DNA from: Eledone cirrhosa
Lineage: Eukaryota
DNA length: 64,000 bases
Direction of reading: 5' to 3'
Assembly (NCBI GenBank): GCA_964016885.1
Contig: OZ024740.1
Span: forward strand, 300,514,001 to 300,578,000
This document shows, piece after piece, positions 1 through 64,000 of this stretch (its first letter is position 1; each line of letters starts with the position of its first letter). A program made the translations under genes and the position numbers. The notes under the pieces were generated by a model. The model saw only the letters and a list, made by a program, of their open reading frames with translations. It made no database searches and was not told the DNA's origin.

Positions 1-306
1 GTATTACAAAATAAAAGTAATATTCATACACAAAGTATGTACAAACTCACTATGATAATATAGAGGATATTCAAAAGGGAACTACTTTAAGCAATAGGTC
101 CATTTAAACTGCATTTAGGATGCTCAGCAACAGATACAAAATTACCGCAATCAATACATATAGAACTTAATGACAGGGTCTGGTGAAGATAATAACAGAC
201 ACAATGTCATAATCAAATGTAAGAAAAATGTTTAATCGTGTCCATGTGTTTGAAAGAAAAGCCTCTTGTTATATAAATAAAGTCATATAAATAAAGAATA
301 CACAGA

Positions 307-760
<454 letters not shown>

Positions 761-1690
761 CTGTGTGTGTTTGTGTGTGTGTGTGTGTGCGTGCCTGTGT
801 GTGTGTGTGTGTGTGTGTGCGTGCGTGTGAGTGTGTGTGCGTGCCTGTGTGTGTGTGTGTGTGTGTGTGCGTGTGTGTGTGTGTGTGATTGAGTGTGTAG
901 AGAGAGAAAGTGGGGGACATACACGTGGAGAAAATTTCGAGATAGGAAGCAAAAATACGATGGTATAGTTGTTTTTCGTATCACTAGATAACTGATATAT
1001 ACACGGATATTGAAATGCTAAGGTAAATAAAAGGATTTGTATTTTCCTTTTACAAATCTTTTCATCTTTTTCGTTAAATATTGATTACTTGTCATGTTAT
1101 TCAGACATATCTTTTAACTCATTAAATATTAGTTGCTACATTTCATTAAACGGAGGAGAGATTACTAAAACGTGTTGTAACTTAACTTGCATACATTTTA
1201 GACAGTATATACGTTAGTCCTGGAAATACAACCCTCAAGAAAAACAGCCAACGCAGCGGAGAGTTTCACGATGTGTGTTAAATATTCTTCAACACTTTCT
1301 ATCTGACTTATGATTTGTGTCACTTATATGGCACGTGCTGTAATAAATTCAGGTAATATGTTTTATTTCCTGACTCGTCGAAACAACGGTCTGTAGTTCT
1401 CCACCTTCAAAACAGGATATAGGGAATGCGATGCATATATCCTTTCATAGACATCACCCTTATAAACTATCCCATCAATTGTACGATTTTCCTAATATTA
1501 TACGGTACATTACACACAGTGTTATTAAGGATAGAAACCTAACGATAGAAAATACATGAATTATTTCTCTTGTCAATCTCCTTTAATTATTATTAGCTGA
1601 CTATTTACAAGATTCCTATATTTTCGGATTTTATTAATCAGCTATGTATAAACATTGCGTTTCTGATGATATATCTGAAGAGAGGCCTCA

Positions 1691-2538
1691 TCTATATATA
1701 TAAACAGAGTATGTCTGTGAGTCTGTTTCCCTAAAACTCGAGAAGTACCCAACCGGTTTTTTTCAAACTTTATACATGTAACTCGTATGACACCAGAAGT
1801 GTTTTGAGCAAAACAAATTTCAAATGTTCAATGCCTTAGGGACCGCATTAGGCGATTTAGCGATCTCTTTCTCTTTCTCTTAGTATTTCTCTTTTTAGAT
1901 AGATACATAGATATGACGTCGCGCCTTCATAATTGTTTCTACTTTAGGCACAAGGCCAGCAAATACCCAGTACATTACTGGTACTTTATTTTATCGACCC
2001 CGTCGCGCCTTCATGATATCTGTATGTATGCCTGACTGTCTGCATTACGTCATTATGACGCGATCAGTGTGTGTGCGTATATATATTCTTATGCCAAAGA
2101 ACGTCTTCACGAACCAAAGTATCGTCTTCCTGTTTTCCAGATTGATTTTTTAGTTTAAGAAGATCCCGTTAAGTTTGAAAGCAACGATTCTTTGCTTAAA
2201 CATTAATATGTTATTTTAATATGGATATTCGTGTACTGATATTTTTGCATACACAAAAACAAAATATAAACAAACAAGGCCAAAGATTATATCAATTAGT
2301 CTTAGTGTATGTACTTCATACTGCTTTTAGGTAGAATATCCCGTTAAGGGTTAAGGCAGTGACTCTTTGCTTAAACTTTAGTCTGTTATTTTAATATTTA
2401 TGGATAGATGTTTTTGCATACACAATAACAAAATATAAACAAACGTATTTATTTCACGAGGTTCGATAAGGATAAATATATATCAAAGATATAAGAACCC
2501 ATTAGCAAATCCCGAGCAACGCCGGGCCATTCTGCTAG
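1691..2538 (+). mobile_element. Non-autonomous Helitron
   Basis: 5' TCTATATATATAAA. Subterminal hairpin CCCGAGCAACGCCGGG (2511-2526). 3' CTAG (2535-2538). Inserted between A (1690) and T (2539) with no TSD. Confidence 0.8.
1931..2000 (-). mobile_element. 5'-truncated tRNA-derived SINE with 14-bp TSD, nested in the Helitron
   Basis: SINE 3' part (GGGTCGATAAAATAAAGTACCAGT...TAGAAACAATT on minus) flanked by CGTCGCGCCTTCAT at 1917-1930 and 2001-2014. Confidence 0.85.
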
Positions 2539-2710
2539 TATCCGTTAAAATACCTCCACTTGGCAGTAACCAGGCGGCAACATAAAACAATATTATGTAC
2601 TATTCTTAAGGAAAAAAAAATTGATATCGCATGAACGAGTGATTCGAATACAGGTACGTGCACACACACATGCACACACATACACACTGGTATGTATGTA
2701 TATATATATA

Positions 2711-2800
2711 CTTGTTCCTATTACCCACTCTACTACCCTAAGTATTGAGTACTTTGGTGCGTTATGGTCCATCTGGTCCCTTACCACATTTCTTTCGTTA
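2711..2800 (+). mobile_element. PLE family A 3'-tail fragment
   Basis: Highly similar to 25155-25243, flanked by TA repeats. Confidence 0.8.
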
Positions 2801-3097
2801 TATATATATATATTTATACTGAACAACTTAATACTGAATTCTACCTCATGGTGGATGCTCACTACTACGAACAATGATAAGCTTTCTGAAGAAATGTGAT
2901 AAATAATTTAAGTATTGCATATGATTTTACAATATATATTGTAGTCAGCATAGGTAGGCAATTACAATAGACATATAAACATATGTTAAAGCATATAAAT
3001 TCATAATTTCGTTCCCGCCGAATTTTAAATTTTTCTTGGTGCATTACTCGCTTATATGGTATACTCCGGGATTACTTCTCAACTTATATACCATATA

Positions 3098-4190
3098 TCC
3101 CTGCTCGGAGCATGCTTGCTTCATTTCTCTTCAGCCGTCGCATATCCTCTGTAGTTGCTGCCCATATCTCACTACCATGTAGCATTACGCATCTCACGCA
3201 GGCTTCATATAACCGGCCTTTCGTACGCAGGGAGAAACCCTTCTTTTTCAACAGAGGAAGTAACTCCCTAAACTCCTTCCAACCCGTTTTTATTTTAGAT
3301 GCTATGGCTTCGAAACACCCCTCTCCCATGCTAATCTGATCACCTAGCTACCGGATGCTCTCAACCTTTTCCATAGAACCCACTCGCATTTGAAAAATGT
3401 TTCTATCACTGTGATTACTACCGTCAAATTTCCCTGAACATCTACTGCATACGTATTTTCCCTACCTGTTAGCTTGCCTGCTATCCTACTACATCCCTCG
3501 TGTACCCATTATCTGCATTGTGTACATTTTATAGAATTTATGCCAGTTCCTTTTCTACATATCGAACATGGCCATTTACCTGATGGAATCAGAGTTTCGT
3601 CTTCTGTTCTACTTATCAACGCTTTTGTCTTATCTATGTTCACTCTCAGGCCTCTTAATTCCAACTGCTGTTTCCATAGCCAGAATTTCTTGTCTAGCTC
3701 CTCTACTGCTATAAGAACTAGATCATCAGCATAGAGAAGTTCCCATGGGCAGCCAGTCTTAACATCCTCTGTTATGGCTTGGAGGACTATAATGGACAAG
3801 AGCGGGCTGAGGAGCGAACTCTGATGTACTCCTACTTGTAACTGGAATTCCTCACTAAACTCCATTCCTACTCTCACATTACTAACAGCACGCCTGTACA
3901 TAGATAGCACAGTCCTCACAAGCCATTCCTCTACACCTTGTTTCCTTAGGGACCACTAGATGGCAGATCGGGTCACTCTATCAAAGGCCTTCTCTAGGTC
4001 AACAAAAGCTAAGTATAGTAGCTTATACTTCTCTAAGAACCTCTCTTGTAGTTGTCTCACTAAGAAAAGGGCATCTGTTGTACTTTTTCCAGGGACACAA
4101 CCAAACTGCATCTCATTTAATTTGACCCTTTCTCTAATTAGTTGTTCTAATATTCTCTCTGCCACTTTCATAAACTGATCCATCAGCTTT
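3098..4190 (-). pseudogene. RTE-clade non-LTR retrotransposon reverse transcriptase fragment (stops/frameshifts)
   Basis: MQFGCVPGKSTTDALFLVRQLQE, AFVDLEKAFDRV, GVHQSSLLSPLL, LLYADDLVL, Cys-rich GKWPCSICRKG...IKCTQC, then KGRLYEACVRCVMLHGSEIW. Confidence 0.92.
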
Positions 4191-4504
4191 ATGCCCCTAT
4201 ATATATATACGTGTTTGTGTGTGTGTATGTGCGTGTGTGTGTGTATGTGTCAGTCGGTGTGTGTATGTGTGTGTGTGAGCGTGTGTGTGTGTGTGCGTGT
4301 GTGCGTATATGTGTGTGTGAGTGTGCGTGCGTGTGTGTGTGTGTATGTGTGTATATAGAATATGTAGTGTGTTCAAGCGCTGAAAATACTTTCAAATACA
4401 CTCAGTTGAATATATTTATGTGCTTGACCATTCTACATTTACTGGAAATTTTATTCTTTCCGCACTTTCTAAATTCGAAATTTCAAGCTTCGCACATATT
4501 ATAC

Positions 4505-4537
<33 letters not shown>

Positions 4538-4540
4538 TGT

Positions 4541-5070
4541 GACCCTCCTCACCAAGGTTTCTTGGTGAGGAGGGTGACTTTGGACATCTTGCAGGACTAA
4601 AAACAAGACCTGTCAAAGGGAAAAGGAGCTCTTAAGAGTCAATGGCCATCCAAAATCACTGGGACAGATGACCCCTTAGCCTTTGTCAAGGCAGAATTCT
4701 AGGAGAAGGAAAACTCTGATATAACACCTGCAACCCTGATGGTATCCAATGATGTTGACTTGTTCTTCTTTTTGGTAAATACCATCTTGGTTAAGAGAGT
4801 GGGACTGGCTTTGTGCAGTGCCTTTGCTCACTATAAAAGCTTCACGGCACAGGCATTGCTTTATATCTGGAGATCTCTCTGCACTTGTCGTCACATGGTA
4901 CCATGGGCCCAGCACTATGTATCAATAATTGTTACAGGTGTAGTGTTTGTACCAGAGTTTTCAAGTCGCTGGCTGGACTAAAAAGCCACACTCGTTCAGT
5001 GCATCGGTAGGGATTCTCCTACATGGATATAAAGTAGTGGCCATACTCGAAAACGAGTTGGCAGCCACCA
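4541..5070. repeat. Unclassified interspersed repeat between (TATG)n tracts; starts with a 15-bp perfect hairpin and an RTE-5'UTR-like motif
   Basis: ACCCTCCTCACCAAG-GTTT-CTTGGTGAGGAGGGT at 4542-4575. TCTAGGAGAAGGAAAACTCTGA near 4698-4719 resembles RTE 5' regions (recalled, not searched). Confidence 0.4.
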
Positions 5071-5177
5071 TGTATGTATGTATGTATGTATGTATGTATG
5101 TATGTATGTATGTATGTATGTATGTATGTATGTATGTATGTATGTATGTATACATACATGTATATATATATATATAT

Positions 5178-6458
5178 ATTTAATACAATAACAGAGATAG
5201 CTTAACGCTAAACTCCGACTGGTAACCATCTCACTCAACAAACATTAGGTTATATGTTAGCATAACCCAATTTAAGTGTTTGGGGTGCTAACTATATGTA
5301 TTTTGTGGAAAGCCAGTTGTATTATTTTATGAGATATAATTAAAGTTAAAATATAAGTTTCATTATAAGTTTTCTATAAATTGGGAGAATGTTTCCAGTT
5401 TATGTAGAAGCCTAACATATATTCATGTAAGAATATATTTAGGTGGGCACTTATAAATCTTCAGTGGAACCCCATTAAACTTTGATATAAGAAAAAATTC
5501 TTACCGCAGTTAAAAATCGTGTCTGCTAAGCTGCTCCTTCACGCATCGAATGACCGCCAAATTTGAAATTCCAGCAGTCTTTTGACTGAGGAAGTTTCAT
5601 AGCGTCACGAAGCGGGAAAGGGAGACAACCACGATAAGGAGAATAGAAACAAATAATATACACTCGGGTTAATTAGTTTTTTCAAAAAACATTATCAATC
5701 CAACGTGTTAAGAACTAAATTGAAATTAAAAAAATAAATGTATGCGTGTATTAATTACAAACGCATATAGATATTTTCTTAGGCTAACAACAGAGGTGAT
5801 ACCATTATAACAAATCGCATCACATCACCGCAGCAAATACTGAAGGTTACGCTTTAAAGGCGATAGGGAATGTAAATCTCTGGCCAAATTAAGAGTAAAA
5901 TATTTAATACACGCGGGTTAATTACTTATTTAAAACTATTATCAATTCCACGTGTTAAGAACTCAATTAATTTAAAAAAGTAAATGTATGCATGTAATTA
6001 TTTACACACGCATATATATATTTTCATAGGCTAAAAACAGAGAAGTGACAACCAAAAAACCTCCATATCTCACAACAGTAACAAATACAGAAAGTCATGC
6101 TTATAAGGTACCTGGAAATAAGTACCTCTGGCCAAATCAAGAGTAACATATTTAATACAATAACAGAGATAGCTTAACGCTAAACTCCGACTGGTAACCA
6201 TCTCACTCAACAAACATTACGTTATATGTTAGTATAACCCAATTTAAGTGTTTGGGGTGCTAACTATATGTATTTTGTGGAAAGCCAGTTGTATTATTTT
6301 ATGAGATATAATTAAAGTTAAAATATATCTCTCTTTCCAAACAATTGTTTCATTATAAGTTTTCTACAAATTGGGAGAATGTTTCCAGTTTATGTAGGAG
6401 CCTAACATATATTCATGTAACAATATATTTACGTGGGCACTTATAAATCTTCAGTGGA
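5178..6458 (-). mobile_element. Non-coding element with ~290-bp direct terminal repeats (pLTR-like) and an internal ~250-bp tandem duplication
   Basis: 5178-5468 is repeated at 6150-6458. Approx. 5660-5910 is repeated at approx. 5910-6150. Each terminal repeat carries a hammerhead motif. (TA)n on both sides. Confidence 0.75.
6336..6458 (-). ncRNA. Type I hammerhead ribozyme, long stem II (family M)
   Basis: UCCA CUGAAGA U UUAUAAGU...~78 nt...ACUUAUAA U GAAA CAAUUG UU UGGA. Palindromic stem III, GUU triplet. The sister copy at 5357-5469 has lost stem III. Confidence 0.75.
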
Positions 6459-6749
6459 TATATATATATATATATATATATACATACATGTATACATATA
6501 TATATATATACATATATATATATACATACATATGTGTGTGTGTGTGTGTGTGAAGATCCCCGGTGAAATCGGGGGTAACCACAGTGAATAAGATACTCAA
6601 TACACAGTGATGGTTCGTTACGTATGCAACACTTCTACTTCTTTAGAAGCCATTTGTGTAGTAAAATTATAATATATTGAGGGGACAGGCGGAATGGAAT
6701 TGGAAAAAAACGTCTTTAGATGAAAATAACAGGTACATTCATGTTGACA

Positions 6750-6827
<78 letters not shown>

Positions 6828-9800
6828 AGAAAATGAGTGCGATTGTCAATTGAATGTTCTTAATAAACCAAACAAACTGAATTTTGACCTAGGAAATCGA
6901 CTACTAAGAATAATTTATTTCATGACAGGAAGTTCCTTGAATTTCTAAGATGGGATCCGATATTTATTGTGGTATTCAATTAGTTGAACTCATGCTAATA
7001 TAATCCGCTTCTAGACTTGCGGTTGGACGTGTCGTTTTATTTCATGTAGGTGAAAGAATTTATATATAATTGTTGTATATGTCAATTAATATAAGAGTTT
7101 ATGTCAGAATGTTGATGTTACCACGAGGTATATAGTGTTCATTGCTTTGCTCTAAGTATGTACTGCATATGGCGTACAATGTTTGGAAAGTCCTATCATA
7201 GCTATAGCTCACTAATTATATAAATGTAAGTTACCATTCTGTTTGTTTCAGTATTGTATATGTTTCATACATCCGTGAGACTCTATTACGCTGCGTAATA
7301 GAACGCTGTAATGTTTAATGTTAAATTTTATATTATGAAATATCTTGTGTTCAAAGGCTACTGACATCATTGTTTATCTTATGATGTTTATACTTTATTG
7401 TAATTTACTAGTGTCATGACTCCATATATATGCAAGAAATTTATTATATATCATGATTGAATATGATTGTCGTTTGACACGCTGTTATTAATCGAAGCAC
7501 ATATCACTATATAACGTTGCACAAAAACTGCAGGCACACACACACACAGCTATACTCACACATATACGTCCGCGCACACACACTCACATGCACCCACGTT
7601 CGGGTGCACGCATAGATATAGACAAAATCGCGTGTAAATACAAATATAGCTATACATATAATCATTTAACAATGCTAAAACGCCTACTTATATATGAGCC
7701 ATGACATATTTTATAGCTAAGGATGCAAATATCTTTAAGGATCAAGTAAATGCCTATCTTTTCCTTGATGAATAAGGATCTTATAATATTTTTCCATTAT
7801 AATATCCGACTATTGATAAAATCTTAAGTGTGTTAGGACCCGCGAATTGTGACTGGAATTATCTACGTGAATTTAATGCATTTACAGTATATTTTAACAT
7901 TTCAAGATTATTATTTGAAGAAAAGTATGGGAAATTATTGAATTTAGATGTGCATGAGATTATAGTTTCAGTATATATATAATTGAGAAAACTTAAAATA
8001 ATCAAATAAAGATTTGGCATTATACAGCCACATAGACGCACATATACACATAGCACATTTCCCACACACTAAAGCAAACATTCGCCATTATGCTAAGAGT
8101 TATATAGACTGAATGACTTCTCTCCTATACGCATAGCGTCACAGTTATATATAGTGTACGAAACTATTTGATAGAAAGTTAAATATATTGTTCAATTGCA
8201 ATGTGTGAAAATATATTAATAATTCAAAAGTGCAACACGATTTCTAAAACATTAGAGAGAGAGCAAAAGTCGTGATATTACTAAGTAACATTTAGCAATA
8301 ATACATAAATATATTATTCACTCATCGTGTAATCTCTGGAGTCTTTATTTGCAATATCCCGTCTCTGATACTTATGTTATTAGGAAATCGTCAGCAGTCG
8401 ATTTTTGGCGTGGTCATATAACATAATGAGTAACGCAGTCTATCCCCTCTTTCAATAATTACATCCGTAGAGAGAAAGAGATTGAGAAGCGAGACACAGA
8501 GTTTTTGTGTGTGTATGGAGGTTATAGATAGATCTCTATCTTCACTGTACTGGTTTGGTAGAAATTTTAGAGCCTTGAAAAAATTATTTTTTTTGCTGCG
8601 GCCCAGCTCTTAATACTATATTTCGATTCCATTCGAGATTAACATTGACTTTCAATCTTTCGCGGTGTATAAAATAATAAAATAATAAAGAAATACTTGG
8701 GTCAATACAATCATTTTTTCCGGCTACCAATTGCTGGTTATGTGCTTTAATCAGAAACCATCATCATTGTTAGTAATTTGTCAGAAGGTTACAACCCATT
8801 CAAATGCCCGAAAGAAAAGAAAATATCATATAAATTTTCCTATAAATTAATAAAGGAAGCCAAAGTAAAATCTTTGATGGTAATAGTCAGAAATTTTTTG
8901 AATATTTTAACGACAGACTTTCCCATTCCCCAATACCGAATTGCGTCATTTATTCATTTATTGCGAACAATAACGTTAACTTTCATCCAATTTCGCAGAT
9001 CATACAAAAATATATTGATCTCATATTTTCTATTCTTATTTTCAAAAGCGGAATTCAAGGAAAAAAATTTAAATATAACAACAAAATGCCCCAAAAACAA
9101 TATCCATTGATTTCTTTAGACTATAAATTCGAAGCTCTGCTCATTCCTGTTGAACCATGTTTTAAATCGATTTTAAAAACTCAACACAATCGCTACCTCT
9201 CCATATGCATAGTTTTTCCTTAAGATGTAGTGACAAAATCTCGTAAGTCATTGTGAAACGCATGAGCCAATATTGAAATGCAAAAGTATAGAATATGCGC
9301 GTATATTTAAATACATAGAAAATACTTATAGGAATATTTCAGAAGAATTCCTTCCATATATATATAGAAGCATGCAAATGTGTGCATTCAAATCACATAC
9401 ATAAAACCACAAGCATACCTAAACACTCGCATACACACATATGCATACACACACACGCAAGCAAACATGCACACACACATACATACCACACACACACAAA
9501 CACACACACATATATATATATAGGCTAACGTCAGTAATACGCAGACAATCACATTATCGGCAATACACTTACACATATATTCATACAGAAAAGAAAGCAA
9601 ATACATTAATTTTAACACACAATCAGGCCTTAAGACAATCATACTCATGTGACTCAATGTCACTATTTAAAAAGCAATATATTGGAAAAATCGATTTCCG
9701 AACATTCCATTGCTTTACTTTTAACTAAATCGGATTGTAATATGATGTTAAGCAAAATGGGTCGCACGATCTACTAACATGACATTAGCGTATCGTACAG

Positions 9801-10227
9801 GGAGGAGCACTGTCCATAGCTTTAGCAGAACCTTTTTGGAGATTGTATTATGAAGCTGTGTATTTGTAATGCGGGCTTACGTTAGGTTTGTTGTGTCACA
9901 ATATGGTCGGTGAAATATTGAATGTTTAGTAATGTTTGAGAAGACGAAGAATACGTTAGAAATCTGCAGTGAATAATCTCAAATACTCATTATTTGATGC
10001 GAATATCTATCTCTCTATCTATCTATCTCGAAGAAGATAGACGTGTTTTTGTTTCGCTCCTGCATTTTGTCGGAATTTATTACGAGAAGCGGTAGGTTTG
10101 TTTAAGCTACTTGTTATTTGTTGTGTTTAACCCCTGGGACTGCAGACGTTGGGTAAAATAAATTTCGCCCCTTTTTGGGGCAAAATTTGATTGTTATAAG
10201 TTATCGATAAAAAGTAATTTAGTGACA

Positions 10228-11595
10228 ATGGATGCCATTAACACGACACATGCCACGACCCCCAAGGAAAGTGATAGAGAGAAGGTAGCAGCACAACGCT
10301 GTACTCCTTCTCTCCTCACTCCCGCAAAAGACACCACGGAATCAAAAGAAAAAATTGCGGAAATGGGTGAAAACCCTAAAAGTAACAATTACACAAACAA
10401 GAACAACAATGACAATAACAACACAACCAATAACCGCAACAATGACAATAACCACACAACCAACAACAGCAATAATGACAACAATAAAGGAAAAAAGCAA
10501 GCCAACACGAATAACAACAACAACAATGATAACAACACGAAAGAAAACGGACCCACAGCTGCATTCTCCTTGGCACAGGCGGTCCGAGAAACGCAGACAT
10601 ACAAGGCGCTGGACATCTCGAATGCCAAGAAATTGCTGAAAGAAGCAAGGAATTGTGTAAGTTTCGGGGAAGGTGGGAATTCACAATTACCTCCCCCGAA
10701 GAAATTAGAAGGGACACAATTCTCAGGACCGTAATTTTTAGGAGAGTTTCGAACGCGACTAGACCGTCTCAATTGTCCCAAAGGGAAATTGAGCTGGTCC
10801 TAAGTAGTGCCTGGAAGGATATCGCGTTCATACAGAAAGGGAAACTGTATGGGAGCATATCTGTTTTAATGCAAGATGAATTGGCGGCACGGACATATTC
10901 TGTGTCGCCAATTGTATCCAAAGCATACACCTTTTTCCCCACATATTTGGGGAAAAGAACTGAAAAGATAAGAATCTCGAGCATCAGGCCAAATGTGAGC
11001 ATTTGGTGGGTGCTAACGGGATTCTTAGAAGATGAGGACACACTCCTTTCGATAGGCGAATCCACCGGGGGCGTATTCAGCTGGAATAGCCTTGAAGTTC
11101 TGGTCCAAATGAGACCAGAACGGATAGCAAGAATACCGCAGCGTGTGTCCCTGGATGAAGTCGCCTTCATAAACATTTCTGTTGAGGGCAGGCGGCCTTC
11201 ATCCTACCACTGTTCAAGAAGTGGTCATCTGAGGGCTTCCTGTCCTCTTTTAAATGCCCCCCCCCCCAAGAAAAAAGAAAAGACGCTTCTGCCCTCTCCA
11301 CACACAACAACACAACCACCACTACCACCAACACAACAACAACGGCCACAACAACACGAACAAATAAAAACACAAGACACTGTCCCACCCAACCCCTCCC
11401 ACCTAAAACAAATACAAGCAACCACAACAAAACCACAATATATACCCCTCCCCAACAACACGGAAGATGGCCCCTTATCAACGTCACCCATGACGACGAG
11501 GGAGAACCCTTTTAACCGGTAAAAAGAAAGAAAAGAAGGCTCCACATCAACAAAAATACAACAAACACACAGCCACCAGCACAAACAAAAAAACC
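10228..11595 (+). pseudogene. Tx1-like ORF1 (gag-like nucleic-acid-binding protein), frameshifted
   Basis: Asn-rich N-terminus (10222-10734 frame) continues in the 10653-11522 frame with a degenerate zinc knuckle GRRPSSYHCSRSGHLRASCP and a Pro/Thr/Gln-rich tail. Confidence 0.75.
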
Positions 11596-12970
11596 GCCGA
11601 TGACGTAACAGTAATGGTGTCGTGCGCCTCGGAAATCGGGCAGATCGGCACCGTACTGGAGGAATACGAAAGGTTTACAGGAGCCAAGATGAACCGGGAC
11701 AAGTCCGTCGGTTTGTAACTCGGAACGTGGAGAGGCAAACCGATGCCCTCCGACGGCGTCGTCGGACGCTGGACGGAGGGACCGGTAAAGCTGCTCAGGG
11801 TCTGGTTCGGACCGGATCTCCAGGTGGAGAAAAACTGGAACAAGGTAACGCGCAGGGTGTTTGCACTCGCCCAGAAGTGGGCCGACATAAACCTGAAAGG
11901 TCGAGCGGAGGTGGCGAACACTTATATAGCGTCCGTCATCTACTACCGCTTGACCGTCGTGCCTTGCCCTGCGAAAACGCTCGCCAAAATGGAGCGCGCG
12001 CTCTTCTGATTCCTTTGGAAGAAGCGGGCCCCTTTGGTGAGAAAATCCATCTGCAGTCAACACCAGTCAAACGGAGGGCTGAGGATACTGTGGCTGACGA
12101 TGAGAGGACACGCATTAAGGCTACGGCACCTACAGGTATTTTTCACCGGTCAACTAGTGTGGGCCCCTTTTGTGAGCGAGCCTTTCCGAAACTCGTCTCA
12201 CTCACCGAGCTGCAATCCTGGGTCAAGCAAAGACCGAGAAAAATAGGCGACTGGCACATTGAATGTACCCAGGCGCTCACAGCCCTCTGGCAAGCGGATC
12301 CGGCAATCAGTGGAGACTCAACCTCAACATTCTATAGAGGGTTGGTGCGCAGCAAGTGCGACGACGCTCTCGGAGAGGCTCTGGGCTTGGAGAAAGTAGA
12401 GGTAGCCAGTCCATCCTGTAGGACGATTGGCCCGGGGCCGATGGACAACTTCCAAAAGTCCCTGGCTTGGCAGTGCTACCGAGGAGCTCTACCCGTTCGG
12501 GACAAGCTCTACAGACACGGGTGCCCGGGTAGGGACCCCCTCGAAGAAGATCTGTCCGAGATACGTGCGTGACGAGGAAAACGTCGCGCACGCATTCGTA
12601 CACTGCCCGGGCGTTGCTGACCTGTGGGGATATGTGGAACGACTACTGTTGCGGGTGGGACCAATCCGGTTGACCACCGAGTACATTGTCACGATCAAAC
12701 CGCCTCCCTCCTTTCAAAAACGAAGGAGAGGCGGTTTTCCCTGTGTGATAGCTATGGCGAAAGACGTTGTATGGTGGACGAGGTTGCAAGGGCTGAGGTC
12801 AGACACCTTTTCTCTCCGTCCAACAACTGGACCTTTTTTTCAAGTACCATTTTAGAAGAAGGATCAGAATGGAGAGAGAGGTGCTCCACCCCAGCAAGTT
12901 TTATGAAAGGTGGGTGAAAGTGGCGGGAATGGTCCGAGTGAATGGGCCTTCTCTCTATATCAGCCTGTAG
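11596..12970 (+). pseudogene. Tx1-like ORF2 remnant (RT from the ADD motif to the C-terminal zinc-binding region)
   Basis: ADDVTVMV...EEYERFTGAKMNRDKS, GPVKLLRVWFGPDLQVEKNW, LKGRAEVANTYIASVIYYRL, SNGGLRI, KICPRY...ENVAHAFVHCP. Multiple stops and frameshifts. Confidence 0.9.
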
Positions 12971-13198
12971 GTGAGAGAGGAGAAGAAAGAGGAGAGGATG
13001 GGAGCACCCGCTCTTTGTGCTCCTGAGGAGGAGGCTTGCACAGGTCAACGCCCCCTCCCTATTGAGGACTTCGATTGTTGAATTTCTTTGTTATATGTTT
13101 TTACACGTCCTTTGAAACGTATGTAATCTCTACCCCTTGTATTTGTCACAATTTTTGATGCCCTGGTGGAAAATAAATAGAAAGTTATCTATCTATCT

Positions 13199-14725
13199 AA
13201 GGTTCGAAAGGAGCGAAGCTGAACCGAGACAAATCAGTCGGTTTGCAACGTGGAGAGGCAAACCGATGCCTTCAGATGGCGTCGTCGAACGCTGGACGGA
13301 AGGACCGGTAAAGCTGCTCGGGGTTTGGTTTGGTCCGGACCTGCAGGTAGAGAAGAAGTGGAACGAGTTGACGGCCAAGGTGTTTGCGCTCACCCAGAAG
13401 TGGGCCGAGTGCAAACTATCCTTGAAAGGTCGAGCGGAGGTGGCCAACACTTTTATAGCGCCTGTCATCTACTACCGCTTGACCATCGTGCCTAACCAGC
13501 CAAAACGCTCACCAAAATAAAGCGCGCGCTCTTCCATTTTCTTTGGAAGAAACGGGCTTCTTTTGTGAGAAGATCCATCTGCTGCCAAAACCCTTCAAAC
13601 GGAGGGCTGGGAATGCCGTGCCTGACGATGCGCAAACACGCGCTCAGGCTGCGGACCTCTGCGTATTCCTCACCGGACAACCGGTGTGGGCCCGTTCGTG
13701 AAGCGAGCCTTCCCACAACTCGCTTCGCTGACCGAGCTGCAGACCATGGACAAGCAAATACCGAGGAAAATGAGCGACTGGCACATCGAATGAGCTCAGG
13801 CGCTCACAGTTATCTTGCTAACGGACCCCGCGATTAGTGGAGACTCCACTTCGTCATTCTATAGAGGGTTGGTCCGCAGCAAGTGCGACGACGCGCTCTG
13901 AGAAACTCTAGGCGTAGAAGAGGACGAACTGGCCGGTCTGGTCGGTAGGACCTTCCGCTCGGGACCGATGGACAACTTACACAATTCCCTAGCCGGACAG
14001 TGCTACCGCGGAGCTCTACCAGTTCGTGACAAGCTTTACAGACACGGGCGCCCGGGTAGGGACCCTTCGAAAAAGATCTGTCCGAGATGCGTGCGCGACG
14101 ATGAAACCGTCGTGCATGCAGTTGTACACTGCCCGGGCGTTACCGACCTGTGGGGATATGTAGACTATTGTCGCGGGTGGGACCAATTCAGTTGACCACC
14201 GAGTCCGTTGTCACGATCAATCTGCCACCCTGCTTCAAAAACGAAGGAGATGCGGATTTCCTGTGTGTTATGGCTATGGTGAAAGCGGTTATATTGTGGA
14301 CGAGGTTAAAAGGGCTGAGATCAGACACTTTTCTTTCCGGCGAACAACTGATTCGTTTTATCAAATATCATTTTGGAAGAATAATCAGGAAGGAGAGAGA
14401 GGTGCTGTACCCCAGCAAATGTTATGAAAGGTGGGTGAATGTGGCAAAGATGGCCCGAGCGGTTGGGCCTTCTCTCTATATAAGCCTGTAGGTTGAGGAA
14501 AAAGAGGGGAAGAGGAAGGGAGTACTCACACTTGGTGCTCCTGGAGATATAGGTTTTACTTTTTTTGTCGGAGTGTGTACAACCCATGTTTAACGCCTCC
14601 CCCTATTGGGGATCTCAATTGTTATTTGTTGTTTTATTAATGGTTTTATTTTCATATACCTGTATGTAAACTCTCCATTTGTATTTGTCCACTTCTTTTG
14701 TGCCCTCGTAGCTAATAAAGAAATG
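13199..14725 (+). mobile_element. Second, 5'-truncated and diverged copy of the Tx1-like element, head-to-tail with the first
   Basis: Same ORF2 motifs (WTEGPVKLLGVWFGPDLQVEKKW, LSLKGRAEVANTFIA, KICPRCVRDDETVVHAVVHCP). Ends AATAAAGAAATG followed by (TATC)n at 14726-14790. Confidence 0.9.
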
Positions 14726-14783
<58 letters not shown>

Positions 14784-14838
14784 CCTATCTGTAAATCATT
14801 CTCACTTTCTCCCACTGCATATAAATGTATTATCCTTA

Positions 14839-14890
<52 letters not shown>

Positions 14891-14959
14891 AAAAAGGGAG
14901 GAAATCGAAAATGCAACTGAAGTCTTATTTAAAAAAAATATATATATATTTATTTGGTT

Positions 14960-14997
14960 CCTTTACCGGTTTCGCAGTTCTTCTGCTTTTCAAAAGG
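14960..14997 (-). ncRNA. Minimal type I hammerhead, U3-A8 core variant (family B)
   Basis: Reverse complement reads CCUU UUGAAAA GCAG AAGAA CUGC GAAA CCGG UA AAGG. Confidence 0.8.
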
Positions 14998-15067
14998 TGA
15001 GTTGAGATGGAGGGTCTGTGGTTTTTCTCACATGTGAGAAAATCCACAGACCCTCCATCTCAACTCA

Positions 15068-15105
15068 CCTTTTGAAAAGCAGAAGAACTGCGAAACCGGT
15101 AAAGG
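15068..15105 (+). ncRNA. Minimal type I hammerhead, U3-A8 core variant (family B)
   Basis: CCUU UUGAAAA GCAG AAGAA CUGC GAAA CCGG UA AAGG. Stem I 4 bp, stem II 4 bp, palindromic ACCGGU stem III, GUA triplet. Confidence 0.8.
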
Positions 15106-15254
15106 AACCAAATAAATATATATATTTAAAAAAAAAATAAGACTTCAGTTGCATTTTCGATTTCATCCCTTTTTCTTTATACTTCCACTCGTGTAGGACA
15201 CCTCGGTTATTTTTCATTTTGTAAAAACAAAAACAAAAAAAACCTCACTTTCTA

Positions 15255-15326
<72 letters not shown>

Positions 15327-15480
15327 TATTATTATATTTATCATTGTTACTATATATATATATATATATACGAAAACACCATTCAGCATACAAGGTATGC
15401 AGTGGCAGACTGGTCATGTCGTCAGCTTGCCTTATGACAAGAGGGCCCATTGTTCACCCATGGTCCTTTATATATATATA

Positions 15481-16098
15481 CAGCGGCGGGTAAAATTTAC
15501 CTTCAAGGACAGCAATCAGAAACTAGAAGTGTGTTGATCCTCAAAAATGATAGGAAGAAAGAAAAATAAATATAGAAAATGGACGAAACAAGATGTCTGT
15601 ATGTGAGGAAACGACCGAAGCTATGTCCGTTCTATTCGACGCGGTTCATCTCTTAGGCATTAGAATTTCCGGTGATGTATACTGCATTTAAAATGTAAGT
15701 TGAATTTTCTCACTCTGTCTATCTTGTTCGATTTATTTTTTATTGTCTCCCTGTAAATGGTCAAGCCTGGTTTATCTTATCTTTGATGTACCGTCACCTG
15801 CCCCAAGCATTTTAACACGGCGCTATTCTCTTTTCATCACAGTGAAGTTAACTACCGCTAACAAACCGTTCCCAAGCCTAATTAAACAATGTATACTATC
15901 ATTACATATTATTCCGCATATGAATGTTCTGTTCGGTACACTTCCAGCAGATCGGGACCGCAGATCTGCTGCAGGAATCCGGGTATACTAAAATTCTTCC
16001 CCACACAAGACGTCTTCCTCACTGATTAACGAAAGTTAATCTGGCCAGCTGGGTTCAAATTTTAGTAATACGAACATAATTGGCCATTCAGTGAACGA

Positions 16099-16147
<49 letters not shown>

Positions 16148-16348
16148 ACTGAGAGATGACGCATGTCGAATAGACAGAACATACCATCGGTCGTTTCCTC
16201 ACTCACTGAATGGCCAATTAAGTTCGTATTACTAAAATTTGAACCCAGCTGGCCAGATTAACTTTCGTTAATCAGTGAGGAAGACGGCTTGTGTGAGGAA
16301 GAATGTTAGTATACCCGGATTCCTGCAGCAAATTCTGCGGTCCCGATC

Positions 16349-16352
<4 letters not shown>
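15481..16352. repeat. (TA)n-flanked repeat with inverted partial duplication
   Basis: Approx. 16203-16350 is the reverse complement of approx. 15948-16094. Approx. 16150-16202 is an inverted, diverged copy of approx. 15602-15652. Confidence 0.7.
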
Positions 16353-16408
<56 letters not shown>

Positions 16409-16484
16409 CCAATCATATCTCATTTTGTTTCACCCGTTTAGCTTGTTCGCTTTTTTTGGCTATGGTGGCTATGGTTTCTTAACC

Positions 16485-16621
16485 ATCGTCTCAAAGTGTA
16501 CGACCATTGTAACTTATGTTTATAGCCCTGCTATCCTCTTCATATGCATGGAGCGCTTGTCTGCATAATATAGAAGTTGCGTTTCGCTAATTTCTACCCG
16601 CCGAAATGCGATTCTCGCTAA

Positions 16622-16675
<54 letters not shown>

Positions 16676-16812
16676 TTAGCGAGAATCGCATTTCGGCGGG
16701 TAGAAATTAGCGAAACGCAACTTCTATATTATGCAGACAAGCGCTCCATGCATATGAAGAGGATAGCAGGGCTATAAACATAAGTTACAATGGTCGTACA
16801 CTTTGAGACGAT
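16485..16812. repeat. Perfect ~140-bp inverted repeat centred on a (TA)n tract
   Basis: ATCGTCTCAAAG...CTCGCTAAATTTA (TA)n TAAATTTAGCGAG...CTTTGAGACGAT. Confidence 0.85.
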
Positions 16813-17751
16813 CTGATGTTGGTCCCCTCTCTCACTTCCGTTTTCCTTCGTCTCTCCCTCTTTGCGCCTGTTCTCACTAAGATCAGACGTGTTTCTCTTC
16901 GCTCTTTCTCATGCTGTTAATGCGGATTCAAGGCTTACATTCGGTTTCCCTTTTAACGCCTCTCTCTCCTATTGGTTACTGCAACTTATATTTACTACTG
17001 TCTCATGTTTTCCTCTCGCTATTTGTATATTTTTCTTCTGTTTATTTTACCTTTTCTGTCGTTCTCTTCGCTATCGTCTCTGTTTTTTGGGGGGAGGGAG
17101 TTTTGTTTTCTCTTAAATTATTCTTTTAGTTGTTACCACACTTTGCTGAGATGTACTGTCTTTAATGCGGAAAAACATCAGCAACCTACTGCTGACAGCT
17201 GAAGAGTGGGAGTTGTCCTTATGTTTGTTCTTTTCTTATGTTTTCTAAACTATATTTCATTAGTAACCACATAGCGCCTTTGTCACTTTAATTCATATTA
17301 ATGTATAAACTCCATCCAAAGGAGTAAGAAACGAGAGACAAAACATTAATTTAGAGCCGTTAAGCTACAACACACATACAATTTTGTGTGACGAGGGGGA
17401 AAGAGTGTGGTGCCTCATAGAACGAGATATGAAACAAAGAAAAAAAAGGAAAAAAAAGGAAGGAAGCAAAAAAGCAAAGAGAAGAAAGTAAGATATCGTG
17501 TTAATAATGTAAATCGAGCCGTTAAATTGTGGGTGAATAGATAAACACTTTCGTCACAGAAACTTAACTGGAGAAAATTAACAAAGAAAGGACAAGTCAC
17601 CAAACGGAAAGAAAACCATACGAAAAACAATTTAAATATATATATATACAAACAAGGGCTACAGAACTACACTGTGACCAGCCGTTGGGATATACCTCTA
17701 CCAACGGTATTGCTAGTTCATATATATATGCATATGTGTGTATGTGTGTGA

Positions 17752-17809
<58 letters not shown>

Positions 17810-17819
17810 GTGCGTGCGC

Positions 17820-17866
<47 letters not shown>

Positions 17867-18239
17867 TAGATATATGCACATGCGAATGCTTTCTTTTTCT
17901 TATATATTCAATTTGAATTAATGTCTCTTTCCTCCTCATTTAAGAATATAAACGAAAAAAAAAAAAAAAAATAAAAACGATCTCATACAGCTTGTTATAA
18001 ACTTCGAAAAGAAGCTGCATCATTTATATTTATTTGATGATATCTTTGGAAGTGTTGCATCGTCCCATTATCTTTTTCTGACTTATCAACACCTCTAGGG
18101 AATTATATCTAGGTAAACACTTAGATATGCAAACAGATATGTATGTCGATATCGATATATCTCTCTCTATATATATATGCTCTCTCTCTCTCTATATATA
18201 TATATATATTTATAGAGAGACAGTGAGAAACATATACAC

Positions 18240-19327
18240 ACATCTTAAACAAAAAATCTGAGGCAATTTCGGCTTGTAAACATAAATTGCACAAAACTTT
18301 CCTGTATTACAGCTCCACGTTATACCCTAACGGATAGTACAATCTATACGTGGACATTTTACGTCTCGATGTGGGAGCTAAGTATATGTTTTGTTTATAC
18401 CTTTACTTATTTGCATAGGTAAGTATATATTATCCGTATGTTTTATGAAGGTACGTATACCTTCTCGTACGTATATTTGATTGTTATGACGTATAATTTT
18501 TTTTTTTTAATATATTCTGGTACATATGGTTGGGCTATGTGTATACGGGAGTTTTGCGTCTGTGTGAGTATGCAGGTTCGTACGTATGTAGGGCGTGTGT
18601 ATATGTGTACTTCGTGTTTTGGTTGACTTACGTCTCCGAACATTCGTGTATTTACATGTAGGTATGTGTGTGCGCTTGTTATATACGTATTTATTTATTT
18701 ATATACGTTTATATAATTATTTATTTATTTGTATACACGCTTACACACACACACATATTTATATGTGCGTAAGTTTTTGCGTATGCTTGTGTATGTACGT
18801 ATTTGTTTGCGTGTATGTATTTATTTATTTCTATTACTTCTGTATTGTATTTATTTACTTTGTTCTTAACTCTGTAGCGGAGATTCATTCGGTCTCCTAG
18901 TTAGAATTTAGTCTACGACTTCTGCTATACCATTTACGTGGTTTTGTCTTTGCGTGCTATTGTTCTCTACGCTCCACATATGACGTATTATCTTCGTTTT
19001 TTCGTTCATTGCCAGAGAACGTCTCTATGCACCACTTAAGAGAACATTAGTCTACGACCTCTTTTATACCATAAACGTGGTTCTGTCTTTGCGCGTAATT
19101 GTTTTTCACCGCTCCTATTAATGACGTATTATATTCGTTTTTTCCCGTTCTTAGCCAGCGAACGTTCCCACGAACCAAACCAAAGTATCGTCTTCCTGTC
19201 TTCCTCCGGTTGCAACGTTTTTTGAAATATCCAGTTCTGCGTTTACAGATTGACTTTGTTAGTTTCAGAAGATCCCGTTAAGGGTGAAAACAGCGATTCT
19301 TTGCTTAAACTTGAATCTATTATTTTA

Positions 19328-19373
<46 letters not shown>

Positions 19374-19590
19374 ATAATAATAAATTTGAAGCCTAAAATT
19401 CAAAGAGGGGTCGATAAGGATAAATATATTTCAGATATATAAGAACCGTAGGCAAATATTTATTAAAATAACAGATTAAAGTTTAAGCAAAGAATCGCTG
19501 CTTTCACCCTTAACGGGATATCAAGATTCTGTTAAGGGTGAAAGCACCGAATCTTTTCTTAAACTTTAATCTGTTATTTTAATATATATA
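18240..19590 (+). repeat. Composite interspersed repeat (family N) with dispersed copies
   Basis: 18243-18450 matches 41040-41220. 19150-19450 matches 2090-2500, 39800-40130 (minus) and 55975-56145 (minus). Confidence 0.7.
19261..19311 (+). ncRNA. Hammerhead-topology motif with A at core position 4 (family N)
   Basis: AGUUU CAGAAGA U CCC GUUAA GGG U GAAA (G/A)CAG CGAUUCU UUGC UU AAACU. More decayed or partial copies at approx. 2152-2202, 2327-2377, 19480-19520(-), 19525-19565, 39837-39885(-), 55993-56043(-). Confidence 0.6.
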
Positions 19591-19595
19591 TACAG

Positions 19596-19629
<34 letters not shown>

Positions 19630-19659
19630 AGTGGTTATACAAGAGGTAGTTCACCATTC

Positions 19660-19697
19660 CGAGAACAATTGTTTCACCTTAGCGGATCCTCAGATCG
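19660..19697 (-). ncRNA. Minimal hammerhead candidate in a ~65-bp-arm foldback (19628-19768) (family O)
   Basis: CGAU CUGAGGA U CC GCUAA GG U GAAA CAAUUG UU CUCG. The plus arm repeats it but is truncated in the core. Confidence 0.55.
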
Positions 19698-19964
19698 TTA
19701 TGCGAGGATCCGCTAAGGTGAAACAATTGTTCTCGGTATGGTGAACTAACTGTTGTGTTACCACTTCTACCTAACTCGTCTCATGGACTGAGTGCTCTAC
19801 CACTACGGATATTAACTTCAATTGTTCTACCTCCCTCTCTATATATATGTATATATATATATCCTTACACTCATACGTGCATACTAACACACTGACACAG
19901 AGACACCCACACAGACACACACACAAATATATATATATACATATGTAAATGTATATTTATACAC

Positions 19965-20018
<54 letters not shown>

Positions 20019-20020
<2 letters not shown>

Positions 20021-20456
20021 AAAGTTATATTTAAATTGTTGTGTTACAACTAGTAAATATTTATAACTGATATAAAAGCACTCGACAAATATTTGGAGTA
20101 TATTTACAATATTAAATAAATGGAAACTATATTTATAAAACCATATCTATTTCATTATATATATTTCAGGGATAACATATTAACAATATGCTATGCCTTC
20201 CTCATACAAAATACAATATAAACAGTTTAATAGATAAATAGATTCGACATACCGTAACAACATCTACTTGCATTTGAGAAGGTTGATTTGTATGTAAGTA
20301 GATGTTGTTACGGTATGTCGAATCTATTTATCTATAAAACTGTTTATATTGTATTTTGTATGAGGAAGGCATAGCATATTGTTAATATGTTATCCCTGAA
20401 ATATATATAATGAAATAGATATGGTTTTATAAATATAGTTTCCATTTATTTAATAT

Positions 20457-20458
<2 letters not shown>
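20019..20458. mobile_element. PLE-pLTR-like foldback (family D), arms approx. 20107-20272 / 20295-20458, with a C3-mutated hammerhead in both arms
   Basis: Homologous to 28620-28838. UAUUUUGU AUGAGGA AGG...CCU GAAA UAUAUA UA AUGAAAUA at 20352-20417. Confidence 0.75.
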
Positions 20459-20508
<50 letters not shown>

Positions 20509-21574
20509 TCCGTGTGTGTGTGTGCGTGTCTCTGTGTCAGTGTGTCCGTATGTACGTATGCGTGGAAGGATAGAAGCATGTGCATATGTACAGAAGACAG
20601 TATCTCATGTGGATATGGTCCAGAACCGTTTTGACGTTACCTTCTGTAACCAGACCATACTGATGGAACAATTGTCGTCGGTTTGTAATTGACTGCCTAC
20701 AATGTTGAGGACCAGTCATTTAGTGTACATGCCATCGGCATACTGAAATTAAGAAATGGTTCATTAAACAATATTTGTATTTATTAAATCATCTGTGTAA
20801 GTTTAACTAATTCAACAGGAACTCTTTTGTCGTATATTCTAAAAGAGTTTATCCCTACGAATCACAATTCTCATTTGTAACAACTTCAAAAGTATATTCC
20901 TGTAAAAATGCATTACATTTAATAATAACAATTACATCAACCTAAAAAAAACTCTCCGATATTACCTAGGTTTAGTATGAATCAAATGCAGTTAATTCTA
21001 TATGATAGCAGACTATACTTAAATCTTTCCAAACGGCAACAAAGCAATATGGCGAATTACTATTGATAGTGCTGCACTGGTTGGCTTTATAACTGCTTTT
21101 GTGTTATGTTGTCTGCTGTAGAATGTCAAGTAATATAATTTAGTTGCTTGCCTATTGTCTACCCTATTGATATTTCTATTCCTTTGGTAATTAAGGGGGT
21201 ACAGTGTAGGTGTGACAGTGAGAGGAGAGAAACAGTAGCGTTAGATAAGGAGGGTGTCTGTAAGATAAATGTAGTATGATCTAGAGCAATGGAGTCAAAA
21301 AGATTGAATACAAGTTATAGACGCACAGTAAGCGTGATGGAGAAGAGAGGGATAAAGAAAGAGCGAAAGAGAAAGAAAGAGAGAGACAGAGAGAGAGGGA
21401 AAGAGAGAAAGAGAAAGAAAAAAAGAAAGAGAGGGAGAACAGGAAAGAAAATAAAGAAATATTGAGAGAGTGGATATCTGAGAGTGTTAAAGACATACCA
21501 TAAATGAAAAAGACAAATGCGAGAGAAATATAGATGGGTAGTAACTATCAAGAACAGGCAGAGGCAGCGTGAAA

Positions 21575-21590
21575 CAGAGAGAGAGAGAGT

Positions 21591-21688
<98 letters not shown>

Positions 21689-21706
21689 AGAGAGAGAGAG
21701 AGAGAG
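21575..21706. repeat. (GA)n microsatellite
   Basis: Long AG dinucleotide run. Confidence 0.95.
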
Positions 21707-22037
21707 TGATGGTTGTGGAAATATGAATGAAAAGTAGGTAAAGGAGAAATATAGATGGAGCAATGAGTTGAAAATTAAGATATATGTAGAAGATAGCAGA
21801 AAACTAAGAAGAAAATTGTACAAAGGTAACAGAACGAAGTAATTGATTTATAGAAGGTACTATTTAGCGACAGAAAAAGAAAAAAAGAAGAGAGATATAA
21901 ATATACAGATATAGGCATATATATATATATATGTATATGTATATATATATAATAAGGAGTTGACGGACCGGTTGTATCTCAGCGTACTCAATAGTTAATG
22001 TATGATTGTTATTCGCTTCAATACGACACACGTAAAC

Positions 22038-22090
<53 letters not shown>

Positions 22091-22097
22091 TATATTA

Positions 22098-22270
22098 GGT
22101 GAAGTATTGGTAGAGGGTAGGACATGCTTTCCAGCGTAGTTATGTCCCTTTACGATCTGAGTTCAAATCCTACCGAGGTTAACTTTCATCCTTACGGGGT
22201 CGATAAAATAAAGTACCAGTAATGTACTGGATAATTGCAGGCCTTGTAACAAAAGTAGAAACAATTATTA
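22098..22270 (+). mobile_element. tRNA-derived SINE (octopus-type, MetaSINE-like core)
   Basis: B box GAGTTCAAATCC, core TTTCATCCTTACGGGGTCGATAAAATAAAGTACCAGT, tail GTAGAAACAATTATT. Confidence 0.85.
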
Positions 22271-22363
22271 AGATTAAAATGTGAGTCTTGTGATTCTGGA
22301 ATTTTGTCTGTCTTTCCGTGTCATCAGATGAGCTAACGATTCATTGGAAGACACAATATATAT

Positions 22364-22400
<37 letters not shown>

Positions 22401-22412
22401 GGAACCAGTAAG

Positions 22413-22506
22413 ACCCCGACGGCTGAGCTCAAGCCGTTTCGACGGCTAATTCTGGACTAAATGAACATTTATCCTGGTATTTAAATACCCGATCTTCTCA
22501 AGGGGT
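22413..22506 (-). ncRNA. Type I hammerhead, U3-A8 core, extended stem II (family A)
   Basis: ACCCC UUGAGAA GAUCGG...CCGUC GAAA CGGC UUGAGCUCA GCCG UC GGGGU. Perfect 5-bp stem I, GUC triplet. Confidence 0.82.
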
Positions 22507-23575
22507 AATTCCATATATGGTCAAAGTGATTGTCAAAAGTAAGTAGTAATTCTGTGATTGCAAATTAGTAGGGGAGATGGTGGCTAAACCTGCCAGTAGG
22601 AGAAAGAGGGGAGGGGGTGGAGTAGACCCAATCAAGCGTTGGTAGTGCCAGCTACAGCTGGGCATGAGGTCAAAGAAGATACTGGGGAGAGGGAGGGGGA
22701 GGAAGTCGGAAGGTTGGTAGAACAATGAGGGGTAAAAATATATATGAAAGAAAAAATACTGAGAGTGAAGAAAAGCGAATAAGTGTAAAGAAAAAAAGTA
22801 AAGCAAGTTCTACGACCTAAGTCTCTAGCTATTGTTAGGCTAGATAAATAAATAAAGGAAGAAAGAAGTAAAGAAAGAAATAAAGAAATAACGAAATAAG
22901 TAAATGAACTAGGTGGGGCGGTATAGGCAAGGACCCTTTTAAGGTGACAGGTCAACAAATGGGGCCAAAATACTAAAGAGACTACCACGAAATAAATAAT
23001 AAAGGTTTCTATCCCGGGCACAAGGCCAGCAACCACCCAGTGCAGCAAAGTAAACTAGTACGAGATAATAATTCTGAGTCCCGAAAAAAATATATACTAA
23101 TGCTAACTCTAAAAGATCTTAAACAAGCTACATGAAAGTTCGTACGAAGTAAAGGTAGAATACGGAAAAATAAATTCAGAATCCACCCCGCCCAAAAGAA
23201 AAGCGAAGAAAGAAATACTGAAACGAGAAAATAAGGCGTAAGTGCCACTAAGAAATATAGAAGGCCCGGAAAATAGTGGGAGCGGTCGGAAAAAGGGGGC
23301 AAGTATCCGGGGTCTAAATCAACTGCTATAAAAAGCGGAGTCCGCCAAATCTATCATAGACTACGGGAGGGGGTGGGGTTACTAAGGCTACAAGGGGCCA
23401 AAGGGCAGCCTCGGGTGGGCGAGAAAAGACGCCGACAAAGAAGAAGAGCTGGGGTAGAAGGACTAAGGAGGGATGGGTGGAAGGAAATAAAGGAAGCCAT
23501 AAAAGAATAAAAAGAAGATCTTACGTCTCCCTTGGCAAGCAGGGTTTACCCATTGCAAAATCGGCAAGTGAGGTG

Positions 23576-24196
23576 TTATAGCCCTAGTCGACCCCCCCCC
23601 CCCGGGTCATTATGGGGTTTGAGGGCGAGGTAAGTCCTACGCAATCTATGTTTACATGCAGTAACCAGTTCATCTTTCTTGTTTAGGAGTTGGTCCGTCG
23701 AAAACAGTATTTGTAAAGTTTCCTCCGAACATAAATTGCACGGACGGCGTCCTCCCGTGTAAGAATTAGCTCTGGACAGTAATCTCCAAGTGAGATCATA
23801 GGTGATGTTGTTGTCCTTGAGGTCCCATATGTGGCCCGAAAGTGTAGTGGCGTGACGCCGGGCCGAGTTTCGGAAGGTATGTCTATGTTGGTATAGCCGG
23901 GTCTTGAAGTCACATGCGGTAAGTCCTATATAGGCTTTGTTGGAGGTATCCGTCCTCACGTTGCACTGGTAGATCACATTACGGTCTCTGCATCTATTGT
24001 CGAGTGGGCAAATGGATCTATCCGGACAGTTACACCTCCTGGTCGGTTCTCCACTACCTATTTAGGTTATTTCTGCCATCGGGGTTGAGTTTTTTGTTGT
24101 TAGAGGAGACGATGTTTTGTGCGAAGTTTGGTGTAGTGCTGTAAGAGAGTTTGATGGTATTTTTGTTAATTATGTTGTGGTAGCGGTGTTGTAGTG
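23576..24196 (-). pseudogene. PLE C-terminal RT thumb/linker plus GIY-YIG endonuclease (one frameshift near 24058)
   Basis: HRYHNIINKNTIKLSYSTTPN, CNCPDRSICPLDNRC, VIYQCNV...AYIGLTACDFKTRLYQHRHTF, TTLSGHIWDLK, CNLCSEE, LLNKKDEL..CKH. Confidence 0.92.
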
Positions 24197-25055
24197 GGAC
24201 TCCGCTTTTTATAGCAGTTGGTTTAGACCCCGGATACTTGCCCCCTTTTTCCGACCGCTCCCACTATTTTCCGGGCCTTCTATATTTCTTAGTGGCACTT
24301 ACGCCTTATTTTCTCGTTTCAGTATTTCTTTCTTCGCTTTTCTTTTGGGCGGGGTGGATTCTGAATTTATTTTTCCGTATTCTACCTTTACTTCGTACGA
24401 ACTTTTATGTAGCTTGTTTAAGATCTTTTAGAGTTAGCATTAGTATATATTTTTTCGGGACTCAGAATTATTATCTCGTACTAGTTTACTTTGCTGCACT
24501 GGGTGGTTGCTGGCCTTGTGCCCGGGATAGAAACCTTTATTATTTATTTCGTGGTAGTCTCTTTAGTATTTTGGCCCCATTTGTTGACCTGTCACCGTAT
24601 GATTTACGTACTTATACCTCTTAAAAGGGTCCTTGCCTATACCGTCCCACCTAGTTCATTTACTTATTTCGTTATTTCTTTATTTCTTTCTTTACTTCTT
24701 TCTTTCTTTATTTATTTATCTAGCCTAACAATAGCTAGAGACTTAGGTCGTAGAACTTGCTTTACTTTTTTCTTTACACTTATTCGCTTTTCTTCACTCT
24801 CAGTATTTTTTCTTTCATATATATTTTTACCCCTCATTGTTCTACCAACCTTCCGACTTCCTCCCCCTCCCTCTCCCCAGTATCTTCTTTGACCTCATGC
24901 CCAGCTGTAGCTGGCACTACCAACGCTTGATTGGGTCTACTCCACCCCCTCCCCTCTTTCTCCTACTGGCAGGTTTAGCCACCATCTCCCCTACTAATTT
25001 GCAATCACAGAATTACTACTTACTTTTGACAATCACTTTGACCATATATGGAATT

Positions 25056-25149
25056 ACCCCTTGAGAAGATCGGGTATTTAAATACCAGGATAAATTTTCA
25101 TTTAGTCCAGACTTAGCCGTCGAAACGGCTTGAGCTCAGCCGTCGGTGT
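25056..25149 (+). ncRNA. Type I hammerhead, U3-A8 core, extended stem II (family A)
   Basis: Same as 22413-22506, with one stem I mismatch (GGUGU). Confidence 0.78.
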
Positions 25150-25240
25150 CTTACTGGTTCTTATTACCGACTCTACTACCCCAAGTATTGAGTACTTTGG
25201 TGCGTTATGGTCCACCTGGTTCCTTACCACATTTCCTTCG

Positions 25241-25283
<43 letters not shown>

Positions 25284-25408
25284 TGCATATATAGTGTATT
25301 TTGCAATACACCATATGCTTAATTAAAAGCATTTCGAAGACCTTACGCTATTATTTTAGAGTAGTGACAATCTCACTTATTTTAATTTTCAGCAAACAGG
25401 GGAGATAA

Positions 25409-25453
25409 AGTTGACGGAGTTCTGTTTCGCACTTTTTGGTGCTTATCAAAGCT
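25409..25453 (-). ncRNA. Minimal type I hammerhead, U3-A8 (family C, monomer 1)
   Basis: AGCU UUGAUAA GCAC CAAAAA GUGC GAAA CAGAACUCCG UC AACU. Confidence 0.72.
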
Positions 25454-25727
25454 AAGTACTCCGCCTGTTTGCTGAAAATCATGAATGTTTGATTCTTATA
25501 GATTTCTAGTAATAATCAGGAATTGATTATACAGAGCGGTTGCCGGTCAAGCAGAAATTGAAAATGAGAATTGGTGCTCTGAAATAGCGATATATATATG
25601 AATGTATATATAGTGTATTTTGCAATACACTGTATGCTTAATTAAAAGCATTTCGAATACCTTACGCTATTGTTTAAGAGTAGTGACAGTCTCACTTACT
25701 TTAATTTTCAGCAAGCCGGAGAGATAA

Positions 25728-25772
25728 AGCAGACAGATCTCTGTTTCGCACTTGTTGGTGCTTATCAAATCT
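25728..25772 (-). ncRNA. Minimal type I hammerhead, U3-A8 (family C, monomer 2)
   Basis: AGAU UUGAUAA GCAC CAACAA GUGC GAAA CAGAGAUCUG UC UGCU. Confidence 0.72.
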
Positions 25773-26068
25773 AAGAACTCGGCCTGTTTGCTGAACATCA
25801 TGCATGTTTGATTCTTATAGAATTCTAGTAATAGTCAGGAACTGATTATACAGAGCTGTTGCCGGGCATGCAGAAATTCAAAATTAGAATTGTTGCTTTG
25901 AAATAGCGATATATATATGAATGTATATATAGTGTATTTTGCAAAACACTGTATGCTTAATTAAAAGCATTTCGAATACCTTACGCTCCCTATAATCAGT
26001 TCCTGATTATTACTAGAATTCTATAAGAATCAAACATTCATGATGTTCAGCAAACAGGCGGAGTTCTT

Positions 26069-26113
26069 ACCTTCGATAAGCACCAAAACGTGCGAAACAG
26101 AGCTCTGTCAGCT
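26069..26113 (+). ncRNA. Minimal type I hammerhead (family C, inverted monomer)
   Basis: ACCU UCGAUAA GCAC CAAAAC GUGC GAAA CAGAGCUCUG UC AGCU. Fully palindromic stem III. Confidence 0.68.
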
Positions 26114-26290
26114 TTATCTCCCCTGTTTGCTGAAAATTAAAGTAAGTGAGACTGTCACTACTCAAAACAATTGCGTAAGGTCTTCGAAATACTTTTAATT
26201 AAGCATACAGTGTATTGCAAAATACACTGTATATATATTCATATATATATATCGCTATTTCAGAGCACCAATTCTAATCTTATATATATG

Positions 26291-26343
<53 letters not shown>

Positions 26344-26651
26344 GTGTGTGTGTGTGTGTGCGCGAGCGCGTGTGTGTCAGAAAGAGTATGGTAAATACCA
26401 GGTGGACCATAACCCACCAGACTACTCGATACTTGGGGTAGTAATACATGTATGTCTGTGTGGGTTGTGGAGGTGTATGCGTGAGCGTGTTTGTCGGTGT
26501 AAAATGTTGCCTTTGTTAGAAAGCATTAGTAAATTTCATTCATTAAGAGCGACAGTGGAACATACACAAATACAATATATAGATCTATGGAAAATCATGT
26601 CGCTTTACATTAATATTTCACGTCTGAATGAGGTCAGTTTTGCCGTTCATT

Positions 26652-26713
26652 TTTCCATAATTGAAATAGAATTTATGTGCTTTTGCACATAAATTCTATT
26701 TCAATTATGGAAA
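26652..26713. repeat. Perfect 29-bp hairpin with TTTT loop
   Basis: TTTCCATAATTGAAATAGAATTTATGTGC TTTT GCACATAAATTCTATTTCAATTATGGAAA. Confidence 0.9.
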
Positions 26714-27788
26714 TTTAGGCCTCCACAAACTATGATGTTTTCAGAATCAATAATACACCTAAATACTGACACATCAAACACACATGGAAATGCATATCTG
26801 CAGATATAATATGTAGTTATAAAAAGAGAATAAGTAAAACGTTAGAGAAACTCAGTGTGTGAAAGTAAAATACAAATATATAATAGATTTCTAGAAGATT
26901 TGTGAAGAGGGAGAGGATTATCAGAATAATATATAGAGTAGGAGCGGAAAAAGAGTCTTTAAGAGAGAATGAGAGAAAGCGGGGATGAAAGGGTAACTGA
27001 GGACGTAATACACGCATATATGGTAACAAATAATTCTTTCTGCTTTTGGCACAAAAGGCGATTAGTGCTATTGTTTGAAGTGTTAAATTTCACTGAGAAT
27101 GCGCGAAATATTCTTACATGCGCACTTTCAGTTGTAAATGATAGTAATATTAGTAATATTTAATCAACTCTTAGTGTGTGTGGAAACTTCAGAAACGAAT
27201 CAGAATACAGGTGCTATGGAAATATATATGATGAAATAATAAACATATCAAGATAGAGAATTCTCAATACTCGTGTTTATATATGATTCAATTGGTTATT
27301 CATTGCATATTTTGTGAAGCAAAAAGGGTCGTAGAATATCAGAGAATTTAAAACGATCGGTTAAATACTGTATACTTTTTCACATTTCACTTTCATCAGC
27401 AGTTCGTGATCGTCTCAACTTACTATGCTGTGGGATTCCTAACTTGCTAAAAATTTCTTTCGTCGTTTGATACTTTTTCCTTTCATTCTCAATTACGTTT
27501 TTTTTTCTTTTTTTTTTGTTTAATAGTGTTTTGCTTTTCTAACTTAAAATACCCTGAATTTGCATTTCATTTATGAGTGTTTCTACAAGAAAATAATAAT
27601 AACCATGAGCCCACAGTTCGCTATTGAAATGTTACAATATGTATGCATTGCTACTTTTCAGAATTATGTACATGTGTATTAAAGTCTGTAGGGAAATTCG
27701 AGAAAGCATCGCACTAGATACACCAACAATTTTGGTTTTCACGGATGACTTTCAATAAACTCCAATGCAGACATCATTTCAAATTACG

Positions 27789-27875
<87 letters not shown>

Positions 27876-27881
<6 letters not shown>

Positions 27882-28470
27882 TAACTGAACAAAAAAGAAA
27901 AACTAACACAGACATATATATATATATGTTCAAATCGTTAATGGACCAGATTCAGCTCCGTTAATTCGTCGAGCTAATTCAAATATCGAGTAAACCCGGC
28001 TGTTATTTTTAGTGGCGTGAGTCTGCGAGACACGCTAAGTTCTGCAACCATGTGCGTTACATATAACACACACTATCCAGTTTTTTTATTATATTTAGAA
28101 GTGACCAGGATACTAATAATTCTTCACCCCTGATGATCTAGGATTTTGGTATTCCTCTTCACAAATAATATTGCGAAACAGTATTATCAAAACTGTCCGG
28201 GTGATCGGTAGTTACCACAATTCTGGTTTATATTTATTTTTCTTGATTTATTCTTAAATTGAGTCTAGCAAAACCTATTGTCTGTAGTTAGTATTCTTTT
28301 CACCTTAGCGAATCTGGTCCATTACGATTCGAACACATATATGTATATGTCTGTGTTCGTTTTTCTTTTTTGTTCAGTTATACTATACGGGTCGGAAAAA
28401 CCTGTTTCCTAGAGCTAATTTACTATAATGAGACTAACTATTTTGAGTTTCTAACCCAATACATGCCTTT

Positions 28471-28472
<2 letters not shown>
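27876..28472 (+). mobile_element. (TA)n-flanked PLE-like insert with ~75-bp inverted 5' piece (family P)
   Basis: 27876-27953 is the reverse complement of approx. 28310-28388. Central hammerhead candidate. Confidence 0.65.
28124..28204 (+). ncRNA. Type I hammerhead candidate, canonical core (family P)
   Basis: UCACCC CUGAUGA ...38 nt... GAAA CAGU AUUAUCAAA ACUG UC C GGGUGA. Stem II closure imperfect, one extra C after the cleavage site. Confidence 0.6.
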
Positions 28473-28527
<55 letters not shown>

Positions 28528-28641
28528 CACTTTGACTTATTAAAATAATATAAACAACTCACTATCCGGATGGCTTCCAAAAATAATGGTTGCATTTTAA
28601 TACGGTACGTCAAAGCTTATTTGTAAAACTGTTATATATTG

Positions 28642-28706
28642 TATTTTGTCTGATGAAGGCATACCATAATTGAATTTGGTATCCCTGAAATATGTATAAT
28701 GATATA
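28642..28706 (+). ncRNA. Type I hammerhead, canonical core, AUA triplet (family D)
   Basis: UAUUUUGU CUGAUGA AGG C AUACCA...UGGUAU C CCU GAAA UAUGUA UA AUGAUAUA. Confidence 0.68.
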
Positions 28707-28860
28707 AATATGGTTTTATAAATATAGTTTCCATTTATTAATATCGTATATCTACTCCAAATACTTGTCGAGTGCTTTATATCAGCTATAAAAATATTTA
28801 CTTGTTGTATCCCAACAATTTTAAATAGAACTTTTGCGTATATATATATATATATATATA

Positions 28861-29140
28861 CATCCCAAAAGTCAGCTCAAAAGTGACACAGAGGAGACTG
28901 AGGGTAGCTGGACATGCTCACCGACATCCAGAGTTGACATTGCACTCAGTACTCCTTTGGGAGCCCCTACATTGACACACTAGAAGGGGAAGACCAAGGT
29001 TAACGTATGTTGATGCCCTAAGGTCAGACACTGGGATGTTGGAGACGCAGGACATGGCAGCGATAATGAGGGACAGAGACTGCGGGAGAGAACTCGTCCA
29101 TGGATCTCTGGAATTTTACCCGCATAGATAGATAGATAGA
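28861..29140 (+). mobile_element. 3' end of an RTE/RTEX-type LINE with (TAGA)n tail
   Basis: Translates IPKVSSKVTQRRLRVAGHAHRHPELTLHSVLLWEP...RRGRPRLTYVDALRSDTG...MRDRD. Confidence 0.8.
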
Positions 29141-29163
29141 TATATATGCATGTATATATGTAT

Positions 29164-29248
<85 letters not shown>

Positions 29249-30640
29249 GAGAGAGAGAGAGAGAGAGAGAGTGAGAGAGGAAGAAAAATATGAGGTGTAT
29301 ATAGATAGAGTGAGCGAGAGAATGATATAAATAGTGCGTGGGTGATTGAGTGAATTTTACTGGATACCTTTATAGAAATCTTGTAGCTGGCATAGGGAGT
29401 TCATGAAAAGATGCTTCCGCCTTTGGAGGGGGATATAAAATAATACACTTTTGGGGAATTATATTCTATGTTAGAGCTTAAAACATGAAAACACATAAGT
29501 AAAATCTTGCACGTAATATAATCAGATATCATAAACAATACACTATCTAATCAGGACTCTACCTAAATCCACCAACTGATTCTATAAAATCATACATGGA
29601 GACAGACACCAGGCATAAGCGCATGTACACACACTTGCACTCCCTGGGCCAGATACACACTCTCAGCATTACACAACACTATAGAAATACACTTACTTTT
29701 TTCCCCAACACTCGCAGCCATTCACATACCAATCAAATCCAAGCTACACATGCAGTACTAAAGTATGCTAACACAGCGTCAAATAGGACGCTATAACGAC
29801 ACTAATCCAACTGCTACACATAAAATGACTCTTATCCTTGAACCCTAGAGCAAAAGTAACACTCACCCAAAGCACGCTGCCCCACCCCTATAAACAGACA
29901 CACACTGTAATCGTAGGCCGACTAAATTGCACAACAAAGAAATAAAAAATACACACACACAAGCACACAAATAAACATCATATCTCTACTTTCTCTATTT
30001 CAATAGAAACTCTGAATTCTAACACCCCAGCGCACCAACCATATTCACTGAACTAGAACAATTCTCCCCATCCCATTTCTCTTGACCATTCTGTAAAAGG
30101 CTACAAAATAAATTCCCAAATACGGGCGTGAATTTAATGAACTTGCTCACGTGACAGTCATAATTTCATTTATAACCAATCAAATTAGATTTCAACACAT
30201 CAATCATACTCAGAACAACTCTCTCCAACCCCTTCTTTCTTGACCATCAGCAGAAAATTCTCGAAATGGCTATAAAAAAATTCCAAAATACGGGCGCGAA
30301 TTAATGTACTTGTTCACGTGTCAGTCATAATTTCATTTATAACCAATCAAATTACATTTATAAAAAAAAAGCCTTACTGAGCCACTTTTCTTTAAGTAAA
30401 AAGAAATTCAAACACAAACTGCTGCGAAAGCTTATTCACGTGACAGCATCAACCAACCAAACTTCACTAATATATGAAAAAACAACCTGAGGCCTCGCTA
30501 TGTTTGAAGAACTGTGTAACGCGAACTGGCGCAAAATTTATTATACTTATTCACCAACCAATCAAACTACGTCTCTAAAAACCTGGCAATTAGAGCCACA
30601 TTTTTTCCATATAAAACTAGTAACATTCAAAGACTAAACA

Positions 30641-30790
30641 GATGTGAGAAAAACCACAGACCCTCCATCTCAACTCTAATTTTGAAAAGCAGAGGAACTG
30701 CGAAATCGGTAAAGGAAACAAATAAATATTTATATTTAAAAAAAAAAAGACTCCAGTTGCATTTTCGATTTCATATGTTTTCCTTATATA
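30641..30790 (+). mobile_element. Single arm of family B with decayed hammerhead (30678-30715)
   Basis: GATGTGAGAAAAACCACAGACCCTCCATCTCAACTC...TTGAAAAGCAGAGGAACTGCGAAATCGGTAAAGG. Confidence 0.8.
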
Positions 30791-30807
30791 TATATATGTC
30801 TACTCTA

Positions 30808-30924
<117 letters not shown>

Positions 30925-31150
30925 GGAGAGAAGTTTATGAAACGGAAATGCGGGTATAAAGAATTTATTAGGTAACAATTGTTTCTATAGTGTATGGGTT
31001 ACCTCTACCTCGCTATTTGAATAATATAAAAATATTATCATAAACCGAAGGTACACTGCAAGCAAACACACCATGTCGTCATACTTTGTATTGGAATCAT
31101 ATATATATATATATATATATATAGATATATATGTATATATATATCTATAT

Positions 31151-31286
<136 letters not shown>

Positions 31287-31663
31287 TTCTGTGTATGCGT
31301 ATGTGTATATAAGCCTGGAATACTACCCTGTTTTTCGTGTTCGCTAAATCTTAGAAATTATCACCGTATTGAAAGTCGTCAATGTATATTAAAACAAGAT
31401 CACGAGTTACCAATGTAAGAAAAATATATGTACACAGGTGTAATCTTACACATACAATTTATTTTAGCATATAAACACCTAGGTTTTTCATATGCAACAA
31501 ACAAGAGATGCTATACCTGTTATTGCGTGTCACACTTCATCTTCGTTCGTTTCATGTACGAATATCCTGTTTGATGTTCGTGACGTTTCACAAAATTAAT
31601 TCAATTACAAAAATATCTATTCAACTAGACAAACACACACACACACATATACACACACACACG

Positions 31664-31711
<48 letters not shown>

Positions 31712-31717
31712 TATATG

Positions 31718-31752
<35 letters not shown>

Positions 31753-32113
31753 ATACTTAATTACTTATATATTTGCAAAGTGTACATACTGATTCAGGTA
31801 TTTATTATGAAGATGTGTATTATCTTGTGATGTGTTTCTGAAGTTAAATGTTTTCAAAGTCTTCATATAAACGAAAGTACTTCCCGTTGTATTCATTGTT
31901 TAGTTCATCGTACATTCGCTATCAAAGGAATTTTACAATGGCGTCTTTTTGTAGCTTCCCACAGGAAAGTAGTTCCACAAATATATAGCAATCATTTTGA
32001 GTTACCATCTTATACGAACATGTAAATACTCTTAGATGCACTCACACACATTAAAACGCACGTATACAAACACACATAGACATACATACACACACGCACA
32101 CACATATATATAT

Positions 32114-32183
<70 letters not shown>

Positions 32184-32226
32184 AAACGAAAAATCAGTGA
32201 GAAAATTTGATCCGAAGTCATTAGAA

Positions 32227-32318
32227 GTGTCCGATGAACCTGCAGATCCCAAATCAGACAGATCCACACAATGATCGTGTCTCGAGCTGTCTGCGGGCGG
32301 GCGAAACAATTGTAACAC
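32227..32318 (+). ncRNA. Type I hammerhead, C4 core variant, long stem II (family G)
   Basis: GUGU CCGAUGA A CCUGC...GCGGG C GAAA CAAUUG UA ACAC. Confidence 0.7.
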
Positions 32319-32450
32319 ACAATACATTGAGTTCAGATGCATCACTGCTTTTTCGTATTATATTATATCACACTCTGCTCTGTAAGAACATAGAGTGCTC
32401 AACTGGCATGCCACCTATGGAAGCATCTTAGCTACCACATATATATATAT

Positions 32451-32497
<47 letters not shown>

Positions 32498-32701
32498 TAT
32501 GTACACGTACATACATATATGTATACAGACGTACAGTAGTATGTATATATATATATACATACATGCACACATATATATATGCACGTATGGATTCACCGAA
32601 CATTTATTATAATGCTCGGTGTGTTTGTTTAACAAACATCCCGTATAAAGCCGTAGTGTCTAGCAACCACCGTTGCTCGTTTGTTCAACACTGACAAAGG
32701 A

Positions 32702-32744
32702 ACGCTGTACTAGTTTCAAGCTTGTTAGCTATCGTCAGCAACGT
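32702..32744 (-). ncRNA. Minimal type I hammerhead, canonical core (family K)
   Basis: ACGUUG CUGACGA U AGCU AACA AGCU U GAAA CUAG UA CAGCGU. 6-bp stem I, palindromic ACUAGU. Confidence 0.82.
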
Positions 32745-33149
32745 ATACCTTCCTGCAGATTGTTGAACGTATATACTTACCTTATGCATATTAACGGCTG
32801 AGTAGCCCAATTTGCATATCGAGTGGGTTAATAGGCCGGGTGCACCGAAAACGATAAACGGAAAAAATGAAACGATATTTCATCTCCCACTCTTAGTACG
32901 GCTGTTACTTAAATATAAGTATGTACACGTACATACATATATGTATACAGACGTACAGTAGTATGTATATATATATATACATGCACACATATATATATGC
33001 ACGTATGGATTCACAGAACATTTATTATAATGCTCAGTGTGTTTGACACAAACGCATGACTCAAACTCCGGTAACACACGCACACACGCACTTACGCATA
33101 GAACTACAAAGCATACGGCAAATAGAAATACAACATCGAAATCAAACAC

Positions 33150-33954
33150 GTCACGCAGTAGAAAATATATTTGGTATAACCCCATATTTAACACCTCTAT
33201 TAGTACTAACCTACCCTCTACCTTCTTTAGAATAATAAATAAGCACTTTCCAGATTAACATAGATACAGCAAAATCCTTAACACTAAATCTATTAAACTA
33301 TCTTACTCCACGGCACCAAATATAGAGGCACACATTAAGATGCTTAACGCTAAAGAGATACATAACAACACCAAAACACAAATTTACAACAAAAACAATA
33401 CAATCACCACCGAACACAACAGAATATCTAATACGCAACCACCCGCTAATAGGCAAACAAAACGTAACACACTTGTACAGGCATCGCAGCCCACCAATAA
33501 TGCCAAAGTTGCCCATGACAAGAATTGTAACTGCCACCTACCTGAAAGCTGTCCATTACATAATGAATGTATGCAGTCTAACCTGGTTTACCAATGCACA
33601 GTGGAATCAGACAACCAGAAATAGTATTAAATCGGAGCGATTGGGAATACATTTAAAGCCCGTTGGTATACACACCGTTACGCAATGAAACATTCCCAGC
33701 ATCGTTATGTAACTACCCTTGCAAACAAGACCTGGCAACTGAGGGAAAGTAACCATCAATACACCCTGAAGTGGAAACAATTATCGAACGCGCCCTCATA
33801 TCGGAGTGGTATAAGAAGCTGTCGATTATGCGATCTTGAGCTGTTCCATATCTTGAGTTCGAAGAATAAGTTACTCAACAATAAAATCGAAAGATCAATT
33901 TATCGTAACCATAGACTCAAAGAGAAGTTTTCGCACTATAAATCGAACCCTTAA
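33150..33954 (+). pseudogene. PLE (Neptune-like) RT thumb/linker plus GIY-YIG endonuclease remnant; 3'UTR extends to approx. 34855
   Basis: RKYIWYNPIFNTSISTNLPSTFFRIINKHFP, IKLSYSTAPNI, NCNCHLPESCPLHNEC, NLVYQCTV, TTLANKTWQL, CRLCDLE, LLNNKIE. In-frame stops. Confidence 0.9.
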
Positions 33955-34185
33955 CCTCTTACTACCAACTGACAAACTGCATATACTTAGACTTTATACC
34001 CTCTTGTTGTATCTAAACCCTTTTAATTACCCACAAAACCAATACATATATCCTCCTGTTCTCCCTCATTCCTCTTCCATTTCTTCGTTTTCTTCCTGCC
34101 TTCCCTCCCCTTCTTGGTTATCTTTTCTTTTCTTCTTCCTCACCCCCTTCTTTGCTTTTATTGTTGTCATTATTATCTTTATCTT

Positions 34186-34245
<60 letters not shown>

Positions 34246-34572
34246 AAGATATATATATATATATATCTTTATATATCTCTCTCTGCCTCTCTATCCATCC
34301 TTCCCACTATGATCAATTTAATTCTCTTTAACTCACTACATTCCACGACATGAAGTCTCCTATCAAAACTGACCAAGGGATCCTTCCACCTCTACCCCTC
34401 CCTCCATCTCAGTTTGTCACTCTACTTTCTACCTCTTCCCCCTCCTCTCTCTCTATATTATTCTGTTTATCTCCTCACCTTCTGAATCCTCTCTCTCTAT
34501 ACTAATAAATACAATTCCAAATAAATATTTTTCTCTATATATTAAGAATTATTTCAAGAGTAACTTACTCAC

Positions 34573-34674
34573 TATTTTTAAAATTTGGACTGTGAACAAC
34601 AATTATAATTGAGTGGCTGCTATTTGCAGTATAGCAATATAAGATTGTACTTACCAATGAAACGGTCGTAAATA
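34573..34674 (+). ncRNA. Decayed U3-A8 hammerhead in the 3'UTR of the 33150 PLE (family L)
   Basis: UAUU UUUAAAA U UUGG...CCAA U GAAA CGGUCG UA AAUA. G5 replaced by U, so probably inactive. Confidence 0.55.
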
Positions 34675-34857
34675 CCTGGATACAATCCTTCTCATAATGC
34701 TTACCTGTGTTTTCTCTTTTATACTTTATACTCCAAGATTGAACGGAATTCTTACAAACTTGTGGAGTTGCCCCTAACCGTACGTTGAAACCATCCATGA
34801 AACTGGCTTTCTTAACCAAGAACTTGATCACAATAAGTGATTTTTTGCTTCTCTAAC

Positions 34858-34890
<33 letters not shown>

Positions 34891-35229
34891 ACTGTAAAAG
34901 GTAAAGAGAAATAACAACACAATCGGTACAGTATATGGAATATGGAAGGTATATATTAGGTTAACGCTTGATATAGCAGGAAGAGGATATTAATGTTTCG
35001 GACGCTAGTCCTTCATCAGAAGAAAGAATAAGAAATAAAATAGATTAAGGGGACGGGCGGGATGGAATTGGAAAAAACGTATTTAGATAAAAAAAAATAT
35101 ATATATACTTATATATATGAGTGTGTGTATGGACATATGTGCACAGCGAAGCAAGTAGCCGTATGAATGTTTGCATATATGACGATTCTGGTGGCCTTTT
35201 TGGTTGAGGTGGGGATGATCGGAGGAATA

Positions 35230-35928
<699 letters not shown>

Positions 35929-37913
35929 GCATGTGTATGTGCATCCAAGAGAGAGGAGGTGATTGTGTGTGTGTGTGCGCATGAGTCTATTTGTGTGAAT
36001 CTGTCGGGATACACAGAGAAAATTAATTAATAATTATACAATTGCCATGTACTTGCTGTATTTAGAATAATATATTATTGATTAGCTGTGTCATTTTAAT
36101 GGCGCCACGTAAAGACAATTAGAGTTAGTGAATTATTGAAAGAAACGTCAAATAATTCTAGGTGAAGATAGAAATATGGATCTGAAAAAAATGAAAATTA
36201 TGTGTATAAAACATATATTACTATCTTTATTATTTATTCAAACATTCGGTGATTTGAAATAATTTCAATTTCAGGTTATATATTTATTCATAAGCAAGGG
36301 ATTGATTACAGAATGTTGTTCCAACAAATAAATATGCTCTTTTAAGGAAGGGGGAAATATAACCAAGTAAATTATTTGAGTTAATTTAAATTCTAGAACA
36401 TTATATGTGACAAACGCTGTTTCTATTCGTATGGTATTGTGTACACAAATAATTATCCTACAATTATACAAGTTTTATAGACATGGTTTGATTAGCTGCT
36501 ATTAATTATTATCAATTAATTTTTCATTATCAATTATGTGTATGGTATTAAGTGCATAGCTTTAAAATACTAAATTTTATGAGAAATAATTTACATTATG
36601 TGAGCGAATCGTATGAGAAATCTTTAATATTGCATAATACAATAAATCGGAACATGCAACATGTCAGCTATGTGCATAGAATCTAAAGAAGCAGGCTGAG
36701 GCAACCTTATGTGTTGGAGGTATGTATGGATACAATGTCATATAAGAATAAAGATAGGAATATTTATTCATAGTGAAGATGCTCAATTAGTCAGATTTAT
36801 ATTGTTCTGAATTATGTTGTGCAGGAGACTGTCAAATTCTAATTATCTGGCTTCGTGAGTCATATTGAGCGTGGTACTATTCTGTGAGTAATGAAGGAAT
36901 ATCGATTTACGTGTGTGTGCTGTGCCTATATCTTTTCCAAGGACAAGTGTTGTAGATGATTGTCATAATGGAACAGCCTGCTGGTGACGGTAACATGAAA
37001 TAGTAACTGAGTGTTTCACAAGCAATTGGTACCGTCAACCGAGTTCCCAAGAATATTCGACGTGACACAAAATCGGACAAGGCTGCTCCTTTGTGGTACA
37101 ACTGGTAAAACTCATCAAAATTGCTTAGTGGACAGGAGCAATGTGAAATATAGTGTCATGCTCAATAACCCATATTACTATTATTTCAACCACACCAAAA
37201 TTCAATAGAAATGTATATGAAGAGATATACGATACATGTAAATATAAAGATACAGGTACCCCACTGTGAATAGTTTAAGTCGTAGTCATGTCACAACTTT
37301 CCCAGTAACTACATGAGAATACGACGTACGTATTTCTAGATTTTTATCTGTCATAATTGTCATTTACTCACTCGATACTGATACAAAAGCAGAATATAGT
37401 TTATATGAATCAATGACTTGAGATGCCCTTTGCCTTGACTGTGAACTTAAATGGCTAGGATTAATTAGCTATAGTACTAACATCTCCTGGTTCATAATAA
37501 ATATGTTTATAAAGGTGTCTAGTATTATCACGTGGCTAGTGAGATAATTGTGATATAATGTTATTCTAATTATTCATAGCAATTCTCTTCTATATTTATT
37601 GCATGAAAACTAAAATGCATTGTATATTGTATATGACTTGCGACGCATTTCTGATGGAAGGATTGTTTTTGGCTTTGGCGGGAGAATGTAATTTATTAAT
37701 GGTAATATATTTTGTTCTACTACGGATAAGTGATATTAATTTTGTTATATGATCTCTTCCCCCCATTTCTTGGATGCTGTTCCATTGAGTTCTATTCTAA
37801 ACGATACTCATATGTGTCGGCATACTAATATTTTGTACAATATTGAATGCTCGCTCCAGGTGGTACCTCGTCATAACTGAAATTTTATCTAATATATAAT
37901 TAATTACATACAC

Positions 37914-38001
<88 letters not shown>

Positions 38002-38037
38002 ATATAATATAATATAATGTAATATAATATAATATAT

Positions 38038-38099
<62 letters not shown>

Positions 38100-39545
38100 A
38101 TATGCATATATATAATTTAAATTGATGCACATAGCACCCCAGTCATTAACAATAAACGTTACGTAAACCTCATTACAATATTTATCATTCCTCCTTAGGT
38201 AATTAAAAACATCCACTTACATAATAACAATTAGAGCACGCATAAATGTTTCTCGTCATATTAGAATGTACAAGTAAAATCTACTTTGTGTTTTAATTTT
38301 TTATCTCTTAGCCGATAGATGTCTGTCTGTAAATGCAAAATGCAATTTCATTCACCTTTAAGTATTCATTCTATAGTTTTCCTATATCTCTCCTCTGCGA
38401 GATTTCAAATTTAATGGGGTGCAGCCGTTGGAAATATATTCAGATTCATAATTTTAAAAATACTGTAAAAATAGTTTCTCAGAAAGAAGGCAATATATAT
38501 ATAGGACCATTAACGATTTCTATAAAAGAAATTAAATTTTAAAAATGATACTAACTTCAAATTTCAGATGAGATAAATTTTTCAGATTCTATCTTCAAGG
38601 ATGTGAGATTAGAAAAAAATTAAATTAGTTAACACGAAAAAGGTTCGATATGGAAAGAAAACGGTAATTTTGAATGAGATAGTGTGAGGGGTCAAGCAAA
38701 TATGAGAACAGTTGGATAAAATAGATCAGATGCAATATGGACATGCTAGATTGGGTGTTCGTCAACGGATGATGGTGCATTTGTTGATACATGACATTTT
38801 ACTGATGGAATCAATAACAAGTGTGATACTCCCCAAACCTACCCCATCTATGTCTAACAAGGAACATTGGTGTGGATAGATTGACCAATTAAATCGAAAA
38901 TTATTTAAATATAATTCAACACTGATATATTTAATTCGGAATTTCATTTTATAAAGTGTTGATTGATTATAGGGGAAGGGTTAAGCATGAAATCGTCTAC
39001 ATATTAAACATCCGTTTCATTCCGTAAATATATATTGATATACAAGTAATACACCGGTCAGTTGATTTTAAGAATGTATCGATTCCAGGACATATTACTT
39101 ATGGATGTATTATCGGCATTCATATAAATACATATCTCTTGACTGTTGTAACAACTCACGGTTCACAGAAGTAGATGTGCTGTGTCAACGTGCAAGGCAT
39201 CATTAGTCTTCGTAATTGGGGTGCGGATATTAGTATTGTAAATATGTTCGAATGTATATGTACGAGTATGTGACAATTTCCATGAGCAAATACACGGACA
39301 CACATATCACTCCCCATATATATATTCATACACGTACACACACACACATTTAAACACACACGCACACACGACACACGCGCACACACACACATATATATTG
39401 TTATACGTTGAAAATTCATAATAGATTGAAGTGAAAATCAATAGATCGGTGTGATTTTTATTGACAGCTTGACACTTCCAAATTATAAAAATGGCTGTTT
39501 CAACACAAATTTTCCGATAAGATAAAAACTCTTGCACAAGACGTA

Positions 39546-39580
<35 letters not shown>

Positions 39581-39628
39581 GTAATTATAACTGTTAAGAC
39601 TAAAATCCGAAAAGCTTTCGTTAAGGAT

Positions 39629-39663
<35 letters not shown>

Positions 39664-40714
39664 TGTTATACTTTGGGAGGGTCATGTTGCCAATAATATA
39701 TATATATTTAGAACTACAAGTGAAGTCATTATTTTCCTTTTTTTCAAGGATCTAACACATTTTCCAATATATATATATATATATACATATATATAAAATC
39801 CCGTAAAGCAAATATTTATTATAAGAACAGATTAAAGTTTAAGGAAAGAATCAAAGCGTTCACTCTTGAGGGGATCTTCTGAAACCGACAAAAAAACATA
39901 AAAAACAATGTGAGGATGCACAAGTAAAAACATTTTTTAAAAATGTTACAGCCGAAGGAAAACAGGAAGGCGACACGTAGGTACGTGAAGACGTTTTCCG
40001 AAGATGGACGAAAAATGCGAGGATAATTATGTCGTTAAGTGGGGCGGGAAGAACAATTTCTTGCAAAGACAAAAACATATTTATGCTATAAATGAAATCA
40101 GTGGACTAATATTCTATTTAGAATAACCGAATGATTTCCATCTCCGGAGTTTGAGAGGTCACGGAATGTGTGACGAGGAAGCTTTGGCAATATATGAATA
40201 AACTTCCGGTTGTCGAAGCAACAACTCGGAAACCTATGATAAATTAAAGTGAAAACCAACAGGAGCGTGTGTTTTTCATTTGCAGCACGACCCTCTCACT
40301 CAAAGTATAACAATAGTAAATAATATTATTAAACGAAAATGAAAAAGTTATTTATAATAGTAAAAGCAAATAATGATCACACACACACACACACACACAA
40401 ATATATATATATATATGTATACAGACACACACACATACATACACAATACACACATGCGTGGACTTATACATATACATAGAAAAATACACGCAAGAATACG
40501 TATTTAATATATGCACGCACGTGTATATATGTACATATAAACACTCGTAGATTTTCGGTAAGCGCATGCTCATACACGCACATATGCGCACTCCTACTTA
40601 CAAAGAGTAATGAATACACCTATACACAAACACATTATATATGCAAACGTATATATATATACTCATATACATACAAAATCACACATACATATAGTAACAC
40701 ACACACACACACTC

Positions 40715-40745
<31 letters not shown>

Positions 40746-40764
40746 CGTACATATATACATATAA

Positions 40765-40945
40765 TAATTGTTTCTAAGTTTGGCACAAGGCCAGCAATTT
40801 ACCCCCAGTGTATTACTAGTACTTTATTTTATCGACGCCGAAAGGATGAAAGGCAAAGTTAACGTCGGCGGGATTTGAACTCACACCATAAAGGGCCGTA
40901 ACTATTTGCTGCAAAGCATGGCGTCCGACTCTCTACCGATACACC
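40765..40945 (-). mobile_element. tRNA-derived SINE
   Basis: GTACTTTATTTTATCGAC...GGATGAAAGGCAAAGTT...GGGATTTGAACTCA. Confidence 0.85.
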
Positions 40946-41375
40946 TATTAACATATAATAATACTGATATAATGGAAACAAAAGACTATGTGATATTTGC
41001 GTCGCTAAAGGCCTGGAATGACTCTACGCCAAAGTACAAATCTTAAATAAAATATCCGAGGCAATTTTGGCTTGTAAACATAAACTTTCTATTATTATAG
41101 CCGTGCATTATATCGTAACGGATAGTACGGACAATATGCAGATGATATACGTTATGATGTGGTATCTAAGTACATTTTAATTTATACCGTTATTTATTTG
41201 TATATGAAGGTACAACTTATCCATATGTTTGTGTATGTGCCTATACGTATAATATATATGTGTGCTTTTTAAAAAAAAATATATATATATATGTATGTAT
41301 ATATGTGTGCATGTATGTGTGCATGTATATATGTAGACATGTATGCGTGTATGTGTGCATAGATGTACTTATGTA

Positions 41376-41414
<39 letters not shown>

Positions 41415-41444
41415 ATACATAGGATATATAGGACTAATATATAT

Positions 41445-43012
41445 ATTTCTGAACTAGATTAGAATTTTTAGCGTGGTAAATAAATAGCCGAAATTTTCAA
41501 GGGGTAATTCCTTATATGGGAAGATTGTAGTTGTCAAGACGATTGGTCAAAATTTCTTGTAAACACAATTAAGTCCATCATAGCAGTGGGAGGGAGGTGG
41601 GGCTGGCTGAACTTGCCTCATTGTGAGGGAGTGGGTCGAGCTGGTCAAGCGTTGAAAGTGAAATCTATGAGGCAAATTCTAAGGATTGTGTATGAAACTA
41701 GGCCAGGGGAAGTAGGTAAAAAAAGATTCTGGAGAAAATAGAGAAGGGACGTTATAGAATAAGTAAATCAGTTGAGATTAGGAGTTAATAAATAAATAAG
41801 AAGAAACTATATAAAAATATAAAATTGGATAGTAAGAAGTGATAAAATAACTGTAGAGTCTAAACACGCTGCTATATTTAGTTGGGGTTGCGTTTTCGGC
41901 CAATGCTATAGAATAGGTTAATAAGTTGAGAATAGAAGATACTAAATAAATAACATTTTTCGAAATTATAGAATTGGGTAGTAAGTAGTAATACAAAATA
42001 TCTGGGGGTCTAAAACAGCTGCAATAATTAGTTTGTATTGCGTTTACGGCCAATGCTATCTTCAATTTACTGGGGTGGGGGTACTGAAGCTACAGAGGCC
42101 CGATGTGCTGCCTCGGGGTAGGCGAAAAGGGCAAAAGGAAGAGGAAGGAGATATGGAGTGGAAGGAAGTGATAGAAGGAGACAAAGGGAAGAAGAAAACA
42201 GAAAGGAAAAGAAAAGAGCTACATCTACCTATGTAGGGCTGGGCTATCTTATTCGGCAAGTGGGATGTTGCAGCCATTGTCTACCCACCCGGGTCATTAG
42301 GGGGTTTCAGGGCGAGGTAAGTCCTACACAATCAGTGTTTGCATGCAGGTACCAGTTCGTCTTTTTTGTTTAGGAGTTGGTCCTTCGTAAACACCATTTG
42401 TAATCTTTCGTCCGAGCATAAGTTACACGGACGGCGTCCTCCGTGTAGGAGTTAGCCCTGGGCAGTAAGCTCCAAATAAGCTTGTATGTTATGTGATTAT
42501 CTTGGAGGTCCCAGATGTGGCCCGAAAGTGTAGTGGCATTCGCCGGGCCGGGTTTCGGAACGTATGTCGGTGTTGTTAGAGCCGGGTCTTGAATATAAGC
42601 TTTGTTGGAGGTGTCCGTCCTCACGTTGCACTGGTAGATCACGTTACGTTCACAGCATCTGTTGTTGAGGGGGCACATAGATCTATCAGGGCAGTTACAC
42701 CTCCTAGTCGGCTCTCCACTAATGTCTAGGTTGTTTCTTCCATAGAGGTTGAGTTTTTTGTTGTTTGAGGAGTCGATGTTCTGTGCGAAGTTGGGTGTGA
42801 TTATGTAGGAGAGTTTGATAGTGCTTTTGTTGATTATGTTGTGGTAGCGGAGTGGTGGTAGGAAGTGTTTTTCGAGGAGCCTAAATAAGATGTTCCCGAT
42901 AGGGAAAATGAATTAACTGCCGTCGGGGTCATACATTTTCCTCTTACCCACTCTACTACCCTAGTACTCTGGTATGTTATGGTCCATCTGGTTCCTTACC
43001 ACAACACCTTCG

Positions 43013-43015
<3 letters not shown>
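41445..43015 (-). mobile_element. Diverged family-A PLE: GIY-YIG remnant (approx. 42275-42900), 3'UTR, 5' half of the hammerhead (41455-41506) and inverted tail (42915-43015)
   Basis: IGNILFRLLEKHF...NIINKSTIKLSY, CNC...CPLNNRCCERNVIYQCNVRTDTSNKAYI. Minus strand ACCCC UUGAAAA UUUCGGCUAUUU. Plus-strand CUGCCGUCGGGGUC and tail. Confidence 0.88.
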
Positions 43016-43042
<27 letters not shown>

Positions 43043-43055
<13 letters not shown>

Positions 43056-43750
43056 TATTATTTTGACGCTATACTCACTTATATACTATGGAATGCTGTT
43101 CACTTTTCGCTGCAGTGTTTTCTATACCTTTCATTTATATATTTATACTCGGATTTTTCCTCGAGTGCTTAAATTATTTGTGACAAATCCCGGTTTTTTT
43201 ATAAAAAACTGCGATAATATTGCATTTTGTAGAGTTTTTTTTCGGAATGTTTTTGACTGTTGTTTCTTGTAAACAAACTTTCGTCGCATTCTGACGTCAA
43301 TAGCCATTTTTTCCTCGTGTGCGTTTTTCGTGATCACGCATGATGTTGGACTGGCCAGCTTTAGAATTCAATTTTTGGTATATTAATCTGCGAGAATCCT
43401 GGTTATCGAGTTGAGCTCTGCTGATGATGAGTCCCAACCGTGACCATCTCCGCTGAAAGTTTTCATGAAATAGTCTTACGACTATACAGAGCATTTGAAG
43501 TTTTTCCAAATTGAAGGATAGGTATCTTGAACTTTATTTTATCATGAGTTAAGGCTCTATTGATTTTTCCCTGGATTTCACTAAATTCTGTGGATGAATT
43601 TATATCCTGATTCTCTTTAATATGAGTTTAAATTATTTTCCCCACATCTTACGTTAACTATTATTCCCATCTTGACGCTATAGTCACTTATATACTATGG
43701 AATGCTGTTCGCTTTTCGCTGCAGTGTTTTCTATACCTTTCATTTATATA
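43043..43750 (+). repeat. Insert with ~78-bp direct terminal repeats
   Basis: TTGACGCTATA(C/G)TCACTTATATACTATGGAATGCTG...CCTTTCATTTATA at approx. 43063-43140 and 43672-43749. Confidence 0.7.
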
Positions 43751-44377
43751 TATATATATATATATATATATGATAATAATGGAGCTGCGGCGCTGCAAAT
43801 GGGTTACATATGAAAAAGTTTGTCCTCATCAGTGGCCTTCCAGCCGTCGTAGGCATTTCGTCGCATTAAAGGCCATATACCTCAGGTTGGTGCGAGCAAC
43901 GGCTAAATAAGTCGTCGGTACACGTAAATAAGGGGCACGCTAGGGTAAACAAACAAAATGGTTTAAGCAACAGAAAGTGATGAAGAAGAAACAAGTCCCA
44001 GATTTCTATGAATATAAATTCGGTGGAATCGTGAACGAGAGAATAAAGACCATCAAACCTGGTTGAAATGTGAGCAAGGAAGGAATTTCGCACAGGTCTA
44101 ACGGGAGGAAGAAGGGGTCTGGTCTGCGAATTCGGTAAACATAAGTTCTGTGAAGTCGCAGACGAGAGAGAGAGAAAAAAAATTCATACCGGCTTGGCCA
44201 AGTGCCCGCGAGAAAAGGATTACAGACAGGTCAAACGGGGAGAAGGGGGAGGAGGAGAGGTAGTGAAAGAGAGTGAGTGAGTGAAAGGTGAGGAAGAGGC
44301 TAACAGAGAGAGAGAAAGACTGCTGGAAAGGGTAAAGACACAACGAACGAAACAGACTTATATATATATATATATAT

Positions 44378-45029
<652 letters not shown>

Positions 45030-45974
45030 ATATATGTGTGCATATATAGTGTGTTTATTACCATTTACAAGTAGGAGTTTGCACATATGTGTGTATGAGC
45101 AAGCTCTTACCGAACATCTACGAGTGGTTATATGCGCCTATACACGTTTGTGCGTAAATTAAATGCGTATTCGTGCGTATATATATATATATTTATATAC
45201 ATATATATATATATATGTATGTATGTACGCACATTATATGTAAGTGTGTGTGTATATGTGTATATTCATTATTATCTATTTTTGTCATTTTTTTAATTAC
45301 AATTCTAGTTACATTTACCTCCAACTCTGGAGCTGGAAATCACTCGGTTATTCTAAATTGAATATTAAACCTCATCCGTAAATTCGAATGAACAGCAGCC
45401 GTTTGAGGAAGGAGAATCACATGTTGGGGTGGCTTTTGAAGCCTGTATCACTTGCCAATCTTCGTGGAATTGCCTTTATCAATTTCTCCGAAACACCGTT
45501 CTGACCTAGATGTAGAGGATGTTACCGTCTACGATTTCTTTCTTTCTTTGTCTAGTAACCCTTGCTATTTCTTTCCTTTACCGCTCATTTATGGCATGTG
45601 TAGTGATTCCCAATACTGGTCTCTTTTTTCTGTATGTTTACCCAGTTTATATTTATCTAGGCCTTACTAGAAAAAGGTTTATCTAGTCTATAATTCAAAC
45701 CAAAACATTTTTCAATCATTACGTCACGTTTCATGTTCTCGTCTATTCTCTCTCTATGTATATATACATATATATAGTCCAGTACAAATCTGCTCCAGAA
45801 CGTAAGAGAGATCAAAATTGTGACCGAAACTTTCGGCGACATACGAAACGATAGGTTACCGTTTTTTACACCTACCTGTATTACTACATATATTCATACA
45901 CACACATATATACAATATATACATATATGTATATATAGAAAGATTTGAATGGATACAGTTTAGTTGAAAGGAAT

Positions 45975-46094
45975 TTATTGACACGTGTTTCTATAACAGT
46001 TACATAACCTAAAACAGCTGCTATCTACAAACTTTTAGTTATGCAGACATTCAATGTTTCAATGTTATTATTTACTGTCATTTCATCAGAATAA
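45975..46094 (-). ncRNA. Type I hammerhead, canonical core, ~90-nt stem II (family F)
   Basis: UUAUU CUGAUGA A AUGACAGU...ACUGUUAU A GAAA CACGUG UC AAUAA. Confidence 0.82.
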
Positions 46095-46668
46095 TATTAC
46101 TGAGGACCTATTTAGTTTTTATAGAGAATATTAGGAGGGAGTGGTGAAGTTGTTAGGAGAATAGTTGAAGGAGTGGTTTTTCGATAGCAGTAAGAATTCT
46201 TGGTGGCAGTGAGTAATTAGATTCCCATCTGTTGTTTTGACATTTTTTATAGAATATATTATTGGTTATTTTTCTAAATCTATAGAAGGATTAGAGATAG
46301 TGTATATGCGTGGTTGGTTTTGTGTTTGCACTTAATTAACATTCAGACTTAAATTTTTCTTTCAAGTGTACGTATCCTTTCACCCACGCATTCACACACA
46401 AATATATTTGCACACCTCTACAAAATACATATACTCACAATTCACATATTCATACTTACATATATATACACATGCATACACATATATATACACACATGTA
46501 TTCATGTACATACATACGCGCTCATGTGTATACATTTTCATACTCAACTTATCTTTATATACACACGTATAGACACACACACATATATACATACATACTC
46601 TAGTCCATGTGTACACACATACACATACATACACATCTATATACACATATATACATACATATATATAT

Positions 46669-46771
<103 letters not shown>

Positions 46772-47328
46772 AGCACTTTAATACATGAATACAGTTACAT
46801 CTAACTATACACATCAAACATATCTATATATTTACTTATTTATATACATTTTCACATATATATACATACTTATGGACGTTTTTAGACACATTCATTATCG
46901 CATATTTGCACCTATTCTCATCAGCATATCTTTCCATTATTAGTGTGGTAATTTAAGGTTATTAATATATGTTGAGAAGAGATTGTTTTCATATTTTTCT
47001 AACTAGATTAAGGTTTATATAGTTGGGGGATGTCCCTCTTTTATGTAATATTCGGCTTGTAGTGGGAAAAAAGGGTTTTAGTTCTGTGACGGCAGAATAA
47101 TGTTCGTTCAATTCTGTTATTCAGCAGTTTCTTCTTGTGTGTGATTATGTAATAAATCTCAAGATTACACAATTTGCAGAAATTTTGGCTCCTGGAAAAG
47201 CTTTGGGTTTTAGCTAATTTCTCCCATTTTAGGGTAAACTTTTGATCGTATATATATATATATATATATATAAATCAGGAAAGAAGAGTGACACGGTTTG
47301 CTATACAAAAAAGGTTTTTAATCTCATT

Positions 47329-47435
47329 GCTGACAATTATTTCTCTGAACTGGTAGGTCTAGAGATCGCTATCCTGCTTGTTTTCGCGTCACTCGATCGC
47401 CAATACAAAATTATAACCAGTCAGTTCATCGGAGC
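47329..47435 (-). ncRNA. Hammerhead, C4 variant, long stem II (family E)
   Basis: GCU CCGAUGA A CUGA CUGGU...ACCAG U UCAG A GAAA UAAUUG UC AGC. Confidence 0.68.
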
Positions 47436-48258
47436 TTGCGAGAATGAAGAGAATATACAGGCATGAAAGGAATATACAGGCTACTATATGAAGTAGTAAT
47501 GGAATTCAGTTAGAACAATAACAACAATATCAACAATGCTAGCAATAAAATATTTGAAATAATCACATCATTCTAGGTGGGGAGTATAGTATATCTATGA
47601 TTTTAGCGTGTAAAACTAGCTGACATGAAGCAGATGTATAAAATTGACATGTAAAGACTGACTTAGGGTGTATTATATCAAGTGTAAAGATAAGCTGGTG
47701 TTTATAAACAATGTAGGTCAGGTGGCCATAATATTCGGTTTTTATCGGACCGATGAAGTATTTATCACTGTAGTAGAATTTGTGTGGTCTATATTAGATG
47801 AGAGGTCAGTCTGTCTTTCCCATCCTCAATAACATACATGTATAGGACAACACTGTCAAAGCTATATAATGGGCAAGTTAATACACAGGTTAAGGAGGTA
47901 ATATATATATATATATATATACATATATATACACACGCACATGCACACAAACATACATACACATCCACACACACTCATACAAACACATACATACATACAA
48001 AGAGAAAACATGCTGACTATAATTATGGCAAGAGGAAGGTAAAGTTCCATTGTAGTAGTATTTTGAAATGTTCTTGGATTTAGGATCAAGCGATGACAGC
48101 AGCTGAGAAGAAATAAGTTTATGGGGGATGAGGTACTTACAGACAGTTGTGTGGTATAGTACTAAGAAGTCTTGAATGTACTTAATGAGTATATTTCTGT
48201 GGTGATTCGTGCAGTGTAGTGGGTATCCTAGTTGAAAGCTATGTTATGTCGGTTCGAT

Positions 48259-48739
48259 TCATGGAGGTTTAAATCTTATGAATTTAGTGGCAATTCTGTG
48301 TCTGCAGAAGATAAATCTTTCTAATTTGTTGTTAAGTAGCTTTTTTACATTTTTAAGGATATACAGTAGTTCTAGATCATATAGCCCACAGTGGGACATA
48401 CATGTACTGTAGGTTTTAGCAGCCGACAACCTCGACCAGTTGATACTGTAGCTAGTGTTGTTGACCTTCAGTTCCCATATTTTTTTGGCGAGGGTTGTAG
48501 AACCCATAAGTGCACGATTTTTCATCGAGTGCCTGTGCACATACCATCTTTTTTTAAAAGAACCCGCGGTGGATCCAATGTAATGCCAGGTGGAGTTGTC
48601 TGAGTGGACCGTACACATGTACGCTAGGCTCGAATCGAGACATCTATTCGCCAATGGGCACCTATCCGGTAGGTGACAGTTACAGTTTGAGGTGTTATTT
48701 CGTGCAGCTTCTACACTGCTGTTTAGTACTTTGCTATAA
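48259..48739 (-). pseudogene. PLE linker plus GIY-YIG endonuclease (open frame, 5'-truncated)
   Basis: NCNCHLPDRCPLANRCLDSSLAYMCTV...HYIGSTAGSFKKRWYVHRHSM...TTLAKKIWELK...LLNNKLER..CRHR. The ORF-track N-terminus upstream of 48740 derives from the inverted pLTR. Confidence 0.9.
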
Positions 48740-48870
48740 GTGATTATTTCAAATATTTTATTGCTAGCATTGTTGATATTGTTGTTATTGTTATAACTGA
48801 ATGCCATTACTACTTCATATAGTAGCCTGTATATTCCTTTCATGCCTGTATATTCTCTTCATTCTCGCAA

Positions 48871-48976
48871 GCTCCGATGAATTGACTGGTTATAATTTTG
48901 TATTGGCGATCGAGTAACGCGAAAACAAGCGGATAGCGATCTCTAGACCTACCAGTTCATAGAAACAATTGTCAGC
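48871..48976 (+). ncRNA. Hammerhead, C4 variant, long stem II (family E)
   Basis: GCU CCGAUGA AUUGACUGGU...ACCAGUUCAUA GAAA CAAUUG UC AGC. Confidence 0.7.
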
Positions 48977-49199
48977 AATGAGATTAAAAACCTTTTTTGT
49001 ATAGCAAACCGTGCCACTCTTCTTTCCTGATTTATTATTACTCCAAGTGTCTACAACATAGGAATTACAGCGTACTCGCAGCATCACTATGAAAACGCCT
49101 TATTGAGTCAAACTTAGCCAAGCGTTGATATCATCCACCACCCGGAATACCATAACTGGACTACACCTAAGTGGACTGCATATAACTATTTGTTACCCC

Positions 49200-49283
<84 letters not shown>

Positions 49284-50389
49284 TCATATGTATGTAAGTA
49301 AAATATATCATATGTACTATATGCCGAGTGCACATGTAAGTATAGTTCCTAACCTTGTCAAAATCAATGGAGACGTTGAAATAACAGTATAACACTAATT
49401 ATGTAACATTCTGAAAGAGTATGTCGTCCAGTGCTACTATTTTATGTTTTATTCAATAGAGCCAAACATTTGAAACCAGAAACTTACAAGAGACAATGAA
49501 AACTCAGAATCAATAATAATTCTCAATGAAATAGCGATATGAATAGAAAAGAATACCTGGATTTAAGCTGATTGATTTTACTATCACAACATAATTCATA
49601 TATTCAACAGAAAAATTCGATTTACTTCTATCAAGCTTTAGTGCAATGCTGCCATTGCACTTCCAAATGTTGTTCCTTTGATTGTACTTCATTTTTACAT
49701 TATTGACCAATTTGTGCAAGAGAATTTAAGTTTGGTCAGACGCTAGTTGTATTGTAAGCATTTAATTGTTCTCAGAGCAAATCTAAAAGAAATAATAACA
49801 TTATTAATAATCTATTCACTATTATTTGACAGCAGGGCCAATTTTCTCACAGAGAATGTGTTACACAGATTGGCAAAACAAGTGGATATGCACCCATATA
49901 GTTAGTTAAAACTCGCGTTCTGTAGCAACAGCTATATTCTGTATAAAAATTCAAATGATAGCTCAACAGCAACATAAGGTTTGCTTCAGAACACTCGTCG
50001 ATTCCAACTTCCCTCACACACAGTTACTAAAATCTCTTAATGTCGAAAGTAGTGTTTTTTTTTTCGACATTGTATTTAACTAATGTGTGTCATGTTCTCT
50101 AGGACTAGGAATTTATATATATTTCTTGATAAAAAAAAAACATGTCACTTTGCTTCTGATCCCATATCTGCGTCCCTCGTCTCATCTCGTCCCAACACAT
50201 CAGATATTTCTGATGAAACATTATGTCTTTGTTTTCGATTATTGAATTTAGTCTTTGTTTGCTCACTCTTTTGTGTATTTACTTTCATTTTTGTTTTATT
50301 TTTGTGTCTGCATCTGTGTGTTCCCCTTTACTAGCACTTCTTATCTGATCACGGATCATGGACACACGTCAATAGAACAGTATTACTTA

Positions 50390-50564
50390 GGCAGTATGGG
50401 TAGAGGGTCGGACATCATGCTTTGACGCATAGAGTTACGGCCCTTGTCATTCTGAGTTCAAATCCCGCCGAGGTTAACTTTACCTCTCATCCTTACGGGG
50501 TCGATAAAATAAAGTACCAGTAATGCACTGGTTAATTGCTGGCCATGTGTCTAAACTAGAAACA
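50390..50564 (+). mobile_element. tRNA-derived SINE with TSD
   Basis: B box GAGTTCAAATCCC and core motif. AGTATTACTTAGGCAGT duplicated at 50379-50395 and 50565-50581. Confidence 0.9.
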
Positions 50565-51121
50565 AGTATTACTTAGGCAGTTAGAACATTGTGATGTTTC
50601 CACTATTCCAACTGTTATAAACGATATCAACATCAAACTCCTGCCTCACAAATCGATGGTTGCAGAATGACAGAATTTTGAAACTGTCGAACAAAATGCT
50701 TTGTCCTATTTTTCAACGGGCCTTTACATTTTGAAATCAAATTTCATATGTTTTATTATAATTGTTATGGATAAAAACACTCCATACCGACGTGTAGCTA
50801 AAATGAACTAGGTGAAAAACAAATCAGAACCAAAATGAATCGTCAGGCAGACGGTTGTAGTCTCTCGTTGGAGGTTCGGAAATATGACTGGTGTATACAC
50901 TGGGTTTTACCTTGTTTTGTACAGATAGAGAAAACAGGTTTGTCAAACCATTATAACAATAACCGATTAACCTCTACAACTATGGTTGGCCCAATACCAA
51001 AATAAAATAATTATGGATAACTTTCTTACCAGGGCAGACAAATTGTCATATTATAATGCCCTTTATATCATATTTTCAAATCCTACCGATATCAATCTTC
51101 TGGCAGCTTGCAAATTTGTTT

Positions 51122-51217
51122 GAAGAAGAAGAAGAAGAAGAAGAAGAAGAAGAAGAAGAAGAAGAAGAAGAAGAAGAAGAAGAAGAAGAAGAAGAAGAAG
51201 AAGAAGAAGAAGAAGAA
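51122..51217. repeat. (GAA)n trinucleotide microsatellite
   Basis: Pure GAA run of about 32 units. Confidence 0.95.
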
Positions 51218-53080
51218 TGTTTACATACACATTTCGACCAGCTTGATGGAACAGAAGTCCTTTGAATGAGAAGTTATTAAAATAGTTAGGGCAGTCAACA
51301 ACTGATTTTGAGTAAGAAATACAATATGAAAGTTAATATGATTATGTATGGTTTAAACCATTAGGTGTTTTAAAATGAAACAATTTATTGTAATAACAAA
51401 CATGCACTCTATAAAATATAACCTAGTTTATTTTTTGCTATATTAACGGTTTTCAATTGGTGGATTTATTGCTTATGTTTGCTGCTATTTCTTCACGTGA
51501 CGATAAAGATCAAGTTTACTATTGTGGAATATAGTCATTCAGATAGCAATCGCTGGGGAAATATATATCTGAGAATTTGCTGTGTACGTAACGGTATTTG
51601 AAATAATCAAACAGATCAAAATATGAATAAAAAATTGTAATTTTAAACGAATCGAATTTGAATTTTCGATACTTGATAGCATCATTTAAATTCAAAATGT
51701 GAAATATGTATTGGATAGCCCGTATCATATATGAATATATTTTACATTTAATTAATAATTACATAGATAATAAATTAAAGAAGATCTGCCATTTTTTACT
51801 CGGAATGCATTCCTTGATGCGCGTTTAGAATTTTCTCAATTAATATCCATTATCTCTATTAATGATATAGAATCTAATCTTCAAATTTTATTAACTGTTT
51901 GGCACAAAGCAATTATTACGTTGCACCTCTAGTTGCGAATATAGCACAGGCACTATCGTCAGTGAGAAGTCATTTTAATAGCATCTGTCATACGAGGGAA
52001 GGAAGTACTTGACAAAATTGCCACTAAACAATTAACGAGTTTCTCGTATATTGGTTTTAATTCAAGATGGCTTTTTCTATGATAGAATCAATAGCAGCTA
52101 TTTACAATTTTTGATCTAATAAGAATACAATTAACGAGCAAATGGATTTATCTATTAGGATAGAAGCATTTCATTTGAAGCTCTAAAAATTGTGAACTTG
52201 TGTGTTAATGTGTGTTAATGACCTCAAAATTGTGTGATTTCATAATGATTTTATATTGAATATTTAAAAAGATTAAATACTTGGATTTTACGATTGTAAG
52301 CTGCGTGAAAATGGTTAGTCACCTGATGCACAGAATATAATAATCAACAGGATTGGGGTTACAATTCTTTTCTGAAGTATATTGAAAAATACGATGGGAA
52401 TTTGAAAAAAAAAATGTGGTGTAATAATATACAACGCTGTAATTGAAACAAAATAGGATATCATATGTCTATAGATATTTAATTGATAAAATATTTTCTA
52501 TACACTAACCCATTGAACATTATTTAATCGCTTCTGCAGCTAATGTTAAAACACTTCCACTAATTGAAACACCAAAGTTTTCTAGAAAAAGAGAAACAAA
52601 AAGTTACTTAAATAAAGACAGACCAAAATGTTAAAATTTTTCCTTCACAAGATTTTAAGATTTATTGTTTATATAATTTTGTCGCTTTCAGCTTCATTGG
52701 CAGAAAAACAGATTTAGTATGAAATTTATATTTTAAATTTTAACTTTATTCAGCCATTTATTTTACATCTTATTTACTTTTTTTCGTGTTTTCCATGTTT
52801 TATATCTTTGTGATTGTAAATATATGTGTATTTTTTCACCTCACCCGTAATATATTTTAAATAAATTCATCGACATTTTGTGACACGTCTAAGAAAGAAA
52901 AAAAATAAAAGTTTATAGATTTATTAACCTTTACTTAGGAATAATTTCAACAGTAAGACTTGCCATGAGAAATAAATAATAAAACGAATTATAGAAAGAA
53001 GGGTAGACACATAGACATACAGACGATTGTGTTTGTGTACTTTGCTTAATAGTGTGTAAACATATATCGGTAAAGAATAT

Positions 53081-53160
<80 letters not shown>

Positions 53161-53569
53161 ACATATATATATATATATATATATATTTATATGGGTCTGT
53201 GTATGTGTGCGTGTGAGTTTGTGTTTGTTTCTGCGTGTTGTGTGTGGTATGTATGCATGTGCGTGAGTAAGGGTATGTTATTTGTTTCTGAACAATACAA
53301 ATAGGTAATCAAACTGATGTTTTTTCATGTGCAATATGTATAGATGTGTGAATGCACATGATTGTCCAATATAAATAAATTCTAATTAATCAAATTATCG
53401 GGTTTGCGGTTTTCATTATTTCGCAGAATAAATGAGATCTGGATGATAGACAACCACCACATACACACAAATATAGCAAGACACATACAAATAACAGTAA
53501 ATCGACTGTCCAATTATATAATTACTATTGATAATAGAAGATGAATGTAAAAATCAGATAAACATAATA

Positions 53570-53613
<44 letters not shown>

Positions 53614-53614
53614 T

Positions 53615-53654
<40 letters not shown>

Positions 53655-53726
53655 TATGTGTGTGTGTTTGTGTGTATGTGTGTGTATATATATATATATG
53701 TATATATACACACATATATAAATATG

Positions 53727-53758
<32 letters not shown>

Positions 53759-53819
53759 CACACACACACATATATATATGTGTGTGTGTGTGTGTGTGTT
53801 TACCTGAAGCATTGTATAT

Positions 53820-54140
53820 GGTATAAATATTTCGAATTTGCAAAGCTACGAGAGTGCAGGTTTGGACAGAGAAAAATCAAAACGCAAGAAACGGGGGTTT
53901 TTTTTCACCTTAATCTCCTGATATTTCGAGCTTGATATCTCTTTATGCTATTACAAGCTATATCGGAGGCTGGAATGGTTCCTTTATTTTCATCAGATGT
54001 AGAGATATTAATGTCCAAATAACAATATATAAACAATGAATAAAACAATAAATTAAGGTAAGACAAAAACAAATCCTGTTTCTTGCATTTGATTTTTCCT
54101 CGGTCCAAACCTGCATTATAGAGGCATTCCAACTTTGTAA
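53820..54140. repeat. TA-flanked insert with ~45-bp imperfect inverted repeats
   Basis: TGCAGGTTTGGACAGAGAAAAATCAAAACGCAAGAAAC (approx. 53855) vs GTTTCTTGCATTTGATTTTTCCTCGGTCCAAACCTGCA (approx. 54078-54115). Confidence 0.65.
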
Positions 54141-54426
54141 TATATATATGTATATAACTAAGGAAACACAAAGAAGGCTTTGTTTACAAACGGGTAGCAA
54201 ATTGGAAAATTATGGAGTAACATGGTCATATGTCGTATTTGACTAAATATAATTAGTCTGTTAGTTGGGATTTAAAACAAAGACTATGAAGGGGAAATAG
54301 GATAAGTATTGATGTACATGTGACACGATACCACATCTATGGATTGCCAGACCAATGTGGTACCATTACACCAACTAGCTACACATGCTTCCTTCCATTC
54401 AATTACAAGCTATATGGCCATTGAAG

Positions 54427-54475
<49 letters not shown>

Positions 54476-54521
54476 TATAATCATATATATATATATATAT
54501 ATATGTATACATATATATATG

Positions 54522-54573
<52 letters not shown>

Positions 54574-54590
54574 CACATAATCATATATAG

Positions 54591-54649
<59 letters not shown>

Positions 54650-54654
54650 TAATC

Positions 54655-54800
<146 letters not shown>

Positions 54801-55103
54801 TGCTCTGATTATTTAATATATTAATTCCACATTGAGCCACATCGTGAATAGTTGCCAAAACACATATATACCTGTGACTTTGTTTAATTGGTGTATGTGT
54901 AAATTTATATTTAATAAACTCCCATAAGGTGGAGATACAATTTGAGCGATATTGGGCTACGCTTTCTAGCAGCCAACCACCTCGCGATAAGCAACCAATC
55001 ACACCCTTCCTGTCTTGACCACTGCCACGTTACAGTTCTCAACCATTTTGAATTCGTGTTTGGCGGGGGTCACTTCGGAAAATAATCTGTTCTAGCGAGT
55101 TTG

Positions 55104-55180
55104 TCGCCTGAAGAGCTCTCAACTCGAGATTTATCCTTAATAAGATATCTCAAAATGTGAGCGAAACCCATGGGTCGGGA
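55104..55180 (+). ncRNA. Type I hammerhead, canonical core (family H)
   Basis: UCGC CUGAAGA GCUC...40 nt...GAGC GAAA CCCAUGGG UC GGGA. Palindromic stem III, one stem I mismatch. Confidence 0.78.
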
Positions 55181-55494
55181 TTTTGTGATTTAATCCTGGT
55201 ATGTATATAAGCATTTCTAACTATAATTTTTACCTAATTATGTATGTTTGACCGTATATTTAAATAATTTCCACGTGCTGTTGAAATGTTGGGTAAATAT
55301 TCTATATCGGTTGGACGCGAAAACGCCGCTGTAGCGTATTTATTTACTATTTCTTCATATGAGCCTTTTATTCTTTTAGCCTGATCTAATTGATTTTGTG
55401 TGGTTAATTATGCTGAATGGGAGTAGAATTGATGTATATATATTATCAAATAATTCTCTGGACATGCTTTACTCTATAGTATATATATATAGAT

Positions 55495-55588
<94 letters not shown>

Positions 55589-55591
<3 letters not shown>

Positions 55592-55945
55592 GAAAAAAGC
55601 TGAAATCGAAAATGCAACTGGAGTCTTGTTTTTATAAAAAATATATATATATATTTGGTTCCTTTACCGGTTTAGCAGTTCTTCTGCTTTTCAAAAGTAG
55701 AGTTGAGATGGAGGGTCTGTGGTTTTTCTCACATCTGTGAGAAAAACCACAGACCCTCCATCTCAACTCACCTTTTGAAAAGCAGAACTGCGAAACCGGT
55801 AAGGGAACCAAATAATTATATATATTTAAAAAAAAAATAAGACTCCAGTTGCATTTTCGATTTCATCTTTTTTTCTTTATACTTTCACTCGTGTAGGACA
55901 CCTCGGTTAATTTTCATTTTGTAAAAAAAACCTCACTTTCTAATA
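55589..55945. mobile_element. Second family B foldback; hammerheads at 55661-55698 (-, G12 mutated) and 55771-55805 (+)
   Basis: Centre TTCTCACATCTGTGAGAA. Arms and tail homologous to 14887-15257. Confidence 0.85.
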
Positions 55946-56146
55946 TATATATATATGTGTGTGTGTAATTATATTTATTAAAATAACATTAAAGTTTAAG
56001 CAAAGAATCGCTGCTTACACCCTTAACGGGACCTTGTGAAACTAATACATTTATACATATTTGCTCTATGGATCTTATATATTTGATATATATTTATCCT
56101 TATCGAGCTCTCTTTGGATTTTAGTCTTAAAATGTATTAGTATTAC

Positions 56147-56209
<63 letters not shown>

Positions 56210-56386
56210 GTATATATATAATAATAGTATTTATAGTTATGTATATACTATAAACAACTATAAACAGGAAAGGTCAGTAATTTCCTTATACCAATAAGAG
56301 GAATAGCTCAATGTAAGAACACCAGTTTTTTACAGAGCGGGAAAATAAATTAGACAATTAACAAAGTTGTGTTCAAATCATTTAAT

Positions 56387-56569
56387 TGTTTCTACTTTTG
56401 GCACAAGACCAGCAATGACACAGTGCATTACTGGTACTTTATTTTATCGACCCCGTAAGGATGAAAGGCAAAGTAAACCTCGGCGGGATTTGAACTCAGA
56501 ATGGCAAGGACCGTAACTCTATGCGTCAAAGCTTGGCGTCCGATCCTCTATCGATACTGCCAATCCACC
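56387..56569 (-). mobile_element. Near full-length tRNA-derived SINE with 16-bp TSD
   Basis: A-box-like TGGCAGTATCGATAG and B box GAGTTCAAATCCC. GTTCAAATCATTTAAT at 56371-56386 and 56570-56585. Confidence 0.9.
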
Positions 56570-56586
56570 GTTCAAATCATTTAATA

Positions 56587-56631
56587 GCTGACAATGGTTT
56601 CTTCCAAACTTCCGTTCGGGGTCATCGGAGC
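56587..56631 (-). ncRNA. Minimal hammerhead, C4 variant (family J)
   Basis: GCU CCGAUGA CC CCGAAC GGAA GUUUGG AA GAAA CCAUUG UC AGC. The host insert has an inverted piece (56643-56685 vs 57798-57840). Confidence 0.62.
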
Positions 56632-58020
56632 ATTATCAATGTTTGTACATATAATTAACCTCCTATTCAACTGAACAATCATATTGATATATATATATAT
56701 ATATATTGATGTAGTGAGCAACAGATATTTACAGGGTGTACTGGATGCGACATATATTATACGAGAATTGTACAATAATTCAAATTAAAAGCACAGAGTG
56801 GAATTCATGCAACAGATAATACAAGAGAATAGTCTAATAATTAAAGAGTCATTGAGAAAGAAGCATTGAGAGAGGAATAGTACATTAGCAGTACATATGC
56901 AAGTGTGTAGAAAGTGCACATGTGGTAGCCATATATATGAGAAGGAAATAAGCAAAGGTATTATGCATATATCGATAAATAAATACTGTATGGTAAGCAA
57001 ATATGTTAATGCATTAAAATCTATGGCAGGCGTAATGTGTGCATAGTGTTCGAATTTGTGTGTGTTGACAAAAACAAATTTACTACAGTCCTTTCCATTA
57101 CATATGTTGTATTATATTTTAGTTAATATTTATATTTAATGTTTTAAGTTAGTTAAAGCAATGGATTGTAAATTAGTCTTATTGTATTCTTATTCATGGA
57201 TTATAGTTGTTCAACTGGTAGTTTTTCCAACGGTTTAATTTCCGGAAGTGAGTATGTGATCGAAGATTAAGGGGAGCTAATGCATAAGAGGAGGTAACTA
57301 GCTAATTACATTCAATTATTTAAATTCTTTCCTCTAATACACATTATAGTGTGATACAAGTGAATCTCTATTACATAATTTTATATATTTATACTTAATT
57401 TTAAATACAGTGTATTTTCCTATAATACAATAAAGGTCTCAATATATCGTTATCTATTCATTACTTGACAAGATATATGTTATGGAACAATTGTATAGCT
57501 GTTTACATGTCCAAGTAGATATATCACATGTGTAATAATATACAGTATTGTATATACAATGCTATTACTTTTTATATTTAATTATGAATGTATATATACC
57601 TTATTATTATTATATTGTGTTAAAAGTAAATCCCTTATATACATGCTATTAATTTAAATATTTAATTATAAATGTATATATAATTTATTATTACCTATTA
57701 CATTAAATGTCTCTACATATTATATATCAATTACTGTATATAATATAATTAAGCTATAGTAGTTATATCAAAAGGTGGTAACTTTATTTATGTATCTATA
57801 TGATTGTTCAGTTGAATAGGAGGTTAATTATATGTACAAATATGTATCAGAAAGAGATCGGCATATGAAATTGTATATATTTAAACCAAGAATTAAATAT
57901 ATATTTACCTCTATGGTCATGTATCGATGGCTAATACTTTTGTAATACAAGTTCATTTCAGTAACAGAACTCTAATCTCCTTTGCGTTCTCCCTCTATCT
58001 TTCTCCCTCCCATCTCTCTC

Positions 58021-58071
<51 letters not shown>

Positions 58072-58079
<8 letters not shown>

Positions 58080-58168
58080 ATCTCTCTCTCTCTGGTACTT
58101 TATTTTATCGACCCTATAAGGATGAAAGGCAAAGTTAACCTCGGCGGGATTTGAACTCAGACCGCAAA
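58072..58168 (-). mobile_element. SINE fragment
   Basis: CTGGTACTTTATTTTATCGACCC...GGATGAAAGGCAAAGTTAACCTCGGCGGGATTTGAACTCAG (approx. 58092-58160), adjoining a (TC)n tract. Confidence 0.8.
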
Positions 58169-58266
58169 TAATGATCAAGGGTCGATTATATGCCTCGTCT
58201 TTAAAAACAGCTCAAGATAGAATTCAGAGAATAAAATCGAGCCTTGATCATTATAAGAAAGTTTTC

Positions 58267-58299
<33 letters not shown>

Positions 58300-58403
58300 C
58301 AGGCAAACACACACACACACACATACACACACACACACACATATATATATATACACTCACACACACGCACACACGCACGCACACACACACACATACATAT
58401 ATA

Positions 58404-58493
<90 letters not shown>

Positions 58494-59158
58494 ATTTTTC
58501 GATACTCGATCTTTCTAATATTTTTAACTCTGGACTTAGCTATCCACCAGTTAATTTTATTGCTCATTTTTTGTCGATTCTATTGAGTGATGAATAGCTT
58601 TTGTTTTATTATAACATGTCTATTGAGCACTCTAATTCGATATGTGTATTTCCACATTCACTCGAATTGTTTTCGCGGATATAGGGGTCATCTCCCTTGT
58701 CTAATGCCATGTGCGTTTCTCACTGGTAGTTGGCTCCTCTGCCGCCAGGAAAAAACTCGTTGAGAAAGTAAACCTCCGTTCCGCTTGCTCTAGTAGGCTT
58801 TTATATTTATATGTGAGCTGATAGAGTACAGTCTAAGGATTTACAGAAACCCATGAAGCTAGATTTAACACCTGTCTAGTGGGTCCGGGTATGATTTTAC
58901 ATTCATTTAAATTATTGACGTATTGTTTTATTGATATTTTTTATCTGTTTGTCCCGAATCTTCCTCTATCGATTTTAAATCGTATGGTTGATTGTAGACT
59001 TGTTCTATATGTGACGGTATTTTAACGATAGTTATAGCTCTGATTCATCTGAATTATTGAGCCCTCTGCCGCTCATGTCGAATTTCGTTTATCGTGAAAT
59101 TGTGCGCCGATTTTTCGATACTCGATCTTTCTAATATATATATATATATATATATATG

Positions 59159-59193
<35 letters not shown>

Positions 59194-59504
59194 TATTTAT
59201 AAGTAAAATGTTTTAATATGTCGCACAAATGGAAAAATGTAGGACAAAGTTGAAAATATTAATACAATTAGAGATTTTAAGAACGTTTATTTACAATAAT
59301 TTACAACTCTACCATTTTCACAAGTTTCATGTTTTTCAAACGTTAAGAGAGTTGGTGAGATGCATGGCTATGCCAACTGGTAAATTCAATTAGATGTATG
59401 TGTGTATTTTCAAAAACGTACTAGAAAAGCCGTACATCAATATGGTGCCTCACTTTGTTTTAGGGCACCGCCGAAATAGGATCTCGGTAAAATTATATAT
59501 ATAT

Positions 59505-59652
59505 ATAAAGAAAAAGAGACGAAATCGAAAATGCAACTGGAGTCTTATTTTTTTTTAAAATATATATATTTATTTGGTTCCTTTACCGGTTTCGCAGTTC
59601 GTCTGCTTTTCAAAAGGTGAGTTGAGATGGAGGGTCTGTGGTTTTTCTCACA
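59505..59652 (-). mobile_element. Single arm of family B with intact U3-A8 hammerhead (59580-59617)
   Basis: Same two end points as the left arms of the foldbacks. Confidence 0.82.
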
Positions 59653-59667
59653 TATATATATATATAC

Positions 59668-60056
59668 ATATTGTTATACTTGGGAAGAGTCATATTGTTG
59701 TAATGATATTGCCAGAATTAATAACAAAACAAACTCACTGTTTGTTTGGTTTTCGCTTCTGTTTCTTTGATATCAGTTAATTTATTCGGTCTTCAATGTT
59801 TACCATTGACTGACCAACGGTCAAAAAGATACAGATATAATATAGACACAAACACATATATATAGTCTAACAAAGTTATTTCGTTGCACATCTGCAACAT
59901 CGTCAGTGGTGCTATTATGTTTCCCCCAAGCGAAAACCAACCAAACAGTGAGTGTGTTCTGTTATTAATTCTGGCAATATTATTACAACAATACGACCCT
60001 CCCCAAGTATAACAATATTTGTTTCGACACACAATTTCATATAAAAAACCTCGCAA

Positions 60057-60060
<4 letters not shown>
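59668..60060. mobile_element. Family I foldback-type insert with hammerhead candidate at 59868-59911 (-)
   Basis: 59670-59758 is inverted at approx. 59928-60017. Homologous to 44378-44915. Confidence 0.72.
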
Positions 60061-60089
<29 letters not shown>

Positions 60090-60094
<5 letters not shown>

Positions 60095-60430
60095 CGAAGG
60101 GAGTATGGTAAGGAACCGGGTGGACATAATGCACCAGATAACTCAATATTTAGTGTAGTAGAGTGGGTAATAGGAAAATCTTCAAGACCACGACGGCAGA
60201 GCTGAAGCCGTTTCGACGGCTATTTCTGGACTGGTACGTTATGGTCCACCTGGGTTTTTACCACACTTTCTTCATTATCTAGCTCCTACCTCCGTAGTAG
60301 AGAACTTTCTGACCCTACCACACCATATCCCGACTTTTCCACCAAGCTTCAGTTTCCTCATAATACCAGTCCAGAAATAGTCGTCAAAACGGCTTGACCT
60401 CTGCCGTCGAGGGCTTGAAGATGTTCCTAT
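60090..60430. mobile_element. Rearranged PLE family A tail fragments with 3' halves of the hammerhead on both strands
   Basis: 60187-60232 (-) and 60365-60415 (+) match 25105-25150. 60090-60180 is the inverted tail. Confidence 0.78.
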
Positions 60431-63400
60431 ATATATACATATATATATATAAAATGAACCTTCAAATGGAGACGTGGAACATTGGTCATTGACATCTGCA
60501 GAGAACCGAACACTATGCACACACATGTCTAATATTTTATGGGGTTCGACTGCTATCTTCGTGGCACTGGGTGGGGGTTATTACAACTACGTGATCACCT
60601 TCTAACACTTAGAATCTAAGTGATAATGGCGATTTGAAATTGAGAAAACTTGAGTAGATTTATTTAAACTTCGTTAGTCAACAGATATTATATTCATGTA
60701 AATGCAATATCCTAGGGAGAATATATTTCTGGCATAATAATATGATATGATATAAAGGTAACAAAATGAAGCCATTTTTTTTACAATAAGGATATGTCCA
60801 ACAGTAATTGTTATTTCTTCAGTATGACATTTTCTTCTTTGGAATTATGTTTTGCAAACGTCTAAGAGAGATTGATCGCTTCTAAATTTGTTGCATGGAA
60901 GGATTTACATGCAGAGTGTGGTACCTCATTATTTACAACTTCAACAGCCAGTTTGCTGGAAATGTTTTGTAACGCGTAGACATGCAAGATCAACTGAACG
61001 AGTAATAAAGAAAACCATGACACCAACGTCGTATATGATTAATAATTGATTGTTATGATTATGGATTGTACGAAAAGGATTTTAAGCAAACAGTTGACTT
61101 TAATTGGAAAGTTGCTATTTGACACTATGCAGAGGCAGGAAATGAGCAATACCAGCCCTTATGCGTTCATTGTTGATGATGAGATGCATTTGTAAGAGGC
61201 AATAACTAAGAAGACATCACTTACAGCAAAAGAGTAATGAGTACGTTATATCACTTGTTCGCTAATTAATATTTTAATTAACAACCGTTAATGGGGTTAT
61301 GAAACTTTGATGTTATATTATCTATAGGGTGAAATTTCATTTTAGAAATCAATAATCGCAATGTGGCAAGATCTTACAGTTTAATAACATGATTTCCTTT
61401 AGGATTATGTGCTTCTTCGCAAATAACTTTGTTTTTCAGTTCTTCCTCTTCTCACTCTCTCTCTTTGTATTTCATCTTTTATTTCTCCTCTGTCTTCTGG
61501 TGAACAGCTAGTGTCTGAAACGAAAAAATTATTTTCATACACTAATACGCGTTGAACTAATATATTTCTTCATCGCACTGCATTGCTAGCTTTTTTGTTC
61601 ACGTTACCGTTTTTCACAAACGCGAACACATACACCCACACACAGAGGCACATATATATATATTTAATTATGTCTAACATTGGGACAAACTCAGTAATTT
61701 GGTGGTAAGGGAAAGTTGATTATATTGATTCCAGCACGTGAGAACTACATTATGTTATGATCTCCTGCAACATAAGTGTGTTAATTCTGAGAAGGAAATA
61801 CATTGAATAATTAACTGCTCTTCCTTTATTTTCTTTTAACTGATCCTCATCTATTTCCTTTTATTGAATATACATGGCCGGGTTGATAAAATACATTTAA
61901 GCATTGTAATTATGTTATATATGTTACAGATTTAGGAAAGCTATCTTTTTTCCAGCTCTAAATAAATGTATAATGTTTATATATGTCTATTCGTGAATTT
62001 GTTACTATTTTAGTATGGAATACCTCAGGAATTAGAGTGTTGGAAGATTACCTGTATTCTAAATTTCTTCCAAAAATTATGTATAAAATGTTTTGGGATT
62101 AGGTCTTAAATAGTAGGTATAGCAAGCTCTCAGTGATATTAAGGTCGTATGCCCATATAAAGAGACAAAACTCCTAATGCATTAACTTAAATAAGAAAAC
62201 TTCCTCTTTATTAGTTAAGACATTTTGAATTGTGTGGCTTCTTGGAGATATACTAAAGAACATTCAAAGTAACACAATTCAAATACTCTTCAACAGATGA
62301 CTTGCACTTCATATTCTCAACCATTGATCGTCGACGTATATATAAAACAAATGAAATACGATATTAAGCACTCGCAGATCATGAATATGTAATACTGTTT
62401 GCATAAATGGATACCTCCGCTTTTGAGTTACCATGTTCTCTAAGTTTCAGACGTATTACAAACGTTAGGAAGCGTGTGTATCGCTTTCTGACTTCTGATA
62501 ATTATTTTAAATATTATACACCCATGAGTCCTTTTGGTATTTTCCATTCAAATGTTTACCTGTTCGTAATTATCCTATTTAGCATTCCCTGCAGGCTAGG
62601 AAGTTTGAAGCAATCATGGTCTTGGCTACTGTGAAAATCCTATAACCCGCAAATCTTATATTAAAGTGAAGTTTTCATACGTGATTCCTGTTTCACAGCT
62701 TTGCTCCTAGGTTCCGGAATGTTGCATAGGGAATAATGTTTCGAATAGGAAGTTCATAGACTATATATCCTTGGTAGATACTCTCTATAATCCCATGACA
62801 TATTGTCCACTGTTTCGATTAAATTATATGAAACATGTTTTTTCTGAAATAGATGTATATATTAAGAAACAAATTGGGAAATCAATATTCTCTAATTGAA
62901 AAGTCATATGTAGAGAGTTCAATTGCAGAGTAGGATGACCAGATTACACATTTGATGAATAAGACTGCGCGTACACTTATAGTAGTTCCATGCAGTTATA
63001 CAATTACCGAATTTGTAGCGACGTTTCTGATCTAGTAGCTTGCGGAGAAAATAAGTTTGATTCATGACCATGAATCTAATGTGTTCTTAGGAATATACAC
63101 GTTTCAGCATAGTTAAGATACAATGGCTAAGAACAACAGTTTCGGTAAATGCTATATTTGATAAATTGATTCAGCAGAGAAATGTGTGTGACAGGTAACT
63201 AGGGGTGTCTCAGTGCGGAATTTAAAAAGAAACTATGTATTTGATAATTTAGTACACGAATTACTCTTTACAAAAATATTAAATTTCGACGAAATTAGAA
63301 CAACACCTCTATAGAGTGCAAGGACATTCTTTGCCAGATATTTAATATCTCATTTCCATCTAGATTACCGAAAGCAATAACGGTCTGTAGGTTAATTATA

Positions 63401-63852
63401 GCGGCATGACCTGATATTTTATCAACTGAGAAGGTAAACGAACCTCAGTGTATTGTTATTGCTGTTATAAACATAGAATTGAAATTAGTTATTAACCAGG
63501 TTCAGAGATATACGTTTAAAGTTATTCAGAACTGTGAATATCATCTACATATATAATAATAATAACTGAAGGATGTAAGCTTTTAACATTCTTTTGATTG
63601 AGGTGAATATATTCTGTCATGGAGGGAAGATAATGAATAGCGCGGCAAGAAACATATATTCAAGCAGAGTTCAATCTCTTTCAAGTAATTATTGGGATAT
63701 AGGTGGCGAGATGTATTTACATTTATTAAAATAATTCTTATTTGTAACGAAGTAAACTTGGCTACGATCTCTATGCTTACAGCCAGCTAATGTATGTTGC
63801 ATGTAGTGTTGAATTATTGAAAGTGTGTGTGTATGTATATATATATATACAT

Positions 63853-63900
<48 letters not shown>

Positions 63901-63903
63901 ACA

Positions 63904-63955
<52 letters not shown>

Positions 63956-64000
63956 GACCATGGATAAGTATCACTATATTTTTGGTGTTTCCTTTTCTGT

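Follow-up and report, generated by a model that had tools for sequence, protein, structure and literature searches.

An inverted pLTR, a palindromic junction and a one-sided tail belong to the published anatomy of Penelope-like elements (PLEs) (accessible sections of PMC3846280 and PMC8557442). PMC8557442, in its available text, describes the way in which PLEs form these inverted repeats and tails as 'undefined', and the only in vitro study of a PLE, as far as its accessible sections go, demonstrated internal RT initiation for Anolis Poseidon PAc with unprocessed RNA as the main template, leaving the later integration steps open (PMC11167929). Here we analysed a window of 64,000 nucleotides from Eledone cirrhosa that holds a palindrome of this type. 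Like the EN+ PLEs in the accessible portions of the published accounts, the locus combines a head-to-head inverted 5'-truncated copy, a palindromic junction, a tail at one end, (TA)n targets and a pLTR hammerhead (PMC3846280, PMC8557442). In contrast to these accounts, half of the arms here have their stop in a zone of 15 bp, which results in a stereotyped palindrome of 370 bp at more than 1,200 loci, the tail measures 63-74 nt rather than 30-40 bp (PMC3846280, PMC8557442), and a rule of one short and one long arm could be counted.

The feature at 14887-15257 is a pair of head-to-head pLTR copies of a Penelope-like retrotransposon (Table 1). Positions are numbered from +1 at window 15034 in the direct arm, with negative numbers lying upstream in the parent element. 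The palindrome is centred between 15032 and 15033, its arms (14887-15032 and 15033-15180) differ from each other at several positions, and (TA)n lies on both sides. The tail is present at one end only, and in full-length parents the same stretch continues into the start codon. The palindrome, the U3-A8 hammerhead on each strand and the one-sided tail named in the preliminary description were all present by sequence and motif scan, and its attribution to a PLE proved right, as a parent with RT and GIY-YIG was found.

Table 1. Coordinates of the palindromic locus and related copies in the window.
Feature	Position	Strand	Basis or remark
Left (TA)n target microsatellite	14848..14886		
Inverted short pLTR arm	14887..15032	-	element ~-1 to +148; 3' end merging into (TA)n
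Minimal U3-A8 hammerhead motif, inverted arm	14960..14997	-	motif scan + fold
Head-to-head junction, 2-nt form, at predicted RNA 5' end	15030..15035		
Direct pLTR arm, up to short 3' end site (+148/+150, TA run)	15033..15181	+	
Minimal U3-A8 hammerhead motif, direct arm; predicted cut after 15101 (+68)	15068..15105	+	motif scan + fold
One-sided tail to long 3' end site (+213 to +222)	15182..15255	+	
Right (TA)n target microsatellite	15256..15323		
Older 5'-truncated copy keeping TATA box + 3' UTR	29949..30790	+	
Second palindromic insertion (junction of 4-nt form; left-arm hammerhead w/o G12)	55589..55945	+	sequence + motif scan
Solo short arm, start at -1	59504..59653	-	sequence + motif scan

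The second palindromic insertion had been described as having nearly the same inversion point, outer end and tail as the first. Its outer end and tail do so, but its junction has a 4-nt instead of a 2-nt spacer, and only its plus-strand hammerhead copy passes the motif scan, the left-arm copy having lost G12. The proposed independence of the two loci stood: their flanks contained no collinear sequence over the ~6.4 kb compared, and segmental duplication was therefore ruled out as their origin. A solo arm ending at the inner boundary was borne out at 59504-59653, which starts at -1 and adjoins (TA)n; the copy at 30641, also described as a solo arm, is none, since it extends upstream to at least 29949 and is older (72-85% identical) and 5'-truncated. 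Within the second palindrome, the arms at 55589-55734 and 55736-55880 differ at a subfamily-diagnostic dinucleotide (1 of 2 discordant pairs among 33), and these discordant arms may record two RNA templates.

Several other repeats lie in the window. A third repeat family of like anatomy (20016-20466 and 28601-28834) has 175-nt inverted arms with an 18-nt spacer, a ~83-nt one-sided tail, (TA)n flanks and many copies in the fetched loci, and a C3-G8 hammerhead motif is found in its relative at 28650. Further long inverted repeats occur at 15964-16333, 16485-16812 and 25355-26167, with (TA)n between the arms in two of them. A GC-richer block (10162-14725) contains several open frames and a TATA/AATAAA-bearing end just upstream of the palindrome; it is probably another retroelement, and a weak zf-RVT match at 12406-12852 (E 0.003) falls below cut-off.

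To place the arms in their parent element we searched the window's genome (3.0 Gb), in which a 22-nt pLTR word has 16,942 exact occurrences, and fetched 20 long copies (L131-L150). Copies extend upstream via ~1 kb of untranslated sequence into an ORF that has RT (RVT_1, E 1.9e-6, slightly below the curated cut-off) plus a GIY-YIG at its C terminus (PF01541, E 1.3e-6). The translation contains the RT motifs DKG and YLDD, the CCHH of the endonuclease was read by eye as two Cys within the GIY-YIG core and two His, and the linker before the endonuclease, C-X4-C-x-x-C, fits the CX2-5CxxC pattern that PMC8557442 gives, in its accessible text, for Neptune/Nematis-type PLEs. The parent has the hallmarks of a canonical EN+ PLE, namely a PLE-type RT, a C-terminal GIY-YIG and pLTRs arising from partial tandems, direct or inverted. 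From the anatomy of the parent copies it follows that the palindrome arm is the pLTR and that its hammerhead motif, a predicted ribozyme, is sense to the ORF. A direct 5' pLTR was present in 10 of the 20 long copies and ran through +213 into an ATG ~30 nt beyond, which puts the two 3' end sites inside the RNA.

The parent also carries an upstream ORF of ~400 aa whose overlap with the RT ORF, in the -1 frame, spans a run of T TTT TTA (oriented ~5700-5800, L131-L150), with six T in 18 of the 20 copies and seven in 2. We take this run to be a classic slippery heptamer, and a programmed -1 frameshift between the two ORFs is likely. A Pfam scan of a 357-aa part of the upstream ORF gave no match; a frameshift-separated ORF1 is noted for some PLEs (PMC8557442, Fig. 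1 legend).

Five hammerhead-like matches were detected by motif scan in the whole window: one in each arm of 14887-15180, and those in the + arm at 55775, in the solo at 59613 and at 28650, the last an unrelated one. Rfam at gathering score over the whole window gave 0 matches. In both arms of the first locus stem III is palindromic (plus strand, 15068-15105; minus strand, 14997-14960). The isolated 50-nt motif folded no better than shuffles (z -0.64), and the hammerhead was therefore identified by motif rather than by energy. As RNA, the full unit folded as a single rod (-235.9 kcal/mol, z -32.6) in which both hammerhead motifs are buried. The preliminary description had offered two fates for such a transcript, co-transcriptional cleavage or locking as dsRNA. 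Since the antisense arm emerges before the sense ribozyme whichever strand is transcribed, the folding model favours locking and makes cleavage unlikely.

Viroid-like ambisense rod RNAs are replicating circular RNAs with active ribozymes in both polarities. Here the two motifs are one duplicated pLTR, and the 'ambisense' architecture earlier suggested for the locus is not supported; the two-strand hammerhead is probably a by-product of pLTR duplication rather than a new class of ambisense ribozyme RNA. In Schistosoma, according to the accessible part of PMC4209133, pairs of minimal hammerheads on opposite strands lie 100-700 bp apart; the U3-A8 core is described there too, and minimal motifs do not cleave singly.

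We then asked where arms of this family end across the genome. Because random 10-kb tiles yielded too few arms (3 in 38 tiles), we used a motif-ordered sample consisting of the first 100 of the 16,942 word matches in chromosome order (C1, 0.4-26.5 Mb), which is biased towards younger copies and not towards any 5' end. Half of the arms (n = 100) had their 5' end in a 15-bp zone at -6..+8, and 40 of these 50 fell at -4..+1; the others ended upstream (28) or downstream (22), several upstream values being minimum distances, as the alignments break off at CA repeats. A further group of ends coincided with the internal TA run at +75..+92 (9/100). The inner boundary, previously described as fixed, is thus far from random but amounts to a hot spot that takes in 50 of 100 arms. 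At the 3' end, 59 arms were long, 38 short and 3 other, confirming the recurring outer end and tail, which fit the published PLE tail signature (accessible sections of PMC11167929 and PMC3846280). Among the 10 full-length copies with a direct 5' pLTR, 1 began in the hot zone, 8 upstream and 1 downstream; the full-length copy L136 starts at -1.

Within the same 100 arms we identified by eye 41 head-to-head pairs, including one with a 390-bp gap (perhaps two insertions) and two that resemble local duplication. With the hot zone for pairs taken as -10..+8, both arms lay in it in 16 pairs, one arm in it and one downstream in 9, both downstream in 7, and 9 pairs had an arm upstream of -20. In none of these last 9 did the partner fall in the hot zone, against an expectation of 8.6 mixed pairs, a result reached in a fraction of 1.5e-5 of 200,000 shuffles. 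Every scorable pair joined one short and one long 3' end (39/39; 2 with a broken partner were unscored). The reach of the two arms can be unequal by up to kilobases (-52 vs -4221; -883 vs -442), and the arm that goes further 5' can be either one: -4 may be reached by the short arm or by the long, as expected for two equivalent cDNA ends.

Arms of a pair also tended to have alleles in common. Among pairs from all loci fetched (51 pairs, not a random set), the two arms agreed at +113 in 41/41 (23 C/C, 18 T/T; 51% expected), at +136/137 in 37/42 (39% expected) and at +33..35 in 31/33. An exact match to the tight-junction pattern was found at 1,241 loci in the genome. The first 50 of these, sorted by eye, comprised 22 with a 7-nt spacer, 13 with a 4-nt spacer, 6 of the 2-nt form seen at the 14887 locus and 9 others. 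All three main forms can be written as cDNA ends at -4 or -3 with 0-3 paired bases, and the 7-nt junction, a palindrome about one central base, would represent identical ends annealed across a T-T mismatch.

Two loci showed further local rearrangement. At L091:15-1569, ~25 head-to-tail 54-bp units of pLTR +2..+62 stand directly before a full pLTR arm, and this array starts at the same boundary as the palindrome arms. Whole palindromic insertions with their flanks are locally duplicated in tandem at L096-L100 (C5:84.95-84.97 Mb) and at L080.

In the parent, TATAAAA begins at -33, 30 nt before A(-3). The spacing of this TATA-like box was constant in 11/11 aligned copies of several ages, 9 of which have the exact heptamer, so that the boundary zone sits 30 nt below the box and 72 nt above the ribozyme cut (+68). 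The usual TATA-to-start spacing is 30 nt. A sister family, 72-78% alike, has CATAAAA at ~-36 and the same CAGAT at the homologous boundary. Among its 30 best-scoring loci (3 of them repeats of one another), retrieved with a query from downstream of the boundary, palindromes folded at CAGAT in L231, L234, L237, L247, L248, L251 and L254, with the 7-nt junction recurring, solos started at CAGAT in L252, L253 and L256, and ~11 loci ran on upstream; its pairs likewise had one short and one long end. In a sister PLE family (L140:9586-10000, L133:2935-3345) the hammerhead core reads GCAA instead of GAAA. Together with the TATA-like box, these positions suggest that the fold point likely marks the RNA start (cap site) of the element. 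Transcription starts inside the pLTR have been reported for Penelope (PMC2377424) and Chlamys-3 (PMC8557442), though in the accessible text the D. virilis Penelope promoter is internal and TATA-less (PMC2377424), unlike the upstream TATA proposed here.

Two other origins of the boundary were ruled out. The ribozyme cut lies 72 nt downstream, and its position below the boundary means that palindrome templates were uncleaved. A splice acceptor was rejected as copies keep -4 and -3 and have no common upstream exon. We also looked by eye at arms broken at +58..+71, taking the first 100 of the 713 listed: ~15 ended at apparent +69, 8 at +71, 7 at +67 and the remainder at ≤6 per position, ~35-40 being indels or deletions. 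Any peak of ends at the ribozyme cut is therefore weak and rare, and TA microhomology confounds it; this agrees with unprocessed RNA being the main template of PAc (PMC11167929) and with the lack of cleavage by single minimal motifs (PMC4209133). No cap-derived extra G was evident at solo 5' ends.

We consider it probable, judging from the arrangement of the copies, that a palindrome arises in a single event: the cut target's two ends prime on the same uncleaved RNA, at internal positions that are fixed, each cDNA runs off at the predicted start, and the two are then joined. The endonuclease would cut both strands within (TA)n; priming by one target end would take place at the TA run at +146..151 and by the other at +211..219, on a single RNA. 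The two cDNAs would proceed 5', the second displacing the first, and with a pLTR at the RNA start both would halt at -4/-3. Joining of the halted cDNAs through 1-4 nt of microhomology would give the 370-bp palindrome, while one alone joined to the flank would give a solo arm; with a downstream pLTR as template, both arms would be truncated at varied upstream points. The RNA copied could be a full-length or multimeric transcript, through its 5' pLTR, or a short one made from any 3' pLTR that bears a promoter. With 1 of 10 full-length copies starting in the hot zone, multimeric templates or template jumps would be needed, and multimeric transcripts have been proposed for PLEs (accessible text of PMC11167929). 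The product itself is likely a dead end, because it lacks the TATA box. Against the derivation of both arms from one RNA, arm concordance can also be obtained from gene conversion within palindromes or from cDNA snap-back, and the discordant arms at 55589 hint that two RNAs are sometimes used.

Snap-back, in which the first cDNA runs off at the RNA start, turns back on its 3' end to serve as its own template, and is joined at the internal TA run to the remaining target end, is unlikely in our judgement, although it directly accounts for arm concordance and the short-plus-long rule. A small hairpin is compatible with the 4-nt junction (13/50), and self-priming has been proposed for such junctions (PMC3846280, in the part accessible). 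However, the commonest junction (22/50) would require a 1-nt loop or an untemplated base, either arm may reach further 5' by kilobases, and PAc extends both target strands in vitro (PMC11167929, accessible sections).

Instead of an RNA start, the boundary could be a place on long templates where RT pauses or where microhomology favours ends. Pairing of its bases with (TA)n, (GT)n or (GA)n flanks is possible, and ends cluster a second time at the internal TA run (+75..+92). We regard this as quite improbable: no mixed pairs occurred (0 of 9), there is little structure just upstream (z -1.46), far fewer ends are drawn to the better TA run at +82..+92, and position relative to the TATA-like box is kept in the diverged family.

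The preliminary description suggested a defined ~370-bp non-autonomous unit or a programmed template switch, and a palindrome that copies itself via its own RNA, possibly processed by ribozymes on both strands, would be consistent with the 1,241 tight-junction loci and their few stereotyped forms. This reading is very hard to sustain. Junctions vary (22/13/6/9) and occur in several forms in both orientations, alleles agree between arms within each subfamily (41/41) instead of being arm-specific, solo arms share the boundary, the unit has no TATA box and buries its ribozymes in a perfect rod, and beyond the local duplications no tandem arrays were seen. Self-priming on an antisense transcript with its 3' end at the boundary, proposed for palindromic PLE junctions (PMC3846280, accessible part), also has very little to recommend it here, since in two families the antisense RNA must end precisely 30 nt below the TATA box of the sense strand, and solos adjoining (TA)n have the same stop with no fold involved. 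An assembly artefact can practically be dismissed: although no read or contig spanning the 14887 locus was found (AT-rich ends were skipped), its arms differ at several positions, dozens of loci repeat the short-plus-long rule and the junction microhomology, and head-to-head joints at varied positions are present in contigs of run X1, with one in raw reads of X19 and X20.

The two-ended priming that we favour resembles PAc in its two internal start sites bounding the tail, the extension of both target strands, the uncleaved template and a product length set by the template 5' end (accessible sections of PMC11167929). It differs in that the start sites here are TA runs matching the (TA)n target while PAc sites lack target homology, and in that genomic pairs always have one of each site, whereas PAc shows no strand difference between them (PMC11167929). 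LINE-1 twin priming likewise uses two target ends on one RNA, microcomplementary joining and correlated arm lengths (R 0.76), so the comparison of partner 5' ends is not unique to a template end; its second priming, however, is at variable sites and gives inversion with little duplication, whereas here both sites are fixed and the same stretch is copied twice (accessible text of bioRxiv 10.1101/2024.08.27.596794). Non-LTR retrozymes are also non-coding and pLTR-derived with a type I hammerhead, but they are head-to-tail tandems cut to monomers, while the palindrome is head-to-head with ends off the cut site (bioRxiv 10.64898/2026.07.22.740005, accessible part). In place of head-to-tail units each bearing a type I hammerhead, we found head-to-head pairs and solos.

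MITEs have terminal inverted repeats at both ends and a DNA-transposon parent; this unit has an unpaired tail at one end and an RT element as parent. Retroviral minus-strand strong-stop DNA is a short, fixed-length cDNA made from a primer near the 5' end by run-off at the cap site. The product proposed here would differ in being target-DNA-primed and directly integrated, with no tRNA primer.

The palindrome is a real, common feature of a known element class, and the regularity of its boundary and pairing is unreported: we found no account of a start-site-limited palindrome or of counted pairing rules in the open-access literature, and the accessible part of PMC13282606 mentions nothing on palindromes. 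On balance we lean slightly towards viewing these palindromes as the genome-wide fossil record of a PLE integration step, a 'double strong-stop' in which the two ends of one break prime on a single uncleaved RNA, at fixed TA sites, and the cDNAs run to the cap site. The thousands of copies yield testable rules, namely a short and a long arm, a common allele, a 5' limit just below the TATA box and rare use of ribozyme-cut RNA, and the more than 1,000 perfect 146-bp hairpins in the genome are possible sources of dsRNA. If true, a double strong-stop would account, as one mechanism and with no need of an antisense template, for head-to-head pLTRs, the one-sided tail and solo pLTRs, and PLE transcription starts would be readable from DNA alone.
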